Assembly (NCBI GenBank): GCA_964456475.1 | Contig: CAYVZI010000001.1 | Location: forward strand, 11,762-75,761 | Direction of reading: 5' to 3' | Origin: an uncultured Candidatus Saccharibacteria bacterium | Lineage (GTDB): Bacteria; Patescibacteriota; Minisyncoccia; Phycocordibacterales; UBA9973 | DNA length: 64,000 bases | Shown here: one piece after another, positions 1 through 64,000 of the stretch | How the letters are laid out: the number at the start of each line of letters is the position of its first letter | Numbering within the stretch: the first letter of the stretch is position 1 | Notes under the pieces: generated by a model | Database searches by the model: none | Told to the model about the DNA's origin: nothing | Seen by the model: only the letters and a program-made list of their open reading frames with translations | Position numbers and translations under genes: made by a program

Positions 1-124
1 CAGATTTACTTAGCCTAACTCCTCGACCAATATTTGTGCAGTACCAGTAGAGTTTCAATATCTAAATCCTAATTTCTAATGTCTAAAACTAGGTTCTTGA
101 AAAAGGAATCTGTATAATTATTAT

Positions 125-1345
125 ATGAAATTAAAAACAAAAATTGCATTTATCGGTGGTTCAATTGCACTACTGCTCGGTGTGTTGGTTTTGGGTATAG
201 CTATCGGTTATGCGCATCGACCATACGTTAGTAGAATCATGAGCGTTGTCGACAAAGAGGTACCTACTGATATCAAGGCTGATTTTGAACCGTTTTGGCA
301 GGTGTGGAGTATGATAGACCAAGAGCACCCTGGTGCAGAAAAAGTATCGTCAGAGGATCGTGTCTATGGTGCAATAAAAGGACTCGTAGATTCGTTGAAT
401 GATCCATATTCTGTTTATATGCCTCCTCAGGAATCAAAAGATTTCAACGATATTATCTCGGGAACATTTGGTGGTATTGGTTTGGAAATCGGAATAAAAG
501 ATAAGATTATTACGGTAATCGCTCCACTAAAGGATGCTCCAGCCGAAGAGGCAGGAATAAAGTCTGGTGATAAGATTCTCAAAATTGATTCACTTCCGAC
601 AAACGATATGTCTGTCGACAAGGCTGTACATATTATCCGCGGTGTTCCTGGTACTGTTGTAAAACTTACTATACTGCGAGGTGATGAAGGTCAACCACAA
701 GAGATCGCAATTACTCGTGCAGACATTTCTATTCCAACACTTGATGCAAAATTGAGAAGCGACGGAATTTTTACAATATCACTGTACAATTTCGGTGCAC
801 TATCTGCTTCATTATTGCGTGATGCATTGCATCAGTTCAATGATAGTGGTTCAACAAAGCTCATTATAGATCTCCGTGGTAATCCAGGTGGCTATCTTGA
901 TTCCGCTGTAGATATGGCAAGTTTCTTTCTTGCTGAAGGCGAAACGGTCGTAACCGAAGACTTTGGAACAAATGGATCTCCACGTGTGTATCGCAGTAAG
1001 GGATATCGATTGATAGATATGAAGAAGACAAAGGTTGTGGTCTTGGTGGACAAGGGTTCAGCTTCTGCTTCTGAAATTCTCGCTGGTGCACTTTTGGAAC
1101 ATGGTGTTGCTCCAATCATAGGCGAAACAACATATGGAAAAGGGTCAGTGCAGAAAGTCATCGAAGTAACGGATACAACATCTCTAAAGCTTACTGTTGC
1201 AAAATGGCTCACTCCAAATGGAGTCTCTATTTCCCAAAAAGGAATCGAACCAACAATCGAAGTGGTCACTACCGATGAGCATATAAAAAACAAGGTTGAT
1301 CCAGTCCTTGATCGCGCGGTAGAGTATCTTAAGACAGGGAAGTAG
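125..1345 (+). CDS. S41-family C-terminal processing peptidase (CtpA-like) with PDZ domain and N-terminal TM anchor
   Basis: 406-aa ORF. PDZ-like GIKSGDKILKID, S41 motifs GNPGGYL and DKGSASASEI, and an N-terminal hydrophobic helix. Confidence 0.85.
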   Translation: MKLKTKIAFIGGSIALLLGVLVLGIAIGYAHRPYVSRIMSVVDKEVPTDIKADFEPFWQVWSMIDQEHPGAEKVSSEDRVYGAIKGLVDSLNDPYSVYMPPQESKDFNDIISGTFGGIGLEIGIKDKIITVIAPLKDAPAEEAGIKSGDKILKIDSLPTNDMSVDKAVHIIRGVPGTVVKLTILRGDEGQPQEIAITRADISIPTLDAKLRSDGIFTISLYNFGALSASLLRDALHQFNDSGSTKLIIDLRGNPGGYLDSAVDMASFFLAEGETVVTEDFGTNGSPRVYRSKGYRLIDMKKTKVVVLVDKGSASASEILAGALLEHGVAPIIGETTYGKGSVQKVIEVTDTTSLKLTVAKWLTPNGVSISQKGIEPTIEVVTTDEHIKNKVDPVLDRAVEYLKTGK

Positions 1346-1346
1346 G

Positions 1347-1456
1347 AGGTGCTAGCTTCTAGGGTCTAGGTTCTGGAAACTAAATTTGAGCATCAAGAAA
1401 AACAGCACACTTGTGCTGTTTTTCTACTAAACCCTAATCCCTAGACCCTAACCCCT
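1347..1456. repeat. CTAGG/TTAGGG-type palindromic element wrapping an intrinsic terminator
   Basis: G-arm ggtgctagcttctagggtctaggttctgg at 1347-1375. Inverse C-arm aaaccctaatccctagaccctaacccc at 1430-1456. Hairpin aaaaacagcacacttgtgctgttttt lies between them. Confidence 0.7.
1397..1426 (+). terminator. Rho-independent terminator after the S41 peptidase gene
   Basis: Stem cagcacac/gtgtgctg followed by a T-run. Confidence 0.75.
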
Positions 1457-1477
1457 CTTTGATGTAATATAAAGCTC

Positions 1478-1921
1478 ATGAAAGTAGTATTCATCAAAGA
1501 TCTCAAAGGGGTAGGGCATAAGAACGATATCAAAGACCAGCCAGACGGCTATGCCCGAAATCACCTTATTCCAAAGGGTTATGCGATTCCAGCAACTGCG
1601 GAGGCAATCAAAAAAGTCGAGCGCGGAGCGAATGAAATCCGTGTCGAAAAAGAAATCCAATCTGACCTTTTTAAGCGCAACCTCGAGGCAATTAATGGTG
1701 CTGGAGTGACACTCAAAGTGGCTGCAAATGACAAAGGTCACCTTTTTAAGGCTGTTCACGCCAAGGATATTGCAGATGCTCTCAAAAAAGATTTGCGAAT
1801 CATTATCTCTGAGCAATATATAAAAATCCCTGAACCGATTAAGCAGACTGGCGAATTCAAGGTAGGAGTTGAAGCACTCGGGATGAAAGAATCTATTACA
1901 GTGAATATTGTAAAAGGGTAA
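1478..1921 (+). CDS. rplI: 50S ribosomal protein L9
   Basis: N-terminus MKVVFIKDLKGVGHKNDIKDQPDGYARNHLIPKGYA is typical of L9; 147 aa. Confidence 0.95.
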   Translation: MKVVFIKDLKGVGHKNDIKDQPDGYARNHLIPKGYAIPATAEAIKKVERGANEIRVEKEIQSDLFKRNLEAINGAGVTLKVAANDKGHLFKAVHAKDIADALKKDLRIIISEQYIKIPEPIKQTGEFKVGVEALGMKESITVNIVKG

Positions 1922-1922
1922 T

Positions 1923-2822
1923 ATGGAAGGATTCGAAAAAACACCGGTGTTTAATATTCAAACATCACTCGAAAAGATTCAAGGGGTTTCTGATATCAAA
2001 AAGTTGGAATTAAATGAGGAGTATTTTTCAAACTTTGGAAAAGAAATTGAAGTACGCGATGCAATAAAAAATAACTACGAATCGGTTGACGCATACAAAT
2101 TCAACTATGTGTCAGATGGACTTAATATCGTTGGTTATATATGGTCCCCGAAAGAAGTAGACCAGCAGTTGCCACTTGTTGTGTGGAATCGAGGTGGAAC
2201 AATGCATGTCGGTAACATTGGTGAATTGTCCGGCACTCCTTTTCTAGCCCCAGCTGAATTAGCAAAAATGGGACATCTTGTTGTCGCGTCTGAATACAGA
2301 GGTAGCACAGGCTCAGAAGGTCACGATGAATTCGGCGGAAAAGACCTGAACGATGTTGTGCAAATTAAAAGAATTGCAGACCAGCTTCCTATCACACTAC
2401 CCGGTAAAGCAATTGTTGCAGGTGCAAGTAGAGGTGGAATGATGAGTTATTTGCTTGCAGCAAAAGAACCGTGGGTAAAGAAGGTTGTATCGATCGCTGG
2501 ACTTACAGAGTTACAGGACCACCCTTATATGAAAGAAACATTTGACAGATGTTTTGGTGGTTCGGATGAGGAAATGAAAAAACGATCAGCTACCTATTTT
2601 TATGAGAGTATCCCGCATGATGTACCATTACTTATTTTACAAGGAGTAAAAGACGAGAGTGTTCCAGTTGAACAAGTTCGAAAATTAACTACACTTTTGG
2701 AATCAAGCGGTCATACTGTGAAGTATCAAGAATATCCTGAAGGTGATCATTTCCTTTTGTACCCATCTAACGCAGAATCAAAGGATGCTTTGAAAACGAT
2801 ACAAGATTTTATTGATAAGTAA
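1923..2822 (+). CDS. alpha/beta hydrolase (S9 peptidase / dienelactone-hydrolase-like)
   Basis: 299 aa with VVWNRGG, nucleophile elbow GASRGG, and a C-terminal DH motif. Start overlaps the rplI stop. Confidence 0.7.
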   Translation: MEGFEKTPVFNIQTSLEKIQGVSDIKKLELNEEYFSNFGKEIEVRDAIKNNYESVDAYKFNYVSDGLNIVGYIWSPKEVDQQLPLVVWNRGGTMHVGNIGELSGTPFLAPAELAKMGHLVVASEYRGSTGSEGHDEFGGKDLNDVVQIKRIADQLPITLPGKAIVAGASRGGMMSYLLAAKEPWVKKVVSIAGLTELQDHPYMKETFDRCFGGSDEEMKKRSATYFYESIPHDVPLLILQGVKDESVPVEQVRKLTTLLESSGHTVKYQEYPEGDHFLLYPSNAESKDALKTIQDFIDK

Positions 2823-2838
2823 TTGAACGATTATAAAC

Positions 2839-2874
2839 AAAACCCGCATCATCAGATGCGGGTTTTGTGTTTTA
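2839..2874. terminator. bidirectional intrinsic terminator between convergent genes
   Basis: aaaacccgcatcatcagatgcgggtttt flanked by A/T runs on both sides. Confidence 0.8.
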
Positions 2875-2882
2875 TGACTGAT

Positions 2883-3155
2883 TTAGTCAACGTGAACGAT
2901 TTTCTTTGTTGAGTGAGTTCCGTCGAAGTGTACTTTTCGCTTGTTAGCGAATGATACAGTTCCTTCCTTGAGAGCGAAGAGTGTGTGGTCTGTAGCAACT
3001 TTTACATTGCGTCCTGCCATAATCACTGTTCCGCGCTGACGAATGATGATTGATCCTGCTTTAGTTTTTTCCCCTGCGTAGAGCTTGGTTCCTAGATATT
3101 TAGGATTCGAGTCTCGCAGGTTATGGGCGGTTCCGCCCGCTTTACGATGTGCCAT
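2883..3155 (-). CDS. rpmA: 50S ribosomal protein L27
   Basis: [24 protein letters not shown] is the canonical L27 N-terminus. Confidence 0.95.
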
Positions 3156-3249
3156 ATAGGGTTAAAAATATTCGGGACGATTTCTATGCACGGGGACATC
3201 CAATGCCATATACAGTCAGTACCGATTTAGATATAATTAAAGTAACTTC

Positions 3250-3603
3250 ATGAGTATACATACTTTAGCCCAAAAAATCAAGGCCTGGACAGGGGAGAGG
3301 AGACGACCCCTTGTTCTTGTTGGAATCCTTATATTTACGGCTTTTTCCTCCTTTTACGTTGGATATATTGCTCAAATCGAGACAAGTCCAAATGACTATC
3401 AATTCGAACCTCGTAGTACACAATCAGACCCGAAGGCAATCATACAAGCTACTGATGGGGCATTTATCGCCTCCCAAAATGGCACAAAGTACTACCCAAA
3501 GGAATGCATTGGAGCCAAAAGGATTAAGGAGCCTAATCGCGTATATTTTGAAACAGCAGACGATGCAGAGTCGCAGGGTTATTCATTAGCCTCGGGGTGT
3601 TGA
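3250..3603 (+). CDS. small membrane-anchored protein with a C-terminal Ada-like metal-binding-type motif
   Basis: TM helix LVLVGILIFTAFSSFYVGY. The C-terminus KYYPKEC...EPNRVYFETADDAESQGYSLASGC resembles the Ada N-terminal Zn-binding fold pattern (FCRPSC...ENVSFY..EALAAGF.PC..C), but only 2 of 4 Cys are present. Confidence 0.55.
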   Translation: MSIHTLAQKIKAWTGERRRPLVLVGILIFTAFSSFYVGYIAQIETSPNDYQFEPRSTQSDPKAIIQATDGAFIASQNGTKYYPKECIGAKRIKEPNRVYFETADDAESQGYSLASGC

Positions 3604-3614
3604 AGTGATATACT

Positions 3615-4541
3615 TTGTCTGAGACAAAAACAATGGAAAGATCATCAATCATCAGTACAGTCACACTCGTGTTCGTAGTAATTACGATGGTTTTTCTTTT
3701 GAAAACGAACACAGTTCCAAGTATTCTTCTACCCGAGAAGACCACAGAGAATACAGTGCCTATATTGCAACTCCCTGTAGCTGTTAAAAAGATTGAATCA
3801 CCAATTGTACTACCGGGAGGACTCAAGAAGACAAGTGAATCTGATGCAAATAATACACAAGTGCTGCCAGCTGATTATGTTCTCACACGTGCAGGTGTAA
3901 TTTCCGAGACGAACCTGCATCGTGTTAAGTATGGAAAACAAACGTTAGTTGAGAACAAAAAACTTGATAGCTCTGCTCAAGCAAAGGCTGATGATTTACT
4001 CAAACGACAATACTTCGCACACGAAGCACCAGATGGAACAGCAATTGATGACCTGGTTCGTGAACAAGATTACAGCTATATCAAAATCGGAGAGAATCTT
4101 GCTCTCGGGAATTTTTTGAGCAACGCTGATGTAGTCACTGCATGGATGAATAGTCCAGGGCATCGAACAAATATTCTTGATGGTCAGTATACTGAAATTG
4201 GTATTGGGGTCGCTCGAGGTCTCTATGAAGGCCATATGGTATATTTTGCGGTTCAACACTTCGGACGACCAAGATCGTCATGTCCGAGCATAGAGTCAAA
4301 TTTAAAATCACAATTTACAATTGCACAAAAGTATTTGGATGAACTTATCATTTCGATCAATACCCTAAAAGGTGCGATCGACCAGGGGAGCGGGAACAAT
4401 GATGACCTAAATACCCTAATTGAAAAATACAACGCATCAGTGCTTCTTTATAAAGAAGCTTTTCAGAAAGCTGACTCACTCCGCACAAAATATAATGCTG
4501 AGGTTGCTGCATATAATGCTTGCTTAACTGGTGCTCAATAA
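3615..4541 (+). CDS. CAP/SCP (PR-1-like, YkwD-type) domain protein, membrane anchored
   Basis: Motifs HRVKYGKQTL, AQAKADDLL, ENLALG and NSPGHRTNILDGQYTEIGIGV are typical of the CAP domain. N-terminal TM helix. Confidence 0.8.
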   Translation: MSETKTMERSSIISTVTLVFVVITMVFLLKTNTVPSILLPEKTTENTVPILQLPVAVKKIESPIVLPGGLKKTSESDANNTQVLPADYVLTRAGVISETNLHRVKYGKQTLVENKKLDSSAQAKADDLLKRQYFAHEAPDGTAIDDLVREQDYSYIKIGENLALGNFLSNADVVTAWMNSPGHRTNILDGQYTEIGIGVARGLYEGHMVYFAVQHFGRPRSSCPSIESNLKSQFTIAQKYLDELIISINTLKGAIDQGSGNNDDLNTLIEKYNASVLLYKEAFQKADSLRTKYNAEVAAYNACLTGAQ

Positions 4542-4740
4542 TAAGGTAAATGATGAGGGGGGGGGCACCACTTGATGACAAAGTAGTGTCCTTATTTGTC
4601 TGTGTGGAAAACTATATGGTAATGTCGCACAATATATCTTTCACGACATTATATCCTAATATAATGTGCGTGAAAGATAGCGATTATTTTCCAACGTGAT
4701 TACACATCGGAAAATAATCTTTGGGCCGTAGACCCACACT

Positions 4741-4769
4741 GTCATTCCGGACTTGATACGGAATCCATG
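4741..4769 (+). repeat. hairpin element family GTCATyCCGGA-loop-TCCGGrATCCA, copy A
   Basis: gtcattccggacttgatacggaatccatg. The stem is attccg/cggaat. Confidence 0.7.
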
Positions 4770-4844
4770 AATGTATTCTCCCCTCGATGCCTGCCACAAA
4801 TTTTTTCAAAAAAGTTTTCAAAATTATTTTCTTACAAAAATTGT

Positions 4845-4875
4845 GTCATCCCGGACCCTGATCCGGGATCCATGG
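4845..4875 (+). repeat. hairpin element family, copy B
   Basis: gtcatcccggaccctgatccgggatccatgg. The stem atcccgga/tccgggat shows a compensatory change relative to copy A. Confidence 0.7.
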
Positions 4876-5130
4876 GTATCTGAGTTACATCTATGTGACT
4901 CCTTATATGCCTCTCATATATCAAATGGCCTTAAAACGCATTATACGAGATCAAAAATACGAGTTTAGCATCATTATCGACTTGATCCGATAATCCAGTA
5001 ATTTTCTAGTGTTAAAGCATTTTTTACTAATTAGGGTGAGTTGATGGTAGGTACCGTCAATGCAAGACCTTGAGTATTCTGTAATCAGAAAGCGAACGGT
5101 GTACAGTTCCTGTTAGGAAGTCGACTTCCC

Positions 5131-5175
5131 TTTTTAAAAAATAAAAAACGCCCCATACTTTCGGGGCGTTTTATG
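5131..5175 (-). terminator. intrinsic terminator of the 5193..6461 gene
   Basis: aaaacgccccatactttcggggcgtttt with a T-run on the minus strand. Confidence 0.8.
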
Positions 5176-5192
5176 TTTGATAGGTTTTTATC

Positions 5193-6461
5193 CTACGATT
5201 TCACTTGCTTCAACAAATCATCGATACTAACGGTTTCGATGGTGATTTTGCCGTTGTGACCGGTAAAAATTTTCCATACACCATCAGAAGGAACTATTGA
5301 ATACTTCCCTTTGAACTTTAAAACTAATAAATCCTTCATTTCATTAAAAGCCAATTTCTTGGCTGTATCTAAAACTTCAGGCCTTACAATATTTTTCAGT
5401 TTAGGCGTAAGCAATTCAGTAACTTCAGCTGTAACGTCGTCATGTATCTCATCTTTCATCGTGTTACGCAGGTTGTTTTCAAAGGTAAGTGCATAATCCT
5501 TTTCCCACTGTGGTTTACGACGGTTAACAATCTCTTCTTCATCAGGAATAAGAGACTTGCCGTATTCGTGCAAAAATGCAACTTTTTCGGCACCGCTTAG
5601 GTTTTCATAAGCAAGCCGAGCCATTTGCATAGCTGGTGAATTTGGCGTAGCAACAGGCTCGGATACGATTGATACAACAACAGGTTGCACTGCTGTCGGC
5701 TTTGGAGTCGAACTTTCAGGTGCGGGAGTGACTTTCTCTTCTGCTGTATTTTTATCTCCAGGTTTACCATTGGACGTATTGTCCTCAGTGCCACCTTTTG
5801 ATTTCTGTTCCTCCTCAATTTTGGCTTTTGGTGGAAAACAATCTGCACTTATGACATCATTGAAATAGACTGAGTAGTCTTCCTCATTTGGCAATTCGAC
5901 AAGAGTCACTGTTGCTTTACTACCCACGTACGCATTAAAACCGCATTCGAGTAAATAGAACAATGTGCGCTCTCCTTGAAGCTTGCTACAGTTGTAAACC
6001 GTGGCGATACACTTGGCCACAGACTCTTCGTTAGCAAATTTTACATCACTACAATGCAATCCACTTCTTAGGCCAGCCTTCCTCAATAGTGATTTGAGTG
6101 AATCAAGGCGTATTTTAGGATCGATTGTAATGGTTTCGCTTCCGTTTTCATGATCAGCAGACTTTTCTTCACCGTAAGTGGTTAAAAAAGTTTCTGTCTC
6201 GTCACTTACTTTGAATTTAAATACGAGAGTACCGCTTGTACGTTTATCTTCGCACGTCATATACTTATCGTACTTTAACATGTGATCCTTTATTCTATTA
6301 AATAAGCCATTGTCACTACCTTTGACTATTAGAATGGGATAAGCAACCGTGCTGTTGCCATTCTGTGTCTGTGAAGTAAACGATGTACTTATTTTTCGAA
6401 TCTCCTTTTTTACTGCGTCCAAAAAGAAGTGTGCTTTCGTTCTGCAAAGATCTGTTACCAT
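5193..6461 (-). CDS. hypothetical protein with central low-complexity K/E/T/P-rich linker
   Basis: 422-aa ORF bounded by a terminator. No recognisable motif. Confidence 0.6.
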   Translation of the reverse strand: MVTDLCRTKAHFFLDAVKKEIRKISTSFTSQTQNGNSTVAYPILIVKGSDNGLFNRIKDHMLKYDKYMTCEDKRTSGTLVFKFKVSDETETFLTTYGEEKSADHENGSETITIDPKIRLDSLKSLLRKAGLRSGLHCSDVKFANEESVAKCIATVYNCSKLQGERTLFYLLECGFNAYVGSKATVTLVELPNEEDYSVYFNDVISADCFPPKAKIEEEQKSKGGTEDNTSNGKPGDKNTAEEKVTPAPESSTPKPTAVQPVVVSIVSEPVATPNSPAMQMARLAYENLSGAEKVAFLHEYGKSLIPDEEEIVNRRKPQWEKDYALTFENNLRNTMKDEIHDDVTAEVTELLTPKLKNIVRPEVLDTAKKLAFNEMKDLLVLKFKGKYSIVPSDGVWKIFTGHNGKITIETVSIDDLLKQVKS

Positions 6462-6500
6462 AACCGTTGTTTTTTAATTGTGAAAGAATATAATATATAT

Positions 6501-6532
6501 AGCATATATTGAGTCATATGTCAATATATGCT
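6501..6532. promoter_or_regulatory. 12-bp perfect inverted repeat AGCATATATTGA-N8-TCAATATATGCT in 5' region of the 5193..6461 gene
   Basis: Seen directly. It shares an ATATGTCAATA core with 40843-40860. Confidence 0.4.
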
Positions 6533-6564
6533 GAAAAAGGATAATATCCCTAAAAACCAAGGCA

Positions 6565-7107
6565 TCAGTAGCGTGTAAGGCCTTTTCTGAGGGTCTTCCA
6601 GTCTGGACATTCTTTTGCCACCAAGGACCAGAAACGGTCGCTGTGATTGTGCTCTTTGAGGTGACAGACTTCGTGAATGATGATGTAGTCTTGAAGCTCT
6701 TTCGGTAGAAATACGATCTTGTAATTGAAATTGAGGTTGCCTCGCTTGGAACAACTCCCCCATCTTCCCTTCTGATTTCCGATGCGAATGGCGCCGAATG
6801 CGAATCCGTATTTCCTCGCATAGAACTGCGTGCGCTCGTAACCGAGCGCACGTGCTAGCTCTTTGTGAGCTTTATAGTCTTTGACGGTGAGTTTTCCGAG
6901 CAACGGAGCCGGATGATTTTTGATATATTCAAGTCGTTTTTCAATCCAATCAGTGTGTCTCTCAACGAATTTTGTAACAAATGAATTTGGGACCAGTTTT
7001 GGTTTTGAAACAATAATTGTTCCATCAGATTGCACTGAAAGACGCATGTTTTTTGCGCGTTTAGACACTCGGATTTGATATTCAAATACTGTTTTCATAA
7101 AGATCAT
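6565..7107 (-). CDS. DUF45/YgjP-like zinc metallopeptidase-fold protein (HEXXH)
   Basis: IIHEVCHLKEHNH near the C-terminus and the overall YgjP/SprT-like pattern; 180 aa. Confidence 0.7.
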   Translation of the reverse strand: MIFMKTVFEYQIRVSKRAKNMRLSVQSDGTIIVSKPKLVPNSFVTKFVERHTDWIEKRLEYIKNHPAPLLGKLTVKDYKAHKELARALGYERTQFYARKYGFAFGAIRIGNQKGRWGSCSKRGNLNFNYKIVFLPKELQDYIIIHEVCHLKEHNHSDRFWSLVAKECPDWKTLRKGLTRY

Positions 7108-7177
7108 TTAGGATACCATGATTTGACTAAATTTATATATTATGGTAATTTGCAAATGAACTTTTAAAACAAAAAAT

Positions 7178-7996
7178 ATGAAGAAAATATTCGCAATGAC
7201 CATACTGATGGTCGGTATTGTAATGATGTCTTGTCGTGCTCAAGCACAAAGTGAAAGGCATCGGATTGTAAACAGGCTCATTGCTGAGGCAGACTCGGTA
7301 TCGAGGGCTGCTGGTATCCCCTTCGTCGAAGATGTACTAACGTACATCAAAATAAAGAAGGTGCTCGCAGTACCGTTAGTAAGCAATGGTAAAAAAGTAC
7401 TATTGCGCGAACCGGGAGACCCACTCAACATAAATCCGGTTCTGCTAACTGTAATCCTTAAGAAGGATACTGCTACGAGCCCTGAGCTGGCTCGATTGAT
7501 TGAAAAAATGGGTACAACGTTCATCATCTCCAACATGCACAGTGTTGCATTTTACGAAGAAGACAGCCTGAGTGCTGTTTGGAGTGGTATTCGATTTATT
7601 CATTCCGCTTTCAATATGTATTTGCTTGGTACTAACAAGCAAAATACAGATATTGCGCAGACTTCGGCTCAGTATGCTGCGTACAATCTCGATTGCGATA
7701 TTCTCGATGCAATAGGCGGAGAACAGTTTAAAGTCAGCGTAGAAAAATGTTTCCATTATATGAAAAGTCACCATAAGAATAATGGTGATACATTAAAGCT
7801 TTTTACTGAGAGCCTGCAGTATGTCGATATAATAGACGCAGAACTCGGGCCATATATTGAGCCAGGAGACAAATTGTTTCGGCGTTCACTCCTTACGTTT
7901 TATCTTGGATCCCGCTTCATTGAACATTTTTTTCCGGAGCAGGATAATAGCAAGAGAACGGCCGATTTAATACTTGGTTTAAGCTCAGTACATTAG
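7178..7996 (+). CDS. hypothetical secreted/lipoprotein
   Basis: Signal peptide MKKIFAMTILMVGIVMMSC with a possible lipobox Cys. No known domain. Confidence 0.55.
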   Translation: MKKIFAMTILMVGIVMMSCRAQAQSERHRIVNRLIAEADSVSRAAGIPFVEDVLTYIKIKKVLAVPLVSNGKKVLLREPGDPLNINPVLLTVILKKDTATSPELARLIEKMGTTFIISNMHSVAFYEEDSLSAVWSGIRFIHSAFNMYLLGTNKQNTDIAQTSAQYAAYNLDCDILDAIGGEQFKVSVEKCFHYMKSHHKNNGDTLKLFTESLQYVDIIDAELGPYIEPGDKLFRRSLLTFYLGSRFIEHFFPEQDNSKRTADLILGLSSVH

Positions 7997-8016
7997 TCGT
8001 GAATATATGAATATGT

Positions 8017-8050
8017 AAAGCCGCAATTTTTAATTGCGGCTTTTATTTTG
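8017..8050. terminator. bidirectional intrinsic terminator
   Basis: aaagccgcaatttttaattgcggctttt. Confidence 0.8.
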
Positions 8051-8510
8051 TGAGAACGTCGACAATGTATTTGAAGTGCTTTTCTGATACCGGCATTACA
8101 GAGAGTCTTGAACCTGTCTTAGTCACCTCCATTCCATGCAATTCTCGACTACGTTTGAGGTCGCCGAGATTGACTGGAGTTTTGAACTTTTTTACGAAGG
8201 CCACGTCGACACAGGCCCAGATCGGCAGACCCTCTTTGGCTTTGGGTTCAAAATGCATATCCTTTGGATCAAATTGAGTTGCGTCGGGATGAGGTTTGCT
8301 TGCGACTTTGGCAATGCCGTAAATTCCAGATGGTGATTCAGTTGTGCCAAGTGAATGATAGAAAAGAATGAGATCACCAACGCGCATATTGTCACGCATA
8401 AAATTGCGTGCTTGATAATTGCGAATACCGGTCCAAGCAGTCTTCTTGTCGCGTTTCAAATCATCGATTGAATAGCATGTTCCTTCAGATTTTATAAGCC
8501 AGTAATTCAT
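8043..8510 (-). CDS. EVE (PUA-like) domain protein
   Basis: MNYWLIKSEG...GIRNYQARNFMRDNMRVGDLILFYHS...GIYGIAKV fits the EVE domain. Confidence 0.8.
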   Translation of the reverse strand: MNYWLIKSEGTCYSIDDLKRDKKTAWTGIRNYQARNFMRDNMRVGDLILFYHSLGTTESPSGIYGIAKVASKPHPDATQFDPKDMHFEPKAKEGLPIWACVDVAFVKKFKTPVNLGDLKRSRELHGMEVTKTGSRLSVMPVSEKHFKYIVDVLTK

Positions 8511-8606
8511 AAGCTCAGTATAACGTATTAGGTATCAGGTATAAAGTGCAGCAAATATTAAAATAAAAAGACACCAATTGGTGCCTTTTATAATTTATAA
8601 CTATTT

Positions 8607-9245
8607 TTAGTATCTATTCCAGTAATAATAAAATAAATATATTGTAATCCCTGTAAACAGATATGATAGAAATATATTTATATAATCTTTGATACTTCTT
8701 GTAATTTCTATTGGGATAGCACCTGGTATTGGTGGAACCCAAGTCATCGTTCTTAATTCAACCGGAAAATACAAAATAATCCATTCCGCTGAAAACAATA
8801 GCTCTTTTTTACCCCATCCCTCAACAAGCCAAACGCATTCGGCAAACTTATTCTCTCCTACGATCTTTTTTGAAGAAAGTTTGAAAGTATAGTGAATTAT
8901 TTCGCCTATACGAACAGGATTTTTGTATTCAATGCGATTATATCCTTTTGAAAGAACCTCCGTTGGTTCTTCAAATTCAAGTGCTTTAAATATATACGAC
9001 TCTGCTTGAGCAACGGAACTAATTCCGTGACGGACATGACCCTTAAATTTTGATTTATAGGCACCAGAAGTAAGAAAATTAATATGAACAGGATTAAGAT
9101 CTCCGGATACCAATCCAAAAATAAATGTCCATATATATCTTATTTTCCGACTCGGTGAATTATAAGTATATTCCTCGGAGAGAGTCATTATCTCTTTAAA
9201 ACTATTTAATTTCATACGAGTTATATTTTGATTATAAAATAACAT
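8607..9245 (-). CDS. MaoC-like hot-dog fold dehydratase with C-terminal TM helix
   Basis: GDLNPVHIN matches the MaoC GDxNPxHxD motif. Hydrophobic C-terminus. Confidence 0.65.
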   Translation of the reverse strand: MLFYNQNITRMKLNSFKEIMTLSEEYTYNSPSRKIRYIWTFIFGLVSGDLNPVHINFLTSGAYKSKFKGHVRHGISSVAQAESYIFKALEFEEPTEVLSKGYNRIEYKNPVRIGEIIHYTFKLSSKKIVGENKFAECVWLVEGWGKKELLFSAEWIILYFPVELRTMTWVPPIPGAIPIEITRSIKDYINIFLSYLFTGITIYLFYYYWNRY

Positions 9246-9449
9246 TATTTATAATTTATGTCAAATACTACAAAAGAATTTGATTTTTTGAGAAAAATAT
9301 GTTCTAATATAGGCATGTTTAAACGCGTTCCAAAAAAGGATTCAAAATTCTCAAAAACTCGTGTTAATTCTTTCCCCGTAACCGGGTTACGGGGGGCTAC
9401 TTCCCGTTCGAATTCCCTATCTAAGACGACTGTTCGAATCAACAAACAT

Positions 9450-10121
9450 ATGGCTGATATTGGCCTTTCTTCTCGTCGTGAAGCCGATGAGCTTATTGCC
9501 TCTGGCAAAGTCCTTGTAAACGGCGTTAAGGCCACTACAGGCATGCAAATTGATCCAAGTGTAGACAAGGTCAAACTGCTCGGCAACCGTCCGCAATCGT
9601 ACGTGTATTATGCCTACAATAAACCTCAGGGTATCGTTACCACTGGAGCTCAAGGTGACGAAGAAGATATTCTCTCCGATACCAATTTCAAGGTACCTGT
9701 GTTCCCTGTCGGACGACTCGACAAGGATTCGCACGGCCTCATCTTGATGACCAACGACCGTCGCATTACACACCGCTTGCTTGATCCCAAGTTTGAACAC
9801 GAAAAAGAATATCGCGTGACGCTCGCCAAGGGTGTGACTCAGTCATTCATCGACAAACTCGAACACGGTATGATCGTGGACAAAGTCCGTACTAAGAGCA
9901 CTCAAATCACTCGCGAAGGCAACAAAGTATTTCGCATTATTTTGAAGGAAGGACGCAATCGTCAGATTCGCAAAATGGTGGAAGCTGCGGGTGACCAAGT
10001 CATGGATCTCATGCGTCTCCGCATTGAACACATCAAACTCGACAATCTTGCGGAAGGTACCTATCGCAACCTCTCAAAAGAAGAACTCCAAAAACTCCTC
10101 AAAAAACTTGGGTTGAAATAA
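9450..10121 (+). CDS. RsuA/RluB-family pseudouridine synthase (S4 domain + catalytic domain)
   Basis: The S4-like start MADIGLSSRREADELIASGKVLVNG is followed by GRLDKDSHGLILMTND. The ORF-track N-terminal extension (9258-9449) contains a GC hairpin and looks non-coding. Confidence 0.8.
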   Translation: MADIGLSSRREADELIASGKVLVNGVKATTGMQIDPSVDKVKLLGNRPQSYVYYAYNKPQGIVTTGAQGDEEDILSDTNFKVPVFPVGRLDKDSHGLILMTNDRRITHRLLDPKFEHEKEYRVTLAKGVTQSFIDKLEHGMIVDKVRTKSTQITREGNKVFRIILKEGRNRQIRKMVEAAGDQVMDLMRLRIEHIKLDNLAEGTYRNLSKEELQKLLKKLGLK

Positions 10122-10133
10122 TTTAGATTATTC

Positions 10134-10162
10134 AAAAACCAACCATTCGGTTGGTTTTTGAA
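10134..10162 (+). terminator. intrinsic terminator
   Basis: aaaaaccaaccattcggttggtttttg. Confidence 0.8.
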
Positions 10163-10211
10163 TTCTGGACAAAATACGATAGTGGTGTAGTATGAAAAAA
10201 AACTGCACCAT

Positions 10212-10595
10212 ATGAAAAGTAACGTATTTAAAAATGGAAGCCTAAGTACACGACTTATGATTCTTGATCTTTGTCGCGAGCAAAAGTTGGCTGTATATCT
10301 GGAATTTACTGAAAATGCTCATGCGTATTTTAAACAAAAGTATCCTAATGAGTATGAGTATTTTCTTCTTGATGCTGATAAAAAGTTTTGTTTTGTTTCG
10401 AGGATTGATAGTGTACGTAAGCCTCAATCAAAATGCACGGTGACTCTTCTTGAATACTCCACGAGTGACGCAGAAACGTATGATGATTCGTGCTACATCG
10501 TAAAGACAACGCCGTCGAATAATAAAGGGTATGTATTAGAAATACCCATTACAATTATCAGCGGAGCAAATATTAGCACTCTGAAAATAAAATAA
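10212..10595 (+). CDS. hypothetical protein
   Basis: 127-aa ORF flanked by terminators. Confidence 0.5.
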   Translation: MKSNVFKNGSLSTRLMILDLCREQKLAVYLEFTENAHAYFKQKYPNEYEYFLLDADKKFCFVSRIDSVRKPQSKCTVTLLEYSTSDAETYDDSCYIVKTTPSNNKGYVLEIPITIISGANISTLKIK

Positions 10596-10605
10596 GTAAG
10601 AAGCA

Positions 10606-10638
10606 GTACGGCCGGTCATTTTTGACCGGCCGTTTTTC
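10606..10638. terminator. bidirectional intrinsic terminator
   Basis: cggccggtcatttttgaccggccg followed by a T-run. Confidence 0.8.
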
Positions 10639-10646
10639 AATAGTTA

Positions 10647-12389
10647 TTACACACGTTCGCCAATTTGTTGGCGCCACATTGCGGAGTAAAGACCTTTTTG
10701 TGCGAGTAAGTCGTCATGCGATCCAGACTCAACTATTTTACCTTTTTCAAGTACATGAATCACATCGGCGTGCATGATTGTAGAGAGTCGATGAGCGATA
10801 AGGATGGTGATATGAGCGCGTACTTTTGAAATATCTTTGATCGTCTTCCCTATCTCCTCTTCAGTGAGCGAATCGAGTGCGGACGTGGCTTCGTCGAAGA
10901 CAAGAATGTTCGGCTCACGAAGGAGCGCGCGTGCGATCGAGAGGCGCTGTTTTTCTCCTCCTGAAACTTTGACCCCGCCTTCGCCTATTACCGTATCGAG
11001 TCCACGACCGCCACGTTCGAGCAAGCCCTGACACTGAGCCTTGCCCAGTGCATCAAGACATTCTTCATCTGTTGCATTTGGATTTACGAAGAGTAGATTC
11101 TCGCGAATGGTGCCGGCAAAGAGTTGGGTATCTTGAGTCACGAATCCTATCTGCTTCCTGAGCTCGTCCTTGGTGATTTTGTCATGAGGGATGCCATTGT
11201 ATGCAACCACACCCGAACTCGGCGTGTAGAGCCCCACAAGCAGTTTTACAAGCGATGTTTTGCCCGAGCCTGATGGGCCAACGAAGACCACGGTTTGTCC
11301 GCGTGCGACTGTGTACGAAATCGAATCAAGTGCGAGATAGTTGGCTGTTTTGTATTGGAAGCAAACATCCTTGAATGCAAGATTTTGCACGGCACCGAGA
11401 GCTGTAGGGTTCTTTGCGACTGGCTCTTTTGGCATATTCATCAGCGTTTCGAAATTGACGAGGGATGCTTCTGCTTCGCGGTAGATTGAAATCACATTGC
11501 CCATTTCTTGCAACGGGTTGAAGATATAGAACGAATAAATATAGAGAGAGAAGAATTGGCCAAACGTGATCGTGCGAGCGTAGATGAGATACAAGAGGAA
11601 GAATAAGATGCCCACACGGATCGCATTGATGACCGTACCCTGGATGAATGAAAGACTGCGAAGATAGCGGAGCTTTTTGAGTTCGAGCTTCAGAATCTTG
11701 TCGGTCGTTGTATTGAGACGATTGATTTCCTGGTCAGCAAGTCCAAGACTTTTTACAAGCTCGATGTTGCGGAGTGATTCGGTAGTCGACCCAGCGAGTG
11801 CGGTCGTTTCGGCAACGATAATCTTCTGAATGTTTTTGATCTTCGTTGAAAGAAGAAGCGAAAGTCCACCGATCGTTGGGATAGTGAGAAGAAATACAAC
11901 TGCAATTCCCCAATAGATATGAATGGCATAGACGGCAACGAATATGAATCCAATCAATGAGACGAAGAGGACATTGATGAGTGAGGCAATCAATTTTTCG
12001 GCATCTGCGCGTGTTTTCTGAAGCTTACCTAGCGTTTCCCCACTACGTTCGTCTTCAAAATTTTCATATGGTAGCGAAAGTGAGTGCGCTACGCCGTCGC
12101 GATAAATGTCGGCACCGACTCGCTGAGATACGCCGTTTAAGAAATAATCCTGGAAGTTCTTGGCGATACGTGAGACAAGCGCCACACCCATACTCGCAAG
12201 AAGAAGTAGGACGACACCATGAAAAAACTCTGCACGTGAGTACAGATCAAACTTGGTAGCATATTCATCAATTACTCGACTAAAAATGTATGGGTCGAGC
12301 AAAGAAAATATTTGGTTTATGGTTGCCAGCACGAGTGTGAGAGTGCAGAGCTTCCAGTACTTTTTGAGATAGCGGTAAAAGATTTTCAT
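10647..12389 (-). CDS. ABC transporter, fused permease/ATPase (MsbA-like exporter)
   Basis: N-terminal 6-TM domain, Walker A GPSGSGKTS, signature LSGGEKQRLSIARAL, Walker B ILVFDEATSALD. Confidence 0.9.
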   Translation of the reverse strand: MKIFYRYLKKYWKLCTLTLVLATINQIFSLLDPYIFSRVIDEYATKFDLYSRAEFFHGVVLLLLASMGVALVSRIAKNFQDYFLNGVSQRVGADIYRDGVAHSLSLPYENFEDERSGETLGKLQKTRADAEKLIASLINVLFVSLIGFIFVAVYAIHIYWGIAVVFLLTIPTIGGLSLLLSTKIKNIQKIIVAETTALAGSTTESLRNIELVKSLGLADQEINRLNTTTDKILKLELKKLRYLRSLSFIQGTVINAIRVGILFFLLYLIYARTITFGQFFSLYIYSFYIFNPLQEMGNVISIYREAEASLVNFETLMNMPKEPVAKNPTALGAVQNLAFKDVCFQYKTANYLALDSISYTVARGQTVVFVGPSGSGKTSLVKLLVGLYTPSSGVVAYNGIPHDKITKDELRKQIGFVTQDTQLFAGTIRENLLFVNPNATDEECLDALGKAQCQGLLERGGRGLDTVIGEGGVKVSGGEKQRLSIARALLREPNILVFDEATSALDSLTEEEIGKTIKDISKVRAHITILIAHRLSTIMHADVIHVLEKGKIVESGSHDDLLAQKGLYSAMWRQQIGERV

Positions 12390-12500
12390 AATTTGAGCCT
12401 AGATTATAGCAGAAAAAATTAGGTAGTTGAAAAATTGACAAAATGCTATTTCAATGTAGTATGACTCATAAATATAGAGTCACATTCAAACATAAAAATT

Positions 12501-12887
12501 ATGGAAGAGATTACTTTTAACCAGATAGTGCAATTCCTAAAAGGTTCGGTTACGAAGAAGCCATATAAGACACCGATTCTTTTAACAAAAAGGATTCTTG
12601 AAGAAAATGAAAAAAGGGTCAAAGAAATTCGATCAACAACATTTTTTTCCTTGATGAAGAAGCATTTTTCCCTAAGTGAAGAAACCACTCCTGACCCAAG
12701 CAATTTAGAAGACACGGAAAGATTTCAGCTGTCCATTGCTGTCTTTTGTTTACACTACACTGAAATGCTGGGCATGAGAGGAAATAATATGCCTGATACA
12801 TACGACTATACATCATGGCGACATTGGTTTAGTACCAATATAGTGTTTCCTCCTCGTCACAAAAATTATTCAAAAAGGAGAGTTTGA
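12501..12887 (+). CDS. hypothetical protein
   Basis: 128-aa ORF followed by a terminator. Confidence 0.5.
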   Translation: MEEITFNQIVQFLKGSVTKKPYKTPILLTKRILEENEKRVKEIRSTTFFSLMKKHFSLSEETTPDPSNLEDTERFQLSIAVFCLHYTEMLGMRGNNMPDTYDYTSWRHWFSTNIVFPPRHKNYSKRRV

Positions 12888-12900
12888 ACATAAATAATAG

Positions 12901-12927
12901 TAATACCGCTCATCCAGCGGTATTTTT
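12901..12927. terminator. bidirectional intrinsic terminator
   Basis: aataccgctcatccagcggtatttttt. Confidence 0.75.
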
Positions 12928-12939
12928 TATAAACAAAAA

Positions 12940-13506
12940 CTAATACTTACGAATGACTCCGCGGACGATTGCGCGGATTTGCAAATCATTTTCGGGATAC
13001 ATCGGTTTGAAAAGTTTGTTGGCTGGTTCGAGCCAGACCTTGTCCCCTTTCTTTCGAAAATATTTCATAGTGAATTCTCCATCGATTTCGGCAATCACAA
13101 TTTCGCCATCTTTTGCATTGTCGGCACGTTCGGCAATGACCATGTCACCGTCGGCAATGTGTGCTTCAATCATGGATTCACCGTCCACCTCCATGATGAA
13201 AGTCTTGTCCTTTTTTTGTATCAAAAAATTGTCGATGTTTATCGTTGTCTCAAGCACGTCTTCACCTGGTGATGGAAAACCAGCTTTAACGAGACCAAGT
13301 ATTGGGGTTTCGTTAAATGCACTAGCAGGCAAAAGTCGCCCGAGGGAATCCTTGGTGACCATGCCTGCGTCTATGAGCTTATCTACAAGTCGAGCGACTG
13401 CATTCTTGGATTTGAATCCAAAAAGTTTGAGCATTTCCGAATACGTGGGCATTCGGCGTTCTCGGTCATAGAATTTGAGAAGTATGTTTTTGTAATCGTT
13501 TTGCAT
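12940..13506 (-). CDS. lexA: LexA repressor (S24 peptidase)
   Basis: N-terminal wHTH ...MPTYSEMLKLFGFKSKNAVARLVDKLIDAGMV and C-terminal S24 domain GESMIEAHIADGDMVIAE...KYFRKKG. The probable start is MQNDYK rather than the longest ORF. Confidence 0.85.
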   Translation of the reverse strand: MQNDYKNILLKFYDRERRMPTYSEMLKLFGFKSKNAVARLVDKLIDAGMVTKDSLGRLLPASAFNETPILGLVKAGFPSPGEDVLETTINIDNFLIQKKDKTFIMEVDGESMIEAHIADGDMVIAERADNAKDGEIVIAEIDGEFTMKYFRKKGDKVWLEPANKLFKPMYPENDLQIRAIVRGVIRKY

Positions 13507-13564
13507 TGGTTTAATAAATTTCAGAATCAAATGCAATTCGAGGCGCAATTGAGATTGTGACTAA

Positions 13565-13583
13565 AATGTACTACCTGTACATT
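13565..13583. promoter_or_regulatory. palindrome AATGTAC-N5-GTACATT upstream of lexA, a candidate operator
   Basis: Perfect 7-bp arms lying less than 60 bp upstream of the lexA start. Confidence 0.4.
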
Positions 13584-13637
13584 GCAGAAGCAAACGAATG
13601 CGGCAACAAAGAAGTGCGTTGATTGTGGAATTTATAA

Positions 13638-13907
13638 TTAGAATGAGAAAACTCGTGGCAATAATCTACTAAAAAATGTACTTGGAGTATTTTGTCGGAT
13701 TTTTTTCAAAAGAAGTTTGTGATCGTGAGCCTCCTTTGAATATTCCAAACCATGCACAATCTTGTAGTCGATAACTTTGTTGATTCTCTGCAATTCTTTC
13801 TCAATTAACTTGAGATATTCTTGATGCTTCATAAAACTTCTTTTGAACTTGCATAAATAGCACATTTCTTTGTTGCTTCGCTCGTTCCCTCCTGCAATGT
13901 ACGTCAC
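13638..13907 (-). CDS. hypothetical small basic protein upstream of lexA
   Basis: 89-aa ORF (GTG start, or a 75-aa ATG variant) co-directional with lexA and preceded by the GAAC-N4-GTTC palindrome. The gene call is uncertain. Confidence 0.35.
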   Translation of the reverse strand: MTYIAGGNERSNKEMCYLCKFKRSFMKHQEYLKLIEKELQRINKVIDYKIVHGLEYSKEAHDHKLLLKKIRQNTPSTFFSRLLPRVFSF

Positions 13908-14006
13908 AGTATATTTTAGTCGGAAGCCTCACTCGCGCCGCGAACTGTATCTATTTATGAAAGTTCAACTGTTATTTCTTATAATCCGACCGTGCCTATA
14001 TCATAT

Positions 14007-14022
14007 GTGAACGTTCGTTCAC
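14007..14022. promoter_or_regulatory. 16-bp perfect palindrome GTGAACGTTCGTTCAC, a Cheo-box-like candidate SOS operator
   Basis: Seen directly. It is the only 16-bp perfect GC-containing palindrome in this intergenic region. It lies about 100 bp upstream of the small ORF and lexA. Confidence 0.45.
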
Positions 14023-14093
14023 AAGCAAGTGTGGATAAGTAAAATGACACAGTATATTTGCAATGAAAAGCATCAATCGAAACAACACTGAAG

Positions 14094-15245
14094 TTACTTG
14101 GCTTTTTTGACAGCGTTTGCGATTGCTTTGACGACACGCTTATCAAAAGCATCGGGAATAATATATTTTTTGCTCAATTTGTTTTTTGGGACAAGATTTG
14201 CGAGTGCAAGTGCAGCTGCAACTTTCATTTTGTCAGTGATTTGTGAGACTTGTGCATCAAGCACTCCACGGAATAATCCAGGAAACACGAGTACGTTATT
14301 GATCTGATTTGGATAGTCAGAACGACCAGTGCCAAATACGGCAACTTTTGATTTTATAGCTTCTTCGTACGAAATTTCGGGTGTTGGATTGGCCATCGCA
14401 AAAATAATCGGATTGTCATTCATTGTTGCCACATCTTCCTTGGTGAGTAGATTGCCTGATGATACGCCAATAAACACATCGGCTTCAGCGATTGCGTCAG
14501 CGAGTGTGCCTATACGTTTGTTGCCGTTGGTCGTACGAGCGATAAGGAGTTTGTGTGCATCAAGATCGGTGCGATGTGTGCCAATAATCCCCTTTCGATC
14601 AAGTAGAATGATATTTTTCGGATCAAAACCAGCGACAGTGAGCAGATGAAATACTGCTTGGGCTGCTGCTCCTGCACCGCTTATAACAATAGATACATGC
14701 TTGGTCTTCTTTACGACCTTGAGCGCATTGGTGAGAGCAGAAAGAAGTACAATTGCAGTTCCATGCTGATCATCGTGAAAGACAGGAATAGATAATTCTT
14801 GTTTGAGTCGTTCTTCGATTTCAAAACAACGTGGAGCTGAAATATCTTCGAGATTTATTCCGCCGAAGACTGGAGCGATATTCTTGATTGTTTGAATAAT
14901 TTCCTCAACATCTTGCGTTGCAAGACAAATAGGAAAAGCATCAACATTTGCAAATTGCTTAAATAAAAGTGCTTTGCCTTCCATGACTGGAAGTGCAGCC
15001 TCGGGGCCGATGTTGCCAAGACCAAGCACTGCAGAGCCATCAGTAACGACAGCAATGGTATTGGCTTTGATTGTATGAGTGTAAGCTGCTTTTGGGTTCT
15101 CGTGAATGTAAGAAGAAACTGCTGCCACTCCCGGAGTATATGCGATGGCGAGATCTTGTTTATTGCGAACTGAAACCGTGCCTTTAAGGGCAATCTTACC
15201 TTTGTGTTTTTTGTGTAATGCGAGCGATGCTTTTCCGTAATTCAT
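14094..15245 (-). CDS. NAD(P)-dependent malic enzyme
   Basis: [14 protein letters not shown]...YTPGVAAV plus a Rossmann GAGAAA and other malic-enzyme motifs. The probable start is MNYGKAS, which has an AGGATAG SD. Confidence 0.85.
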
Positions 15246-15329
15246 AAAGACTATCCTAACATTTTGAATATAAAAAAACACCCCACTAATCTAAAAGAAT
15301 AGATGGGGCGTTGTATACAAACATATTTT

Positions 15330-15584
15330 TTAAATTGTTTCAGGATGGGCTCCTGAGAGTGTGTCTCTGTTTTTTGCTTCTCCGGCAGCTTTCATCAACC
15401 TAACAAACGGCATGACGATCATCACTATCCCAACAAAAATAGGAATAACAGCCATTGACTGTTGCAACTTAGGATAAGCTGCCCTAATCTGGCCGAAATT
15501 TGTGTAAAAAAGAAATCCGGCAGCAATAAACATAACACCGAATGCAATATAAACGATTTTCGAAAATAATCTTGACTTTTTCAT
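15330..15584 (-). CDS. small membrane protein (2 TM)
   Basis: 84 aa with two hydrophobic helices. Confidence 0.5.
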   Translation of the reverse strand: MKKSRLFSKIVYIAFGVMFIAAGFLFYTNFGQIRAAYPKLQQSMAVIPIFVGIVMIVMPFVRLMKAAGEAKNRDTLSGAHPETI

Positions 15585-15634
15585 AGTATGGACGTTTTTC
15601 TTGAGTGTACGCTTATCCTAAAATCTGTCAATAC

Positions 15635-16519
15635 CTATGGGAAGAACACCCGAAGCTCATCTGATTCATAAAATTTGGCACCGAGCTCTCCATATGTGAT
15701 ATTTTGTCCGCCTGTTGTAATGAGAGATCCACCAACCAGCGGGTTTGCTTTGGGTTTTGAAGATTGAAATCCGAGATTAAACAGCGTTACAATCACTCCA
15801 GGATTTGTGCTGATATCAAACCCAGTGTTTGCCCACTGTGTTTCGATTTCCTTTATATACAGAGCCGTGTAGAGGTATTGGTAGTAGTGATTTTTGTCAT
15901 CGGTAAGACGATTATACAATTCTGTACTATGATTCACGCCCGGTGCGTATATGATAAGAGTATTCATCCCGTCACCTGGATAAAAAGGAGAGGTTGGATC
16001 ACTTGCGTACTTCTCGATTTTTTCGGCAGTTTCTTGCTTGATACCTGAAACGCCCAATGAAAATTGTGATAGCGAACCAAGAATTTTAAGTGGTTCAAAG
16101 TATCGTTTAAATACTTCCCTATTTGCAGTGAAGAATCGAATCTGTTCCGGGACGACGACTGACGCAATCATGCGAGCCGAAACACCTGTCTCTACTGAAA
16201 CTCGCTGAATAATCCCCGCGTCTTTTTCAAGTCCACCTTTGACCACTTGCCATTCGGGTGTTCTGTTCCACTCACAGATTTTCTCATTATCAGTACAAGG
16301 TGGTGTGGCAATCGTAGCGGTATTTTTTGCTGGTTTTTGGAAAAATGAGTTGCGTGAAGATATTGATCCTTTTACATTAAATACGCCAAGTTGCATGCCG
16401 AAATAGACAGCAGTAAATACAACGCCGACAAGTGCAAATAGAGATACAATAATTTTAAAAAGAGATTTCCAAGCTGAATTCATGTAATCGGAGTATACCT
16501 GTGAAGAATTTTTTTGCAA
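15635..16519 (-). CDS. hypothetical membrane-anchored protein
   Basis: N-terminal TM helix followed by a ~250-aa extracytoplasmic domain. Confidence 0.55.
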   Translation of the reverse strand: MQKNSSQVYSDYMNSAWKSLFKIIVSLFALVGVVFTAVYFGMQLGVFNVKGSISSRNSFFQKPAKNTATIATPPCTDNEKICEWNRTPEWQVVKGGLEKDAGIIQRVSVETGVSARMIASVVVPEQIRFFTANREVFKRYFEPLKILGSLSQFSLGVSGIKQETAEKIEKYASDPTSPFYPGDGMNTLIIYAPGVNHSTELYNRLTDDKNHYYQYLYTALYIKEIETQWANTGFDISTNPGVIVTLFNLGFQSSKPKANPLVGGSLITTGGQNITYGELGAKFYESDELRVFFP

Positions 16520-16538
16520 AAAAATTCTAATTCAACGA

Positions 16539-17648
16539 TTATTTTATAGCAGTGTAAAGCGTTGGTACCGTGTCTTGCACTATCACTTCAAATCGAATAC
16601 GGCCAACAACTTGCCCATTTTGAGTTCGCACTGTTACTCGCCATTGTCCCGAATTAAGTCTGGTGATCATTGAATATGTACGATATCCATTGATTCTACC
16701 GCCAGAAACACCAAGAGCGATTTTTTCCTGCGTAGTCCATTTATTTGCACGTGTATCATACCACTGCCATTCATGAATAATTTTGGTGTTGAATGATATT
16801 GGTGAAAAAATTGCACTATATGCGTAGATTGGACTACTGGGAACAACATGAACCACCTCTTTCTTTTTGAAAAGTGACATGCTTGAATTGATATCCTGAT
16901 TTTCCTGCCTAACCACATAGCCACCTGAAGAATTTCGGGAAACTGCATGATAAATGCCCGAATCAAGGACGAGAAGCGGTAGTGGAGGAATACTATTGGT
17001 AAAATACAAAAGACCCACCACACATGAGATTCCGATCGTAACACCGGCAATAATTTTTCGGCTCTTTTTCAAGCGAGTTTTGTTTGCAAGCCAAAGAATA
17101 AAAAGAAAGAGGAATAACACGACACAACTAATGGCCCAACTTAGCACAAAAATCCATGGTCCGATTCTGTGTGTAATGACTGGTACAAAAAAGATGCTGA
17201 AGGTGAGGAGCGAAAGAAAGAAAATACCCATCTGAAATCCCATGCGGACATAATTCTTTTTCAATGCTTCACTTGCAAGGAGTGCAATTACAAGAACGAG
17301 AAGAAATGGCCACGCAACGCCGAAAACTGCACCTCGAAAATAGAAAATGAGATATGTTGAAAGTATGCCTCCAAAGAGAAATTGGAGAATTGTGGTCGCC
17401 CAAAAGTGCAATCGCGCCAAACCCTCGTCTGATTTTTCTGAAATCTCATGTTTGGCTTGTTGTCTATGCAAAATAACGATACAAATTGCAACTGCGACGA
17501 GCTGGATACCGATGAGTATATTCTCAAAGATCTTGTCGACACGAGTGAGCGTCAGTGACCCCACAAAAAATCCAACAATAAGGGAAATGGAAGATATTGG
17601 TTTCTCAAATCGAGAGTACCAGGAAATAATTTTCTTTATATGTCGCAT
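16539..17648 (-). CDS. hypothetical polytopic membrane protein with C-terminal soluble domain
   Basis: About 6-7 predicted TM helices over the first ~220 aa. Confidence 0.55.
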   Translation of the reverse strand: MRHIKKIISWYSRFEKPISSISLIVGFFVGSLTLTRVDKIFENILIGIQLVAVAICIVILHRQQAKHEISEKSDEGLARLHFWATTILQFLFGGILSTYLIFYFRGAVFGVAWPFLLVLVIALLASEALKKNYVRMGFQMGIFFLSLLTFSIFFVPVITHRIGPWIFVLSWAISCVVLFLFLFILWLANKTRLKKSRKIIAGVTIGISCVVGLLYFTNSIPPLPLLVLDSGIYHAVSRNSSGGYVVRQENQDINSSMSLFKKKEVVHVVPSSPIYAYSAIFSPISFNTKIIHEWQWYDTRANKWTTQEKIALGVSGGRINGYRTYSMITRLNSGQWRVTVRTQNGQVVGRIRFEVIVQDTVPTLYTAIK

Positions 17649-17667
17649 ATTGCTTATTCAACAAAGA

Positions 17668-19140
17668 TTACTTATCGAGATCTAATGTTTCGTCAATACG
17701 TATCTGCTCCACAAATTCTGGTACGTGAGAAACAAGAATCATCGTGCCTTGATATTGTTCAAGGGCTTTTGCGATGACTGGGAGATGGCGAAAGTTGATG
17801 TGGTTTGTCGGTTCATCGAGAATGAGGAGGCCTGGCTGTTCGAGCACGAGACTCGCGAATGCTACAAGTCCCTTTTGACCTTCAGAAAGTGCTCCTATTT
17901 TTGTATTCATAATCTCGCCAGTGATAAGAAATCCTGATGCCACCGCACGCATGCGTTCCTCTTCAAATCGTCCAGTTACCTTCATAACTACTGCCTTGAG
18001 TGCGTTGAACACGGTCGAATCAAAATCAAGTGTTGAAAAATCTTGCCGATAATATCCAATACGAATTCCTTTTTGAATCGTAACACCTTTTGCGGTGCCA
18101 CGAGCGAGTCCTTCGAGGAGTGTCGTCTTCCCTATCCCATTCGGACCTTTGAGAAGAAGATGCATGTTCTTTTTGAGAGACACCTTGAAATTACGTTCCA
18201 CAACTTTGTGGTTTTTCATCATTGTAAGCGAGTTGATGGCAATCACTTCGCCGATAATGTCGGGTTGAGTCGGAATCGTAAATGGACGTATTGTCTTGTC
18301 TTCTTTGCGCACGTCCACCATTTCCTCTTCGAGATCTTCGGCAAGCTCTTTCATGCGCTTTGCCACAAGACGCAAGCGTCCACCTTTGTGTGCAAATTCG
18401 TTTGATTTGTCTTTCTTAGCCTGGATCTGCTTGGCAAGCTGAGCGTTCTTCATGTTTTCCTTTTCCACGCGAGCAGTGATGTCTTTGAGCACGTTGTTGT
18501 AGTTGCCTTGGTAGAATTCGATTTTGCGTGTGTAAATATCGAGATACAAGACGCCGTCGGTAAAGGCATTCAAGAATGGCGCATCGTGGGAAATGACGAC
18601 TACTGTCTTTTTGTAATCAATAAGGAATTGTGTAAGGTGTTCGATACCGGCCTTGTCGAGGTTGTTGGTTGGCTCATCAAGAAGAAGCAGATCGGGATCT
18701 GTGATGAGTGCTGATGCAAGAAGCAAACGAGCTTGTTGCCCACCAGAAAATGTATTGATGATACGGTCGTGGACTTTTTCGTGACCCTTGAGATTCACGA
18801 CTTCAAGAACTTCGTCAATTTTTGGATCAATATCGTACACTTTCTTGTTGAAGCTCTTTTGGAAAAAGTCGCGTACAGTAAGACCCATTTGGTCACGTGG
18901 AATGACCTGGCGAGAAGTAGCAATTGTGACATCGGTGCCGATATTGATGATGCCATTTTCTGGAGTATGGAGTCCGTTGATAAGACCAAAGATAGTGCTC
19001 TTTCCAGCGCCATTTTGGCCCATGAGAGCGATCTTTGCCCCACGACGAATACCAAAGCTCACCGTATCAAGAATGGGCTTATTGTGACCATATTCAAATG
19101 ACACCTCTTCGAAACGAAGCAGTGTTTCTGCTTTTGACAT
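17668..19140 (-). CDS. ABC-F family ATPase (tandem ABC domains, no TMD)
   Basis: Two Walker A motifs (GQNGAGKST, GPNGIGKTT), two signature motifs (LSGGQQARL, LSEGQKGLV), and a charged linker. Confidence 0.9.
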   Translation of the reverse strand: MSKAETLLRFEEVSFEYGHNKPILDTVSFGIRRGAKIALMGQNGAGKSTIFGLINGLHTPENGIINIGTDVTIATSRQVIPRDQMGLTVRDFFQKSFNKKVYDIDPKIDEVLEVVNLKGHEKVHDRIINTFSGGQQARLLLASALITDPDLLLLDEPTNNLDKAGIEHLTQFLIDYKKTVVVISHDAPFLNAFTDGVLYLDIYTRKIEFYQGNYNNVLKDITARVEKENMKNAQLAKQIQAKKDKSNEFAHKGGRLRLVAKRMKELAEDLEEEMVDVRKEDKTIRPFTIPTQPDIIGEVIAINSLTMMKNHKVVERNFKVSLKKNMHLLLKGPNGIGKTTLLEGLARGTAKGVTIQKGIRIGYYRQDFSTLDFDSTVFNALKAVVMKVTGRFEEERMRAVASGFLITGEIMNTKIGALSEGQKGLVAFASLVLEQPGLLILDEPTNHINFRHLPVIAKALEQYQGTMILVSHVPEFVEQIRIDETLDLDK

Positions 19141-19192
19141 ACTGCTAGATTAACATAAAAATGAGAATTTACAAGGGTTTTCAAGTTAAACT

Positions 19193-19221
19193 ATTGACTT
19201 ATTTAATAAATTGGTGTATAA
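19193..19221 (+). promoter_or_regulatory. sigma-70-like promoter TTGACT-N17-TATAAT
   Basis: ttgacttatttaataaattggtgtataat lies 55 bp upstream of the 19276 ORF. Confidence 0.55.
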
Positions 19222-19275
19222 TTTAATTAAATCAGATGAGCTGACTGATGGACAAACAGCAAATAAATTCTTTTT

Positions 19276-19665
19276 ATGAAAAATGATGTTTTAGTTTTAC
19301 GATTTACAAAAACGAAAGCAGGTGGTCGCTTCAAACTGGTTATTGACACCAATACACCATCAATAAGTGGACATGCTGTACATCTGCCGTTCTCGACTAT
19401 TCCTGGCACGGTAGAATGGGATGGTTTACATGACCAAATATTTGCAACTCTTCAAATAGTTTTCGGGATAGCCAGCAGAAGTGAGAATTTTGCAAATAAA
19501 TCTGGTATTGAATATAAATGCGTTTTTAGCAATAAATGCATTGGAATCGGGAACATCTCATTGGATGATAATCGAATTGAAACTACAAAAGAATTAATAT
19601 TACCCATGAGTGAGGATGAATGCTCTTTTGTTTTTGATTGCATTCCAACACACCTATCGGAATAG
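19276..19665 (+). CDS. hypothetical protein
   Basis: 129-aa ORF with an upstream promoter and a downstream terminator. Confidence 0.55.
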   Translation: MKNDVLVLRFTKTKAGGRFKLVIDTNTPSISGHAVHLPFSTIPGTVEWDGLHDQIFATLQIVFGIASRSENFANKSGIEYKCVFSNKCIGIGNISLDDNRIETTKELILPMSEDECSFVFDCIPTHLSE

Positions 19666-19667
19666 TA

Positions 19668-19706
19668 AGGAACAGAAAGGAACATACCTATCTGTTCCTT
19701 TTTTAT
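19668..19706 (+). terminator. intrinsic terminator
   Basis: ggaacagaaaggaacatacctatctgttcc followed by a T-run. Confidence 0.75.
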
Positions 19707-19776
19707 TTACTCAAAATGCACCACCCCTCAATCCCCTCCTTGGTAAAGGAGGGGAAGATATTCGTTTTGTATTTTA

Positions 19777-19808
19777 CTAGCGCCTAAAGCCTAGAGCCTA
19801 ACGCCTAG
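19777..19808. repeat. CTAGG-type element, single C-arm
   Basis: ctagcgcctaaagcctagagcctaacgcctag, preceded by the hairpin cccctccttggtaaaggagggg. Confidence 0.6.
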
Positions 19809-21076
19809 TTCTTCGGCAAATACAACATCGGATCAAGATAAGCGTTCAGCGCTGCCACAGGTGCTGTATACATTTTTCCATTACAAGCTTTACTTGGGAA
19901 ACTCTGAATACTTCCCGCGTCAGCTGCGATGATTGTGAGATGCAAATGCGGGCCAGTAGCGTACCCGGTAGAACCTGAATATCCCACAAGATCACCAGTG
20001 GAAACGCGTGTTCCATCGCCGACTTTTATCAACGACATGTGACCATAAAGGCTCGAGAGACCATTGTCGTATTTTATATAGATCCATTTTCCATATGAGG
20101 CCTTCGGACATGTGAGGTCTGTGTTTCCTGAACCTACGACCACACCAGAAGCCATGGCTTTGAGTGGTGTACCAATAGAAATACCAAAATCGATTCCATT
20201 GTGTGTTCCACTCGAATAGAGGCGTTTTGCGTCAACAGTGCGTCCAAAATGTTGCGTAATTTTTACATTATTAACAGGCCAAATGAGTGGACTGGAACCA
20301 GCCGGAGGGAGTGATTTTGGATCAAGCACGTACCTAAGTTTGGATTCATAATCGCGCAAATCCCCTTCCATTTGATTCTTGAGTGCAATCTTATTGGCAA
20401 GAAGTTTCTGGTATGCTTTCTCGCTGCTTTTTGTTGAAGCAAGGAGTGAATTTTTTTGAGCTTGTGTCTGCACGGTAATCGCACGCTGGTCTTTGAGTTC
20501 TGAATTGAGAGAAATTAATGTTTTCTTTGTTGTTTCTACTTCCGCCTTTTTTGTTTTGAGCACCTGGCCAGTTGTTATGAGTTGATTTGTCCTCTCGCGA
20601 ACTCCTTCTCGAAATGATTCGAGTTCACTTGCATACCGCCACGCATCAGAAAAATTTCGCATTGATGCAAGAGCTCCTACGTCTGAATGATCCTGGGCGT
20701 TCATCTCGCGAATGCTTTTGCCAAGTGCTGTTTTGAGATCATCAATCGACTCGTTTGTATTGGCAATCGTATTTCCAAGCAGGTCGATTTTGGCACTTGT
20801 TGCAGAAATCTTTGCCTCAGAAGCTTTGATGCTTGTGCTGAGTTTTTGTGCTTCAACAGTAAGACGCTTAATCGCATTTGAAAGTGTGTTCTTGTCGTTG
20901 CCAATAACAGTCAACTGATTTTGATACTGAGCAATTTCGGCATTCAGTGCTTCAAGTGCTTTGTTTTGATTGTCGATCTTCGTCTGGAGTTCGGAAGCAG
21001 TATCAGCACGAAGTACTGATGGAATGGCGATCAAGAGAGACAAACAAAAAAGAGTGAGAAATATGTTTCTTCGCAT
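19805..21076 (-). CDS. M23 (LytM) family peptidoglycan endopeptidase with N-terminal coiled-coil (EnvC-like)
   Basis: Signal peptide, a long coiled-coil, and a C-terminal M23 domain ...HNGIDFG...GHMS...HLHL. Confidence 0.85.
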   Translation of the reverse strand: MRRNIFLTLFCLSLLIAIPSVLRADTASELQTKIDNQNKALEALNAEIAQYQNQLTVIGNDKNTLSNAIKRLTVEAQKLSTSIKASEAKISATSAKIDLLGNTIANTNESIDDLKTALGKSIREMNAQDHSDVGALASMRNFSDAWRYASELESFREGVRERTNQLITTGQVLKTKKAEVETTKKTLISLNSELKDQRAITVQTQAQKNSLLASTKSSEKAYQKLLANKIALKNQMEGDLRDYESKLRYVLDPKSLPPAGSSPLIWPVNNVKITQHFGRTVDAKRLYSSGTHNGIDFGISIGTPLKAMASGVVVGSGNTDLTCPKASYGKWIYIKYDNGLSSLYGHMSLIKVGDGTRVSTGDLVGYSGSTGYATGPHLHLTIIAADAGSIQSFPSKACNGKMYTAPVAALNAYLDPMLYLPKN

Positions 21077-21099
21077 ACTCCTATTATACTATGAATTTT

Positions 21100-21128
21100 G
21101 TCATCCCGGACTTGATCCGGGATCCACA
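21100..21128 (+). repeat. hairpin element family, copy C
   Basis: gtcatcccggacttgatccgggatccac. Confidence 0.7.
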
Positions 21129-21140
21129 TAAATTAATTCT

Positions 21141-21199
21141 TCATGGATTCCGGCTCTGACTCAGCAGAATCACTTCTTGGAAGAAAACACGGAATGACA
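21141..21199 (-). repeat. hairpin element family, inverted copy with a ~38-nt expanded loop
   Basis: catggattccg[gctctgactcagcagaatcacttcttggaagaaaacac]ggaatgac. The arms are the reverse complement of copy A. Confidence 0.55.
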
Positions 21200-21205
21200 C
21201 AAAAA

Positions 21206-22555
21206 CTAAAGCATTTTGAGAGCAGCCCCAATACGCTTGAGAGCTTCTTCTTTCCCTATAATACTCGCGATTGTAAATGGATCAGGTGATTTTTCTAGAC
21301 CAGAGAGTGAATAACGCAACGGATGTAAGAATGGTCCGCGTTTTGGGAGCGTGTCTGCATACTGCATAAGGTCAGCCTTAATTTGCTCGATGTTCCAAAC
21401 TGAAACCGATTCAAGAATTTCCTTTGCTTTTGTAAGCAAAACCACCATTTCCTCAGTATTCGAACCCTTGAAAATAATTTTCTCTTTTTCGATTCTTGGA
21501 GCGACGAAGAAGAAATCAAGTTCTCCTGTCTCAGCCATAGTTGTCACATCATTAAATTTTTCAATACGATCGATGATTACAGGTATGAGCATATCCAACT
21601 TGTCGACGTCAAAACCTGGTGATTTTTTGAATGAATCTGGAAGGTATTTTACAATCCATTCCTTCTGCAGTTCTGGAGAAAGTTTGCGAATATATTCTTT
21701 GTTGAGCCAGTTGAGCTTTTCTACATTGAATACTCCAGGACTCTTTTGTACACGCTCAATACTGAACGTACGAACGAGTTCGTCGAGTGAGAATATTTCT
21801 TGTTCTGTTCCAGGATTCCAACCGATGAGAGCCATGAAATTGATGAGTGCTTCTGGGAGATAGCCCTGCTCGCGATAATGACGCACAGAAACACTCTCAC
21901 CATGCTTTCGCTTGGAAAGTTTCTGTTTGTCAGGAGCAAGAATGAGAGGAATGTGTGCGAATTTTGGCTCAGGTTTGCCGAGTGCTCGGTACAGCAATAT
22001 CTGTCGCGGAGTGTTTGAAACATGATCTTGTCCACGAATCACATGAGTGATACCTGCCTCACAATCATCAACAACCACTGCAAAGTTGTAGAGTGGAGTA
22101 TCAAAGTCTTTTGCAATTACAAAGTCACCAAGGTCAGACGTGTCAACGGTAATGTCTCCAAGAATCAAATCATGAAAAGTAACTGTCTCATTGGTGTTCT
22201 TGTAACGAATCAGATTACGCATGACACCTGCTTCTTCTTTGGATTCTTCACTGGATATGTACGCCTTGCCGTCATCAATAAGTTGCTGAAGAAACACCTT
22301 GTGATTGTCGAGATGCTCGCTCTGACGAAAAAATGCATCGTAGGTAATACCGAGCCATTCAAGCATTGCAAGAATATCATCCTCGTACTCTTTCTTTGAG
22401 CGAATTTTGTCAGTATCCTCGATACGCAAAAGATACTTGCCATCGTTTTGACGAGCAAAAAGATAACAAAAGAGCGCCGTACGAAGCGTGCCCATATGAA
22501 AATATCCTGTCGGAGACGGTGCGATTCGAGTGATGACTAACCCTGCTGTATTCAT
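21206..22555 (-). CDS. gltX: glutamyl-tRNA synthetase
   Basis: HIGH-type APSPTGYFHMGTLRTALF and KLSKR (KMSKS). Confidence 0.9.
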   Translation of the reverse strand: MNTAGLVITRIAPSPTGYFHMGTLRTALFCYLFARQNDGKYLLRIEDTDKIRSKKEYEDDILAMLEWLGITYDAFFRQSEHLDNHKVFLQQLIDDGKAYISSEESKEEAGVMRNLIRYKNTNETVTFHDLILGDITVDTSDLGDFVIAKDFDTPLYNFAVVVDDCEAGITHVIRGQDHVSNTPRQILLYRALGKPEPKFAHIPLILAPDKQKLSKRKHGESVSVRHYREQGYLPEALINFMALIGWNPGTEQEIFSLDELVRTFSIERVQKSPGVFNVEKLNWLNKEYIRKLSPELQKEWIVKYLPDSFKKSPGFDVDKLDMLIPVIIDRIEKFNDVTTMAETGELDFFFVAPRIEKEKIIFKGSNTEEMVVLLTKAKEILESVSVWNIEQIKADLMQYADTLPKRGPFLHPLRYSLSGLEKSPDPFTIASIIGKEEALKRIGAALKML

Positions 22556-22605
22556 CCCAAAATACTACCAAATTAAGGGCTTTTTGGCGAGCAAAGTTTT
22601 ACATG

Positions 22606-22635
22606 AATTGACATAAACTACTTAGCATTCTATAC
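22606..22635 (+). promoter_or_regulatory. sigma-70-like promoter TTGACA-N17-TATACT
   Basis: ttgacataaactacttagcattctatact lies upstream of the small ORF. Confidence 0.5.
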
Positions 22636-22653
22636 TGATGAAAATTTCACAAT

Positions 22654-22830
22654 ATGAATTTTAGACAACTCCTCGCGTTCATGATTACAATGTTTGGTTT
22701 ACTCATTATTGCAGTTCAGAATCCCCCACGCAATTACAATACAGTAACTATTATAGGAATTTGTATCGGCTTATTGATGATTATCACTGGTGCGTTCATG
22801 TACTACAAAGCTAGAAAAGATTTAATATAA
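22654..22830 (+). CDS. small membrane protein (58 aa, 2 TM), below the ORF-track cutoff
   Basis: MNFRQLLAFMITMFGLLIIAV...IIGICIGLLMIITGAFMYYKARKDLI, with an upstream promoter and a downstream terminator. Confidence 0.45.
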   Translation: MNFRQLLAFMITMFGLLIIAVQNPPRNYNTVTIIGICIGLLMIITGAFMYYKARKDLI

Positions 22831-22837
22831 AATACAC

Positions 22838-22868
22838 AAGACCTCCTTACTGGGAGGTCTTATTTTTC
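22838..22868. terminator. bidirectional intrinsic terminator
   Basis: aagacctccttactgggaggtctt followed by a T-run. Confidence 0.75.
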
Positions 22869-23987
22869 ATGAGACAGTGCCATATCGACAAGTAGTCGTG
22901 CAATTTTGTGTGCCGCATCTGGTGTAGAAAAAGCCTTTGCAGAAAGTTCCATATTCTTGTGTTCGACTGGATTTGAAATGATACGTTTGACTTCGTTTAC
23001 CAAAATAGTCGGTGAAAGATTTCCCTCTTGAATCACTCGCGCACAGCCGTGTCTTGCGTAATTGAACGCATTCTTGCGTTGATGGTCTCCATTCGATTCT
23101 TCGATTGGAATCACAATCGCAGGGATTCCCCAAGAAGCAATTTCAAAAAGAGCAGAGCCTGCTCGCGTGATGACAAGATTTGCTACACCGGCAGACATTT
23201 TTTGTGCAAGCGGATTGAGATATGGAAATGGTCGATATCGAGCAGCAAATTCATTTTTCTTGAGCAAAAAATTTGTTTGCGTTTCAATCTCCTTAAAATT
23301 ATTGACTCCAGTCTGGTGAATAATTTGATAATACGGAAGCAGTTGCGGGAGCGAATCTATGATGATGTTGTTTATCGCTTCAGCACCAAGAGAGCCTCCA
23401 AGAATGAGAATTGTTGGAATTGTCGGATCAAGCTTCAAGTATTCGTATGCACCGTCGGTCTTTTTTTCTTTGAGTTCTTCGCGAATTGGCTGTCCCGTGA
23501 GAGCGACTTTGTCTTTTGGAAAATATTTACTCGCCTCGTCGTAAGATACTGCAATGTGTTTCGCAAACTTCCCTGCCCAGACATTGACGCGACCTGGTGC
23601 GCAGTCTGATTCGTGAATCACCACCGGAATGCCGAGAAATCGTGCAGCAAGTAGTGTTGGAAAGCTTGCATATCCGCCTTTTGCAAATATGACATCTGGA
23701 TAGAGAAAATAGAGTGAAAAAAGTGCGTTCAAGAAGCCCATACCAGTCTTCACCATATCGAAGTAATTTTGAATCGAAAAATATAGACGCTTCTTTCCGG
23801 CCGGGATATCTTTGAAAATGATTCCATTCTCAAAAAGTGATTGCTTGTCGTACGGAGAATCTGAATAATAGTAGAGCTTCAAATCAAGGATTTTTTCGTG
23901 ATCGACAATCTTATGAACCGATTCCGCCACGGCGATTATCGGATAAAAATGTCCTCCAGTTCCTCCACCAGTAAATACAATTTTCAT
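22860..23987 (-). CDS. murG: undecaprenyldiphospho-muramoylpentapeptide beta-N-acetylglucosaminyltransferase
   Basis: MKIVFTGGGTGGHFYPIIAV plus a C-terminal UDP-sugar-binding fold. Confidence 0.9.
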   Translation of the reverse strand: MKIVFTGGGTGGHFYPIIAVAESVHKIVDHEKILDLKLYYYSDSPYDKQSLFENGIIFKDIPAGKKRLYFSIQNYFDMVKTGMGFLNALFSLYFLYPDVIFAKGGYASFPTLLAARFLGIPVVIHESDCAPGRVNVWAGKFAKHIAVSYDEASKYFPKDKVALTGQPIREELKEKKTDGAYEYLKLDPTIPTILILGGSLGAEAINNIIIDSLPQLLPYYQIIHQTGVNNFKEIETQTNFLLKKNEFAARYRPFPYLNPLAQKMSAGVANLVITRAGSALFEIASWGIPAIVIPIEESNGDHQRKNAFNYARHGCARVIQEGNLSPTILVNEVKRIISNPVEHKNMELSAKAFSTPDAAHKIARLLVDMALSHEK

Positions 23988-24046
23988 TCTAGGAATTAGT
24001 GATTAGGGATAAGGGAGTAGTGCCACAAATCCGCAATAAAAAATAA

Positions 24047-25153
24047 TTAATTCGCTTTCCTTTCTTTTGATATTGATAAAATAATACCTACAACTGCCAT
24101 CGATATCAAAAGTGATGTTCCTCCCTGACTCATAAATACGAGCGGAACTCCCGTAAGTGGAAACAATCCGGTGATTGATGCAATATTCATAAACACTTGT
24201 AACGAAATAAGTATAACAAGTCCCGAGGCAAGCAGTCCACTAAATGAGTCCGGTGCACGGCGGGCGATCCAAAGTCCACGCATTGCAAACAAAACATAAA
24301 GAAGTACGATTGTAGTTGATCCAATAAAGCCGAACTCTTCTCCAATAACGGCAAAGATAGAATCCCCTTGTGGTTCTGGAAGATAGCTAAACTTCTGGAT
24401 ACTTTGTCCAAAACCGCGACCATTTACTTGCCCAGACCCAATAGCAATAAGTGATTGCTGAATTTGATACGAAGAGCCCGTCGGGTCGCTACTTGGATTC
24501 AGAAATGTATCAATACGTGAACGCAAATATGGAGTATTGAAAGCCAAAACGAGAAATACCACAATTGCTCCTCCTCCAAAAATAAGGAGATACTTGGCGG
24601 GAAAACCAGAAAGGAAGAGCAACCCGATTCCGGTCGCGCACATCAAAATCAGACTTTTTGTATCAGGTTGGAAGAGCAAAATACTTGCAACGATACACAA
24701 GAGAATTATAAATGGAAGGATGCCAAATAATGGATTGTTTGATTTCTTTTTGATCCACGAAAGCCAGGTGGCCAGATACATGACGAATGCTATTTTGAGA
24801 AACTCTACTGGCTGAAACGACACTCCAAACACTGAGACCCATCTACGTGCTCCGCCATGAGAAAAACCAAGATGGGGTACAAAAACAAGAAGTGTGAGTC
24901 CGATACCGCCGATGAGAATAAGACCAGAATAATTACGCCAGAAACGATATGGAATTCGTGAACAAAAATAGAGTGCAATCGTTCCGCCAACGAGCCCCAG
25001 CGCAAGCTGAGAAATAATAATTTGATAAAATTTTGCCTGATCACGAGCGAGTACACCGAGCGAAGCGGAAAAGAACGCAAAAATCCCCGCCACCACAAGA
25101 ATAATGGTGATTGTGAGGAAAATATAGTCAATCGATTTTTTTTCCGCTGCCAT
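24047..25153 (-). CDS. ftsW: SEDS-family peptidoglycan glycosyltransferase FtsW/RodA
   Basis: 10-TM SEDS pattern, and it sits in the dcw block next to murG and mraY. Confidence 0.85.
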   Translation of the reverse strand: MAAEKKSIDYIFLTITIILVVAGIFAFFSASLGVLARDQAKFYQIIISQLALGLVGGTIALYFCSRIPYRFWRNYSGLILIGGIGLTLLVFVPHLGFSHGGARRWVSVFGVSFQPVEFLKIAFVMYLATWLSWIKKKSNNPLFGILPFIILLCIVASILLFQPDTKSLILMCATGIGLLFLSGFPAKYLLIFGGGAIVVFLVLAFNTPYLRSRIDTFLNPSSDPTGSSYQIQQSLIAIGSGQVNGRGFGQSIQKFSYLPEPQGDSIFAVIGEEFGFIGSTTIVLLYVLFAMRGLWIARRAPDSFSGLLASGLVILISLQVFMNIASITGLFPLTGVPLVFMSQGGTSLLISMAVVGIILSISKERKAN

Positions 25154-25214
25154 TCGTTACTAGAGTGTAACAAAATGTCAGTGTTTAAGCCATTGAAAGT
25201 GAGTCAAATGAATT

Positions 25215-25565
25215 TCAAGTACAATATTTAAAATAAAAACTGATGAGAATAGAGAGGGTCAGGAACAACACCGCAGCCCATCGGTAGAAACTATCTCTAA
25301 TTCGCCCGTTTGTGAGTTTGTAAGTATAGTAACTTGCAAAGCTATAATTATAATTTACATCACGATTCCACTTTTTTCTTAGATCAAATTCCCATTTCGT
25401 CAGTAAACAATAGCCAAAAATCAAATCAGAAATCAGAGCTAAACTAAGCGACGCAATATACCAATACCAAAGCGACGGGAATAAATATCCTGTTAAGGCA
25501 AATGCGAATAAAACACAATGGACGAGAAAGAGAATCTGTGCAGCAATTTTATATAAAAATTTCAT
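25215..25565 (-). CDS. small membrane protein
   Basis: 116 aa with three hydrophobic helices. Confidence 0.5.
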   Translation of the reverse strand: MKFLYKIAAQILFLVHCVLFAFALTGYLFPSLWYWYIASLSLALISDLIFGYCLLTKWEFDLRKKWNRDVNYNYSFASYYTYKLTNGRIRDSFYRWAAVLFLTLSILISFYFKYCT

Positions 25566-26654
25566 TTATGAAATAAGGGCTAATACGATTCCAGTCACGG
25601 CGCAGATTACTGAAAACACCCAGTACCGCATGGTGACTTTGTATGTTGGCCAGCCGAGTGCGATGAAATGATTGTGTAATGGCGAAACAAGGAACACCTT
25701 TTTTCCATCTCGGAATTTTTTTGAAATAAGCTGAATAATGACAGAGGCTGTAGTAAGTACGAGCGGAAGCGCGATGATGAGAAGGAGTAAAACCTGTCCA
25801 GTGAGAAATGCAACCACTGTAAGTGTAGTCGTAAGACCCATTGTACCAGTCTCTGAAAGGAAGAATCGTGCAGGCGGAATATTGAACCACAAAAATACGA
25901 GCAGACTTCCCACGATTACCATACAGAATGTCGCGAGGTCGACCTGATTTTGAGCGTAAGCGATAACGCCGTACGCAGAAAACATAATCATAAATACCCC
26001 ACCTGCGAGTCCGTCCACTCCGTCAATAATTCCTCCCGAATATACTGCGAGCATGACCAGAATAAAGAATGGAATAAAGAAGTATCCGAGCACAAGTGTT
26101 CCATCGAATGGAATATGTATGCCGGTCGTTCCAAGTTTGAAATAAAACCAAAGTCCTCCAATAAGTGCAAGTAGAAAAACAACAGCAAGTCGTTTACGGA
26201 GTGAGAGTCCTCCGCCCACGAAGGTTCCCTTGCCTTTGACCACAAAAGCATCGTCAATCAAACCAACGAGGGATGCGGAAATGAGCGTAAAGAGTGGAAG
26301 CCAAGTCTGATTTCGAGAAAGAAACGAAAGTTTTTCTGATACGTTCCCTGGCATAAGAAGCGAAACGAGTGTTACCAAAATAGTCGTAAGAAGAACACTA
26401 CCCCAAACAATCACTCCGCCCATACGGGGCGTTTTTCGCACTTCATCACCATGAAGCTTGCTAGTAATCGTCGCTTCTCGCCCATCGGTTGTCTTTTGAA
26501 CACTCACCTTCTTCCAAAGTTCCCATTTGTACAAGTAATGAGTAATGAGTGGAGTGATTCCCATTCCAATAACAAAAGTAGCAATCGCCGGTACAAATAT
26601 TTTTACCGCGTCATGTATTGTTGAATAGGTTTGAGGGTTGATTGTGTAGTCCAT
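25566..26654 (-). CDS. mraY: phospho-N-acetylmuramoyl-pentapeptide transferase
   Basis: LVGLIDDAFVV and a polytopic membrane topology. In the dcw block. Confidence 0.9.
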   Translation of the reverse strand: MDYTINPQTYSTIHDAVKIFVPAIATFVIGMGITPLITHYLYKWELWKKVSVQKTTDGREATITSKLHGDEVRKTPRMGGVIVWGSVLLTTILVTLVSLLMPGNVSEKLSFLSRNQTWLPLFTLISASLVGLIDDAFVVKGKGTFVGGGLSLRKRLAVVFLLALIGGLWFYFKLGTTGIHIPFDGTLVLGYFFIPFFILVMLAVYSGGIIDGVDGLAGGVFMIMFSAYGVIAYAQNQVDLATFCMVIVGSLLVFLWFNIPPARFFLSETGTMGLTTTLTVVAFLTGQVLLLLIIALPLVLTTASVIIQLISKKFRDGKKVFLVSPLHNHFIALGWPTYKVTMRYWVFSVICAVTGIVLALIS

Positions 26655-26723
26655 AATAAGTTTATAAAGCTAAAAGTTTTTAAAGTTTATAAAGTAAATA
26701 CATTTGAGTTCGCTTTATGAACC

Positions 26724-28025
26724 TTATAAACTTGTTAGAGATTTTACCAAATCTCTAACAATCTCTCGTTCGTTCCAAGGAATCGCTCCTTCTTTTGTCA
26801 TCATAGTAGATTCGGCTCCTTTTCCAGAAATAAGAACGATATCACCCTCCATCGCAAGCGAGAGGGCTTTGGTGATCGCTTCACGTCTATCGAGTACAAG
26901 AAACAAATCTTCTTGCTCAACTTTCCCTGCCTCAATTGCAACAGCACCAAGGTCTGCAATCATTTTTACAGGATTAGAATCGTACGGATCTTCATTGGTA
27001 ATAATGAGATAATCTGACATTTTGGCGCCGATTTCTGCCATAGTTCCGCGAGGAGCACGCCCGCCGCCAATAACGCCCATAAGAAGAATTACTTTGTTTT
27101 CCTTTTCTATTAAATTTCTGGCTGTTGTAAGAAGCGCAGTGAGACTCGCTGGTTCATGCGCATAATCAACGTAGACAGAAAAATTTTGTCCTTCATCAAT
27201 GGATTCCATTCTGCCAGGAATCACCTTGAGTGACTCAAGCCCTCGTGCAATTTCTGGTGATGGAATATCGAGAAGATTTCCAATAACTATAGCTGGAAGC
27301 GCATTGTAAACATTGAACGTTCCAGGAATCGAAAGTGCATAGCGAACTCCGCCAGCAGTGAATGTGGTGCCGTTATTTTCCTGTGCAAGTCCGAGAGCTT
27401 GGACCATACCTTGTTCTAACCCGAAGGTTATCTTTTGATCAGCAGGAAATGACAAATAGTATTCCGAGTGCTCACTGTCGGCATTCGCAATTATTACTTT
27501 CGGTAATACTTTGCCATAAAAAGATCTCTTTGTTTTTTGTAACGCTGCAAACATCGGTCCTTTTGCCTTCTTGTATACTTCAAAATCATTCTTGTGACTT
27601 CCAAGGTGTTCAGGCGTCAAATTGGTGAACACTGCAATATCTACTGGAATGCCAAGATGGCGATACTGCTTCATACCTTCAGATGTCATTTCTACTACTA
27701 CGATTCCTACATTTTCGGCAAGCATCTCGCTCAGTTTTTTCTGAATAAAAGATGCAGACGGCATTGTCATGTGGTATGTGTTTGGTTCTTCTTTTTCTCC
27801 AATACGAAAATTCGCACTTGTAATGAGTCCAGCATGATATCCTCCCGCGTTTAAAACACTCCATATATAATTTGCTGTCGAAGTTTTGCCTTTTGTACCA
27901 GTCACGCCGATTACGATCATTTTGTGAGCTGGAAAGGAATGTTTGAACGCAGCATGAAAACCGCGCACTTTGTGGTACGCGTTCAATGCAAACTCTGGAA
28001 TAACTTTCTTAATTTTTTCTTTCAT
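26724..28025 (-). CDS. Mur ligase (UDP-N-acetylmuramoyl-tripeptide ligase, MurE/MurF-like)
   Basis: P-loop GVTGTKGKTSTA and DYAHEP. The position upstream of mraY would predict murF, but DYAH-PASL resembles murE, so the assignment is ambiguous. Confidence 0.8.
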   Translation of the reverse strand: MKEKIKKVIPEFALNAYHKVRGFHAAFKHSFPAHKMIVIGVTGTKGKTSTANYIWSVLNAGGYHAGLITSANFRIGEKEEPNTYHMTMPSASFIQKKLSEMLAENVGIVVVEMTSEGMKQYRHLGIPVDIAVFTNLTPEHLGSHKNDFEVYKKAKGPMFAALQKTKRSFYGKVLPKVIIANADSEHSEYYLSFPADQKITFGLEQGMVQALGLAQENNGTTFTAGGVRYALSIPGTFNVYNALPAIVIGNLLDIPSPEIARGLESLKVIPGRMESIDEGQNFSVYVDYAHEPASLTALLTTARNLIEKENKVILLMGVIGGGRAPRGTMAEIGAKMSDYLIITNEDPYDSNPVKMIADLGAVAIEAGKVEQEDLFLVLDRREAITKALSLAMEGDIVLISGKGAESTMMTKEGAIPWNEREIVRDLVKSLTSL

Positions 28026-28984
28026 TATTTAAAATTGCAATAAGATGGTAATGAACGTGCGGCGCTGACATAGGTGCTCGCACTATCATGAATCGCCTTC
28101 ACATCGTCAAATCGGCCAAGCTCGGAAGACCCAAGTACCACTGCACCGAGAATATTATTCCCAGGCTCACGCCATAATACGGCCAAATTCCCTCCCGCAG
28201 TGTCAGTATAGCCTGTTTTTGAGGCCAATAATAGTGGCAAAGTATCAACTATTGGGTTCGTATTTTTAAGCAAAATAGCACGACCAGAGGACGATTTTAT
28301 CGTGATATCAGTTTTTGTACTCACGGCACTATACTCAGGAAAATCAAGATAATTATTGTGTAGTAAAAAAAGAACATCATGTGCAGACCCAAATGCGGTA
28401 GCAACAGTATCATCGATATCAAGACCTGTTGGATTGCCAAAACGAAGAGTTTTCAGTCCAAGTTCCTGCGCTTCGGAATTCATTTTTTCAACAAACGAGC
28501 TTTCACTTACACCGGTACTGCGTGACAACATCACCGCTGCGTGATTTACAGATCCTACAAGTGCAGCGGTTGCAAGTTCAGAAATTCTATAACTATCACC
28601 AGGTACGAATCCAAAAAAACCATCGGAAAGAAGATCCTGTTTTTGTACCGTATAAAATTCGTGTGGTACTGCATTTTTGAGCGCGGTACGAATGGTCATG
28701 ATTTTTGTGAGTGACGCCAAGGGTGATGGCAAATCATCATTCTTTCCTGCAATCTTCACTCCTTTTGTAAAATCATAGGCATAAAAAGCTTTTGCTTGTA
28801 CCTTCTGCAGGGCAGGAGTGAGCGTATTTTGCACCAAAAGATCTCGCATGCTGGTACATACGCGTTGTTGCTCTTTCAATTTTTCTTGTTGCACATGGAC
28901 GTAGAGATTTATCCCAGCGACAGGTACGAGTATCAAGAAAATAATGAGAAGACTATACAGCTGTGTTTTCTTGATTTTCTCCAT
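28025..28984 (-). CDS. D-alanyl-D-alanine carboxypeptidase (S11, PBP5-like)
   Basis: N-terminal TM, SxxK motif ASLTKIMT, and SVNHAA and KTGYT motifs. Confidence 0.8.
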   Translation of the reverse strand: MEKIKKTQLYSLLIIFLILVPVAGINLYVHVQQEKLKEQQRVCTSMRDLLVQNTLTPALQKVQAKAFYAYDFTKGVKIAGKNDDLPSPLASLTKIMTIRTALKNAVPHEFYTVQKQDLLSDGFFGFVPGDSYRISELATAALVGSVNHAAVMLSRSTGVSESSFVEKMNSEAQELGLKTLRFGNPTGLDIDDTVATAFGSAHDVLFLLHNNYLDFPEYSAVSTKTDITIKSSSGRAILLKNTNPIVDTLPLLLASKTGYTDTAGGNLAVLWREPGNNILGAVVLGSSELGRFDDVKAIHDSASTYVSAARSLPSYCNFK

Positions 28985-29155
28985 TTGGTGTTTCTTCTAA
29001 GAGTCTGTTCATAATGTAATGGCTAAGTAAAATTCTCAAATTTCGAGCGAAAATTGTACAGTTCGAGGAGGCATATACCTATATGTCGACGAGAGATGGG
29101 CAATTTGCAGCCGAAATTTGGGAATTTTAATAGACAAGCTTATTTGTTTTAGTAA

Positions 29156-29719
29156 TTATTCTGCGGTTACATTAGGAATAGACTCTTCTGCTTCTGCACC
29201 CTGCCCAGCTTTTTCGAGTTCGGCATGAATCCGTTCGTAATCCGGTAACTGTTGCACATTTTCTGCACCAAGGGTCGCGAGAAGTTCGATGGTCGGAGTG
29301 TACATAAATCGCTTGCGGTCATGCGGATACTGCTTGCGCTCAATCAGACCTCGCACAAGGAGTGAACGAAGGATAAATCCGGAATTCACACCGCGAATAT
29401 AGTCGATTTTTCCACGAGTGACATCCCTGCCGTACATTATGATCGAGAGTGTTTCGACCGATGCCTTTGAGAGCCCCTTACTTAATTCCTCTTTGAATAT
29501 TTTTTCCAACACAGCATGAGCCTCCGGATGAGTTCCGAGCGTCACAGTGTCTCCTGTCTTAAGTAAGTGAATACCGCGATTTTCAAGCGTTAGCTCGAGC
29601 TCAGATAATCCCGTGTGCATTTCCTCAGATGATGTTCCGAGTGCCTTACGCAATTCTTCGAGTGTCCATGGCTCAGCGCGAGAAAAAAGAAGTGCTTCAA
29701 TAAGTGATTGTAATTGCAT
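29156..29719 (-). CDS. scpB: segregation and condensation protein B
   Basis: IEALLFSRAEPWTLEELRK with a tandem wHTH. Adjacent to scpA. Confidence 0.85.
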   Translation of the reverse strand: MQLQSLIEALLFSRAEPWTLEELRKALGTSSEEMHTGLSELELTLENRGIHLLKTGDTVTLGTHPEAHAVLEKIFKEELSKGLSKASVETLSIIMYGRDVTRGKIDYIRGVNSGFILRSLLVRGLIERKQYPHDRKRFMYTPTIELLATLGAENVQQLPDYERIHAELEKAGQGAEAEESIPNVTAE

Positions 29720-29746
29720 ATAGTTAGATAATTAGTTGATTAGGTA

Positions 29747-30562
29747 CTAGGAAGCCTCAGTTGTTTCTTCGGTAACGTTTCCATTTTCGACATGATTTTT
29801 TCTTACTTCATCGCTGATACCAGAAAGTTCAATATCAGAAAATTCCATTCCTTGGAATGCATCCATCATACCAGAACGAACGAGTTCAAGCATGGCGAGG
29901 AACGATACAATGTAATTCTTGCGTGTCGCTTCCTCATCATCGCCGACAGAGACGGTCTTCTGCCATTCTCGAAAAGACACGCTGACCGCTGTCGCAATAC
30001 GCTCCGAGAGACTCGTAAGCATCTCATCAATGGTGATAATCTTTCGAATCTTTACTTGAGGCAATACCTCAACTTTCGGAACGCGATTCAAAGTATCAGT
30101 TACAGCCTGCAATAGCACTTGCTGTGTGAGTTTCGGGTCTGGCGCAAAAACACTGGTGAACAATTCTCGCTCTGGCGGCAAATGAATAATGACTTTACCG
30201 TAACGCTCACCAAGTTCTTCACTGATTCCACGAATCATACTGTAGAGTGCAAGGCGTGTTTCAAGATCGACGATATCTTTCTCTTCTTCTTTGGTCACAA
30301 TAAATCCCGGCAAGAGTGAGCGAGATTTTACGAGAATAAGGGTTGCCGCAATCGAGAGAAATGATGTGAGTTCTGAAAGGTCGTTTTTCGGCAAATTACG
30401 CGCATACGCCAAAAAGTCGTCCGTAACCGAAGCCAAAGAAATCTCATTGATAAAGAGCTTTCGGCTCTCCACAAGATTAAGCAACAGCTCCAGCGGCCCT
30501 TCAAATGAGGTCGTTTTGACAGTATATAAGCTCTTCACTTCAACTTCGTCCATATCCAACAT
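29747..30562 (-). CDS. scpA: segregation and condensation protein A
   Basis: GPLELLLNLVESRKLFINEISLASVTDDFLAY. Confidence 0.85.
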   Translation of the reverse strand: MLDMDEVEVKSLYTVKTTSFEGPLELLLNLVESRKLFINEISLASVTDDFLAYARNLPKNDLSELTSFLSIAATLILVKSRSLLPGFIVTKEEEKDIVDLETRLALYSMIRGISEELGERYGKVIIHLPPERELFTSVFAPDPKLTQQVLLQAVTDTLNRVPKVEVLPQVKIRKIITIDEMLTSLSERIATAVSVSFREWQKTVSVGDDEEATRKNYIVSFLAMLELVRSGMMDAFQGMEFSDIELSGISDEVRKNHVENGNVTEETTEAS

Positions 30563-30613
30563 TCTATCCTAATCGACCATTTACACAAGGTTAGAATCTG
30601 ATACAGTGTCTAT

Positions 30614-31930
30614 ATGTTTGATACATATATAAAATTACTCAAAGAATACGTTTCGTTTAAAAGTATTTCGACTGACTTGGCTTTTAAGGGAGATATGCAA
30701 AAGACTGTTGACTGGCTCACCTTTGTTTTAAAGCAATACGGATTCACTATTGAAATTTGGGAAACCAAACTTGCCAATCCTGTTGTATACGCAAAATATA
30801 TTGTTGACCCAAAAACTGAAACAGTACTTGTGTATGGCCACTACGACGTACAACCAGCAGAAAAAGCTGATGGTTGGACAGATGAACCATTTGATCTTTC
30901 TGTTCGAAAGGGCAAGCTTTTTGCACGCGGAGTTGTCGACAACAAGGGACAAAATCTCATTCACATTGTGACTGTTGGTGAACTTATCAAACAAGGCAAG
31001 CTCAAATACAATGTCATCTTCATGATCGAGGGCAACGAAGAGACTTCAAATCCAGAAATGACCAAGCTTGTGCTGCAGAAAAAGGCCAAACTCAAAACCG
31101 ACCACATTATCATTTCTGACGGAGAGATTATCGGCAACACTCCTACGATCGAAGCTTCACTTCGTGGAGGATTTAATATGACCGTTACTGTTCAAACCGC
31201 GCCTTCAAATTTACACTCAGGAATTTTTGGAGGAACAATTCCAAACTCAGCAAACGAGCTTTCAAAAGTCCTTGCCGGGTTGTTTGATAAAAATAATAAA
31301 GTCACGGTTCCTGGATTCTACGAAGGTGTTCCCGCTATTTCCCCTGCTACAAAAAAAGTTCTTCGTTCAATAAAAACCGATAAAGAAATAATGAAACTGG
31401 CAGGTGTAAAAGCACTTACTCCGGAAAAGGGTCTTGATCACTTCACACAAACAGGCCTTCGACCAACACTTCAAGTAACGGGAATCAAAACAGGATACAT
31501 CGGTGAAGGCTACGCAAATATCGTACCAGCTAACGCTGAAGCACGCATTAATGTGCGTTGTGTCGGCAAGCAAAATCCTGAGAAGGTATTTACTATGATC
31601 GCTGCGCATATCAAAAAACAGCTGCCGGCGTATGTAAAAACTACGATAACTCGAACAGACTGCAGTGATCCCGTCGTTGTTGACGTTGATTCAAAAAGCG
31701 CAAAGGAAGTTCGAAGTCTACTCAAAAAAGCATACGGCAAAGAGCCAATCGTTCACTATGTTGGCGGAGGAATCCCAATTGTCTCAGATTACAAAAATAC
31801 ACTAGGCAAAGATACACTACTCATCTCGCTCGGAAACGACGACTGCAATATGCACGGAATCGACGAGAATTTTACCGTTGACTTGGTAAAAAAAGGACTC
31901 AAATTCAGCGAACTATTTTTCTCGAAGTAG
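30614..31930 (+). CDS. M20-family peptidase (dipeptidase/ArgE-DapE-like)
   Basis: VYGHYDVQPA and GVVDNKGQ plus the metal-ligand pattern; 438 aa. Confidence 0.8.
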   Translation: MFDTYIKLLKEYVSFKSISTDLAFKGDMQKTVDWLTFVLKQYGFTIEIWETKLANPVVYAKYIVDPKTETVLVYGHYDVQPAEKADGWTDEPFDLSVRKGKLFARGVVDNKGQNLIHIVTVGELIKQGKLKYNVIFMIEGNEETSNPEMTKLVLQKKAKLKTDHIIISDGEIIGNTPTIEASLRGGFNMTVTVQTAPSNLHSGIFGGTIPNSANELSKVLAGLFDKNNKVTVPGFYEGVPAISPATKKVLRSIKTDKEIMKLAGVKALTPEKGLDHFTQTGLRPTLQVTGIKTGYIGEGYANIVPANAEARINVRCVGKQNPEKVFTMIAAHIKKQLPAYVKTTITRTDCSDPVVVDVDSKSAKEVRSLLKKAYGKEPIVHYVGGGIPIVSDYKNTLGKDTLLISLGNDDCNMHGIDENFTVDLVKKGLKFSELFFSK

Positions 31931-31943
31931 AACAAGCAAAAAA

Positions 31944-31975
31944 GAAAGCCTTGCGTAGCCGCAAGGCTTTTGTGT
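31944..31975 (+). terminator. intrinsic terminator
   Basis: aaagccttgcgtagccgcaaggctttt. Confidence 0.8.
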
Positions 31976-31997
31976 TATTAACTACAACTTCAATGCA

Positions 31998-32291
31998 TTA
32001 AATTTGATGCATTGAATTATGACAGTCTCCAGGTCCTCCCCAAACAATTTTTTTATCTTTGTCGACATGTTTTGCACTACGGTGAGTAAATAATTTTATT
32101 TTGTCATCCTCTTCTTTTTGCAATTGTTTGTTTTTGTATTCTTGCACATCATGTTCTTGCTTGGCATGGTAACCACCAAAAATTGAGTACTGGTCTTTTT
32201 CAGGCATTTCTGAAAAAGAAAGGTTGGAACAGTGGTCAACAAATAAAGCATTGTTTTGCTCGTTTGGATTAGTAACGTCGTTCTGTAACAT
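31998..32291 (-). CDS. hypothetical acidic protein
   Basis: 97-aa ORF with no SD. The gene call is uncertain. Confidence 0.35.
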   Translation of the reverse strand: MLQNDVTNPNEQNNALFVDHCSNLSFSEMPEKDQYSIFGGYHAKQEHDVQEYKNKQLQKEEDDKIKLFTHRSAKHVDKDKKIVWGGPGDCHNSMHQI

Positions 32292-32427
32292 AGTATGAAG
32301 TTTTTAAAGTACATGAATGTAAGGGGAATATGGTGGCCTATTCCTCTCGATATTTTTCGTACCACCGCGGTTAGGAGTTCTAGACATCCTAACCGCACTA
32401 GCACGAATCATGTTTTGTATTAAAAAA

Positions 32428-32460
32428 TAAACCCCGGATTCTGATCCGGGGTTTATTTTT
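32428..32460. terminator. bidirectional intrinsic terminator
   Basis: aaaccccggattctgatccggggttt flanked by A/T runs on both sides. Confidence 0.7.
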
Positions 32461-32683
32461 GAGTTGATTATATTATTTTCCAGTTCTGTCAATTATTTCT
32501 GAATGGAATTCAACGCAAAGATAAGCCCCCGATCGTGTGGTAGACGGGTGACTGAGTAAATCTTTGACCATTGACAGGTATTTGTGTTCGCGGCTGGATT
32601 CATAGAGTTGTAATTTGAGTGTAGCACCTTCAGGAACCTTGTCAATACTTCTGGGGAAAAACCTTGGTACCTAAAGATACCTA

Positions 32684-33694
32684 TTAGAACAAGAGAGCTG
32701 CGGGCTTTTTTTCACCAAAAACCGAAGGTCCAAAAAGTTTAACTCCTTCTGCTGACCTCCATAAAGCACCGGCTTTTCTTGCATAGATAATGAGATTTAC
32801 CCCTTTACTGATTTCAGTATTGTATAAAGGTCGGCCTTTAGTATTAAAACAAATAAGTAAATCGGGGCAAGATACAACGAGAGCATTGTTTACGTACAAA
32901 CCAAGATATTCGTTTTTTACTACCAGCTTAGCAATACCAAGTTTATTGTTTTTGATTGTAATTTCCTTGATTGAAAAGCCATTTTTTGTTTCTTTGTGTA
33001 CACGAACAACTTTCCCTATAAATATTTCTTGTGTACCCTTTGGCAATTTTCCATTTGTAATAATTTTTCCTGTTTGTATTGTTTCCGACACAGTATTTTT
33101 TTCAATTTTTCCAATTAGTTCTTTTACTTGCAATGGGTAACCTGCTACATATACTGCACATTGTTCTTGATCACTAAATTTGCGCAATTCTGACTCAATT
33201 GTATTAAATGACATTCTTCTTTTAAGAATTAAAGTATTATTTTTTTCAGACACAGCCACGAGCGGTGTCCTCCTCAAATTGAATAATGTGATTGTTTCAA
33301 GATAAACCTCAGGAGCAGACCTCCCCCCAACGAAATCAGCGTCAATTAATGGTATTTCCAGAATTGAGGAAAAATATGCAGAACATGCAAGCGCTGCAGG
33401 TCCAATTTCCACCGGGATGATGCCAGAGATTTTAGTACTAAGTAACGCTGAAAGCATTTGAACGGCTTTTTTTGCATATGGAAGAGGGTTTTTCTTTCCA
33501 GCATCCGACGGTCCAACACCGAATATAGTGATGCATAGATCATTCTTGTCTAAGTCGGTTAATTTGAGCAAATCAAATGCTTCCATCTTCCTATAAAATT
33601 TCTTTGCCAATTGTGGACTTCCTCCTCCACCAGTACCAAAAAAAGTACTGCCGAGCAACAATTCCTTTTCATATTTTTGTATTTTTATTTTCAT
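32684..33694 (-). CDS. DUF917-like protein (N-terminal GTGGGGSP glycine-rich motif)
   Basis: The N-terminal STFFGTGGGGSP pattern is as in hydantoinase-associated DUF917 proteins. The family assignment is from memory. Confidence 0.55.
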   Translation of the reverse strand: MKIKIQKYEKELLLGSTFFGTGGGGSPQLAKKFYRKMEAFDLLKLTDLDKNDLCITIFGVGPSDAGKKNPLPYAKKAVQMLSALLSTKISGIIPVEIGPAALACSAYFSSILEIPLIDADFVGGRSAPEVYLETITLFNLRRTPLVAVSEKNNTLILKRRMSFNTIESELRKFSDQEQCAVYVAGYPLQVKELIGKIEKNTVSETIQTGKIITNGKLPKGTQEIFIGKVVRVHKETKNGFSIKEITIKNNKLGIAKLVVKNEYLGLYVNNALVVSCPDLLICFNTKGRPLYNTEISKGVNLIIYARKAGALWRSAEGVKLFGPSVFGEKKPAALLF

Positions 33695-33748
33695 GTTTGT
33701 ATAAATGAAATGGGTACATTACTTGTGCAATGTACCCATATTGTAAAA

Positions 33749-34570
33749 TTATAATTCGTCATAACGCAACCTTCGGGTCGGTTCACCATTTTTGGCATAC
33801 CCGCGATAACCTATGATGCCAACATTCTTATTAATCCCCTCTTCGCCATAGGTATTTTTCTGAAACCACGCCTGAATATACCCAGGAACGTTTTCAGTAA
33901 AAGACATGTGATCTTCAGGTTCATAAATCACTGATTGATTGCTCAGACCCAATACATCTGCCCATAGACCTGTATACATAAGGGCAATAAGTGCAATGTC
34001 GCGATCGTTTGGTTGGCATTTCTTACCCATCATTCTTTCCCAAATTTTTAAAGCAACACTATGTTCTTTTTCAATTTCTGAAGTGTAGATGGGAGTGACT
34101 TCTCCCTTCCAACCGAACGACTGTAGGTGTTTTTTAACCAGTTCTACACCTTTTTCTTTATGTACTTCGTGAAAAATACATTTGAGTTCCTCCGCGGGCA
34201 ATGATGTCCACTTTGAAACCCTTCTTGCGAAGATAGAGTCTTCTACGACATATGTGATCTTTCGAACTGCTTTTGGAGGAACGCCAACCGTGTTAAAGAT
34301 TTGATCAATTCTTGGATACCAAGAATATATCCAGGTTCTAAAATCCTCGCAAGACCCAAATGTTATTTCGCGTTTGCGTATTGACTCTGACTCGCCCGTG
34401 AACAAGGAGCAGATTCCTCCGACCACGGTAGTGCAATTAGGATCAAATCCTTCCTTTCGAAATTGATGTCCTATGATGTGACTCTTTCCAAAGGCGTTGT
34501 TCCAAGACTCGGGAATTGCTTTTAATGCCTTGTGTGCCAATGTCCAAGGCAGTGTTTCGTTCGCATACAT
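33749..34570 (-). CDS. hypothetical protein
   Basis: 273-aa ORF with no recognised motif. Confidence 0.55.
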   Translation of the reverse strand: MYANETLPWTLAHKALKAIPESWNNAFGKSHIIGHQFRKEGFDPNCTTVVGGICSLFTGESESIRKREITFGSCEDFRTWIYSWYPRIDQIFNTVGVPPKAVRKITYVVEDSIFARRVSKWTSLPAEELKCIFHEVHKEKGVELVKKHLQSFGWKGEVTPIYTSEIEKEHSVALKIWERMMGKKCQPNDRDIALIALMYTGLWADVLGLSNQSVIYEPEDHMSFTENVPGYIQAWFQKNTYGEEGINKNVGIIGYRGYAKNGEPTRRLRYDEL

Positions 34571-34679
34571 ACGATATGAAGTTTTAAATGAACAATATGG
34601 TGACTTTTCGAGCCACCATCCTCAGGGGTTCATGACACCCCGAGGACACTGACGCGAAATTCTTCACAACAAACAAAAG

Positions 34680-34712
34680 AAAAGCCCCTGAGAGGGCTTT
34701 TCTTTTGTTTGT
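34680..34712 (+). terminator. intrinsic terminator-like hairpin with no annotated upstream plus-strand gene
   Basis: aaaagcccctgagagggcttttctttt. It is preceded by a second hairpin, cctcagggg...ccccgagg. Confidence 0.5.
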
Positions 34713-34866
34713 TGATTATGTATATAGTCCTAATCTTGTACAACAAAAAGATGCCCGCTCGCTGGGGTAAAATGTGTAAACCAAACAAAATTTGCGACAC
34801 TCTTTTTGAACATATTTAGATAGTAAACCTGGCCAACAATATTGTCAATAGCCGTGTGGAAAACAA

Positions 34867-34901
34867 AAATCCGCCGTAACCAGGTTACGGCGGATTTTTT
34901 G
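34867..34901. terminator. hairpin CCGTAACC-N-GGTTACGG with T-run
   Basis: aaatccgccgtaaccaggttacggcggatttttt. The same core appears at 9383-9405. Confidence 0.55.
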
Positions 34902-35086
34902 TTAGAGCGTAGTATTACGCAGCTGTTTCTTCAGTAGTTTCAGGAGTTGTTGTTTCTTCAGCTGGAGTAGCTTCTACAACTTCTTCGTCAACTACTGGTG
35001 TGTTGTTCTCATCCATGATGTAATTTTCGTTTAACTAGTAAGGCCCATACAGTAACATACTTATTCTTGATATCCTAACTTTTTGA

Positions 35087-36475
35087 TTACTTCTTAAGCT
35101 GAATTCCAAGCTCCTTGAGTTGCTTGTCAGAAATTGTACTTGGGGCACCCATCATAAGATCCTTACCTTCACCCGTTTTTGGAAATGCAATCACCTCGCG
35201 GATGTTTGGTTCATTTTGCAAAAGCATCACAATACGATCAATACCTTGCGCACATCCTCCGTGTGGTGGCGCACCATATTCAAACGCAGTAAGCATGTGC
35301 CCAAAGCGCGCTTCGATTGTTTCTTGAGAGAGACCAAGGAGAGTAAAAATTTTGTTTTGCATCTCGCGACTATGAATACGAATTGATCCTCCACCGAGTT
35401 CATAGCCATTAAGTACTATGTCGTATGCATTTGCACGGGCTTTGAGCGGTTCAGAATCGAGAAGATGAGCGTCCTCGGTTTTTACAGAGGTAAATGGATG
35501 ATGTACGGCTTGTACTCCCCCTTCAGAATCTTTTTCAAACATTGGGAAATCCACCACCCAACAAAAAGCGAGAAGATTTGGATCATTTTTGTCTTCGCGA
35601 AGGTCGGGCTTGTCGTTACCATACTTTTCCATTGACTCAGCGTATGTAAGACGTGGAAATGGAATCTGTTGAATACGTTTTTCGGGATATAAAGTTTGCA
35701 CCATTTCGATAAACATTGCTTCGGTATACGAAATCACATCCTCTTGCTCAACAAAAGACATCTCATAATCGAGTTGAGTAAATTCTGGTTGACGATCACC
35801 GCGTGTGTCTTCATCACGCATACAACGTGCGATCTGAAAGTATTTTTCAAAGCCAGCAACCATCGCAAGTTGTTTGAACTGCTGTGGTGATTGTGGAAGT
35901 ACATAAAAATTGCCAGGTTCGAGACGACTTGGAACGACATATTCACGAGAACCTTCTGGTGTACCCTTCATCAAAATAGGTGTTTCGATTTCGATGAAAT
36001 CACTCTTGTGCATGTATTCACGGAAAAATGATACGATTTTATCGCGCATTAAAATGTTTTTGTGGACACGCTCACTTCGAAGGTCGAGGTAACGATACTT
36101 CAAGCGAACCTCCTCACCTACAGGCATTGTGTCTGTATTGATTTCAAATGGTGGAGTTTCGGCCTTGTTTAATACCTCAATCGCTGTGACTTCGAGCTCT
36201 ACATCTCCCGCAACAACGTTTGGATTGATATTCTTTTCCGGACGCTTGTTGACGATTCCAGTGAGTTTGAGTACCCACTCAGGACGGATCTCTTTTGCTG
36301 CCTCAATGGCCTCTGTGTGATTTGGGAGGACAATACACTGGACCTTTCCCGCCATGTCGCGTAAGTCAAAAAAGACCATTTTCCCTTGGTCTCGACGCAC
36401 GTCAACCCAGCCTGCCATAGTGACGGTTTCGCCAATATGCCCTGAAATGTCCTTTGTGTATGTTCGGTTTATCAT
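35087..36475 (-). CDS. aspS: aspartyl-tRNA synthetase (short form, probably non-discriminating)
   Basis: OB-fold N-terminus and class II motifs (FRDE-like CMRDED, QSPQ, C-terminal GGGS.RIHS...GAPPHGG). 462 aa, lacking the bacterial insertion domain. Confidence 0.9.
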
Positions 36476-36543
36476 TTGTTTAATTTACCACAACTCGAGA
36501 ATTTGTGGAATTTTTTAGGATTTAGAGTTTAAGATTTAGAATT

Positions 36544-36584
36544 TCCACCTTTGGATAATTTATTTAAATTTATCCAAAGGTGGA
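36544..36584. terminator. 15-bp perfect palindrome hairpin
   Basis: tccacctttggataa-tttatttaaat-ttatccaaaggtgga. Confidence 0.6.
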
Positions 36585-36805
36585 TGCATTCCTTCCCCAA
36601 GCTTTTCAAATGGAATTGAAAGTCCGGCCGTGATTAGAAAAAGTAAATAATAGAGCGGTGTTGCAAGATAAAAAGAAACAATATCATTTCGTCTCCAATC
36701 TCTGTATCGTGACTGAAACCAAACAAAAAGAGTGTTGAGTGGGTAATAAAAGAGAGAAAGTATCGAGATGATTACTATTTTGATTGCAAAAATAATTGTT
36801 TTCAT
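36560..36805 (-). CDS. small membrane protein
   Basis: 81 aa with two hydrophobic helices. The C-terminus is read through the palindrome. Confidence 0.45.
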   Translation of the reverse strand: MKTIIFAIKIVIISILSLFYYPLNTLFVWFQSRYRDWRRNDIVSFYLATPLYYLLFLITAGLSIPFEKLGEGMHPPLDKFK

Positions 36806-36859
36806 TTTAGAGATAAGGGGGGCAATGATAAGGAAGAAGTAAACTCAACCAAAATCAAA

Positions 36860-37804
36860 TTACAGAAGTCCAACTGCATTTTTTACCGCAGACATTTTTG
36901 CTTTTGCACGAGCGATCACAATCTCACCACCACGACGAAGTACCTCCTCGACTATTTCGGGATGAGACTGTATTTCATTGTACTTTTCACGAAGAGGTCG
37001 GATGAACACTTTCACGTCTTCAGCAAGTGCCTCCTTGAGAATTTTGTACTTACCCTTATTTGCTTCATACAACGGAACGAGTTCAGCTTCGGTTTTGAAA
37101 AGCTTGTGAATCGCATACACATTGGTCGGTACATCACCTGATGAATCGGTGACAATACTCATCACCGCCTTGTCGATTTCTTCGTCGGTAGCAAAAAGTG
37201 GAATAGTATTCCCATAACTCTTACTCATTTTGCGTCCATCGATTCCAGGAACGATTCCCGTTGAATCCAAAATGAGCGATTCTGGCATTTTGAAATTTTC
37301 ACCCCAAAGATTGTTAAATTTTTGCGCCGTATCACGTGCTATTTCCACATGTTGCTTTTGGTCATTACCCACGGGCACCACATCCGGATCCTGCATCAAA
37401 ATGTCAGCGGCCATAAGTATTGGATAGTCGAAGAGGCCAACAGTCGCCTCCTTTCCATTGGCGATTGCATCCTTATATGCATGAGCACGTTCCAAATACG
37501 GCATTGTGGTCAAACAATTGAACATCCAAGTCAATTCACACAACTCTCCTCCGATAGTTGATTGCTTGAACAACACGACTTTTTCCGGATCGAGTCCGCA
37601 AGCCAGATATGTTGCCGTGATATTAAAAATTTGTTTTCGCAATTCCGCACTTTCTTTGACAGTTGTCAGTGCGTGTAGATCTGCTACAAAGACGTATGAT
37701 TCAAACGAATCCTGCATATCAACAAACTGCTTGATTGCGCCAAAGTAGTTGCCGATGTGTATATCGCCAGTCGGTTTGATTCCGGAAAGTAAGACTTTTT
37801 TCAT
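36860..37804 (-). CDS. trpS: tryptophanyl-tRNA synthetase
   Basis: HIGH-type KPTGDIHIGNYFG and KMSKS. Confidence 0.9.
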   Translation of the reverse strand: MKKVLLSGIKPTGDIHIGNYFGAIKQFVDMQDSFESYVFVADLHALTTVKESAELRKQIFNITATYLACGLDPEKVVLFKQSTIGGELCELTWMFNCLTTMPYLERAHAYKDAIANGKEATVGLFDYPILMAADILMQDPDVVPVGNDQKQHVEIARDTAQKFNNLWGENFKMPESLILDSTGIVPGIDGRKMSKSYGNTIPLFATDEEIDKAVMSIVTDSSGDVPTNVYAIHKLFKTEAELVPLYEANKGKYKILKEALAEDVKVFIRPLREKYNEIQSHPEIVEEVLRRGGEIVIARAKAKMSAVKNAVGLL

Positions 37805-38126
37805 ATAATATGAAGTATATCAAATTTCGGTAAATTAAAAAGAAGGGATCAAAATCCCCTCTTTTGTTAAAACTATCTATTTTAAAAATTAAGATCATGA
37901 TATGGAGTAAAATTTGCATAAAAACTCCACAGGTTATGACTACGTTTGGCTGGCTGGCAGGGCTCTTTTTTGTGCGTGGGCGTACCATGCACTAATCATT
38001 TGCCAAGTCTGTTTTTCTTAAGCATAGTCTTATCAAAACTATACGTCAAATCCAAATACACAGGCTATACACATACTTTGCATAAAACTAACTTTCCTCA
38101 AAAATCGCATGTGTTAGAATCGACTC

Positions 38127-39524
38127 ATGTCCAAAGAAAAAGCACTTCGTGTTCCTCCTCAAAGTCTCGACTCCGAAAAAGCCGTTCTCGGCTCTATCAT
38201 GCTCCGACCCGGATCCCTCATCGAACTTGCGGACAAGATTTCTCCCGACGCGTTCTACGCCGACAAACACAAGAAAATTTACGAGGTCATGCTCGATCTA
38301 TCGATACACAACGAACCGATCGACCTCATTTCCCTTTCGCACAAACTGAAAGAAAAGAAACTCCTTGATGCAATCGGTGGCTCACGATATCTCACCGAAC
38401 TCACCCATTCCGTTCCCTCATCTACGAACGCTGAATATTACGCCGACATTGTCGAACAAAAGTACATCTATCGTCGACTCATCGAAGCAGCCAACAAACT
38501 CTCCGATCTTGGTTACGATTCTGGCGAAACAACACTCGAAGACGTACTCGATACAGCAGAAAAAGAAATTTTTGCGATTTCAGACAGCCCTAAGCGTGGA
38601 AAATATCTGACACTCGGCAATCAACTTGAAGAGGCTTGGACACGTCTTGAGCGGCTTCACGAAAACAAAGGTGAACTTCGCGGTGTGCCAACAGGATACA
38701 AAGAGCTCGACAATCTTCTTTCCGGATTCCAAAATTCCGACCTCATCATTCTTGCCGCTCGTCCATCCGTCGGTAAAACTACACTTGCACTTGATTTTGC
38801 ACGTCTTGCTGCAACAAAGCACAACATCGGCGTTGGTATCTTCTCGCTCGAAATGAGTTCACAGCAGCTCGTCGACCGTATGCTTGCGGCCGAATCTCGC
38901 GTTTCCGCATGGCAACTCCGCACCGGTGGACTTTCGACCGGCGGTCAGGATTTTATGCATCTTCGCGATGCGCTTGATCGTCTTTCAAAAGCTCCAATAT
39001 ACATCGATGACCAACCATCAAGTAGCATCGTCCACATTCGCTCTGTCGCACGTCGCATGAAAGCAGAACACGGTATCGGCATGATTATGATTGACTACCT
39101 CCAACTCATGTCAACATCAAAAAACTATGATTCCATGGTCAACCAAGTCACCGAAATCTCTCGTTCCCTCAAAGCTCTCGCTCGTGAGCTCGATGTGCCT
39201 GTTATAGCGCTCTCACAGCTCTCTCGTGCCGTTGAACAGCGTGGAGGTGAACCTCGCCTCTCCGACCTTCGTGACTCTGGATCCATCGAACAGGATGCCG
39301 ACGTGGTAATGTTCATTCACCGCGAAGATAGATTCAACAAGGATTCCGACCGCACCAATATTGCCAAGATTTTGATTGAAAAACACCGTAACGGTCCGAC
39401 AGGTCATGTAGAGCTATTCATGGACGAAAAGACCACAAGCTTCCTCTCTATCGAAAAAGGCAACATGGATGCATTTACCGCCGCCTCTTCGGGCGGCGGA
39501 GGAATGACCGACGTCGACTTTTAA
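38127..39524 (+). CDS. dnaB: replicative DNA helicase
   Basis: DnaB N-terminal domain, Walker A ARPSVGKTTLALD, and IALSQLSRAVEQR. Confidence 0.95.
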   Translation: MSKEKALRVPPQSLDSEKAVLGSIMLRPGSLIELADKISPDAFYADKHKKIYEVMLDLSIHNEPIDLISLSHKLKEKKLLDAIGGSRYLTELTHSVPSSTNAEYYADIVEQKYIYRRLIEAANKLSDLGYDSGETTLEDVLDTAEKEIFAISDSPKRGKYLTLGNQLEEAWTRLERLHENKGELRGVPTGYKELDNLLSGFQNSDLIILAARPSVGKTTLALDFARLAATKHNIGVGIFSLEMSSQQLVDRMLAAESRVSAWQLRTGGLSTGGQDFMHLRDALDRLSKAPIYIDDQPSSSIVHIRSVARRMKAEHGIGMIMIDYLQLMSTSKNYDSMVNQVTEISRSLKALARELDVPVIALSQLSRAVEQRGGEPRLSDLRDSGSIEQDADVVMFIHREDRFNKDSDRTNIAKILIEKHRNGPTGHVELFMDEKTTSFLSIEKGNMDAFTAASSGGGGMTDVDF

Positions 39525-39530
39525 ATTTCA

Positions 39531-39606
39531 GGGTTTAGGTGCTAGGGTTTAGGGGTTAGCAATTCGCACTCACTATACCCTAAACGCTATACCCTATACC
39601 CTAGCT
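39531..39606. repeat. CTAGG/TTAGGG-type palindromic element (G-arm, 16-nt spacer, C-arm)
   Basis: gggtttaggtgctagggtttaggggttagc ... ccctaaacgctataccctataccctagc. Confidence 0.7.
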
Positions 39607-40227
39607 ATGGATTTACTCAAACGCCTTCAACAATCATTCAAACGATTTCCCGGAATTGGTGAACGCCAAGCGATGCGCTTTGCCTATTTCTTGGCGACTG
39701 CCGACGATGCCTATGTACGCAATCTGACGGAAGAAATTCTAGCGCTCCGTAAAAACGTCCGTCGTTGCGCGAGATGCTTCGCCTTGTCCGAAAAAATACT
39801 TGAAGGGCTCTGTCCAGTCTGTGCCGATCCGGCAAAAGACAAATCAATGATTCTCATTGTTGAAAAAGACGCTGACCGAGATCGCTTCATTCAATCTCGC
39901 ACATATTCCGGAACATATTTTGTGCTTGGTGGACTTGCACCTGCAATTGAAAAAGACGCGAATCAGCACATTCGCCTCGACGAACTCGCAAAACTTGTCG
40001 AAAAAGAGTCTGCCGTGAATCTTAAAGAAGTAATCCTCGCTCTTTCTGCAACGCCCGATGGAGATCGCACCGAAGCGCTCATCCTCGCTCGACTTGAAAC
40101 CGTCGCAAAAGACAAAAACATTTCTCTCTCCATGCTCGGCAAAGGACTCTCAACCGGAACAGAAATTGAATACTCTGATGCAGAAACACTATCTTCGGCC
40201 CTAAAATCGAGAACTCATACAAATTAA
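39607..40227 (+). CDS. recR: recombination protein RecR
   Basis: HhH PGIGERQAMRFAYF, a C4 zinc finger CARC...CPVC, and a Toprim domain. Confidence 0.9.
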   Translation: MDLLKRLQQSFKRFPGIGERQAMRFAYFLATADDAYVRNLTEEILALRKNVRRCARCFALSEKILEGLCPVCADPAKDKSMILIVEKDADRDRFIQSRTYSGTYFVLGGLAPAIEKDANQHIRLDELAKLVEKESAVNLKEVILALSATPDGDRTEALILARLETVAKDKNISLSMLGKGLSTGTEIEYSDAETLSSALKSRTHTN

Positions 40228-40260
40228 AAAGAGGATATCCATAATGGATATCCTCTTTGA
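40226..40260. terminator. bidirectional intrinsic terminator (14-bp perfect palindrome)
   Basis: aagaggatatccat-aa-tggatatcctctt. Confidence 0.8.
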
Positions 40261-40264
40261 ACTA

Positions 40265-40789
40265 CTATTTCATGTACATTGCAAAAATTGTTCGCCATAC
40301 GTTTTTGTCATTTGCCCTTTCTGCAATATTCTTAGCTTGCAGGCTAGTAAAATTACATTTTGCAAAAATCATTTTTGTAATCTCTTCTACATCAACGGCA
40401 AACATTTCTTTAATAAAATCACTGCTTAAAAGTTGGGCAACAAGGGTTTCAATCGTTGTGCTTCGTAATGATGACGAGTCATCATGTATTTTTCCATCAA
40501 AAGTTTCAATCTCCCGGTAGTAAGTTGCGTTGTCGCCACTTTTACTAAATGGCTTGCCCAACCTTTTTACTTTTTGCCTGTTGTAGTCATAAGTCAGCTT
40601 GTCTGGTTCAATCAAAGTAATAAGGTAAAAAATCGCTTCCTTATCCTCATTGTCTAATTTAACCAAAGGCAAGTTGTTTTTCTTTGAGTACAAAGTATCG
40701 TACTCCATAATGCTTCTAACGGCATTTATTATATCGTTGTTGTTTTGCTCTTCCTTATTTGCAAGGATAGCAAATAATCCTGTATTCAT
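40265..40789 (-). CDS. hypothetical protein
   Basis: 174-aa ORF with no recognised motif. Confidence 0.5.
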   Translation of the reverse strand: MNTGLFAILANKEEQNNNDIINAVRSIMEYDTLYSKKNNLPLVKLDNEDKEAIFYLITLIEPDKLTYDYNRQKVKRLGKPFSKSGDNATYYREIETFDGKIHDDSSSLRSTTIETLVAQLLSSDFIKEMFAVDVEEITKMIFAKCNFTSLQAKNIAERANDKNVWRTIFAMYMK

Positions 40790-40862
40790 TGGCTATTTTT
40801 TTATGTTTTAAATGAAGTTTTACATTATATATACTATCATAGATTGATATATATGTCAATAG

Positions 40863-40888
40863 CCCTGGATCCTGGATCGAGTCCGGGG
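40863..40888 (-). repeat. hairpin element family, degenerate copy
   Basis: The reverse strand reads ccccggactcgatccaggatccaggg. Confidence 0.5.
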
Positions 40889-40898
40889 CTTGTGCATA

Positions 40899-40928
40899 AA
40901 ATAAAACATCCCCAAAGGGGATGTTTTA
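40899..40928 (-). terminator. intrinsic terminator of rplU
   Basis: aaaacatccccaaaggggatgtttt. Confidence 0.8.
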
Positions 40929-41246
40929 TTTTATAGCCGAGATTTTGACTTCTGAGTAACCTTGGCGGTGGCCGTTCCGCTTGATGTATTTACTCTTAGC
41001 CTTGTATTTCATGACGAGGAGCTTCTTTGCGCGTCCTGCAGTCTGGAATATTGCCTCTACTGTCGCGCCTTTGATTGTCGGAGTTCCGATAGTTGTGTCT
41101 TTGCCGTTATCAACAAGCAAGACCTGGTCAAACACGACCTTGTCCCCTTTTGTAAGTTCACCTGGAAGAGTCTCAACGCGAATCACGTCACCAACGGTAA
41201 CGGGATACTGTTTGCCCCCTGTTGCGATAATTGCGAATTCAGTCAT
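40926..41246 (-). CDS. rplU: 50S ribosomal protein L21
   Basis: MTEFAIIATGGKQYPVTVGDVIRVE. Confidence 0.95.
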   Translation of the reverse strand: MTEFAIIATGGKQYPVTVGDVIRVETLPGELTKGDKVVFDQVLLVDNGKDTTIGTPTIKGATVEAIFQTAGRAKKLLVMKYKAKSKYIKRNGHRQGYSEVKISAIK

Positions 41247-41317
41247 ATGTAGAACTATACTAGCCTATAATTGGCGTATAGTCAAATCCCAATGTCCAAA
41301 TCTCAATTACCAAATAA

Positions 41318-42670
41318 TTACCCTATAAACGAGTACAAAAGTGCCAAGGCAAATACCGCCATAACCCCAAAAGCTGTCCAGAGGCCCAGTTTTGAGGCAA
41401 TACCACTCTTGTGTTCACCCAAGACACCCTCTTGGCTCGAGATACGCGCAATCAGAAAAATAAGAGGTACGGCAGCAATACCGTTGAATACAGCAGTAAA
41501 CACAAGTGCTTTGATTGGATCAAAACCTACAAAGTTGAAAATGAGTCCAACGAGCGTTCCAAAAATAATGACGAAATAAAAGTTCTTTGACTGCTTGAAT
41601 TTGTTATACAAACCTTCCTTCCAACTGAATGTCTCCGCCACTGCATATCCAGAGCTTCCCGCAAGAACAGGAATACTTTGCAAGCCGATGCCAATAATAC
41701 CGATTGAAAAAATTATTTTTGCGATAAGCCCAGAATTCGGAAAAGTCTGCACAAGCGGTTCGAGAGCATGCGCCGCATCCGCAGCTGAATTGATATTTGT
41801 AATACCTGCCCTGTTCAATACCACAGCTCCAACCACAATCATGAACCACGCCATAAAGTTTGAAAAAAACATACCAAGTGCATTGTCAGTGCGAAGTCGT
41901 CGCAAGTATGATTTTGTAACTTTTGGAGTTCCGCCATTCTCACCGAGTCGCCCCTCGGCAATCTCATCTTCGACAACATTACTCGTCTGCCAGAAAAAAA
42001 GATACGGAGAAATCGTCGTACCAAAAATTGCAACGATAATGTATAAATATTCTCTACTCCAGACAATATGTGGTGAAAATGTGGCTTGAAGAACCTCACG
42101 CCATGGTACGTCCACAAGAAAAGCTGTGGCCATATAAGCAAACAACGAAACGGCAAGCCATTTCAAAATGCGAATATAATTGCGATACGGTACAAAAACC
42201 TGGAGTACGATAATGATGATTGCATAGAAAATAGCAAGTAATTCAAACGGAATATTTGGAAATAGAAGCTGAGTACTTGCAGACATAGCCCCAAGATTGG
42301 AGCCAATATTGAGCGTGTTTGCACATACAACAAGAAGTACAACTGCATACAAAATCTTTCTTGAGTACTGTTCACGGATAACCTGCGCCAAGCCTTTGCC
42401 GGTCACCGCCCCGATACGCATACATGCTTCTTGTACTGCAGTCATTAGTGGCAGAGTAAAAACCATCGTCCATGGCATCTGAAAACCGAATTGTGCGCCT
42501 GCTTGGGAATAGGTTGCGATTCCTGATGGATCGTCATCAGCAGCACCAGTAACGATTCCCGGACCAAAAATTTTTAAAAAACGTCCAATTTTTTTGAGAG
42601 GCTTACTTTTCGTTATATCACCCTGTTGTTCCCTTTTTTGCTCTAACACTTTATTAGTATCGTTCTGCAT
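41318..42670 (-). CDS. mntH: Nramp-family divalent metal (Mn2+/Fe2+) transporter
   Basis: GPGIVTGAADDDPSGIATYSQAGAQFGF plus an 11-TM pattern. The probable start is MQNDTN, since the ORF-track extension runs into the palindrome array. Confidence 0.85.
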   Translation of the reverse strand: MQNDTNKVLEQKREQQGDITKSKPLKKIGRFLKIFGPGIVTGAADDDPSGIATYSQAGAQFGFQMPWTMVFTLPLMTAVQEACMRIGAVTGKGLAQVIREQYSRKILYAVVLLVVCANTLNIGSNLGAMSASTQLLFPNIPFELLAIFYAIIIIVLQVFVPYRNYIRILKWLAVSLFAYMATAFLVDVPWREVLQATFSPHIVWSREYLYIIVAIFGTTISPYLFFWQTSNVVEDEIAEGRLGENGGTPKVTKSYLRRLRTDNALGMFFSNFMAWFMIVVGAVVLNRAGITNINSAADAAHALEPLVQTFPNSGLIAKIIFSIGIIGIGLQSIPVLAGSSGYAVAETFSWKEGLYNKFKQSKNFYFVIIFGTLVGLIFNFVGFDPIKALVFTAVFNGIAAVPLIFLIARISSQEGVLGEHKSGIASKLGLWTAFGVMAVFALALLYSFIG

Positions 42671-42763
42671 ATATGAAGATAGTATACAGTATTTAGTATA
42701 CGGTATACAGTATTTCACAGTTTTATACTGTATACAAAATACAACATACTGTATACTGTATCC
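42671..42763. promoter_or_regulatory. divergent mntH/corA control region with five or six iterated ATAC-N-GTAT palindromes
   Basis: gtatacagtat at about 42682 and 42703, the variant gtatacggtat at 42696, and atactgtatac at 42725 and 42747-42757. Confidence 0.55.
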
Positions 42764-43675
42764 ATGATTTCACGTTACGCACATCAAGGGCTTACTTGGA
42801 TCGACCTCGAATCACCAACCCGTGATGAGGTTTCCGTTCTTTCAGAAGAATTTGAACTGCATCCGATCATTTCGAGTGAATTACTTGAAACATCTGAACG
42901 CGCAAAAGTGGATTTGTATGAGAATGCAATATATCTCATTCTGCATTTTCCAATTCGCAACCGCACTACAGGACATATCCAGGAGACAGAGATCGACTTT
43001 GTGCTTCTCAAAAATACTCTTATTACCACACACTACGAGCTTGTTGACCCACTTCACGATTTCGCCCGATTATTTGAAGTAGACAGCTTCTTGAGTAGCT
43101 CAAAACTCACTGAACACACCGGGTTCCTATTCTTTACTCAAATCCGCGAATTATATAAGCACACACTCTTTCTAGTTGAAGGATTGACTCACGATATTCG
43201 CGAGATTGAAAAGCAAATCTTCGCAGGTAAAGAAAGCGAGATGGTGATGGAAATATCAAAAGCCAATCGAGAAATAATAGATATCAAACAAGCACTTCGC
43301 GCTCACAAAGAAACGCTAAAATCCTTTGCAGACACATGCATCAAGATATATGGCCAAGATTTTTCTTACTATATCAATATGATTGAAGGTGAATATGCTC
43401 GTATCGAACAGATACTTTCGGAAAATCGCGATATGATTCACGATCTTCGTCGCACAAACGACTCCTTGCTTTCAGTCAAGACAAACAATACCCTTCGCTG
43501 GCTTGCGGCTGTCAACGTAGTACTTATGCCAATCGGTATTATTGCTTGGATTTTTGCTATGCAATCTCGATTCCTCTATCTAGATGAACCACATCAGCTT
43601 CTAACCGCTTTTGGTATAATGATTGCAATACCAGTCATTTTGATTATCTATTTCCGCCGAAAAAAGTGGCTCTAG
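42764..43675 (+). CDS. CorA-like divalent cation transporter (divergent, with FAMQ in place of the canonical YGMN)
   Basis: CorA-like length, a cytoplasmic domain followed by 2 C-terminal TM helices, and a KKW tail. Confidence 0.65.
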   Translation: MISRYAHQGLTWIDLESPTRDEVSVLSEEFELHPIISSELLETSERAKVDLYENAIYLILHFPIRNRTTGHIQETEIDFVLLKNTLITTHYELVDPLHDFARLFEVDSFLSSSKLTEHTGFLFFTQIRELYKHTLFLVEGLTHDIREIEKQIFAGKESEMVMEISKANREIIDIKQALRAHKETLKSFADTCIKIYGQDFSYYINMIEGEYARIEQILSENRDMIHDLRRTNDSLLSVKTNNTLRWLAAVNVVLMPIGIIAWIFAMQSRFLYLDEPHQLLTAFGIMIAIPVILIIYFRRKKWL

Positions 43676-43682
43676 TGAGCCT

Positions 43683-43710
43683 GGTCATCCTGAACTTGTT
43701 TCAGAATCCA
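43683..43710 (+). repeat. hairpin element family, copy F
   Basis: ggtcatcctgaacttgtttcagaatcca, which closely resembles the GIY-YIG cassette ends. Confidence 0.65.
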
Positions 43711-43730
43711 AATTCCTGTAATTTACAGTT

Positions 43731-45089
43731 ATGTCATTGCAATTCCACAACACCCTCACCAAGAAAGTTGAACCCTTTGTTCCACTAAACCCTGACAGTA
43801 CAAGTGTCAGTCTCTATACCTGTGGGCCGACCGTCTACAACTACGCACACATCGGCAATTTCCGTGCGTATCTTTTTGGCGATGTGCTAAAACGCGCCCT
43901 TCGGTATTGCGGGTATGATGTGCACCATGTGATGAATATCACCGATATCGACGACAAAACAATTCGCGATTCTCAAATAGAAAAGAAATCCCTCAAGGAA
44001 TTCACTGAATTCTATACAGAGGCGTTTTTTGCAGACCGCGACGCGCTCAATATCATTCCAGCCAGAGAATATCCGCGTGCAACAGAGTACGTAGCCGAAA
44101 TGATAGCAATGATAGAGAAGCTTATCGCAACTGGTCATGCATACAAAGAAGAAGACGGTAGTGTGTATTTCAAAATTGATTCATTCCCAAATTACGGAAC
44201 ACTTTCACACATTGATCTATCGTCTCTCAAAGAGAACGCAAGCGGACGAATCAAAAAAGATGAGTACGAAAAGGATAACTTGCAGGATTTCGCACTCTGG
44301 AAAGCTTGGGACAGTGCCGACGGCGAAGTATTTTGGGATTCACCATTTGGCAAAGGACGTCCTGGTTGGCACCTAGAATGTTCGGCAATGAGCACGAATC
44401 TGCTTGGTGCCAGTATCGATATTCATACCGGAGGAGTAGACAACATTTTTCCCCATCACGAGAATGAAATTGCCCAATCAGAATGCGCGACCGGTGCCCA
44501 CTTTGTGAACTATTGGATGCATAACGAATGGGTCATGGTGGAAGGCAAAAAGATGTCCAAATCTGCCGGCAATTTTACAACACTTCGCACAATCACTGAG
44601 CGAAGCATCAATCCCCTTGCCTTTCGTCTACTCACGCTCATGACTCATTATCGAAGCCCGCTCAATTTCACTTGGGAGGCTCTAGGAGGCGCCGAGACAG
44701 CATTAAAAAGGCTCTACAGCCAGTTTCTCGCATTCGAGCATGGTGGTATTGTAAACGACCAATATAAAGCTAAATTCACTAGCTGTATTGAAGACGACCT
44801 CAATACACCGCTTGCAGTTGCAACGATGTGGGACTTGCTAAAGGATGAAGATATTCCATCAGTAGACAAACGAAAAACACTTTTAGATTTTGATCAAATA
44901 CTTGGCCTTGGATTATCTACCGTAAAGCAAGAGCATATTCCAGAAGAAATTCGTGCATTAGCGAATGCCCGAGAACAAGCGCGTCAAGAAAAAGATTGGT
45001 CTCGCTCCGACGAACTCCGTATAGAAATCGAATCTCAGGGTTATTATGTAAAAGATACAGACAAAGGGCCTGTAGTTGTGAAAAAATAA
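43731..45089 (+). CDS. cysS: cysteinyl-tRNA synthetase
   Basis: CGPTVYNYAHIGNFR and KMSKS. Confidence 0.95.
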   Translation: MSLQFHNTLTKKVEPFVPLNPDSTSVSLYTCGPTVYNYAHIGNFRAYLFGDVLKRALRYCGYDVHHVMNITDIDDKTIRDSQIEKKSLKEFTEFYTEAFFADRDALNIIPAREYPRATEYVAEMIAMIEKLIATGHAYKEEDGSVYFKIDSFPNYGTLSHIDLSSLKENASGRIKKDEYEKDNLQDFALWKAWDSADGEVFWDSPFGKGRPGWHLECSAMSTNLLGASIDIHTGGVDNIFPHHENEIAQSECATGAHFVNYWMHNEWVMVEGKKMSKSAGNFTTLRTITERSINPLAFRLLTLMTHYRSPLNFTWEALGGAETALKRLYSQFLAFEHGGIVNDQYKAKFTSCIEDDLNTPLAVATMWDLLKDEDIPSVDKRKTLLDFDQILGLGLSTVKQEHIPEEIRALANAREQARQEKDWSRSDELRIEIESQGYYVKDTDKGPVVVKK

Positions 45090-45113
45090 CGTGTATATCA
45101 CTTAAGTCTACGC

Positions 45114-45153
45114 AAAAATCGTTTACTACAAATTTGTAGTAAACGATTTTTAA
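45114..45153. terminator. bidirectional intrinsic terminator (16-bp arms)
   Basis: aaaaatcgtttactacaaatttgtagtaaacgattttt. Confidence 0.8.
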
Positions 45154-45164
45154 TAGACTATCAC

Positions 45165-46868
45165 CTATACTGCTTTGAGTTCGATAGAGAAAGTTGAGCC
45201 CAACCCCACCCCAGGTGAGTCGATCATAATATGACCGCCATGAGCTTCAGCGATTTGTTTTGCAAGATAGAGTCCAAGACCAGAACCTCCGGTGTTTGTC
45301 TTCCCTCCTGCTCCACGAGAAAACTTTTGGAATAATTTTTCTTTTTCTTCAGCAGAAATTCCCATTCCAGTGTCAGTGACTGCAAGTCGAATCATTCCAG
45401 TATCAGGAATCTTCGAAAGCGAGACGGTAATTGATCCTTTTTCTGTGTACTTGATCGCATTGTCGATAATGTTGAGCATTACCTGGCGAAGTTTTTCCAT
45501 GTCACCATGTATCGTATATGGAGCTTTATTGTCTGTAGTAAATGCAAGTTTCAACCCTTTCTTTTCTGCGGTAATGGAGAGATCTGTTGCGAGGTCTTTT
45601 GCAGCTTTTTCCATATCAAACGGTGCCATCTCGTATTTCATTCCTCCAGCCTCAATCTTAGAAACGTTCAACAAATCCTCGACAACCTTAGAAAGATGAG
45701 TACTTGACTCAAACACACGATTGATAGCATCTTTTTGTTTGTCTTCGAACGTTCCATACGAACCGTCAAGAAGCATTGAAGTGTATCCACGAATTGCAGT
45801 AAGCGGACTGCGAAGCTGATGAGCTGCCAGAGAAAGGAATTCCGTTTTGAGTTTATCCAAATCCTTGAGCTTGTCGTTAGCAACTTCGAGTTTAAGATTT
45901 GATTCTTCGAGTTTGAGTCGGAGCTGTTCTAGTCGCTGTCTTTGTTCAACCTCTTTTTTAACACTTTTAATGAGAAAAACACCTGCAATAATTGCACCTA
46001 TGAAAGTAACTGAATTTAAAAAGTAATTAAAAGAATTTCGAATGAAAAAATATTGTGCTCCAACCAATACGACTATTGACCAAACCAAGGCCTGACTTGC
46101 TAGTAGCTTGATATCGAAAGCTTTGAATTTAACAATCACGTACGCCAGAAAGGCAACAAAGATTGGCATACTAAACAGTCCATATTGCTCAAGGCTATAG
46201 TTACCATTTGTAATATATCCATTGTCTAGAAGATACGACACTCCTACAACAGCGACGAAAAATATTATCAAGAAGAATTCAATCCCCAACGTAAGTAACA
46301 CAAGAGGTTTCCTTGCCTCGCTAGATATAGATTTGTACTTGAATGCTACGTATATAATAGTGAGTACTACAGTAATCAGACTAAATAAATAATAATAAGT
46401 TGTATATAAATTATTTTCGAGAGCTGCGCAATCAGGGGCACTAAAACCTGATAGATTGAAAATTGTTGGTGTCAGGATAAGAATCGGCAAGACAGCCAAC
46501 AGGCCTATCACTTTTCTTCTTACGTGAATATCCTTACCATTATTAATAAAAACGGCGATAAAATAGAAAGAAAATAGATAAATGCAGGTTTGAACAATAC
46601 CAAAGAAAGACCAAGCAAACATGACGATAGTACTGTTGTCATAACGAATCCAAGCGACAAGATCCAACGCTGACCAGACAGCAAAAGATAGTGTAATAAT
46701 GAACAAAATTCTACTCAATAGACTACCTCGATTTTCATATAAAACAAAAAAACCGATCAATAGGGCTACCACCGCCGTTGGAATATGTGAATAATAAAGC
46801 AATTGTGATGCCTGATCTACAATCTCCTTACAAAGGGCTAAATTGGAAGCTGTGTTATAAGTAAACAT
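45165..46868 (-). CDS. sensor histidine kinase with N-terminal multi-TM sensor domain
   Basis: About 7 TM helices, HisKA LAAHQLRSPLTAIRGY, and HATPase_c (GSGLGL). No response regulator is adjacent. Confidence 0.85.
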   Translation of the reverse strand: MFTYNTASNLALCKEIVDQASQLLYYSHIPTAVVALLIGFFVLYENRGSLLSRILFIITLSFAVWSALDLVAWIRYDNSTIVMFAWSFFGIVQTCIYLFSFYFIAVFINNGKDIHVRRKVIGLLAVLPILILTPTIFNLSGFSAPDCAALENNLYTTYYYLFSLITVVLTIIYVAFKYKSISSEARKPLVLLTLGIEFFLIIFFVAVVGVSYLLDNGYITNGNYSLEQYGLFSMPIFVAFLAYVIVKFKAFDIKLLASQALVWSIVVLVGAQYFFIRNSFNYFLNSVTFIGAIIAGVFLIKSVKKEVEQRQRLEQLRLKLEESNLKLEVANDKLKDLDKLKTEFLSLAAHQLRSPLTAIRGYTSMLLDGSYGTFEDKQKDAINRVFESSTHLSKVVEDLLNVSKIEAGGMKYEMAPFDMEKAAKDLATDLSITAEKKGLKLAFTTDNKAPYTIHGDMEKLRQVMLNIIDNAIKYTEKGSITVSLSKIPDTGMIRLAVTDTGMGISAEEKEKLFQKFSRGAGGKTNTGGSGLGLYLAKQIAEAHGGHIMIDSPGVGLGSTFSIELKAV

Positions 46869-46873
46869 ATAAT

Positions 46874-47272
46874 TTATTCAGCACACTGTTCATTATTTAA
46901 AATCGTCCCTGAATCACAATCTCGGTATGAACACTTTTCCTCACCTGGAATACAACTTAATTCAGGAAAGCATCCTAGCTTCTCTGTAGATTCCTGGCAA
47001 AAAGCGATCGAGGACGCCATTTTTGAAATCTCTTTATAAAAAACTATCTGCTCATCAGGATTAGTTGAACATGTTGGATCTGATACTGGATCACATGAGT
47101 AGACAAAACATTTTTCATTCGCTGGATCACAGGTTACGTAATCTGTAATAAGATAATTTTTCAGTACCACAATCTGATAGTACGTAAAAAAAACAACTCC
47201 TAATACGAGAAGAATGACGAAAGCAAAAAATATTTTATTCTTCATGTCTGGCTTTGTCTCCGTGGTTTCCAT
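46874..47272 (-). CDS. membrane-anchored Cys-rich (12 Cys) protein
   Basis: TM helix followed by repeated C..C spacing, typical of a disulfide-rich extracytoplasmic domain. Confidence 0.5.
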   Translation of the reverse strand: METTETKPDMKNKIFFAFVILLVLGVVFFTYYQIVVLKNYLITDYVTCDPANEKCFVYSCDPVSDPTCSTNPDEQIVFYKEISKMASSIAFCQESTEKLGCFPELSCIPGEEKCSYRDCDSGTILNNEQCAE

Positions 47273-47279
47273 AATGTGA

Positions 47280-48062
47280 TTATATCATCTTTTTTCTAAT
47301 ATCATGCTGTTGATTATGATCGTGGCTATACCAAAATGGATCTTTTTCGTGTTCAATTGGCAAGAGTGGAAAAATAAGTGGCTTTACTCCAAAAATTTCG
47401 GTTGCTTTTCTAAAACTTGGGAGAATTTTTTCAAAAAAAAATCCTCTCTCAGATTCATCATTGAGCATAAAATTTTCAAAAAGCACTCCGTCACAAATAA
47501 AAAGAGACATGAAATAGAGATAGTAATATTCCGTGATATCACGAGTTGTATTAAACCAATCAGTAATATCAACAATATTTTTACTTGCACCCGGATAGAC
47601 AGATGCAAGAAGCTCTCTATGAGTCTCAATAAGGGAATCGCCCCAAATAGTTTTTATGTCGGATAAAGGTTTACCTTCCCAAATGTTGAAATCAACCACT
47701 CGGCAAGTGTCTTTGGTATCGTCAAACATAGTTGCTTTTTCTTTTGAAAATAACAATTTGCAAAGGAAGTATTTATTTTTATTTTTATTTACAAATTTTC
47801 CGGCAGGATATTCAAGGAGTAAGGGTTCCATATTTAGAGAAGAAACTAAGTCCATAAAATATTGCATTTCACGATTTGGAGTTATAATTTCTCTATTAAA
47901 GATTGCTCTTGGTCTTTCAAATGAATGAGGGAACGGATGTTCCTTCCAAAACAACCTAACGCGTTCAACCAGAGCGTGGTCATTCGACCTTCGCTCTATT
48001 TCTTTTTCTAGCTGGGAAAACGGTGTGTAAATTTCCTCAAGGATATCTTGATCTTCACTCAT
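47280..48062 (-). CDS. hypothetical protein
   Basis: 260-aa ORF, the first gene of a co-directional three-gene unit with the kinase. Confidence 0.5.
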   Translation of the reverse strand: MSEDQDILEEIYTPFSQLEKEIERRSNDHALVERVRLFWKEHPFPHSFERPRAIFNREIITPNREMQYFMDLVSSLNMEPLLLEYPAGKFVNKNKNKYFLCKLLFSKEKATMFDDTKDTCRVVDFNIWEGKPLSDIKTIWGDSLIETHRELLASVYPGASKNIVDITDWFNTTRDITEYYYLYFMSLFICDGVLFENFMLNDESERGFFFEKILPSFRKATEIFGVKPLIFPLLPIEHEKDPFWYSHDHNQQHDIRKKMI

Positions 48063-48267
48063 ATTCTGTCTTCTGAATTATAGGTATGTTACGACAAGAC
48101 TACTCTTACTAGTATATTCCTTTTTTTTCAATAAACCACTAGTTTTGGCAATTTATTGATAATATTGACATTATATATTATTTATGCTATTATTTCAAGT
48201 AAATCCCGGTTTAGTGAGATGAGCGTCCAGTCCACCTGGAAATTGATCTCACTAAATCCATTAAAAA

Positions 48268-48762
48268 TTGAAAACAGGTTCGCGACTCGGAAGAATTCTC
48301 TTAGGGATAGGAGCTTTTCTTGCAACGAGTGGTTTCAGCTACTCGTTTGATTATTTTGTTTACCCGATTGTTACCTATTATTTCGGGTTCTCAAAAAGTT
48401 TAATTATTTTATTTCTCGCTGCGCTTATCATGAATTATTTCGTTGTACTTTTGTACGATCTGTTCAAAAAAGATTTTTTTGGATTTGAGGCACTTAAGGA
48501 AATGAAGGAGTCAGGTAACGGCAGAGGTATGATGTACAGAATAATGAAATGGGGCGATATTCCCTTCTTTATCTTTCTTTCATGGTACGACCCAATATTT
48601 GCGGTTTTATACAAAAGGAGGAGTAAAAGCTTTAACGGCTTTAGAAGGAGAGATTATTTTATTCTTGTGCTTAGTACATTAATTGGGTGTATTATCTGGT
48701 CAGGATTTTGGTCAGCAGGTATTGAATTTGTTAAATACATATTTCCACAATGGTTCTCCTAG
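48268..48762 (+). CDS. hypothetical membrane protein (TTG start)
   Basis: 4 predicted TM helices. Its 3' end is duplicated at 50530-50660. Confidence 0.5.
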   Translation: MKTGSRLGRILLGIGAFLATSGFSYSFDYFVYPIVTYYFGFSKSLIILFLAALIMNYFVVLLYDLFKKDFFGFEALKEMKESGNGRGMMYRIMKWGDIPFFIFLSWYDPIFAVLYKRRSKSFNGFRRRDYFILVLSTLIGCIIWSGFWSAGIEFVKYIFPQWFS

Positions 48763-48822
48763 CAATAGCGAGAGCCATTTTTTTATCCTATTTTTAAACA
48801 ATAATGAGAGTCCCTCGTTTCG
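48693..48822 (+). repeat. direct repeat copy 1 (~130 bp; 3' end of the 48268 gene plus 60 bp downstream)
   Basis: About 97% identical to 50530-50660. Confidence 0.85.
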
Positions 48823-49015
48823 ATATAATCTGATTTTATTATAAGTACCCCCCCTTTTTTTGCGTATTAAAAAACAAAACTGCAGTCCCCGCTTGTTTTT
48901 TTTGGCAACTGCCTATGATATTCTTCGTCAGTTAATTTTTTGGACATGAAAATTGTCTTTCTAATTTGACATAGAAATAATACTACTGTAGTTTAATATA
49001 TAAAAATATCTTTAT

Positions 49016-49579
49016 ATGGGACTTATTGAAATAAAGGGAAAGAGGCTAACCTTGAGAGAAATTTCAAAAGATGATCTGCCCCAATTACTCCTTTGGAGAA
49101 ATTCGGAAATCTTTCAAAAATCATGTCTTTCCTACTCGAAAGACTGCACAATTGAAGAACTTGACAGAGAAATTGACATTTCATATCGTCAAGATAAATA
49201 TGCTCAATTTATTGCTTGGACATCAGACGACAAGCCAGTAGGTACGAACTGGATATATCGATACCACAAAACAAATGGCATAGGATTTACCACAACATTT
49301 GTTGATGAGCAATACAGACAAAGTCATTATTATGCGATTGAAATGTTCGCACTCATTTGCAAATATATGTTTAACGAACTTGCTTGTCGAAAGATTTACT
49401 CAGAAGTTCACGCTGGGAATACTCCTTCAATGAATATCTTCAACAAACTTAATCTTCCTCTTGAAGCGACATTTAAGAATCACTCAAAAGTGGGTTTGAA
49501 CGATTTCGAGGATCTGTTGGTTTACGCCTTGTACAAAGAAGCCTTTGAATCCATGAATATTCCAAAAAAACTTTTGTGA
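49016..49579 (+). CDS. GNAT family N-acetyltransferase (RimJ/RimL-like)
   Basis: GNAT fold pattern including the motif A region. Confidence 0.7.
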   Translation: MGLIEIKGKRLTLREISKDDLPQLLLWRNSEIFQKSCLSYSKDCTIEELDREIDISYRQDKYAQFIAWTSDDKPVGTNWIYRYHKTNGIGFTTTFVDEQYRQSHYYAIEMFALICKYMFNELACRKIYSEVHAGNTPSMNIFNKLNLPLEATFKNHSKVGLNDFEDLLVYALYKEAFESMNIPKKLL

Positions 49580-49580
49580 C

Positions 49581-49612
49581 CGCACCAGCATTGGTGTGGT
49601 TTTTTAATATTC
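49581..49612. terminator. bidirectional intrinsic terminator
   Basis: accgcaccagcattggtgtggtttttt. Confidence 0.7.
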
Positions 49613-49846
49613 CATTTTGAGAATTAAACCTTTCGGGATTGAAAAATATTTCGGTTGAGCTTCTGGGTGTTTTTTGTTTGTATGAATATTTAGTGTCTCC
49701 TCGTTTTCTACTATAATATAATCGGCACTTTCTTTGACGAGAGTGCCAATAGTTTTCATCTGACTTGGAGTGCTAATTTCCTCATTCGAGGAATACATGA
49801 ATATATCGTTCCAATATATTGTTACTTGCTGATTATTCTTTATCAT
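49604..49846 (-). CDS. small protein, paralog B of a tandem pair
   Basis: 80 aa. It shares the pattern TIyW.D...P...G.li.E.......KK......IP...ii..K with the upstream ORF. Confidence 0.5.
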   Translation of the reverse strand: MIKNNQQVTIYWNDIFMYSSNEEISTPSQMKTIGTLVKESADYIIVENEETLNIHTNKKHPEAQPKYFSIPKGLILKMEY

Positions 49847-50110
49847 AAAAATCTATCTTTTTAAACTCAATAATTGCATTTTCAGGAATGATAAAGCCAT
49901 TAGTGGGAACCATACTTTTCTTTTCTTTGTCATAGTGAACACTGCATGCAATATTCGTCCATTGTTCGTTTGTCTCTATAATGAAGCCACAGGTCAAATT
50001 AATCTTTGGAGTTTCATTCTCGAGTGCCTGTATATCATCAGTATATGCAGCATCCCGCCAGAGAATAGTACAAATAGGATTTTTATAATTTATGTTTTTT
50101 GTAGCCATGT
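49833..50110 (-). CDS. small protein, paralog A of the tandem pair (trimmed to MATKNINYK)
   Basis: About 92 aa. The ORF-track N-terminal His-rich extension overlaps another frame and was rejected. Confidence 0.45.
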
Positions 50111-50172
50111 AAATAAAATGTAAAAAGTGCAGTAATATTATACCACACTTTTTATTTTTGTAGTGACACGGA

Positions 50173-50382
50173 TTATTTTCCGCTACTACTGCCACCACTA
50201 CTGCTATGTGATGATGACGAATTACTGGATGAATTATTACTCGACGATGCCTTGTGGGCAGCTCTTTCTGGTAATTCACCAGATTTTTGTGCATGATCAC
50301 GTGCATCATGCCAAGCAGACGATACTTCCCTTGTTGAGGAATTGGTATCTCGTGCTGCATCAGATTTAGTATATTCTGACAA
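50173..50382 (-). CDS. small hydrophilic protein with Ser-rich C-terminal tail
   Basis: TTG start preceded by AAGGAGGA at 7 nt, and a TTGACA-N16-TAAAAT promoter about 60 bp upstream. Confidence 0.5.
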   Translation of the reverse strand: MSEYTKSDAARDTNSSTREVSSAWHDARDHAQKSGELPERAAHKASSSNNSSSNSSSSHSSSGGSSSGK

Positions 50383-50529
50383 GTCTATATCCTCCTTTTC
50401 AAGCCTAGTTTTATTCCTGAAAACCTTCCGGAACCTTGCTTAATTATATTTTACTATAATAGGAAAGGTTGTCAATGAAAATACTCATATTCAGTGACTT
50501 AAATAAATAAGTACTGCCACAGGCTGTCT

Positions 50530-50660
50530 TATCTGGTCAGGATTTTGGTCAGCAGGTATTGAATTTGTTAAATACATATTTCCACAATGGTTCTCCTAGC
50601 AATAGCGAGAGCCATTTTTTTATCCTATTTTTTAAACAATAATGAGAATCCCTCGTTTCG
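50530..50660 (+). repeat. direct repeat copy 2 (non-coding remnant of the 48268 gene 3' end)
   Basis: Same as copy 1 apart from 3 differences. It has no start codon. Confidence 0.85.
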
Positions 50661-50710
50661 GTTCTTCATCACTTTGGTTCCACAGACTACGATCTATAAT
50701 ACCGAACTCA

Positions 50711-52042
50711 TTAGTCTAAAAGAAAATGCATAATGGCTGGTGCTTGAATCAATGCATGCGTTTTACCGTATAGCACAAACTGAGAAATCCCGGCCAGATG
50801 ATTCTTTATAATCTGGCCCGCAATGTGTGCGTCTCGATACCCAGCGATGAATGAGGCTATTTCGCGAATAGGATTTTCTTCATTAGTAGGATCAGAGAAA
50901 CGATAAAAAAGATCTGAATCCTCCTGGTTCAATTGGTGACCTGAAATTCTTTGATGAATTTCGGAAAATATTTCAAGCGAATAAGTCGCTTTTGTTAAAT
51001 CATTGAATTCGTCGATAAAATATTGAATGTATGATACAAAGTCAGGTTTATCAGTCTCTTGCGAATACTGATATGCTCGGTCGCACATAAGCGAATAAAA
51101 AACCAGATTAAGTCCATATTTCTCTGATGCATCATCAATTATCTTCTTTTGATCAGGTTCGTAACAAACGGATCGAATCCCTGCTCCTGAAGCGAGAAAC
51201 ATTAGATATCCTCCTTCACCTCCCTGATTGATTATTGATGAGTGTTTGTCAGAAGCCACGTCACGTAAAGCTCCTTCTATCACTACACATCTGTTTTTTC
51301 CTTCGGTATTTGTCAAAAAAACGTCGAATTTTGATTCAATTTCCGTAAACACTGGATCGTTAGGTTCGTATGAATGACGAACCCCTAGATAATAAAGTGT
51401 GGCTTTAGCCGAATCGTATATTTTAAAATAAACATCTTGGTCAGTCTCAAGTTCTTGGACATTAGCATACGAAACAAGTTTGTCCCGAATGGAATCTATG
51501 GAAGTAATTTGATTCATACTTATACTTCTTTGTATAAATTCATAATCCCTCATAATATTGTACGCTGTTTGATAAAAATCTACGTCTGTTGTTTTAAGAA
51601 GCTCAACTTGTTGTCTGAGAATTTTAAGTGTTTCGTTCGGTGACTTCCAAACAACAAAGTGCCCCACTTCAATTTCATCGGCGGTGAGCTGTAGCTCACC
51701 CTTTCCTCCTACGACATCGACAACATAGCAATGAGTAATTACATGCCTATTCCGTGCCGGACGATAATCATCAATCTCTCCAATATATCCTTGAATTGAG
51801 ACATCACAACCAATCTCTTCCTTGCACTCGCGTAAAATTCCCTCTTCGATCGATTCTCCTTCCTCAATTCCACCGCCGGGCAAAAGAAAAAATCCATGGC
51901 GATTCGTGCCAACAAGCGCAATATTTCCTTCCTGATCAAGGGCAACTACACGTCCGGTTAGTCGGTCAATATACTCAACACCATCAAGTGGCGTGTTGCG
52001 ATTCGGTAATACATCTTTTTCATAATAAGTTTTTAGATGCAT
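50711..52042 (-). CDS. NUDIX hydrolase fused to an uncharacterised ~290-aa C-terminal domain
   Basis: Nudix box LPGGGIEEGESIEEGILRECKEEIG at residues 55-80. The C-terminal domain has no recognised motif. Confidence 0.7.
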   Translation of the reverse strand: MHLKTYYEKDVLPNRNTPLDGVEYIDRLTGRVVALDQEGNIALVGTNRHGFFLLPGGGIEEGESIEEGILRECKEEIGCDVSIQGYIGEIDDYRPARNRHVITHCYVVDVVGGKGELQLTADEIEVGHFVVWKSPNETLKILRQQVELLKTTDVDFYQTAYNIMRDYEFIQRSISMNQITSIDSIRDKLVSYANVQELETDQDVYFKIYDSAKATLYYLGVRHSYEPNDPVFTEIESKFDVFLTNTEGKNRCVVIEGALRDVASDKHSSIINQGGEGGYLMFLASGAGIRSVCYEPDQKKIIDDASEKYGLNLVFYSLMCDRAYQYSQETDKPDFVSYIQYFIDEFNDLTKATYSLEIFSEIHQRISGHQLNQEDSDLFYRFSDPTNEENPIREIASFIAGYRDAHIAGQIIKNHLAGISQFVLYGKTHALIQAPAIMHFLLD

Positions 52043-52563
52043 AGTGATTTTAAAAATTCATCTATTTCTTCATTATCTTTAAAGATATAGACTTTTTTGT
52101 TATGAGAATGACTTAAAACTTTCTCCCGCATCATTTTTGTAGGATATTGCAAAATATATTTTACAAGATTCCAACTAATTCTTTCTCGTGTGCCATCAGT
52201 CTTATCAAAAGGTTGCTCTGTATTAAAAATTCGTTTGAAAGCACGCCAGAGACACAGCCATTTTGGAAAATCCAAAAAAATAATCATTGTGGCTTTTTCA
52301 AACCTATCGTCAATTGTCTTACGGTAATTACCGTCAATAATCCACTCTTCTTGATCTTGTAAATCAGTCACCACTCGCAAAAATCCCAGTTTTGAGTACC
52401 GCTCTTTCCATTTATTGGTCCAGTAATACATATCAAGATGATCCACCTTGCGCCCAAGTTTCTGTCCAATCTTGTTTGCCAAGGTTGATTTTCCCGCACC
52501 CGAAACACCAATTATCGCGATTCGACTGAGATTAGACCTCTCCATAACAGAATAATAACACAT
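52033..52563 (-). CDS. P-loop NTPase/kinase (adenylate-kinase-like, topology-modulation FlaR-type)
   Basis: Walker A IIGVSGAGKSTLA and a small kinase-like size. It overlaps the downstream NUDIX gene by 10 nt. Confidence 0.65.
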   Translation of the reverse strand: MCYYSVMERSNLSRIAIIGVSGAGKSTLANKIGQKLGRKVDHLDMYYWTNKWKERYSKLGFLRVVTDLQDQEEWIIDGNYRKTIDDRFEKATMIIFLDFPKWLCLWRAFKRIFNTEQPFDKTDGTRERISWNLVKYILQYPTKMMREKVLSHSHNKKVYIFKDNEEIDEFLKSLCI

Positions 52564-52643
52564 TATTATAAAATAGTTGCATTATTTTTCAAATATGGTT
52601 TAATATATTCAAATTTCATTGTTAACCCACACAATTTTTTACG

Positions 52644-52886
52644 ATGAGTAGAATTGTAACAAAGAGTGCAACTATGGGTTGCCAGGATAGCAAGTGCAAA
52701 GGAAAAGAGAAATCAGGTATTTTGACCACCAATGGTCAAACTGCAACCTTTGTTTGTGAGGATGGGCACACAACTCATCTCGAAAAAAAGTCAGGAGAAT
52801 ATATTCCTGTTGATCCATATATAAAACCAAAAAAAAGGCCGGTTTTAGAAGGGGTTTTTAAATGGAGAGGTTATTTTTTCAAGTAA
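52644..52886 (+). CDS. small Cys/His-containing protein
   Basis: 80 aa with Cys/His spacing C-x5-C...C-x3-H, followed by a strong terminator. Confidence 0.5.
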   Translation: MSRIVTKSATMGCQDSKCKGKEKSGILTTNGQTATFVCEDGHTTHLEKKSGEYIPVDPYIKPKKRPVLEGVFKWRGYFFK

Positions 52887-52891
52887 CATGC

Positions 52892-52931
52892 AAAATGGGT
52901 TTGCGACAATTGTCGCAAACCCATTTTTTAA
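52892..52931. terminator. bidirectional intrinsic terminator (15-bp stem)
   Basis: aaatgggtttgcgacaattgtcgcaaacccatttttt. Confidence 0.8.
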
Positions 52932-52965
52932 TTAGACATTAAATATTAGTCATTAAAAATTGACT

Positions 52966-54057
52966 TTACAATCCTTCAGCCTTGAGCGTCTCTATCGCCT
53001 CTTTGGCTTTCTTTGAAAGTTTGTTTGGGATTTTGACTGTCACTTTGACCATCAAGTCTCCTCTTTTTCCGCGTGGATTGGGTACTCCTTTTTCTTTCAC
53101 GCGAAGGATTGTGCCGGATGCGATTCCTTCCGGAATTTCAATCGTGACCGCACCATCCAATGTTTCAATTTTACGATCGGCACCGAGAAGTGCTTCGGAA
53201 AGTTTCACTTCCATATCCATGGTGAGATTTTGTCGATCACGGCGGAATATCGGATGCGATTGTACATTTATTTTTATATACAAATCTCCAGATGTTCCTT
53301 TTCGCACTGCTTCACCGAGTCCAGTCATACGGATCATCTCGCCTGCTTCGATTCCAGCCGGAACACGAATTTCAATTTCTTCTTCCTTGCGTTTTACACC
53401 TGCTCCGTGACAAGAACCACAGAGTTCTGATGGAATTGTTCCCGAGCCATGACATGCGTCACATTCACGCGTTGTAACAAACGATCCAAGCATTGAGCGA
53501 CGAGTCTCTCGAATTTGTCCCTTTCCATTACATTGACTACAGGTGATTTGTTTTGCTCCGGCTTTTGCGCCTGAACCAGTACAGGTATCACAGGTAGAAA
53601 CTTTTGTTATCAAAATTTTACGAACCGTTCCAAAGATACTATCAGCAAAAGGGATCGTAATTTCAGTAGAAATATCACGCCCACGACGTGTTTGTGAGCC
53701 CCCACGAGCCCCACCACCAAAGAAATCAGAGAAGATATCTCCTAGGTCGCCCATGTCAAAACCCTGGCCGTTTTGGAAGCCTGAGAAGTCAAAACCACCC
53801 ATATTGGATGGGTCAAAGCCTTGCCCACCTCCGAATCCACCTTGTGGTCCAGCAGAGCCAAATCGGTCGTATTGAGCGCGTTTAGAGTCGTCAGAAAGCG
53901 TCTGATAAGCCTCGTTTACCTCCTTGAATTTCGCATCATCACCCTTGTTCTTGTCAGGGTGGTATTTATGAGCCATCTTATGAAAGGCCTTTTTAATCTC
54001 CTCTTTTGAGGAAGTTTTTGAAACGCCTAAAATTTCGTAATAGTCTTTATTCGCCAT
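52966..54057 (-). CDS. dnaJ: chaperone DnaJ
   Basis: J domain with HPD, a G/F-rich region, and four CxxCxGxG zinc-finger repeats. Confidence 0.95.
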   Translation of the reverse strand: MANKDYYEILGVSKTSSKEEIKKAFHKMAHKYHPDKNKGDDAKFKEVNEAYQTLSDDSKRAQYDRFGSAGPQGGFGGGQGFDPSNMGGFDFSGFQNGQGFDMGDLGDIFSDFFGGGARGGSQTRRGRDISTEITIPFADSIFGTVRKILITKVSTCDTCTGSGAKAGAKQITCSQCNGKGQIRETRRSMLGSFVTTRECDACHGSGTIPSELCGSCHGAGVKRKEEEIEIRVPAGIEAGEMIRMTGLGEAVRKGTSGDLYIKINVQSHPIFRRDRQNLTMDMEVKLSEALLGADRKIETLDGAVTIEIPEGIASGTILRVKEKGVPNPRGKRGDLMVKVTVKIPNKLSKKAKEAIETLKAEGL

Positions 54058-54124
54058 ACGCCGTGCATAATACTATGAATAATAAAATGCGACAAGAAAT
54101 TGGATGATTCCCCTCACTCGTATT

Positions 54125-54475
54125 GGGTCATCCTGAATTTATTTCAGGATCCAGGGCTATAGACAAATCTTTCCATTCTGGATTATGCTCTTGTATCAAA
54201 TTAATCTTCCAATTTCTATGCCATGCTTTTAATTGTTTTTCGCGTTCAATCGCAGAAATTGGATTTTCAGACTCTTCATAATAAACCAGAGTATTAATTT
54301 TATATTGCTTTGTAAATCCGCCTGCAAGACTATGTTTGTGCTCATATATGCGACGGATTAAATCATTTGTAACACCTATGTATAAAGTGCCGTTCTTTTT
54401 GTTTGCCAAAATATAAACATAATAATGTTTATCGTACATACAAATACTGGATCCTGAAATAAATTCAGGATGACC
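54125..54475. mobile_element. 351-bp cassette with perfect 30-bp terminal inverted repeats enclosing a GIY-YIG nuclease gene
   Basis: Left end gggtcatcctgaatttatttcaggatccag (54125-54154). Right end is its exact reverse complement (54446-54475). Each end is itself an 8-bp-stem hairpin. Confidence 0.6.
54128..54439 (-). CDS. small GIY-YIG nuclease superfamily protein (COG2827-like)
   Basis: MYDKHYYVYILANKKNGTLYIGVTNDLIRRIYEHK...REKQLKAWHRNWKINLI. The ORF-track N- and C-terminal residues are translated from the inverted repeats, so the start was trimmed to MYDK. Confidence 0.75.
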   Translation of the reverse strand: MYDKHYYVYILANKKNGTLYIGVTNDLIRRIYEHKHSLAGGFTKQYKINTLVYYEESENPISAIEREKQLKAWHRNWKINLIQEHNPEWKDLSIALDPEINSG

Positions 54476-54488
54476 CAAACACACATAT

Positions 54489-55916
54489 TTACCCCAATAA
54501 TTCTTTCAAAATTTTTGTAGCGAGAGCTGGGTTTGCAGAACCTTTTGTCTCTTTCATCATCTGACCCACGAGGCTCATGAGTGCATTTTCTTTTCCACCT
54601 TTATATGACTCTGCCGCCTGTGCATTTGTATCGATTATCTTCTGTGCGATTTCTTTGAGTGCACCTTCGTCATTTTTCTGAAGCAAATCTTTTTCGGTAG
54701 CAATTACAATTGGCGAACCATCTTCGACAACAATCATCGCAAGAATATCTTTTGCTGCGCGTGAAGAAATCTTGTTGTCAGCAAAAAGGGTTACCAATTC
54801 GGCAAAGTTTTCTGGGCTCGGCAATCGTATGTCAGAATTCGTCTTTTTCAAACCCACATAATCGGATGTAATATAGTTTGATGCAACTTTTATTTTTTCA
54901 GCATCCTTCAACACACCTGCAACTTTTTCAAACCAAAGCGCAAGTTCATAATCATTGATATACGTTTCGATATCCTCCGCCTTAATGCCATATTCATTCG
55001 CATATCGAGCACGCTTAGCCACAGGAAGCTCTGGCAATTCCTTGCGTAAGGCATTGGTATCAAACATTTCCGAAAGCATAAATTTCGGAATATCTGGATC
55101 AGGGAAATAGCGGTATTCCTGGGCAGATTCTTTTGCACGCTGAGAAAATGTACTCTGTTTGCTGTCATCCCAACCTCGCGTTTCTTTGACAATCTCTCCT
55201 TCTCGTCCAGCTTCGTAAAGCTCAATCATACGAGCGACTTCATAGCGAATCGCCTTCTCCGCGCTCTTAAATGAGTTGATGTTCTTTACTTCGACATAGG
55301 TAGTGAGCTTGCCTTTCTCTGTTGAGACAGACACGTTCACCTCCACACGAAATTCTCCTTTTTCCATGTTTGCATCTCCTGCACCAAGGTACTGAAGAAG
55401 AAGTTGATATTCTTTGGCAAAATTTGCGCCAACATTCGCTGCTTCATCTACAGAATCAAATGTGTGTGGCTCAGTGACAAGCTCCATGAGCGGTACACCA
55501 GCACGGTTGAAGTCAACGAGTGAGTAATCGCCTCGGTCATGCTTACTCGTTGCAGTATCTTCTTCAAGATGAATGCGATGAATCTTCATTCCAGCAAGCT
55601 CTCCACCTGAAACGATAGGATATTTGAATTGGGAAATCTGATACCCCTTTGGAATGTCTGGATAGAAATAACTTTTGCGATCAAATTCGGTAAAATTTGC
55701 AATTGTACCCCCTACAGCAAGCCCCACTCGGATGACTTGCTCCATGGCGCGTTTGTTTGGCACAGGAATAGTGCCTGGATGTGCCATACACACAGGACAG
55801 ATGTTCACATTCGGATTTTTCTCATCCGGGTCGTTCTTACAGCCACAAAACATCTTTGAGTTTGTTTTGAGTTCGGCGTGGATTTCAAGACCGAGAGTTG
55901 GATAATATGTGTTCAT
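54489..55916 (-). CDS. gatB: aspartyl/glutamyl-tRNA(Asn/Gln) amidotransferase subunit B
   Basis: MNTYYPTLGLEIHAEL..CGC plus a GatB/YqeY C-terminus. Confidence 0.95.
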   Translation of the reverse strand: MNTYYPTLGLEIHAELKTNSKMFCGCKNDPDEKNPNVNICPVCMAHPGTIPVPNKRAMEQVIRVGLAVGGTIANFTEFDRKSYFYPDIPKGYQISQFKYPIVSGGELAGMKIHRIHLEEDTATSKHDRGDYSLVDFNRAGVPLMELVTEPHTFDSVDEAANVGANFAKEYQLLLQYLGAGDANMEKGEFRVEVNVSVSTEKGKLTTYVEVKNINSFKSAEKAIRYEVARMIELYEAGREGEIVKETRGWDDSKQSTFSQRAKESAQEYRYFPDPDIPKFMLSEMFDTNALRKELPELPVAKRARYANEYGIKAEDIETYINDYELALWFEKVAGVLKDAEKIKVASNYITSDYVGLKKTNSDIRLPSPENFAELVTLFADNKISSRAAKDILAMIVVEDGSPIVIATEKDLLQKNDEGALKEIAQKIIDTNAQAAESYKGGKENALMSLVGQMMKETKGSANPALATKILKELLG

Positions 55917-55920
55917 AGTA

Positions 55921-55988
55921 GGGTTTAGGTTTTAGGTGTTAGGGTTTAGTAATTCGAATTGTATTTCTAAATCCTAGACCCTAACCCC
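55921..55988. repeat. CTAGG/TTAGGG-type palindromic element
   Basis: gggtttaggttttaggtgttagggtttag-N17-ctaaatcctagaccctaacccc. Confidence 0.7.
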
Positions 55989-55990
55989 TG

Positions 55991-56995
55991 TTATTTTAGG
56001 TATTTCTTAATATTTGCGAGGTGTTCGGCGTAGGTTTTCGCGTAATGGATAGTACCATTTTTGTCATGAAGATAATAGAGGTACGGTGTTGTGCTGTAAT
56101 TCACTGCAGCAGTCAATGCATCAAGGCCTGGATTGGATATCGGAGCCGGTGGAAGCCCCTTGTGGAGATAGGTATTAAAGGGCGAAACTACAGAAAAATC
56201 AGCTTTCTTGAGTGGTCCATTTGGCTTATTCACTGCATAAGCCACAGTAGCATCTACCTGCAGTCTCATACCTTTTGCAAGACGACTCCACAAAATACTC
56301 GAGATAATTGTTCGGTCTCCGACTCCTCGAGCCTCTTTCTCGATGATTGAAGCCATGATAACAATTTCTTGTTTTGTATGATTTCCCATTGAATCAGCTG
56401 AAAATAGATTCTTTGTCTTTAAATCAAACATTGCTCTCATTTCATCAACGATGTCAGATGGTTTTGTTTTTGAATAAATAAAATAAGTTTCTGGAAAAAG
56501 ATATCCTTCATGTGCTTTTGCTGAAAGCAAAAAATCTTCGGTGGCAAAATCAGAAATTTTTTCGGAAAGAATCTCGCTCATTTCCAAAACCGAAGTACCT
56601 TCCGGAATTGTAATCTTTATCGGTTTCAAATTGTGCACGCCAAAGGCGATTTGGCGTGCGACTGCAAATACTGAAATCGGTCGGTCGAAGAAATAATCGC
56701 CCGGAGGAACCTTCATATCCTTACCATAAAAAGTTACGAGCGTAGAAAAGAGTGCACGTGACCGAATATACTGTTTGTTCGACAATTCTGTGCCAACACT
56801 CTTCAGGCTCTGTCCGGGTGTTATCGTAAAGACTGTCTCACCTTCTGGAAAATCTGACGGGGCCGACAACGCAAAAACAAAAACGGCAATTACCGCAATA
56901 ACACCAAACACTCGACCGAGCCGATTCCGCTTTTGCGGAATCGGCTCGAGAGCTGTATTTTCTTCTGTATTCAGAACTGAATTATCTGACTCCAT
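55991..56995 (-). CDS. mltG: endolytic murein transglycosylase MltG (YceG-like)
   Basis: N-terminal TM helix and a YceG domain pattern. Confidence 0.8.
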   Translation of the reverse strand: MESDNSVLNTEENTALEPIPQKRNRLGRVFGVIAVIAVFVFALSAPSDFPEGETVFTITPGQSLKSVGTELSNKQYIRSRALFSTLVTFYGKDMKVPPGDYFFDRPISVFAVARQIAFGVHNLKPIKITIPEGTSVLEMSEILSEKISDFATEDFLLSAKAHEGYLFPETYFIYSKTKPSDIVDEMRAMFDLKTKNLFSADSMGNHTKQEIVIMASIIEKEARGVGDRTIISSILWSRLAKGMRLQVDATVAYAVNKPNGPLKKADFSVVSPFNTYLHKGLPPAPISNPGLDALTAAVNYSTTPYLYYLHDKNGTIHYAKTYAEHLANIKKYLK

Positions 56996-57057
56996 GCATT
57001 TGATCTGACTTTATAAACTTTACAAACTTCACAACTTTTAACTTACTAATTTGCCAA

Positions 57058-58365
57058 CTAAATTGGCAAATTAGAAGGTGGCTTCGCAACTTTAGACTCA
57101 ATTCGCTTAAACGAAGGCGCCTGCGAAACCTGACCAGGGAAATGGAACAGTGTGGCCAATTCTTCGACATTCACTACACCAATAACAGGTCGTTTTGATG
57201 GAAAAAATGTGTTGACTAGACTTGGATAATCAATCGAGTACCAAAACGGCGGATGATAGAAAATACGATGTCGATACCAGTTGAGCATGCGATTCGTAAT
57301 CTTATGCAAAAGAAGTCCTGTTGGATCAGCGTATGGGCCATCTACTCCAGTCGAATTCAATTTTACAAAACTATTCCCATCAGGATTCGCGTACTGTCGA
57401 AAGAGAAGTCCGCTCGCCATGGTTATTTTATTGAATTGATCAAACGAGACATACTTTTTTTCTGCAACAACAACGACTCGAATTCCAATATCAAACCCAA
57501 GTTTTTGAATTTTCTCTTGAATTTTTTTGACCCGACTTGCCACCATATCTGGCGGACGTACTTGCACGCCGACATCTCCTGCAATTGCTCCAGCTTTTGT
57601 AAAAAATTCTTGTGTATAAGGAGCAAGAATACGATCGACTTCCTCATTTGCTTCATCTATCCAGCCGATATGTTTTCCTGTCTTGTGTGAATGATATGCC
57701 TTGCATGATGGGCGCACGACGTGTTGAATCCAAATCTGTTCACCACGCTTGAGCGAGCCAAGCAATTCTATTGTCGGTGTAAGTGGGTCAATCTTGAGAT
57801 TTTCCTTGTCGCTCGGTTTGTCGAGACCATAATCAACATAGGTTCGAATCGGCTTGGAATCGTGTTCCACGAGCTTGAATTCTGCTCCCCAAACATGCCA
57901 GTCATCATTCGGAGCATCAAATGGTATCTTCATTGAATAATCCTTCGCATCGCGAACTTTTGCTTGAGGATACTGTGCGTACACTTGCGTTTCGATAAGA
58001 TCGCGAACACGCGAAGGTGTACGGATATAGAATTTTACAAAGCCCTCAATTCCAACGATTTCGAGCGAAAACCAAAAATGGGGTGATCCTTCAAACCAGA
58101 TATCCCACAACCCTTTTGTACCAGCATGATAGAGTGCATTACTGAAAATAAGTTCCATGGCCATTGGACTCTTTTCAATTTCACGAGGAATCTCAATTTC
58201 AAGAAGAGACCATTTCATGCCAATGATATATCGCTCTGTGACAAAATGGTGCCACAATTCAAATCCGATATACATCAGTAGTATCGGAGCCCATATGAAT
58301 GCAAGTTTTCCAATAATAAAAAATATGAATGAAAAAATTGCACCAAGAATGCCAAGTACTTCCAT
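57058..58365 (-). CDS. hypothetical membrane protein (N-terminal 2 TM, large soluble domain)
   Basis: 435 aa with no NTPase or other recognised motif. Confidence 0.55.
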   Translation of the reverse strand: MEVLGILGAIFSFIFFIIGKLAFIWAPILLMYIGFELWHHFVTERYIIGMKWSLLEIEIPREIEKSPMAMELIFSNALYHAGTKGLWDIWFEGSPHFWFSLEIVGIEGFVKFYIRTPSRVRDLIETQVYAQYPQAKVRDAKDYSMKIPFDAPNDDWHVWGAEFKLVEHDSKPIRTYVDYGLDKPSDKENLKIDPLTPTIELLGSLKRGEQIWIQHVVRPSCKAYHSHKTGKHIGWIDEANEEVDRILAPYTQEFFTKAGAIAGDVGVQVRPPDMVASRVKKIQEKIQKLGFDIGIRVVVVAEKKYVSFDQFNKITMASGLLFRQYANPDGNSFVKLNSTGVDGPYADPTGLLLHKITNRMLNWYRHRIFYHPPFWYSIDYPSLVNTFFPSKRPVIGVVNVEELATLFHFPGQVSQAPSFKRIESKVAKPPSNLPI

Positions 58366-58412
58366 ATATACAAGTATACTCTAGTAAAACTCTAAATCCA
58401 AAACTCTAAATA

Positions 58413-58904
58413 CTAAAATTGGACTGGCACTGCATAGACGAGCCCTGTTGTACTCACAAACACGATTTTTCCCATATCAGTTGAAGGTGGAGTCAATAGC
58501 ATGAGATCATTTCCGAAATACATTGGATATCCATCTGTGGTATTCGGTACAACAAGGTCAGATGGTTTTGTTATCGGCATTCCCATGTCATCGAATACTT
58601 GTGCTGTTCCAGCAATAGCATATCCACCTGGAGTACCTCCGTACATCCAACCACACTGATTGATATATCCCGACACTTTCACGGGAAAAACTATTTTCGT
58701 ATTCGAATCAGGTTTTTGCACAGTGAGACCACACGGCAAACGAAGTAATGACTTTATGTTGAATGAATCCCAAAGAACTCTTTCATCCTTGAAGAACCCA
58801 GAGAAAATGAATGCCAAAAAAATAAGTATTGCAATAACTGCAATAAAGTTTACTCCGCCCTCGCCACGTTCGTGTATCATTAAAACATTATAGCAATAAA
58901 TCAT
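58413..58904 (-). CDS. hypothetical membrane-anchored protein
   Basis: TM helix IAVIAILIFLAFIF followed by a ~120-aa beta-rich domain. Confidence 0.5.
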   Translation of the reverse strand: MIYCYNVLMIHERGEGGVNFIAVIAILIFLAFIFSGFFKDERVLWDSFNIKSLLRLPCGLTVQKPDSNTKIVFPVKVSGYINQCGWMYGGTPGGYAIAGTAQVFDDMGMPITKPSDLVVPNTTDGYPMYFGNDLMLLTPPSTDMGKIVFVSTTGLVYAVPVQF

Positions 58905-58966
58905 AAAATCACGAGAAAAAAGCCCCCTGTTTTACAGAAGGCCTTAATAAAAAGCAAAATAGATAG

Positions 58967-59614
58967 TTACAGATACTGCAAGATAATAAAAGACAACATT
59001 AGAAGTAAAGATATAACACTCAAAATAGCGGTGAGATTTTTGTTATCAGTAGTAAAGGCAAAAATCATAAAACTCATAACACCAGCACCTATACTCAATA
59101 ACGGAAAATCAGCGATAAAGCCGATACTACTAAAAAATGTCACTAATGCAATAGCTGTAGCAAATAATGCATACATTATACAAAATATTCTCGACGAAAA
59201 ATTGCATAATATCATACAAAGAATAGATAGTGCCGCCAAAAACAAATGCCACGCGAAGAGTACTGAGGCAGAGCTTCCGTTATTACCCACAGCAACAATA
59301 GTGCTACCAGTAAGTAAAATGCCTTGCGTATATTCTTCGCAAACATATATCTCAACCAAGTTTTTCATTTTACTAGAGCGGATTTTCCGCTCTCCAACAG
59401 CAATTGTATCACCAGGATGGTCGATAGCTTGCTGAAAGAACGCATTATATTGCTCCGCATCCTTTGCGACAAAAATACCAGTGTTTTCATATGTCACCAG
59501 AGTATCAGGTGCGATGCGATAGTTTCCGTCTGAAGACTTCTGCAATTGCCGTTGAGCAAAAAGAGATGTTGCGGTTATCAATGCAACAACGCAGAACAAT
59601 ACTATTCTTTTCAT
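58967..59614 (-). CDS. hypothetical protein with signal peptide, ~100-aa ectodomain and 3 C-terminal TM helices
   Basis: Hydropathy pattern only. Confidence 0.5.
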   Translation of the reverse strand: MKRIVLFCVVALITATSLFAQRQLQKSSDGNYRIAPDTLVTYENTGIFVAKDAEQYNAFFQQAIDHPGDTIAVGERKIRSSKMKNLVEIYVCEEYTQGILLTGSTIVAVGNNGSSASVLFAWHLFLAALSILCMILCNFSSRIFCIMYALFATAIALVTFFSSIGFIADFPLLSIGAGVMSFMIFAFTTDNKNLTAILSVISLLLMLSFIILQYL

Positions 59615-59734
59615 ATTTTTAAGTTTTTAAAGTTTACATGTATTATATCACTTAAATTGTATATAGTCAAATCCCCCGCGAGCTAAGCTCTTGGGGGATT
59701 TGACTTGTTTTAATGCTTTTGTGTTTTCTTGTGG

Positions 59735-60766
59735 TTAGATAGGTGAGTATTTCTTGTCTTTGTTTTTCTTGAAATACTTTGGGTTCTGAAGATTCACAAG
59801 GATTGTGTTCTTTTTGAGGTAGCGTTCCTTGAGAACTTTGTCTACCACTTCTTCCTTGGTGAGCGGTCCTTCACGTTTCAAGATTTCCTTGATGACGTCA
59901 CGGACGACTCCCGGCTTGTATCCCCATTCTTGAAGAGCATACATTCCGCGTCCAACAAGTACGAAGCGTTTGTCTTTGATGAGTTCGTTGTGGCAAGTAG
60001 CTGTGTGACACTTCTTCACAAATGTATCGGAGATCGCTTCTGCAACTTCACGGAAGTGCATCGGTGATCCGTGCTTACGCATCATAAGATATGCAAAATC
60101 CTTGATACCACGAGCCTTCACACCGCTTGCTGTAGCGCGTCCCATTTCGCCGAGTGGATTCTTACAGATTCCTTTTGAGAGACAGAGCCATCGCTTTGCA
60201 ATTTCTTCATCAACAGTAGCAACGTTAATCTTTTTCAATTCATCAAGGAAACGATTTACCATTTCACTTTCAGTAATGAGTTCGTCATCATCAAGCTTTT
60301 CGTACAATGACTGAAGTGTAGTGTGTACTTTGTCAGAAAGGTCTGTATCAATACTCCAGCGAGATACAAAATTGTCGTCTTCGCGGTGTTTGATGAATTC
60401 ATCTCCAAGAACAAGGTAGAAGTGGATGTGATTCTGAGTTTCCTCATCCTTTGCAATACTTGAGAGAAGGTCGTCTTCTGCTACGAGCCCGCCGAGTTCA
60501 GTAATGAGTGATTTAAGTTCACTCCAAGTAGACTTTTCACTCTTGTAGTCGTCTGATTTTTTGATGAGGGCGAGTGCAGCCTGTTCAATCTGACGAACAC
60601 GCTCACGGGTAATGCCGTATTTGTCTCCGATTGCCTCCAATGTCTGTCGTTCAGCAAGGGTTCCAAGTCCAAAACGGCTCTTGATAATATCAAGAGAACG
60701 GTCCTGAAGCGGGGAAAGTATTTTTTTTGTGACAGCCTTTGGCTTAAATGATATTTTCTTTGACAT
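59735..60766 (-). CDS. DNA-binding protein with N-terminal sigma-70 region-4 HTH and C-terminal HARE-HTH domain (not a sigma factor)
   Basis: N-terminus LDIIKSRFGLGTLAERQTLEAIGDKYGITRERVRQIEQAALALIKK is a region 4.2 consensus. C-terminus MHFREVAEAI...FVLVGRGMYALQEWGY is a HARE-HTH/RpoE-delta-like pattern. No region 2 or 3 motifs. Confidence 0.65.
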   Translation of the reverse strand: MSKKISFKPKAVTKKILSPLQDRSLDIIKSRFGLGTLAERQTLEAIGDKYGITRERVRQIEQAALALIKKSDDYKSEKSTWSELKSLITELGGLVAEDDLLSSIAKDEETQNHIHFYLVLGDEFIKHREDDNFVSRWSIDTDLSDKVHTTLQSLYEKLDDDELITESEMVNRFLDELKKINVATVDEEIAKRWLCLSKGICKNPLGEMGRATASGVKARGIKDFAYLMMRKHGSPMHFREVAEAISDTFVKKCHTATCHNELIKDKRFVLVGRGMYALQEWGYKPGVVRDVIKEILKREGPLTKEEVVDKVLKERYLKKNTILVNLQNPKYFKKNKDKKYSPI

Positions 60767-60922
60767 AAATAAATTTTGTTAGATTATTACAATTCGATTC
60801 TATCATTATTGCCTGAAAAGTCAAACAATCGCTCTGGAATCTTCACTCCCCTTTTAATTTCGATTTGAGTACTATAGCACATATGTACCAATTTAGTCAA
60901 ATTCGGCTCAAAATAGCCATTT

Positions 60923-62023
60923 TTAGCTGACAAGTCGAACGATGTCATGGAATGTCACGTAGAGCATCAGTAGAATAAGCAAAAGAAAACTAACCTTATT
61001 CAGACCGACAATTACTTTGGTTGGAATGCGAGAACGTCCGTTTTTTGCAAAAAATTCCATAATACAACGCCCTCCATCAAGAGCCGGGATTGGCAACAAA
61101 TTGATGACAGCCAAATTGATCGAGATAAGTGCAACAAACGAAAGGAATGATCCAAATCCAAGTGAATATGCCTGACCTGCAATTTGAGCGATCCCGATAG
61201 GACCAGACACCTGTCCGACCATACTATCCCCACCACCAAACGAACTTGAAATAAGGAGACCGAGTGATTCAATAATGTGCACAAACTGATTTCCAGTGTA
61301 AGTAATTGCAACTTTCATTGATTGCCAGAATGGAAGGCGGACGTGAGTAACTTCGGCGAGACTAATACCCACTGTTGGCGTATCACCTACTTTTTCTGCT
61401 TTTGGAACAACAACAAATGACTCACTGTTCCCGCTTCTATCTACAGTAAAAACAATCGAGCCAGTCGAATGTGCTTTGATAAAATGAACGACATCGGAAA
61501 CAGTTTTTGGTGTCGATGTATCTTTTGCACTAGCGAGCGCTACAACAGAATCACCGGTACGCAGTCCAGCAATCTCTGCCGGGCTGTTCTTTGCAACCGA
61601 TGAGATGATAGTTGTATCTCCCCCAATAGTAACCGCATCTGGAAATTCGCCAGACTGCGCGAGAAATCCAATTGAAAATGAGCCAATATATAAAACGACT
61701 GCAATCACAAGATTGGCGACAACTCCAGCAAGCACAACGGCGATACGTTTCCACAATTTCTGATACGAAAAAAGAGTCGAGGTGTCTGACTGCCCTACTT
61801 CGGTCAGTTCTTCTCCGTAAATCTTTACAAAACCACCGAATGGAAGCCAGTTGAGCGAAAAAAGTGTTCCCTTCCAGGTGAAGAGTTTTTTTGCACGTGG
61901 CGGATACCCTATTCCAAATTCGTCTACACGGATACCAAAAGCTTTGGCAACAAAAAAATGCCCGAGCTCATGCCCGACAACGAGCACTACTATTACGATA
62001 AGGAAAATGAGGATGGTTTGCAT
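60923..62023 (-). CDS. rseP: RIP metalloprotease RseP (M50 site-2 protease with PDZ)
   Basis: HELGHFFVAKAFG (HExxH), an internal PDZ, and an LDG motif near the C-terminus. Confidence 0.9.
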   Translation of the reverse strand: MQTILIFLIVIVVLVVGHELGHFFVAKAFGIRVDEFGIGYPPRAKKLFTWKGTLFSLNWLPFGGFVKIYGEELTEVGQSDTSTLFSYQKLWKRIAVVLAGVVANLVIAVVLYIGSFSIGFLAQSGEFPDAVTIGGDTTIISSVAKNSPAEIAGLRTGDSVVALASAKDTSTPKTVSDVVHFIKAHSTGSIVFTVDRSGNSESFVVVPKAEKVGDTPTVGISLAEVTHVRLPFWQSMKVAITYTGNQFVHIIESLGLLISSSFGGGDSMVGQVSGPIGIAQIAGQAYSLGFGSFLSFVALISINLAVINLLPIPALDGGRCIMEFFAKNGRSRIPTKVIVGLNKVSFLLLILLMLYVTFHDIVRLVS

Positions 62024-62029
62024 AAGAAG

Positions 62030-62058
62030 GTTCTAGGATCTAGCTTCTAGGTTCTAGT
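62030..62058. repeat. CTAGG-type element arm overlapping the 3' end of the four-helix-bundle gene
   Basis: ggttctaggatctagcttctaggttctag. Confidence 0.65.
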
Positions 62059-62390
62059 TTAATAATCATAACTCGCAACATTTTGCTTACTTCTTCGAGT
62101 AATTCAAGGTGTGACTGAATACTTAATGAATACAAATCTCGACAAAGAAATAATTGAGTCTCAAGCTCTGAAGCGGAGCCATATGATAAGCACAAAAAAT
62201 GTGCGTAATCTTTTCGAGTCTTACGACTTGAACCTTCTGCAATATTCGAGATGATTGAAACACTGGCTCTCCTCATCTGAGACTGAAGAGCATATATTTC
62301 CATTTGAGGAAGTTGAATTTGATAGACAAGCTTAGTAAGATCATAAGCCTTTTTCCAAACTGTCAGATCTTTATACGAATTAAGTGACAT
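62040..62390 (-). CDS. four-helix-bundle protein (23S rRNA intervening-sequence protein family, TIGR02436-like)
   Basis: YKDLTVWKKAYDLTKLVY...LQSQMRRASVSIISNIAEGSSRKTRKDYAHFL..GSASELETQL matches the family consensus. Confidence 0.8.
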   Translation of the reverse strand: MSLNSYKDLTVWKKAYDLTKLVYQIQLPQMEIYALQSQMRRASVSIISNIAEGSSRKTRKDYAHFLCLSYGSASELETQLFLCRDLYSLSIQSHLELLEEVSKMLRVMIIKLEPRS

Positions 62391-62398
62391 TTTGTATT

Positions 62399-62433
62399 CT
62401 CTAGAACCTAGACCCTAGAAACTAGCACCTAGT
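62399..62433. repeat. CTAGG-type element arm just upstream of the four-helix-bundle gene
   Basis: tctagaacctagaccctagaaactagcacctag, inverse to 62030-62058. Confidence 0.65.
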
Positions 62434-62968
62434 TCATTACTTCTTGTTCCTTTGTTTCAAATACACTTTCGAGTTTTGCGTTCGCGTCAGTTACGCGTTT
62501 TTGAATTTCATCTTTCGTACGACGGTCATCATCTTCTGGAAGTTCCTCTGATTTCAATTCACTCATTGCAGTCTCGCGTTCTTTACGAACACTCACACGA
62601 GCATCTTCGAGCTTTTCCTTGAGTACTTTTACAAGTCTTGAACGATTTTCTGTGGTGAGTGTTGGGAAAATCACACGCATGCCATCACCGTCTACAGCAA
62701 GTGACACACCGAGGTTAGCAGCGGCAATTGCACGCTCAACATCCTTGATCACGCTCTTATCCCAACACATAACGCGAAGCGTTTTTGCGTCTTCAATATT
62801 GACCGAGCCCACGTTCTTGATTGGCTGAAACGATCCATAGGCTTCCACCATTACGCCATCAAGGTACGCCGGCGATACACGACCGGTATGCAAGCGCGAA
62901 TACTCGCGTGCGAGCCATTCGACTGATTCTTTTAATCCATTGTCTAAAGTTGTGTAATTGAATGCCAT
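62429..62968 (-). CDS. frr: ribosome recycling factor
   Basis: RRF-typical length and pattern ...LHTGRVSPAYLDGVMVEAYGS... Confidence 0.9.
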   Translation of the reverse strand: MAFNYTTLDNGLKESVEWLAREYSRLHTGRVSPAYLDGVMVEAYGSFQPIKNVGSVNIEDAKTLRVMCWDKSVIKDVERAIAAANLGVSLAVDGDGMRVIFPTLTTENRSRLVKVLKEKLEDARVSVRKERETAMSELKSEELPEDDDRRTKDEIQKRVTDANAKLESVFETKEQEVMN

Positions 62969-63077
62969 ATAGAGCTAGTATATTAGTATTTTAAAAAATA
63001 GTAAATCGGGCAATAATCTTGAACACCTATTGACCTTGCGATTTAGTAGAGTATGATACTTTTCAAATCTCATTTGT

Positions 63078-63272
63078 ATGACAACAGCACAAATTAAGAA
63101 TGAGGCCAAACGAACATTTGGCCCAATCAATGGCTACAGCGGAATCGGATTCGAAAACGGCAAAGTTATTGTCTATGTTACAGACCCAAACTCGGTCTGT
63201 GGAAAATCAAAAATTCCGCCCTATCTCTCAGGTATGGTTCAAATTAAAACTGCAAAAAAGAGATCTAAATAA
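63078..63272 (+). CDS. small hypothetical protein
   Basis: 64 aa, followed by a terminator. Confidence 0.4.
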   Translation: MTTAQIKNEAKRTFGPINGYSGIGFENGKVIVYVTDPNSVCGKSKIPPYLSGMVQIKTAKKRSK

Positions 63273-63309
63273 CGATGGGTATTAATCACGTCCCTCACAA
63301 AATTATCTA

Positions 63310-63345
63310 AAAAGCCCCGAATCATTGGGGCTTTTCTATTTTACA
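63310..63345. terminator. bidirectional intrinsic terminator
   Basis: aaagccccgaatcattggggcttt followed by a T-run. Confidence 0.75.
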
Positions 63346-63369
63346 AAGTGAGTGCAATGGTTTCCAAAA

Positions 63370-63987
63370 TCATCTTACCGATGAGCCAGACATATAGAGA
63401 TACTTCTTGAATTTGAGGATTTGCTCGAGAGATTTTTGGTTTTTTTGAGGGTCCTTGGCGAGGATTTGCTCGAGGCCGTCGAGGAACGAGACGGCCTTCT
63501 CGCGGACTTGAGCCGAGGCATCATCATCTTCAGACTTTTCGGCAAGCTTCGCAATGAATTGCATTCTTTCAGAGATTTTCATTTTGAGAAATTCAGAGGC
63601 ATCAATGCTTGTTTCGTTTTGCGATATCGGCATGAGCACCCGCACACGAGAAAGAAGCGTCGGCAAAAGTAGTTCCGGTTTTGGCACTGCCAAAAATATA
63701 TGGGTATTCGCAATTGGTTCTTCGAATGTTTTGAGAAGTGCATTTTGCGCTTCATTATTGATGAAGTCGGTATAGATAACAGAAACTTTTCGTTCCCCCA
63801 CCGGCATGAGTTCTTGCCAGCCACGAATCGCACGTGCATCATCCACCGAAAAAGCTACAAATTCTTGTACAAAAAAATCCGGATTGCCTTGCACGACAAT
63901 TGATTGGTCTTTCAGGAGTGCTTCAATATGAGCGCGCGCATCAGCGCGCGCTCCCCCAACAACATAACTATGAAATAAAGTTTCCAT
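63370..63987 (-). CDS. holB: DNA polymerase III delta-prime subunit (minimal form)
   Basis: NALLKTFEEP and the sensor motif LLSRVRV; 205 aa. Confidence 0.75.
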   Translation of the reverse strand: METLFHSYVVGGARADARAHIEALLKDQSIVVQGNPDFFVQEFVAFSVDDARAIRGWQELMPVGERKVSVIYTDFINNEAQNALLKTFEEPIANTHIFLAVPKPELLLPTLLSRVRVLMPISQNETSIDASEFLKMKISERMQFIAKLAEKSEDDDASAQVREKAVSFLDGLEQILAKDPQKNQKSLEQILKFKKYLYMSGSSVR

Positions 63988-64000
63988 AAATAGTATTTAG

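What the first reader, a model, noticed from the sequence alone, without database searches (positions are those of the whole stretch)
49604..50382. Convergent mini-operon: Ser-rich peptide plus two tandem paralogous ~85-aa proteins of unknown family, opposite a GNAT
The first gene (50382..50173) has a TTG start, an AAGGAGGA SD at 7 nt, and a TTGACA-N16-TAAAAT promoter. It encodes a hydrophilic protein ending in ...SSSNNSSSNSSSSHSSSGGSSSGK. The next two ORFs are paralogs sharing T-I-[YL]-W-x-D ... P ... G-x-[LI]-[VI]-x-E ... KK ... [FY]-x-I-P ... K. Tandem small paralogs beside an acetyltransferase inside an insertion are reminiscent of immunity-protein arrays or toxin-antitoxin-like cargo. A GNAT toxin such as the AtaT/TacT type is a hypothesis only.
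Basis: inference. Interest (0 to 1): 0.5.

Follow-up and report, generated by a model that had tools for sequence, protein, structure and literature searches.

The report
Conserved small-protein module of Patescibacteria
The three small genes and the acetyltransferase are real and form an uncharacterised gene module found only in the tiny-celled Patescibacteria; the acetyltransferase occurs exactly where the small tailed protein ends in Ser-Gly-Lys, and nothing supports a toxin-antitoxin or immunity function.

Summary
On the minus strand lie pepS (50382..50173, TTG start, Shine-Dalgarno (SD) site and promoter as described), P2 (50108..49833, 91 aa) and P3 (49846..49604, 80 aa). A GNAT acetyltransferase (49016..49579) converges on them.

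P2 and P3 are true paralogs (hhalign 95.8%, E 8e-9). P2 models as a five-strand Sm/SH3-like barrel. Natural P2-P3 fusions exist. P2 is typically acidic and P3 basic.

pepS has a conserved N-terminal two-helix domain (pLDDT 90-95) and a disordered polar tail. The Ser richness itself is not conserved, but 50 of 78 homologs end in SGK.

pepS, P2 and P3 recur together in about 30 Patescibacteria loci with unrelated neighbours. A terminator-like hairpin follows pepS in about 22 of 26 loci.

The GNAT is present in 14 of 14 loci where pepS ends in SGK (once SSK) and in 0 of 9 with other ends. Two prospective look-ups agreed. Its nearest solved relatives are SpeG and AAC(6'), not TacT/AtaT toxins or RimI/J/L.

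Best reading (inferred): P2-P3 is a heterodimeric adaptor for the pepS head, and the GNAT acetylates the SGK tail.

In the window the module sits between 138-nt direct repeats. The toxin/immunity interpretation is not supported.

The parts
50448..50475 (-). sigma-70-like promoter of pepS (TTGACA-N16-TAAAAT)
   Evidence: 11/12 match, the best site in 48600-50800. Consensus match only, no expression data.
50390..50397 (-). Shine-Dalgarno AAGGAGGA, 7 nt upstream of the TTG start
   Evidence: Read directly from the sequence.
50173..50382 (-). pepS: 69-aa protein with a conserved N-terminal two-helix head (residues about 4-35) and a disordered Ser-rich tail ending SGK
   Evidence: The family has 415 members with E <= 0.01. 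Alignment of 78 sequences: H25 and A27 invariant; Y4, D8, A9, T13, V20, W24 and R28 at least 90% conserved. SGK terminus in 50/78. AF2: helices 6-13 and 17-34 at pLDDT 90-95, tail at 55-65.
50121..50154 (-). stem-loop plus T-run between pepS and P2 (terminator or attenuator); a TATAAT sequence sits in its loop
   Evidence: An equivalent strong hairpin with a T-run occurs in about 22 of 26 distinct loci, z -3 to -9 against shuffles.
49833..50108 (-). P2: 91-aa small beta-barrel protein, acidic in the window (pI 4.9)
49604..49846 (-). P3: 80-aa paralog of P2; its start overlaps the P2 stop by 14 nt
   Evidence: Family alignment A3: W12, D14, G34, I70 and P71 invariant. hhalign against the P2 family: 95.8%, E 7.7e-9. 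Family median pI 9.4, but the window's copy is 5.6.
49578..49601 (.). bidirectional terminator-like hairpin shared by the convergent P3 and GNAT genes
   Evidence: 10-bp stem with 5 GC pairs and a T-run on the + strand. The complementary T-run on the - strand is read.
49016..49579 (+). GNAT N-acetyltransferase, 187 aa; member of a module-specific subfamily nearest SpeG/AAC(6')
   Evidence: Pfam Acetyltransf_3 at 1.2e-13. Subfamily alignment A6 has 16 invariant columns. Profile against PDB. NCBIfam. The first Gly of the AcCoA-loop signature is Tyr in the window and in L005.
48685..48825 (+). left direct repeat: the 3' end of the 164-aa membrane-protein ORF (48268..48762) plus about 60 nt downstream
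50522..50660 (+). right direct repeat (97% identical copy), lying between the pepS promoter and the NUDIX gene
   Evidence: A related strain (L066) lacks 50533-50616 of it but keeps the distal 44 nt.

Best explanation
This is one copy of a self-contained small-protein module specific to Patescibacteria (CPR). It has a constant core and optional enzymes.

Shown:
- The core is pepS plus the pair P2-P3.
- P2 and P3 are paralogous Sm/SH3-like five-strand barrels.
- pepS has a conserved N-terminal helical hairpin and an exchangeable C-terminal tail. The tail is a disordered polar stretch ending SGK, a short Lys-rich end, or a CFI-box-CTERM membrane domain.
- The GNAT is present exactly when the tail ends in SGK.

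Inferred:
- P2 and P3 act as an obligate heterodimer. The grounds are overlapping genes, typically opposite charge and natural fusions.
- pepS is made in excess from its own promoter-terminator unit.
- Its helical head docks on the P2-P3 heterodimer.
- The SpeG/AAC(6')-like GNAT N-acetylates the SGK tail, most likely the epsilon-amine of the terminal lysine, which resembles the aminoalkyl substrates of its nearest relatives. This would switch the charge or the interactions of the tail.

The cellular process served is unknown. In this genome the module appears to have been acquired by recombination between 138-nt repeats.
For: Linkage:
- pepS>P2>P3 is adjacent in about 25 distinct loci from Saccharibacteria, Parcubacteria and other CPR MAGs and groundwater metagenomes. 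Neighbours are unrelated and gene order is sometimes shuffled (L043: P3>pepS>P2>GNAT; L031: P2>P3>pepS).

Heterodimer:
- Paralogy.
- P2 median pI 4.9 against P3 9.4.
- Gene overlap of 4-20 nt.
- Fusion proteins P0087 and P0097 have a P2-profile N-half and a P3-profile C-half.

pepS anatomy. CFI-box-CTERM variants score 73-94 bits against a cut-off of 40.

Separate, strong expression unit: promoter and a conserved hairpin with T-run after pepS in about 22 of 26 loci.

Coupling of GNAT to the tail:
- 14 of 14 loci with an SGK (once SSK) end and adequate flanks carry the module GNAT, against 0 of 9 with other ends.
- Two prospective look-ups behaved as predicted.
- The two states are interleaved on a P2+P3 similarity clustering, for example within one 55%-identity cluster.
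- Where upstream, the GNAT usually lies 4-140 nt from pepS on the same strand.

GNAT chemistry: the nearest solved relatives acetylate primary amines on alkyl chains, namely SpeG at 6e-16 and AAC(6') at 5e-13.

Precedent, from general knowledge and not tested here: bacterial protein acetyltransferases of the Pat/AcuA type acetylate the Lys of the ...SGK motif of acetyl-CoA synthetase.
Against: - No physical interaction or acetylation has been shown. Every mechanistic step is inferred from co-occurrence.
- The count of 14 against 0 is not phylogenetically corrected. One CFI-box locus (L012) has a more canonical GNAT 1 kb away.
- The window's GNAT is the most divergent member of its subfamily. 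Like L005, it has Tyr in place of the first Gly of the AcCoA-binding loop, so activity here is uncertain.
- pepS occurs without P2-P3 in two loci (L062, L067).
- P2-P3 occurs without a detected pepS in several loci, next to HExxH and radical-SAM genes.
- The window's own P3 is not basic (pI 5.6).
Confidence: 0.35

Rival explanations
1. RiPP-like pathway. pepS (conserved 'leader', variable 'core') is a precursor peptide. P2-P3 is a new two-subunit peptide-recognition or chaperone element that hands peptides to whichever enzyme is encoded nearby: GNAT, radical SAM/SPASM or HExxH peptidase.
For: - pepS has a conserved N-terminal part and a hypervariable C-terminal part.
- A hairpin attenuator follows it, as after many precursor genes.
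- P2-P3 lies beside radical SAM/SPASM peptide-maturase-like genes in L012, L024 and L053. In L053 a Cys-rich 46-aa peptide lies directly after the maturase.
- HExxH-motif proteins adjoin the module in six distinct loci.
- P0043 joins a P2 domain to a SPASM-type C-terminal half.
Against: - Many pepS-P2-P3 loci encode no enzyme at all, for example L015, L033 and L063-65 between trigger factor and NusA.
- There is no consistent protease or exporter.
- The tail can be a membrane domain.
- P2 is an all-beta barrel, not the PqqD-like winged helix of known RiPP recognition elements.
- The radical-SAM loci have their own Cys-rich peptide and lack pepS, so the adjacency may only reflect islands of accessory genes.
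- P0043 may be a deletion or an assembly chimera.
Confidence: 0.15
2. Toxin-antitoxin-like pair. The GNAT is a growth-inhibiting acetyltransferase. pepS is its antidote: its SGK tail plugs the active site as a pseudo-substrate.
For: - GNAT>pepS is a tight same-strand pair in most GNAT-bearing loci.
- The GNAT occurs only with SGK-tailed pepS.
- pepS is a small acidic helical protein with a disordered C-terminal tail, like many antitoxins. RHH antitoxins, including KacA and TacA, appear among its fold matches, though these are insignificant.
- Distribution is patchy, contexts vary, and tRNA genes adjoin the module in L009 and L016.
Against: - The GNAT profile finds no TacT/AtaT/KacT-type toxin among the 60 best PDB matches. 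The nearest are SpeG and AAC(6').
- No DUF1778/RHH Pfam hit for pepS, P2 or P3.
- No PADLOC hit.
- pepS is far more widespread than the GNAT and is tied to P2-P3, which a TA model does not explain.
- In the window and in L005 the GNAT is convergent, with its own terminator, so it is not co-transcribed with pepS.
Confidence: 0.12
3. Sm-like RNA-binding complex. P2-P3 assembles into an Hfq/Lsm-like hetero-oligomeric ring that binds RNA in organisms that mostly lack Hfq. pepS is a regulator or partner.
For: - Heteromeric paralog pairs are typical of Lsm and Gemin proteins.
- P3 is typically basic.
Against: - No Pfam LSM or Hfq hit at E <= 1 and no PDB sequence hit.
- The model has no N-terminal Sm helix.
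- The conserved motifs (WxDA, TxG, DGFxIP) are not Sm1/Sm2.
- P2 is acidic.
Confidence: 0.1
4. The GNAT is unrelated cargo, an ordinary SpeG-like polyamine or AAC(6')-like aminoglycoside acetyltransferase that merely neighbours the small genes.
For: Nearest relatives are SpeG, AAC(6'), PseH and ArsN1. About half of the triads lack it. In the window it is convergent.
Against: - Presence tracks the pepS SGK terminus 14/14 against 0/9, with two prospective confirmations and interleaved states.
- The GNATs form one coherent subfamily with 16 invariant columns.
- They stay beside the triad in four different arrangements: upstream same strand, divergent, convergent, and downstream.
- None reaches an NCBIfam equivalog cut-off where the cut-off is shown (PseH 26.7 bits against 93.1 for the window protein).
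Confidence: 0.1

Closest known systems
Protein-lysine and polyamine GNAT acetyltransferases: SpeG; Pat/AcuA acting on the ...SGK motif of acetyl-CoA synthetase
   Same: Single-domain GNAT of about 185 aa. The profile is closest to SpeG and AAC(6'). The candidate substrate ends in S-G-K, the same tripeptide that carries the acetylated Lys in AMP-forming acyl-CoA synthetases (general knowledge).
   Different: - Not an equivalog of any named family.
- The candidate substrate is a 50-80-aa dedicated small protein encoded next door, not an enzyme.
- There is no PX4GK proline.
- No activity has been tested.
GNAT/RHH type II toxin-antitoxin systems (TacAT, AtaRT, KacAT, ItaRT)
   Same: A GNAT next to a small acidic protein that has a helical N-terminal part and a disordered C-terminal part. 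Patchy, mobile-looking distribution.
   Different: - No sequence relation of the GNAT to these toxins among the best PDB matches.
- No DUF1778 domain.
- Where co-directional, the order is enzyme first.
- The small protein is usually found without the GNAT and is tied to two barrel proteins.
Sm/Lsm/Hfq-type small beta-barrels, including heterodimeric Gemin6-Gemin7 and the Sm-like Naa38 subunit of the NatC acetyltransferase
   Different: No Sm1/Sm2 sequence motifs, no N-terminal helix, and no LSM or Hfq profile hit. No evidence of ring formation or RNA binding.
RiPP gene clusters with a small recognition protein (PqqD-like RRE) and an attenuator after the precursor gene
   Same: Small peptide with a conserved head and a variable tail, followed by a hairpin. 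Small accessory proteins. Occasional radical SAM/SPASM, peptidase-like and GNAT neighbours.
   Different: The barrel fold is unlike the winged-helix RRE. Many loci have no enzyme. There is no conserved protease or exporter. The tail can be a membrane anchor.
Uncharacterised caudoviral proteins of the same fold (PHROG 25889; BFVD entries such as Pelagibacter phage HTVC025P A0A4Y1NU41)
   Same: Same size and fold: Foldseek E 1e-5 to 1e-3, TM 0.6-0.7. PHROG profile E 1.3e-3 over the full length.
   Different: Identity is 12-22%. No function is known. No homolog was found in 2.9 million viral contigs by pattern plus tblastn or in GenBank phages.

Membership tests
GNAT-toxin / RHH-antitoxin TA system (TacAT/AtaRT/KacAT type) | Toxin is a GNAT homologous to TacT/AtaT/KacT/ItaT | tested here: not met
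   Subfamily profile against all PDB sequences: the best matches are SpeG (6e-16), AAC(6') and FdhC, with RimJ and RimL further off. No toxin is among the 60 best of 70 hits. The single sequence finds only FdhC at E 0.007. No NCBIfam or PADLOC toxin model hits.
GNAT-toxin / RHH-antitoxin TA system (TacAT/AtaRT/KacAT type) | Cognate DUF1778/RHH antitoxin gene adjacent to, usually upstream of and overlapping, the toxin gene | tested here: not met
GNAT-toxin / RHH-antitoxin TA system (TacAT/AtaRT/KacAT type) | GNAT is toxic (acetylates aminoacyl-tRNA) and is neutralised by the partner | not testable with these tools
   Needs expression and toxicity assays.
Housekeeping ribosomal-protein acetyltransferases RimI/RimJ/RimL | Reaches the NCBIfam equivalog model, or is closest to the Rim enzymes | tested here: not met
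   The window GNAT has no Rim hit at E <= 1. 7 of 12 subfamily members hit the RimJ model only weakly (best 1.5e-4). In PDB, RimJ (7e-8) and RimL (4e-5) rank well below SpeG.
SpeG spermidine N1-acetyltransferase | Equivalog-level similarity to SpeG | tested here: inconclusive
   SpeG is the nearest solved family (6e-16), and 10 of 12 subfamily members hit NF011709 (best 7.6e-12). The window protein itself gives no SpeG hit at E <= 0.01. Substrate was not tested.
Sm/Lsm/Hfq superfamily | Sm fold: N-terminal helix plus five strongly bent strands | tested here: inconclusive
Sm/Lsm/Hfq superfamily | Sm1/Sm2 sequence motifs, or a hit to the LSM or Hfq profiles | tested here: not met
   No Pfam hit to LSM or Hfq at E <= 1. 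The P2 and P3 profiles find nothing in PDB at E <= 10.
RiPP biosynthetic gene cluster | Precursor peptide with a conserved leader and a variable core | tested here: inconclusive
   pepS has this layout. However, the conserved part is a confidently folded helical hairpin, and the tail keeps a conserved SGK end or is a membrane domain.
RiPP biosynthetic gene cluster | Class-defining modifying enzyme encoded with the precursor | tested here: not met
   Many pepS-P2-P3 loci contain no enzyme gene. Radical SAM/SPASM genes occur only in loci without an SGK-tailed pepS (L024 and L053 lack pepS; L012 has a CFI-box pepS).
RiPP biosynthetic gene cluster | PqqD-like RRE for leader binding | tested here: not met
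   P2 is all-beta. Neither P2 nor P3 gives a PqqD Pfam hit.
Integrative mobile element (site-specific insertion with att duplication) | Direct repeats flanking the cargo, one of them restoring the 3' end of the target gene | tested here: met
   138-nt repeats at 97% identity. The left copy is the end of ORF 48268..48762.
Integrative mobile element (site-specific insertion with att duplication) | Own integrase or recombinase, or a documented empty site | tested here: not met
   There is no recombinase within the 1.84-kb unit. No empty-site contig was recovered. The related strain L066 carries the module at the same NUDIX junction with a shorter repeat.

The most novel reading that the evidence does not exclude
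P2-P3 is a previously unrecognised two-subunit beta-barrel peptide-recognition module of CPR bacteria. It binds the conserved helical head of pepS, and possibly other small peptides, and presents their tails to interchangeable enzymes: the SGK-specific GNAT, radical SAM/SPASM maturases or HExxH peptidases. It would then be a new functional analogue of the RiPP recognition element and would define a new family of modified small proteins in organisms thought to have little secondary metabolism.
Probability: 0.12. Interest if true: 0.75.

Novelty: categorically new. Interest (0 to 1): 0.5.

Why it matters
Patescibacteria make up a large share of bacterial diversity, and most of their small genes are unannotated. 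This analysis has four results.

- It turns three 'hypothetical' ORFs, two of them mis-called in public records, into a defined and recurrent module.
- It gives a rule that survived two prospective look-ups: the acetyltransferase is present if and only if the small protein ends in SGK.
- It provides a concrete, cheap experiment: mass spectrometry of pepS with and without the GNAT, and pull-down of P2-P3.
- It removes an attractive but unsupported toxin-antitoxin annotation.

If the module proves to be a dedicated protein-acetylation switch or a new peptide-recognition pair, it would be a new piece of CPR cell biology. If not, it remains a well-delimited family for structural genomics.

Tried and rejected
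- **Profile libraries.** Pfam, NCBIfam, PHROGs and PADLOC scans of pepS, P2 and P3 gave nothing above noise, apart from PHROG 25889 at 1.3e-3.
- **PDB sequence searches.** Profiles of P2, P3 and pepS found nothing.
- **Rfam and tRNA scans of the window.** Empty.
- **Viral origin.** No relative in IMG/VR by pattern plus tblastn or in GenBank phages. Only fold-level resemblance to unnamed phage proteins.
- **Tandem-repeat origin of the Ser tract.** No array detected.
- **Empty-site search.** Exact-protein look-ups of the flanking genes failed. Short contigs from other samples all break inside the repeats, as expected for k-mer assemblers, and say nothing about a circular form.
- **The 175-aa ORF over pepS.** Rejected as a gene. 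Most homologs of P2 are 82-104 aa and start near MKKNP. The extension is open only in a few loci and is out of frame with the conserved pepS.
- **NUDIX genes.** They recur near the module (window, L009, L012, L014, L018, L047, L054) but at varying distance and orientation. I did not treat them as part of it.
- **afdb50 fold library.** Unavailable.
- **Literature searches.** Searches for CFI-box, the CFIATAA motif, CPR RiPPs and Sm-like proteins in CPR found nothing relevant.
Full report
**1. What is in the window**

On the minus strand, in order:
- a TTGACA-N16-TAAAAT promoter-like site (50475..50448, 11/12, the best in the region);
- AAGGAGGA, a 7-nt spacer, and a TTG start;
- pepS (50382..50173, 69 aa);
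- a 14-bp stem-loop followed by a T-run (50154..50121);
- P2 (50108..49833, 91 aa);
- P3 (49846..49604, 80 aa, overlapping P2 by 14 nt);
- a hairpin with T-runs on both strands (49578-49601), which also ends the convergent GNAT gene (49016..49579, +).

Public gene calls for this DNA are wrong at two points. P2 is merged with an out-of-frame upstream extension into a 175-aa ORF that runs across pepS (P0024). P3 is started at Met17 (64 aa, P0023), which removes the strand carrying the invariant Trp and Asp.

**2. The genes are real and the two barrels are paralogs**

- P2 has 22 homologs at 41-66% identity in the 5.8-billion-protein set. An exhaustive profile search of 1.84 billion representatives finds 84 clusters, nearly all 60-120 aa.
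- P3 homologs were collected from the gene next to P2 in 25 loci.
- Direct BLASTP of P2 against P3 is marginal (E 0.036). The two family profiles align over their full length with 95.8% probability and E 7.7e-9. A P2-only HMM picks out the window's P3 at 5.7e-5.
- The shared signature is W-x-D-A on strand 1, T-x-G at the start of strand 2, and [FY]-x-I-P before the last strand.
- No sequence profile of any library recognises P2 or P3. The only exception is an unnamed phage family, PHROG 25889 at 1.3e-3, which agrees with fold matches to unnamed caudoviral proteins.

**3. P2 and P3 probably act as a heterodimer (inference)**

- Their genes overlap in almost every locus.
- P2 is typically acidic (median pI 4.9) and P3 basic (9.4). 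The window's own P3 is an exception at pI 5.6.
- Single-chain fusions exist in which the N-half scores best with the P2 profile and the C-half with the P3 profile: P0087 (1.6e-17 and 4.7e-12) and P0097 (2.2e-7 and 1.5e-18).

**4. pepS**

- A profile of the family finds 415 proteins (E <= 0.01). All are short and none carries an informative name; the few names given by sources are 'hypothetical protein'.
- The first roughly 40 residues are strongly conserved: Y-x-K-x-D-A-A-K-D-T-[GND]-x-S-x-x-x-V-S-x-A-W-H-x-A-R-x-D-A.
- AF2 models them as two helices (6-13 and 17-34) at pLDDT 90-95. The rest is disordered.
- The tail varies in length (4-30 residues) and composition. The Ser run in the window is an extreme case and is not a family trait. 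However, 50 of 78 sequences end in S-G-K.
- In several lineages the tail is replaced by a CFI-box-CTERM domain (NF041770, 73-94 bits against a cut-off of 40; L012, L023, L047; the 127-aa pepS of L063-65 has the L023-type C-terminal end), by a Cys plus a transmembrane helix (L031), or by a short Lys-rich end.
- Fold and profile searches give nothing significant. The head has the residue pattern of a helix-turn-helix motif but is acidic (about -3), so I read it as a protein-binding hairpin.

**5. The module elsewhere**

- All genome hits are Patescibacteria MAGs: Saccharibacteria, Parcubacteria and 'Patescibacteria group'. Metagenome loci come largely from groundwater and similar samples.
- Across about 30 distinct loci, P2 and P3 are adjacent wherever the contig allows. 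pepS is next to them in about 25 loci. The module-type GNAT is present in about 14.
- The commonest order is GNAT>pepS>P2>P3 on one strand. Other arrangements are:
  - window, L005 and L013: GNAT convergent downstream;
  - L060: GNAT divergent upstream;
  - L043: P3>pepS>P2>GNAT;
  - L031: P2>P3>pepS.
- Flanking genes differ from genome to genome: HisK and CysRS; tRNA-Gly and LepA; trigger factor, PPase and NusA; between two tRNA-Ser genes; and others. This is linkage without synteny, the classical sign of a functional unit.
- The pepS-P2 spacer holds a strong GC-rich hairpin followed by Ts in about 22 of 26 distinct loci (z -3 to -9). A TATAAT-like box often lies shortly before the P2 start. 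pepS is therefore probably a separate, highly expressed unit, and P2-P3 has its own, possibly near-leaderless, transcript (inference).

**6. The GNAT and the SGK tail**

- Among distinct loci with enough flanking DNA, all 14 whose pepS ends in SGK (SSK once) carry the module GNAT. None of the 9 with other ends does. L012 (CFI-box pepS) is left out of the nine; it has a more canonical GNAT 1 kb away (section 11).
- I then made two predictions from tail sequence alone. P0163 (...DSGK) should have the GNAT, and P0212 (...GNKK) should not. Both held.
- On a clustering of concatenated P2+P3, the two states are interleaved. Within one cluster, L060, L009, L021 and L020 (GNAT, SGK) sit among L027 (DKK), L063 and L023 (CFI-box), L031 (TM) and L035 (no pepS). 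In the 'GELPER' subtype of pepS heads, the window and L005 (GNAT, SGK) contrast with L015 and L033 (no GNAT, KK). Several independent gains or losses are therefore needed.
- The GNATs form one subfamily with 16 invariant columns. Its profile is closest to SpeG spermidine N1-acetyltransferases (6e-16) and AAC(6') enzymes (5e-13). RimJ (7e-8), RimL (4e-5) and PseH are more distant. No GNAT toxin is among the 60 best matches (NCBIfam).
- These relatives acetylate primary amines at the end of alkyl chains. That makes the epsilon-amine of a C-terminal lysine on a flexible tail a chemically natural substrate (inference). From general knowledge, the Lys of the ...SGK motif of acetyl-CoA synthetase is the classical target of bacterial GNAT protein acetyltransferases.
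- Caveat: the window's enzyme is the most divergent member. Like L005, it has Tyr in place of the first Gly of the AcCoA-loop signature.

**7. Other recurrent neighbours**

- Loci without an SGK-tailed pepS often have other enzymes beside P2-P3: radical SAM/SPASM peptide-maturase-like proteins in L012, L024 and L053.
- In L053 a Cys-rich 46-aa peptide starts at the 3' end of the maturase gene.
- HExxH-motif proteins of at least three families, with no detectable sequence similarity between them, adjoin the module in L012, L014, L024, L028, L051 and L053.
- P0043 joins a P2 domain to the C-terminal half of such a maturase.
- This keeps a RiPP-type reading alive. Against it, many triads have no enzyme at all, and the barrel is not a PqqD-like recognition element.

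**8. The 'insertion'**

- The four genes lie between 138-nt direct repeats (48685-48825 and 50522-50660, 97% identical). The left copy is the 3' end of a 164-aa membrane-protein ORF plus about 60 nt.
- There is no recombinase inside, base composition matches the surroundings, and no empty site was found.
- Contigs from five other samples carry the same DNA at 99-100% identity and end inside the repeats, as assemblers do at repeats.
- A related strain (L066, 96-99% identity) has the module at the same NUDIX junction. It lacks 84 nt of the right repeat, the part copied from the membrane gene, and keeps the distal 44 nt.
- The structure fits integration by recombination at a short sequence downstream of the membrane gene. 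The mechanism is not established.

**9.

- Confirmed: real genes, real paralogs, and real linkage to a GNAT inside repeat-flanked cargo.
- Not supported: immunity array or AtaT/TacT-type toxin.
  - No homology to those toxins was found.
  - No RHH/DUF1778 partner exists, and no ORF overlaps the GNAT 5' end.
  - There are no defence-system hits.
  - The GNAT is optional.
- One TA-like variant cannot be excluded without experiments: pepS as a pseudo-substrate inhibitor of the GNAT. It does not explain P2-P3.

**10. Novelty and score**

- None of the three small proteins belongs to a described family.
- The architecture matches no system I could test it against: a modular-tailed helical protein, a paralogous barrel pair, and an enzyme whose presence follows a C-terminal tripeptide.
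- The module is restricted to CPR bacteria, where unannotated small genes are common, so a specialist would be interested rather than astonished.
- The function remains inferred. I rate interest at 0.5.

**11. Limits**

- All mechanistic steps rest on co-occurrence, predicted structures of moderate confidence and generic fold matches.
- The 14-against-0 association is small and not phylogenetically corrected.
- One CFI-box locus (L012) has a more canonical GNAT 1 kb away.
- pepS occurs without P2-P3 in two loci (L062, L067).

Noticed in passing
window 48685-48825 and 50522-50660; L066:963-1008: 138-nt direct repeats (97% identical) bracket the four-gene block. The left one is the 3' end of a membrane-protein ORF. 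A related strain (L066) has the same NUDIX-module junction but lacks 84 nt of the right repeat (window 50533-50616) and keeps only the distal 44 nt.
   Followed up: partly
window 49833-50360 (-) and 49604-49798 (-): Public gene calls are wrong here. A 175-aa ORF (P0024) fuses P2 to an out-of-frame read through pepS. P3 is called from Met17 (64 aa, P0023), losing the invariant W12/D14 strand. Similar long out-of-frame ORFs across pepS occur in a few other loci (P0030, P0064, P0065, L020).
   Followed up: yes
L053:2667-5484 (same in L035, L036): Apparent RiPP cluster next to P2-P3. A radical SAM/SPASM maturase-like gene (best match PapB/ranthipeptide, below cut-off) is followed directly by a Cys-rich 46-aa ORF (4012-4152, ...ECECAQCTDCNCPDGDCCTDS), a 250-aa HExxH protein, and then P2 and P3. 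A second radical SAM gene lies at 317-1345.
   Followed up: partly
L012:5496-5900, L023:4550-4933, L047:4538-4882, L063:4001-4384: pepS variants in which the polar tail is replaced by another C-terminal domain. In L012, L023 and L047 it is a CFI-box-CTERM domain (NF041770, 73-94 bits; motif GG-C-[FL]-I-A-T-A-[AV]-[YF]); the L063 protein has the L023-type C-terminal end and was not scanned itself. No paper in the library mentions this domain.
   Followed up: partly
window 50711-52563 (-): A 443-aa protein with an N-terminal NUDIX domain and a long C-terminal region without Pfam matches other than a weak CEP44 hit (E 0.031). It hits PADLOC candidate PDC-S07 at 8e-10. It overlaps by 10 nt the end of the upstream 176-aa P-loop NTPase gene. 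NUDIX genes also lie near the module in L009, L012, L014, L018, L047 and L054.
   Followed up: no
L016:5029-6864: Here P2-P3 (without a detected pepS) sits between two tRNA-Ser genes (anticodons gct and act) amid 42-105-nt repeated segments. This suggests insertion or duplication at a tRNA locus. In L009 the module starts 140 nt after a tRNA-Gly.
   Followed up: no
L062:4001-4174; L067:3501-3659: pepS homologs with Lys-rich ends occur without P2, P3 or GNAT, flanked by unrelated membrane and coiled-coil-like proteins. L067 also has a 40-aa highly acidic ORF (4780-4902) nearby.
   Followed up: partly
window 52892-52927: Perfect 36-nt palindrome (18-nt arms, no loop) between the 80-aa ORF 52644..52886 and the DnaJ-like gene (52966..54057). 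It is probably a bidirectional terminator.
   Followed up: no
window 46874-47272 (-): 132-aa ORF with an N-terminal hydrophobic helix and a Cys-rich C-terminal part (15 Cys) next to a 7TM-type histidine kinase (45165..46868). It has no family hit.
   Followed up: no
window 50136-50141 within hairpin 50121-50154; same in L005: A TATAAT sequence sits in the loop of the pepS terminator hairpin. Many other loci have a TATAAT-like box 7-25 nt before the P2 start, which hints at a short-leader or leaderless P2-P3 transcript.
   Followed up: no

Follow-up and report, generated by a model that had tools for sequence, protein, structure and literature searches.

A lineage-specific fusion of a Nudix hydrolase to a divergent TIKI/TraB-like domain in Patescibacteria

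Introduction

Two enzyme superfamilies provide the closest described systems for the gene reported here. The first, the TIKI superfamily, was grouped in a structural study of RRSP, which defined its characteristic set of two histidines and two glutamates (2His/2Glu) together with a conserved basic residue (PMC6254334); represented by PF01963, PF04187 and PF18950 and by the structures 8bqs_DQ, 2g5g, 2rad, 6xcq and 5t09, it has an alpha/beta fold with a parallel sheet. The second comprises the Nudix hydrolases, one of which, from Streptococcus pneumoniae, hydrolyses the peptidoglycan precursors UDP-MurNAc and UDP-GlcNAc (PMC3655063). This UDP-X diphosphatase, SP_1669 (PDB 4hfq; PMC3655063), has no second hydrolase fused to it, and literature searches for a combination of a Nudix domain with a TIKI or TraB domain found none. 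Here we describe a protein that joins a Nudix hydrolase to a domain with the predicted characteristics of the TIKI superfamily, and we weigh what such an arrangement might be for.

Results

The window—the whole 64,000-nucleotide stretch of DNA that was analysed—carries the gene on its minus strand, overlapping a second gene upstream:

50711..52042, minus strand: open reading frame (ORF) of the Nudix fusion, 443 aa, from the ORF list
52033..52563, minus strand: ORF of a FlaR-like P-loop NTPase, at most 176 aa, from the ORF list and a match to PRK08118
52486-52509, minus strand: P-loop GVSGAGKS of the kinase ORF, aa 19-26
52545, minus strand: likely true start of the kinase, Met7, giving 170 aa
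52565..52592, minus strand: putative sigma-70-like promoter (TTGAAA, 16-nt spacer, TATAAT), a consensus match only
52033..52042, minus strand: 10-nt overlap of the two genes, ATGCATCTAA, holding the kinase stop and the fusion-gene start codons
51518..52042, minus strand: Nudix module, aa 1-175, a Nudix fold with two C-terminal helices
51806-51874, minus strand: Nudix box, aa 57-79, GGIEEGESIEEGILRECKEEIGC
50711..51517, minus strand: TIKI/TraB/ChaN/Ere-like domain, aa 176-443, with the stop codon

A sequence-only reading of this stretch had described a 443-aa protein with a canonical Nudix box at its N terminus, a 176-aa P-loop NTPase overlapping it by 10 nt, and a repeat-bounded insertion alongside. 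All three descriptions held. The kinase is probably 170 aa long, because gene callers start it at Met7, both in a contig identical to the window and in members of its cluster. The promoter-like site lies just upstream of the kinase gene, abutting its first ATG, and agrees with the consensus at 11 of 12 positions; kinase and fusion gene are probably co-transcribed in the window strain, on a two-gene transcript whose probable start is this putative promoter. The pair sits in a 6-kb stretch of hypothetical genes with low GC (0.33-0.37 versus 0.41 for the window), flanked by a sensor histidine kinase and DnaJ and set among core genes for CysRS, GatB, MltG/YceG, a sigma factor and RseP. Directly downstream of the pair is the insertion itself, a 1.8-kb segment between 138-nt direct repeats.

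The N-terminal half is a Nudix domain by each of the tests applied: its box includes the catalytic glutamates, it adopts a Nudix fold, and it exceeds the Pfam gathering threshold (PF00293, E 4e-13, 50 bits versus a cut-off of 21.1). The box, GGIEEGESIEEGILRECKEEIGC, fits the consensus GX5EX7REUXEEXGU, with cysteine rather than isoleucine, leucine or valine at the U positions. A more specific assignment did not emerge, the best score against the NCBIfam Nudix equivalogs (MutT, NudG, RppH, NadM-Nudix, NudC and others) being 28.3 bits versus a cut-off of 156. Structural neighbours of this half cover many substrate specificities; SP_1669 (4hfq) ranks 31 among the Nudix structures, is thus not the closest, and is linked to the window protein solely by a sparse analogy of gene context.

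The module is longer than the roughly 150 aa first allotted to it, reaching about 175 aa with a helical extension. Free-standing Nudix proteins of the CPR (165-195 aa) align to 97-99% of it at up to 48% identity, and share both its Nudix box and the two helices that follow the Nudix fold; one set (P0211-P0235) spans the whole 175 aa at 40-48% identity. Because these proteins match the first 175 residues, helices included, we place the domain boundary near residue 176, a methionine that is also the exact point at which stand-alone relatives of the C-terminal half begin. Unlike the window protein, P0211-P0235 are single-domain; they too fall below the NCBIfam equivalog cut-offs, and their source labels are loose and generic ('8-oxo-dGTP diphosphatase', 'ADP-ribose pyrophosphatase YjhB', for example).

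The C-terminal part had been read as about 290 aa free of recognisable motifs. It is instead a domain of 268 aa with many relatives, conserved histidines, glutamates and an arginine, and a predicted TIKI/TraB/ChaN/Ere-type architecture. Direct searches of Pfam, NCBIfam, PADLOC, PHROGs and PDB sequences gave no match to it, and a profile search of the PDB with a 57-sequence alignment returned chance matches to P450 proteins only. A word-indexed search of 5.8 billion clustered proteins with the full protein gave four matches (P0001-P0004), the last an unrelated Nudix protein, while an exhaustive profile search with the C-terminal domain recovered 650 cluster representatives at E <= 1e-3, 324 of them at E <= 1e-10. 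Nearly all 650 are free-standing proteins of 240-290 aa. Their source organisms, where named, are Candidatus Paceibacterota or Parcubacteria, and their product is given as 'hypothetical protein'.

Alignment of 57 members (alignment A3) revealed a near-invariant set of residues, given here in the numbering of the full-length 443-aa protein: H223 (in G..HS), E256 (EGG), E276 (GExG), E295 (PEP), the pair R403-D404, and H429 (YG..HA). H223, E256, R403 and H429 are conserved in 100% of the 57 and E276 and E295 in 96%; the window protein retains every one of the near-invariant residues. When the members were scanned individually against Pfam, 22 of the 57 matched PF01963 (TraB_PrgY_gumN), five DUF5694 and two ChaN, all weakly and all short of the Pfam gathering score (for PF01963 26.8 bits, the best match having 25.8 bits, E 1.2e-5), and the window domain itself has no PF01963 match. 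Matches inspected closely proved collinear with the TraB, DUF5694 and ChaN profiles in their C-terminal R...GxxH region.

Structure prediction, a check proposed with the sequence-only reading, yielded an AlphaFold (AF2) model of the C-terminal domain at pLDDT 96.4, with the alpha/beta core expected of the TIKI type, in which helices flank a parallel beta-sheet. Four of the conserved residues, H223, E256, E295 and H429, lie in the model at the C-terminal ends of beta-strands, positions consistent with a single active-site crevice; the 2His/2Glu and basic-residue set of the superfamily is present, its clustering in space being deduced from these strand-end positions. A Foldseek search against the PDB gave no significant match, the best being a TraB chain (E 0.069, TM 0.38) on which about 160 of the 268 residues superpose. 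Taken together, motifs and model identify aa 176-443 as a divergent domain of the TIKI/TraB/PrgY/GumN/ChaN/erythromycin-esterase hydrolase superfamily, to which the structural link is remote. Because the Pfam matches are weak and the Foldseek result non-significant, we treat it as a new divergent family of that superfamily rather than as a member of PF01963.

Comparison with the superfamily brings out likenesses and differences. Shared are the parallel-sheet alpha/beta fold, the histidine after the first core strand (G..H223), the glutamate ending the next strand (E256), the arginine in a late helix (R403) and the C-terminal G..H429 motif. Peculiar to the new family are two further near-invariant glutamates, E276 and E295; it lacks the glutamate that RRSP carries two residues ahead of its first histidine (E3900-x-H3902), and its members are small and cytoplasmic, with none of the traits for membrane attachment or secretion that TIKI, PrgY and ChaN have.

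In four longer relatives (465-469 aa) the domain is preceded by an N-terminal extension that contains an HExxH motif (VIHEVIHRF). This extension hints, on its motif, that the family may act on peptides or proteins, and it bears on an alternative account in which the TIKI-like half would be a protease with protein or peptide substrates, like TIKI, RRSP and PrgY, and the Nudix half an independent housekeeping or regulatory nucleotide-binding module merely fused to it. Characterised active members of the superfamily are mostly endopeptidases with the same 2His/2Glu and arginine set (PMC6254334); the extension would suggest a zincin peptidase as partner, and one stand-alone member follows tig and clpP. 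However, erythromycin esterases, of the same superfamily, hydrolyse small-molecule esters, so that a protein substrate does not follow from the fold; nothing in Pfam, NCBIfam or the PDB matches the HExxH region; and the window protein has neither a signal peptide nor a membrane anchor such as those of PrgY, TraB and TIKI, nor any candidate protein substrate encoded nearby. We regard a protease of this kind as unlikely.

Elsewhere in Patescibacteria (CPR) the two enzymes are separate; their fusion in the 443-aa protein is lineage-specific. Among the 5.8 billion clustered proteins the fusion was found only in the window's strain cluster and in P0001, a full-length orthologue of 77% identity in which the catalytic residues of both halves are kept. 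P0002 comes from a strain 96% identical, in whose contig (L003) codon 158 has changed from CAA to TAA, so that the gene is split; downstream of this stop the TIKI-like domain opens with a usable methionine, Met176. Only one short contig shows the stop, which may reflect true polymorphism or faulty assembly. It falls between the domains, so the organism may be able to do without the covalent join, or indeed without the Nudix half. P0003, encoded on contig L004, is a stand-alone C-terminal domain with 69% identity to the 268 aa, and the 77 nt upstream of its gene hold no Nudix sequence. A model of the full-length protein reached pTM 0.78, from an alignment with only two fused sequences and in which MAFFT had misplaced 25-50 residues of the single-domain rows; the packing and relative orientation of its two domains are accordingly tentative.

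This distribution is also what would be expected if two adjacent genes had merged once a stop codon and the region between them were lost, giving an accidental and possibly decaying fusion of no special function. Such an origin would fit the restriction to two close lineages, the premature stop with its usable Met176 in the 96% relative, and the absence of a Nudix part from the closest stand-alone relative. Against it, the fusion is intact, with both sets of catalytic residues, across lineages only 77% identical, and the stop on L003 may itself be polymorphic or erroneous; we give a functionless fusion rather little credence.

The gene neighbourhoods of stand-alone homologues offer a second view of the two halves. 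A contig search with a 10-sequence alignment found one locus among genome contigs, one among metagenome contigs and none among viral contigs. The contexts examined included the following:

L007: stand-alone TIKI-like gene adjoining rpsF and ssb
L011: stand-alone TIKI-like gene adjoining Sua5
L013: stand-alone TIKI-like gene following tig and clpP
L006: TIKI-like gene 0.7 kb downstream of a tandem Ddl (D-Ala-D-Ala ligase), near an Asp/Glu racemase
L023: TIKI-like gene between FtsW and MurG
L024: stand-alone Nudix gene adjoining Ddl
L016: stand-alone Nudix gene near ScpA, ScpB and Peptidase_S11
L019 and L020: stand-alone Nudix relatives in unrelated contexts

In L023 a single co-directional array holds homologues of both halves, in the order AspRS, HIT, M3 peptidase, Nudix, ScpA, ScpB, MraY, FtsW, TIKI-like, IS200-like and MurG, its Nudix protein matching residues 10-171 of the Nudix module of the fusion (E 7e-21). 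Peptidoglycan-type neighbours occur in four of about nine distinct contexts, a pattern spotted post hoc; the remainder are unrelated housekeeping surroundings (rpsF/ssb, Sua5, tig-clpP, M20 peptidases). It is because of these sparse neighbours—Ddl, MurI and MraY/FtsW/MurG—that we look to peptidoglycan precursors for a possible substrate.

The upstream kinase presents a different picture. The earlier guess that it is FlaR-like proved apt: its best family is the NCBIfam entry PRK08118, 'DNA topology modulation protein' (E 2.6e-43), aligned over aa 13-173 against profile positions 2-166 of 172. With FlaR/PRK08118 NTPases it thus shares a full-length match and a Walker A motif, at a score (148 bits) below the 215-bit equivalog cut-off. 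To our knowledge the biochemical function of the FlaR/PRK08118 family is itself poorly defined.

A functional module of kinase and Nudix enzyme, as the sequence-only reading had supposed, did not survive the neighbourhood comparison that it had itself called for. At the P0001 locus the gene upstream encodes a 138-aa Nudix protein and no kinase, with a Cys-rich ORF and a nucleoside-phosphorylase fragment downstream, and among the 22 loci examined the only kinase homologue is on the contig identical to the window. Because the kinase is absent at P0001 and at the other loci examined, its coupling to the fusion gene appears strain-specific; judged from these sequences, the kinase is an accidental or recent neighbour and not a conserved partner, and a conserved kinase-Nudix module was rejected.

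Two further accounts would give the kinase a role. In one, also raised by the sequence-only reading, kinase, Nudix domain and effector form a nucleotide-signal or anti-phage defence module acting on a signalling nucleotide or NAD derivative, as the overlap of the two genes, their shared putative promoter, the variable low-GC setting and a match of the Nudix domain to the PADLOC candidate PDC-S07 (E 8e-10) might suggest. That match, however, is confined to aa 50-118, the generic Nudix core; the kinase is missing from the locus of the 77% orthologue and from the others examined; no other defence genes are adjacent, the neighbouring ORFs having no PADLOC match and the kinase weak P-loop matches only; and genes of the C-terminal family are widely found on their own in housekeeping contexts. 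Searches of phage records and plasmid records (tblastn) and of viral contigs found no relatives of the C-terminal domain. A defence system was rejected on the generic nature of the PADLOC match and the empty phage, plasmid and viral searches, and we hold this account to be very improbable. In the other, the locus would be a detoxification patch for xenobiotics or antibiotics, with an Ere-like esterase, the P-loop kinase acting on small molecules and a neighbouring GNAT inactivating compounds while the Nudix domain removes nucleotidylated adducts; this, too, we think improbable, if less so than defence.

Discussion

What is new here is the domain combination itself and an unmodelled CPR family of about 260 aa, both as variants within known superfamilies. 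The comparisons above establish what the two domains are, that their catalytic residues are conserved, that each half exists on its own and that the fusion is rare; the joint function set out below is inferred. The explanation that we judge best for the whole, and hold with moderate confidence, is a fused Nudix and TIKI-type His/Glu hydrolase that probably acts on a nucleotide-linked conjugate. The Nudix half, its box intact, would split a nucleoside-diphosphate-X compound at its pyrophosphate bond, and in the TIKI-like half a water molecule activated by histidine and glutamate would break an amide or ester bond within X, the two halves acting either on one metabolite or on consecutive intermediates.

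Our leading guess for the substrate class, offered by analogy of gene context and with low confidence, is a nucleotide-linked peptide such as UDP-MurNAc-peptide, in which case the enzyme might serve the turnover or quality control of peptidoglycan precursors. Equally speculative is a broader version of the idea, in which the TIKI-like proteins of about 260 aa would constitute a new CPR-wide enzyme family that, with the Nudix family of about 180 aa, degrades or proof-reads nucleotide-linked peptide conjugates, whether UDP-MurNAc-peptide or another nucleotidyl-peptide. Were this true, the rare fusion would be a 'Rosetta stone' for an undescribed two-step pathway in bacteria with minimal genomes.

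CPR/Patescibacteria genomes are rich in conserved proteins to which no function has been assigned. A family of 650 clusters without a Pfam or NCBIfam model can now be given a predicted fold and catalytic signature, and the fusion supplies a testable clue to its substrate, which would be linked to a nucleotide and might be a cell-wall precursor. If the clue is not confirmed, the protein would be an ordinary lineage-specific fusion of two hydrolases; if it is, the TIKI/TraB/erythromycin-esterase superfamily would gain a new activity, and precursor turnover in scavenging-dependent organisms a new step.

Surroundings of the fusion gene

The gene encoding the Nudix-TIKI-like fusion protein is accompanied in the window by repeats, palindromes and small ORFs:

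45114-45151: perfect palindrome, 19-nt arms, no loop, between convergent genes
46874-48762: three ORFs (132, 260 and 164 aa) in the low-GC stretch
48685-48822 and 50522-50660: two copies of a 138-nt direct repeat, 97% identical to each other
49016-49579, + strand: Acetyltransf_3 GNAT protein, between the direct repeats
Also between the direct repeats, - strand: two further ORFs (80 and 175 aa)
52892-52927: perfect palindrome, 18-nt arms, no loop, between convergent genes
54123-54154 and 54447-54478: perfect 32-nt inverted repeat
54128-54484, - strand: small GIY-YIG-like ORF, flanked by the inverted repeat

The direct-repeat copies, which duplicate the 3' end of a membrane ORF (48268-48762), delimit a 1.8-kb segment beside the fusion gene, and a 96%-identical strain (contig L003) likewise carries this segment after the fusion gene. 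In that strain a CAA-to-TAA change (L003 positions 57-59, corresponding to window codon 158, about 51569-51571) divides the fusion gene between its Nudix and TIKI-like parts; Met176 could serve as a restart for the TIKI-like half.

None of the three ORFs at 46874-48762 gave a match in a Pfam scan; the 132-aa product is Cys-rich with a membrane segment predicted at its N-terminus, and the 164-aa product is a membrane protein. The GIY-YIG-like ORF is an insertion between DnaJ and GatB and, together with its inverted repeat, resembles a compact element of mobile or selfish type. The two palindromes are probably bidirectional terminators.

Contexts and architectures of relatives

Two other loci, L001 (encoding a 77%-identical full-length orthologue) and L006 (carrying a stand-alone TIKI-like gene), have these genes near the fusion or TIKI-like gene:

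L001 256-672: second, unrelated Nudix gene (138 aa), upstream of the fusion gene
L001 3163-3582: PNP_UDP_1 nucleoside-phosphorylase fragment, downstream of the fusion gene
L006 2804-5095: 763-aa protein of two tandem D-Ala-D-Ala ligase units, both complete

The surroundings in L001 have a nucleotide-metabolism flavour, unlike those of the fusion gene in the window. The tandem-ligase gene lies a short distance (0.7 kb) upstream of the stand-alone TIKI-like gene, with an Asp/Glu racemase, a GyrI-like/Cass2 protein and a chloramphenicol-phosphotransferase-like kinase close by.

In four relatives recovered by profile search with the C-terminal domain (P0171, P0177, P0178 and P0197; 465-469 aa), the TIKI-like domain is joined to an N-terminal region of ~205 aa. 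Searches of Pfam, NCBIfam and PDB returned no match to this region; it contains an HExxH motif (VIHEVIHRF) and may be a zincin peptidase.

What the first reader, a model, noticed from the sequence alone, without database searches (positions are those of the whole stretch)
54125..54475. GIY-YIG nuclease mini-cassette bounded by perfect 30-bp hairpin-forming inverted repeats
A 351-bp unit sits between dnaJ and gatB. It has a perfect 30-bp left end, gggtcatcctgaatttatttcaggatccag, and the exact reverse complement as its right end. It encloses only a ~100-aa GIY-YIG nuclease (COG2827-type), and the reading frame runs into both repeats. Each end is itself an 8-bp-stem hairpin that matches the GTCATCC...GGATCCA hairpins scattered elsewhere in the window. 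This could be the protein-encoding member of a hairpin-MITE family, with a GIY-YIG nuclease in the role played by RAYT-type transposases for REP elements. An association of small GIY-YIG genes with terminal inverted repeats is not something I recognise as described.
Basis: partly seen in the sequence, partly recalled or inferred. Interest (0 to 1): 0.85.

Follow-up and report, generated by a model that had tools for sequence, protein, structure and literature searches.

The report
Ssn nuclease gene with hairpin repeats
The small GIY-YIG nuclease gene bracketed by perfect hairpin-forming inverted repeats is real, but it belongs to the Ssn family of single-strand DNA nucleases and their cognate hairpin repeats, published in 2025, so it is a new member of a known kind.

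Summary
A perfect 32-nt inverted repeat (54123-54154 / 54447-54478) brackets a 103-aa single-domain GIY-YIG gene on the minus strand between gatB and dnaJ. Each arm folds as an 8-bp hairpin of the form GTCAT-stem-loop-stem-ATCCA, and six more such hairpins lie in the window.

This architecture is published. Chenal et al. 2025 (Nat Commun 16:2388) described the Ssn family: small GIY-YIG proteins that bind these hairpins (NTS/SRM, the "CGTC-tagged REPs" of 2013) only as single-stranded DNA and cut just upstream. Their genes are typically flanked by the hairpins in inverted orientation. That paper already draws the IS-like and REP/RAYT analogy.

In 76 homologous loci from many phyla, 50 show the same inverted flanking arrangement. 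Such hairpins were rare in shifted control windows.

Modest additions:
- The arms are an A/T-rich variant that the published search motif misses.
- The arms are 30/30 identical between cassettes whose synonymous sites are saturated.
- In close relatives the same gatB-dnaJ spacer holds either this cassette, nothing, or an unrelated small DUF559 nuclease gene with its own inverted hairpin repeats.

A transposase role for the protein remains unproven.

The parts
54123..54478 (-). Whole cassette: hairpin arm, ssn gene, inverted hairpin arm (356 bp). It sits between the gatB stop (54489) and the dnaJ promoter-like site (54095-54067).
   Evidence: Same-locus relatives: L167 (ssn coding sequence 98% nt identical) and L001 (Ssn 73% aa).
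54447..54478 (-). 5' arm. On the coding (minus) strand it reads TTGGGTCATCCTGAATTTATTTCAGGATCCAG. It is an SRM-like hairpin in forward orientation, 7 nt upstream of the ATG.
   Evidence: The arm is identical in L166 and L167.
54128..54439 (-). ssn coding sequence: 103 aa plus a TGA stop, a single-domain GIY-YIG nuclease. Putative catalytic residues are Y9, Y20 and E67. The last 8 codons and the stop lie inside the 3' arm.
   Evidence: dN/dS is about 0.08 against L001 and L002.
54123..54154 (+). 3' arm. The same 32-mer read on the plus strand, i.e. an inverted copy of the 5' arm.
4740..4767 (+). Solo family hairpin TGTCATTCCGGACTTGATACGGAATCCA. First of three direct copies in one intergenic region.
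4844..4873 (+). Family hairpin TGTCATCCCGGACCCTGATCCGGGATCCAT. It matches the published degenerate SRM motif.
4969..4998 (+). Degenerate family hairpin with an ATC tag instead of GTC: CATCATTATCGACTTGATCCGATAATCCAG.
   Evidence: read directly from the sequence
21099..21127 (+). Family hairpin TGTCATCCCGGACTTGATCCGGGATCCAC, which matches the published SRM motif. Left member of a gene-less inverted pair.
21144..21199 (-). Inverted partner, GTCATTCCG-(37 nt)-CGGAATCCA, 16 nt from the previous hairpin. Together they form a gene-less head-to-head dimer, the 'empty' version of the cassette architecture.
43683..43710 (+). Solo hairpin GGTCATCCTGAACTTGTTTCAGAATCCA. It belongs to the same CCTGAA sub-type as the cassette arms but has the loop seen in L001 and L002. 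It lies in a 55-nt intergenic spacer.
54100..54122 (-). Spacer remnant next to the 3' arm (on the minus strand ...AATACGAGTGAGGGGAATCATCCAA). It is homologous to the 3' half of the CCCCTCC...GGAGGGG hairpin that flanks the alternative DUF559 cassette in sister strains.

Best explanation
This is an Ssn/SRM module: a gene for a small single-domain GIY-YIG site-specific single-stranded-DNA endonuclease (Ssn family, Chenal et al. 2025), placed between two copies of its own recognition hairpin in inverted orientation.

Inferred mechanism, by homology to four purified family members. When DNA is single-stranded (incoming transforming DNA, replication or repair intermediates), the strand carrying GTCAT-stem-loop-stem-ATCCAG folds. 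The protein binds the hairpin together with its conserved flanking bases and cuts a few nucleotides 5' of it. It does not act on duplex DNA, RNA or the complementary strand. For this cassette the predicted cuts fall roughly at the outer edges of the 32-nt repeat, about 54123/54124 on the plus strand and 54477/54478 on the minus strand.

The other hairpins of the family in the window would be further target sites.

Shown here:
- the architecture;
- family-wide conservation of that architecture and of hairpin orientation;
- compensatory variation in the stems with invariant GTC, the first two stem pairs (A-T, T-A) nearly invariant, and a mostly CCA tail;
- strong purifying selection on the protein;
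- even stronger conservation of the arms;
- presence/absence/replacement polymorphism of the cassette at one site.

Inferred: the enzymatic activity and specificity of this particular protein, and its biological role. That role may be control of recombination with hairpin-bearing single-stranded DNA, and/or spread and maintenance of the hairpins in the manner of REPIN-RAYT systems.
For: Protein:
- GIY-YIG domain, E = 1.3e-16, 103 aa, no second domain.
- At least 8000 small homologues.
- Y9, Y20 and E67 are invariant. Their spacings (11 and 47) equal those of the mutated catalytic residues Y6, Y17 and E64 of N. meningitidis SsnA.

Hairpins:
- The form is GTCAT + 8-9 bp stem + 3-5 nt loop + ATCCA(G), like the published NTS CGTCATTCCCGCGMAVGCGGGAATCYRG.
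- Homologues 53-67% identical to the window protein are flanked by sequences that match that consensus exactly or nearly, e.g. L059, L064 and L009.

Architecture across 76 loci from many phyla:
- forward hairpin within 200 nt upstream in 56;
- reverse hairpin downstream in 60;
- both in 50;
- shifted 210-nt control windows: 3/128 and 5/128;
- best flanking inverted-repeat score >=14 in 45/81 loci against 0/274 controls.

Stems show 2-5 Watson-Crick pair types at positions 3 and 5-8, while GTC is invariant, pairs 1-2 (A-T, T-A) are nearly so (40/41) and the tail is CCA in 34/41.

Selection: dN/dS is about 0.08. The arms are 30/30 identical between the window and L166, although the coding sequences are 73.5% nt identical with saturated dS and sit in different genomic contexts.

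Published biochemistry and genetics of the family.
Against: - The two arms do not match the published degenerate SRM search pattern. Their stem CCTGAA is too A/T-rich and a G precedes GTCAT. They form a variant sub-type whose cleavage has never been tested.
- I could not compare the protein directly with N. meningitidis SsnA (CAX49033.1) or with CDD model cd10448, so family membership rests on indirect links.
- No activity data exist for any member from this lineage.
- The only demonstrated biological role (modulating transformation) is from Neisseria and may not transfer.
- The cut positions are extrapolated from oligonucleotide lengths given in the paper's text.
Confidence: 0.85

Rival explanations
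1. Autonomous transposon (the strong form of the first reader's idea). The hairpin-bounded cassette is an insertion sequence, the GIY-YIG protein is its transposase, and the solo and paired hairpins are non-autonomous derivatives mobilised in trans.
For: - Inverted terminal hairpins with the gene between them.
- Gene-less inverted pairs (window 21099-21199; L148).
- A hairpin pair translated in frame inside a gatB gene (L118).
- Cassettes with identical arms in different genomic contexts (window versus L166; L002 and P0003).
- Two paralogous cassettes in one metagenome-assembled genome whose similarity starts at the outer edge of the 5' arm (L020/L047).
- Filled, empty and replaced alleles at gatB-dnaJ in strains with 84-89% identical dnaJ.
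Against: - No target-site duplication.
- Only one copy in 64 kb.
- Strong purifying selection, and conservation at the same site in a relative with 76% dnaJ nt identity.
- Some homologues lie in long syntenic blocks, e.g. Bradyrhizobium L033/L049. This is the pattern of a domesticated single-copy gene.
- The only recent duplication seen (L059/L075, 98.6% over 517 bp) ends at an unrelated outer 23-nt inverted repeat, not at the hairpins.
- The empty allele in L163 also lacks adjacent spacer sequence that is present in the window, L001 and L083. It looks like a larger deletion rather than a precise excision.
- From general knowledge, GIY-YIG chemistry has no strand-transfer or rejoining step.
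- Published assays show cleavage only.
Confidence: 0.25
2. Homing-type selfish cassette. The nuclease cuts hairpin sites in single-stranded DNA, and recombinational repair from a cassette-bearing copy moves the gene into gene-less hairpin dimers or replaces resident cassettes at hotspots.
For: - Gene-less head-to-head dimers have the same geometry as the cassette without the gene.
- The gatB-dnaJ spacer carries ssn, DUF559 or nothing in close relatives.
- The two DUF559 alleles are only 54% identical although their dnaJ genes are 86% identical, which implies repeated replacement.
- Both arms of a cassette carry the same loop variant within a genome but differ between genomes, i.e. concerted change.
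Against: - The arms offer only about 30 bp of homology.
- No donor-recipient pair was observed.
- Allele exchange could equally be ordinary homologous recombination through the conserved gatB and dnaJ flanks, with no role for the nuclease.
Confidence: 0.15
3. The arms are ordinary regulatory RNA hairpins (terminators or mRNA stabilisers) that happen to flank the gene and have no relation to the protein.
For: - The hairpins are intergenic.
- The 5' arm lies in the likely 5' UTR, with a median of about 14 nt from hairpin to start codon across loci.
- No promoter-like site was found inside the cassette.
Against: - No T-run follows either arm, and neither was called terminator-like.
- The unpaired flanks are conserved across phyla (GTC invariant, CCA in 34/41) and give each hairpin a strand orientation that is mirrored around the gene.
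- Family members bind the hairpin as single-stranded DNA and not as RNA.
- No Rfam family matches.
Confidence: 0.03

Closest known systems
Ssn nucleases with NTS/SRM hairpin repeats (SsnA of Neisseria meningitidis; Chenal et al. 2025, Nat Commun 16:2388, PMC11893778)
   Same: - Single-domain GIY-YIG protein of about 95-105 aa with the same catalytic residue spacing.
- Gene flanked on both sides by oriented hairpins of the form (C/T)GTCAT-stem-loop-stem-ATCC(A/G)G in inverted orientation.
- The same hairpins are scattered in intergenic regions.
- The IS-like and REP/RAYT analogy is already made by the authors.
   Different: - The arms are an A/T-rich stem variant (ATCCTGAA, 5-nt loop, G before GTCAT) that the published degenerate motif does not match.
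- The coding sequence ends inside the 3' hairpin.
- The host is an uncultured bacterium, not a proteobacterial symbiont or pathogen.
- There is no biochemical or genetic evidence for this member.
CGTC-tagged REP repeats (Di Nocera et al. 2013, BMC Genomics 14:522, PMC3733652), which include Neisseria dRS3 and Rickettsia RPE-4/RPE-6
   Same: - 8-9 bp stem beginning with A-T then T-A pairs.
- 4-5 nt loop and an unpaired CCA tail.
- 5' tag CGTC or TGTC.
- Head-to-head dimers are common.
- Occasional in-frame copies inside genes, as seen here in L118 gatB.
   Different: - That paper concluded these repeats lack a dedicated enzyme. The Ssn gene is that missing partner.
- The window's cassette arms carry GGTC rather than CGTC or TGTC.
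REP/REPIN-RAYT systems (IS200/IS605-related Y1 HUH transposases flanked by GTAG-tagged REPs)
   Same: - A single-copy nuclease gene, often syntenic between related genomes, sits between inverted copies of an oriented hairpin repeat that is dispersed in the genome.
- The hairpin is recognised in single-stranded DNA.
- Gene-less inverted dimers exist.
   Different: - The protein fold and chemistry are unrelated: GIY-YIG hydrolysis versus an HUH/tyrosine covalent intermediate.
- The tag is different (GTC versus GTAG).
- No rejoining activity is known.
GIY-YIG homing endonucleases (I-TevI type)
   Same: The GIY-YIG catalytic domain, and a selfish-looking stand-alone small gene.
   Different: - There is no DNA-binding domain or linker.
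- The score against the group I intron endonuclease model is 22.5 bits against a cut-off of 56.
- The gene is not in an intron or a phage.
- Family members cut single-stranded DNA, not duplex DNA.

Membership tests
Ssn nuclease family (cd10448; Chenal et al. 2025) | Small (<150 aa) single-domain GIY-YIG protein | tested here: met
   103 aa. Pfam PF01541, E = 1.3e-16, covers residues 6-80, and there is no other domain.
Ssn nuclease family (cd10448; Chenal et al. 2025) | Catalytic residues equivalent to Y6, Y17 and E64 of N. meningitidis SsnA | tested here: met
   Y9, Y20 and E67 are invariant in a 34-sequence alignment. The spacings, 11 and 47, are identical to those of the published residues.
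Ssn nuclease family (cd10448; Chenal et al. 2025) | BLASTP hit to SsnA (CAX49033.1) with E < 1e-10 and >=75% coverage, and top CDD hit cd10448 | not testable with these tools
   Neither that sequence nor CDD was available. Indirect evidence: the protein is 53-67% identical to proteins whose genes are flanked by sequences matching the Neisseria NTS consensus, e.g. L059 CGTCATTCCCGCGAACGCGGGAATCCAG.
Ssn nuclease family (cd10448; Chenal et al. 2025) | Gene flanked 5' and 3' by oriented hairpin repeats (SRM) | tested here: met
   A perfect 32-nt inverted repeat in which each arm is a hairpin with a GTCAT tag and a CCA tail. The same arrangement occurs in 50 of 76 homologous loci.
Ssn nuclease family (cd10448; Chenal et al. 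2025) | Flanking hairpins match the published degenerate SRM pattern HGTCWYN(0-2)YYVSBRHN(0-5)WNVSBRGN(0-2)RNCYNB | tested here: not met
   Neither arm matches, with or without the leading H. Two other hairpins in the window do match (4844-4873, 21099-21127), against 0.24 expected in shuffles. The pattern is a search tool built from 29 genomes, not a functional definition.
Ssn nuclease family (cd10448; Chenal et al. 2025) | Binds the hairpin only as single-stranded DNA and cuts a few nt upstream, with no activity on duplex DNA or RNA | not testable with these tools
   This needs purified protein and oligonucleotides.
CGTC-tagged REP superfamily (Di Nocera et al. 2013) | 8-9 bp stem starting with A-T and T-A, a 4-5 nt loop and an unpaired CCA tail | tested here: met
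   Arms: ATCCTGAA / 5-nt loop / TTCAGGAT / CCA. Among 41 distinct family hairpins, pairs 1-2 are A-T and T-A in 40 and the tail is CCA in 34.
CGTC-tagged REP superfamily (Di Nocera et al. 2013) | 5' tag CGTC (TGTC or CCTC allowed) | tested here: inconclusive
   The cassette arms and the 43683 copy have GGTC. The other window copies have TGTC. The GTC core is invariant.
CGTC-tagged REP superfamily (Di Nocera et al. 2013) | High copy number in the genome | tested here: inconclusive
   There are 8 copies in 64 kb, well above shuffles, but the rest of the genome was not available.
REP-associated tyrosine transposases (RAYT, IS200/IS605) | HUH motif and catalytic tyrosine (Y1 transposase fold) | tested here: not met
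   The only domain found is GIY-YIG.
GIY-YIG homing endonucleases | Nuclease domain joined to a separate DNA-binding domain, in an intron, intein or phage context | tested here: not met
   The protein is 103 aa with a single domain. TIGR01453 scores 22.5 bits against a cut-off of 56.05. The context is chromosomal and intergenic.
Classical IS/MITE | Terminal inverted repeats plus a target-site duplication | tested here: not met
   Inverted repeats are present, but there are no direct repeats at the boundaries in the window, L001, L002, L166 or L167.

The most novel reading that the evidence does not exclude
Hairpin-bounded single-domain nuclease cassettes may be a general class of selfish elements that replace one another at hotspots. 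Under this reading the Ssn cassette here is still mobile through the action of its own nuclease. The DUF559 (Vsr-like PD-(D/E)XK) gene that occupies the same gatB-dnaJ spacer in sister strains, flanked by its own inverted CCCCTCC...GGAGGGG hairpins, would be an undescribed sibling of the Ssn/SRM and RAYT/REP systems.
Probability: 0.3. Interest if true: 0.7.

Novelty: new member of a known kind. Interest (0 to 1): 0.33.

Why it matters
The main finding independently rediscovers a system published in 2025, so its value is mostly confirmatory. Three points go beyond the paper.

1. Ssn cassettes use A/T-rich hairpin variants that the published search motif does not detect. Published frequencies of flanked genes are therefore probably underestimates, and the range of possible single-strand cleavage specificities is wider.

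2. The gatB-dnaJ spacer provides a natural allelic series among close relatives: Ssn cassette, DUF559 cassette, or empty. This makes the open question of whether and how these cassettes move directly testable in population data.

3. The small DUF559 endonuclease genes show the same "nuclease between inverted hairpins" design with a different fold and a different hairpin. No paper in the searched library describes this. It would extend the Ssn concept, and the search for site-specific single-strand nucleases, to a second enzyme family.

Tried and rejected
- **Rfam.** Searches of the region (E <= 1) and of the whole window (gathering thresholds) found nothing.
- **Solved structures.** A sequence search found no structure for this family. 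There was only a weak hit to 1ZG2, plus spurious hits to designed repeat proteins.
- **Terminator reading.** Rejected: there are no T-runs and neither arm was called terminator-like.
- **Target-site duplication.** None was found at any of five cassettes.
- **Covariation on a MAFFT alignment.** The hairpin alignment (A4) put stems out of register, so I did not use the count of structure pairs. I tabulated pairs from the outer end instead. That table is descriptive only, because the hairpins were selected for pairing.
- **Single ancient insertion with one loss.** I first read the locus this way. The dnaJ tree with DUF559-bearing lineages in between makes that too simple, so I leave the history open.
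- **The 7-mer ATACGAG.** It lies next to the 3' arm, recurs after the terminal arm in L002 and near the 4969 hairpin, and occurs 11 times in the window against 5.2 expected. Part of it turned out to be remnant spacer shared with L083 and the DUF559 alleles. Whether it is a target motif is unresolved.
- **Unavailable data.** An exact look-up of the window's DnaJ failed. The paper's supplementary files were not held. The taxonomy of the source genome was not established; the contig is 105 kb and comes from NCBI.
Full report
**1. The observation**

- The repeat finder reports a 32-nt, 100% complementary inverted repeat: arms 54123-54154 and 54447-54478, with 292 nt between them.
- The 30-mer occurs exactly twice in the window, once on each strand, and never in 100 shuffles.
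- As single-stranded DNA each arm folds into an 8-bp stem with a 5-nt loop: -7.3 kcal/mol, z about -4.
- Between the arms, on the minus strand, lies one ORF with a GIY-YIG domain (PF01541, E = 1.3e-16).
- The maximal ORF (118 aa, GTG start) enters both arms. All close homologues begin at the ATG at 54439.
- The real product is therefore 103 aa. Its last eight codons (LDPEINSG) and the TGA stop are encoded by the 3' arm.
- gatB (54489-55916) and dnaJ (52966-54057) flank the unit on the same strand.
- A promoter-like site for dnaJ (54095-54067) lies just outside the cassette and is conserved in relatives.

**2. The hairpin family in the window**

The window holds six further hairpins of the form GTCAT-stem-loop-stem-ATCCA:

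- three direct copies at 4740-4998;
- an inverted, gene-less pair at 21099-21199;
- a solo copy at 43683-43710.

All are intergenic. A structural search finds 6, against 0.68 expected in shuffles.

**3. The association is general**

A protein search gave at least 8000 small homologues. Many carry C-terminal tails or N-terminal extensions that are translated hairpins, such as LDPEINSG, GFQPSLE, WIPACAGMT, LDSSLRWNDD and SFPRRRES.

I fetched 80 homologous loci from genomes of many phyla.

- The best ungapped inverted repeat between the upstream and downstream flanks scored >=14 in 45 of 81 loci, against 0 of 274 shifted controls.
- With an orientation-aware hairpin finder, 56 of 76 loci have a forward hairpin upstream, 60 have a reverse one downstream, and 50 have both. 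Control windows gave 3/128 and 5/128.
- Stems differ among taxa by compensatory changes (CCCGCG, CCTGCG, CCAGCG, CCCAAA, CCTGAA and others). GTC is invariant, the first two pairs (A-T, T-A) hold in 40 of 41, and the tail is CCA in 34 of 41.

**4. It is already described**

A full-text search for the repeat sequence led to Chenal et al. 2025 (PMC11893778). They define the Neisseria NTS, CGTCATTCCCGCGMAVGCGGGAATCYRG, and a degenerate "Ssn-related motif" (SRM).

Their main findings:

- Homologues of NMV_0044 (ssnA, a 94-aa single-domain GIY-YIG protein, CDD cd10448) have at least one SRM nearby in 71% of cases and SRMs on both sides in 42%.
- SsnA binds the hairpin only as single-stranded DNA and cuts a few nucleotides upstream. 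It does not act on duplex DNA, RNA or the reverse strand.
- Y6A, Y17A and E64A mutations abolish cutting.
- Deleting ssnA raises transformation by NTS-bearing DNA about five-fold.
- Their discussion notes that NTS-ssnA-NTS looks like an insertion sequence and compares it with REP/BIME-RAYT systems.

Earlier, Di Nocera et al. 2013 (PMC3733652) catalogued the same hairpins as "CGTC-tagged REPs". These have an 8-9 bp stem starting AT, a 4-5 nt loop and a CCA tail, and include Neisseria dRS3 and Rickettsia RPE-4/6. That paper stated that they lack a dedicated transposase.

**5. Membership**

Features that are met:

- The protein's size and single domain.
- The catalytic residue spacing: Y9/Y20/E67 here against Y6/Y17/E64.
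- The flanking architecture.

Features that could not be tested or are not met:

- I could not run the paper's own criteria (BLASTP to CAX49033.1, top CDD hit cd10448).
- The published degenerate SRM pattern matches two window hairpins (4844, 21099) but not the two arms. Their stem is A/T-rich and a G precedes GTCAT.

I treat that pattern as a search tool rather than a definition. The same CCTGAA sub-type flanks homologues in L017, L038 and L045. The result does mean that this hairpin sub-type has never been tested biochemically.

**6. Selection and history at this locus**

*Orthologous and paralogous cassettes*

- L001 (GCA_040384425.1) has the cassette at the same gatB-dnaJ position. Identities are Ssn 73% aa, GatB 88.6% and DnaJ 87.5%. 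Its arms are 26 nt and 96% complementary, with a different loop (ACTTGTT versus ATTTATT) in both arms.
- dN/dS for ssn is about 0.08 with saturated dS.
- L167 is a near-identical strain with the same cassette.
- L166 carries an Ssn that is 78% identical in a different context, between an integrase-like gene and a methyltransferase. Its arms are 30/30 identical to the window's although dS is saturated.
- L002 and P0003 show two more contexts.

The arms are thus far more constrained than synonymous sites, and similar cassettes sit at unrelated places.

*Alleles of the gatB-dnaJ spacer*

| State of the spacer | Loci | dnaJ nt identity to window |
|---|---|---|
| ssn cassette | window, L167 | not available (L167 holds no dnaJ; its ssn CDS is 98% nt identical) |
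| empty, 47-nt spacer | L163, L164, L165, L168 | 88.7% (L163, L168) |
| 121-123 aa DUF559 endonuclease gene | L169, L171 (L170 retains only its 3' repeat at the contig start; dnaJ identical to L169) | 86-89% |
| ssn cassette (outgroup) | L001 | 75.6% |
| no gene, two CTCC...GGAG hairpins (more distant: GatB 74% aa, DnaJ about 80% aa) | L083 | not in the tree |

The dnaJ tree is (L001,(L169/L170,(L171,(window,(L163,L168))))).

The window's spacer next to the 3' arm keeps the 3' half of the hairpin that flanks the DUF559 alleles. The locus has therefore seen cassette replacement and loss. I cannot say whether ssn at this site is one old allele or was gained twice.

**7. Evidence bearing on mobility**

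For mobility:

- the different genomic contexts;
- the allelic series above;
- gene-less inverted dimers (window 21099-21199; L148);
- an in-frame hairpin pair inside gatB of L118 with the ORF intact;
- two paralogous cassettes in one metagenome-assembled genome whose similarity begins at the 5' arm's outer edge, with arms 100% identical and genes about 80% identical (L020/L047).

Against an Ssn-catalysed transposon:

- no target-site duplication;
- a single copy in 64 kb;
- long syntenic conservation in Bradyrhizobium (L033/L049);
- the empty allele looks like a larger deletion;
- the one recent duplication (L059/L075, 98.6% over 517 bp in one genome) ends at an unrelated outer 23-nt perfect inverted repeat, 61 nt outside each hairpin;
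- from general knowledge, GIY-YIG chemistry offers no rejoining step.

**8. Verdict**

The feature is real and non-random, and it is an Ssn/SRM module: a new member of a known kind. Interest is modest for the finding itself.

The most interesting by-product is the DUF559 cassette. Its small PD-(D/E)XK endonuclease genes are flanked by inverted CACCACCCC + CCCCTCC-loop-GGAGGGG repeats.

- This arrangement is present in all three loci held from the earlier scans (L145, L169, L171).
- It is also seen in six full-length distant homologues from the viral-contig scan. In that analysis, which also included L145, L169 and L171, 8 of 78 loci scored >=14 against 0 of 309 controls.
- It is echoed in hairpin-coded tails of many homologues.
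- No paper in the searched library connects DUF559 with such repeats.

Noticed in passing
L171:954-1437; L169:1-430; L145:1985-2490 (the same gatB-dnaJ spacer as window 54058-54488 in sister strains): A different small nuclease gene occupies the same spacer in sister strains: DUF559, a Vsr-like PD-(D/E)XK endonuclease (PF04480, E = 1.6e-31, 121-123 aa). It has its own flanking inverted repeats: hairpin CCCCTCC-loop-GGAGGGG, then GGGGTGGTG, the gene, CACCACCCC, and the hairpin again. The ORF's 3' end runs into the repeat. The L169 and L171 proteins are only 54% identical although their dnaJ genes are 86% identical. Many homologues have hairpin-coded tails (PPLTPP, PLLTKE, SPLQGEG, NPSLVRRG). 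Six full-length distant homologues from the viral-contig scan are flanked by CCCCCTCCGGGGGAGG-type inverted repeats; 8 of the 78 loci analysed (which included L145, L169 and L171) scored >=14 against 0 of 309 controls. I found no paper describing this.
   Followed up: partly
window 19713-19760: A solo copy of the DUF559-type 3' repeat, AAATGCACCACCCCTCAATCCCCTCCTTGGTAAAGGAGGGGAAG. It is nearly identical to the 3' flank of the DUF559 gene in L169. The window has no DUF559 gene.
   Followed up: partly
window 21099-21199: A gene-less inverted pair of family hairpins 16 nt apart, lying between an M23-peptidase-like gene and gltX. The second hairpin has a 37-nt insertion in its loop. A similar pair follows gatB in L148 (1690-1762).
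   Followed up: partly
L118:1669-1730: An SRM-like inverted hairpin pair lies inside the gatB coding sequence and is translated in frame (...ELSFVTPNLIRGPESGSRVEPGKTTSEL...). The ORF is intact. This resembles Rickettsia palindromic elements inserted in genes.
   Followed up: partly
L059:2868-3385 and L075:2868-3385 (two contigs of one Ca. Desulfacyla euxinica genome): A 517-bp unit, 98.6% identical, sits in two different contexts. An ssn cassette with canonical NTS arms is nested inside an outer perfect 23-nt inverted repeat, GGAGCATTACCAGTTTGTTAAAG. The duplicated unit ends at that outer repeat, not at the hairpins.
   Followed up: partly
window 54117-54123, 4943-4949, 4957-4963; L002:3527-3533: The 7-mer ATACGAG lies next to several family hairpins and occurs 11 times in the window against 5.2 expected. 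Part of this is remnant spacer sequence. A role as a target motif is not excluded.
   Followed up: partly
L002:3450-3522: The 3' arm of this ssn cassette is duplicated in tandem 44 nt downstream, both copies perfect.
   Followed up: no
window 1-64000: No Rfam family reaches its gathering score anywhere in the 64 kb, so no tRNA, rRNA or riboswitch was detected. The tRNA finder was not run.
   Followed up: no
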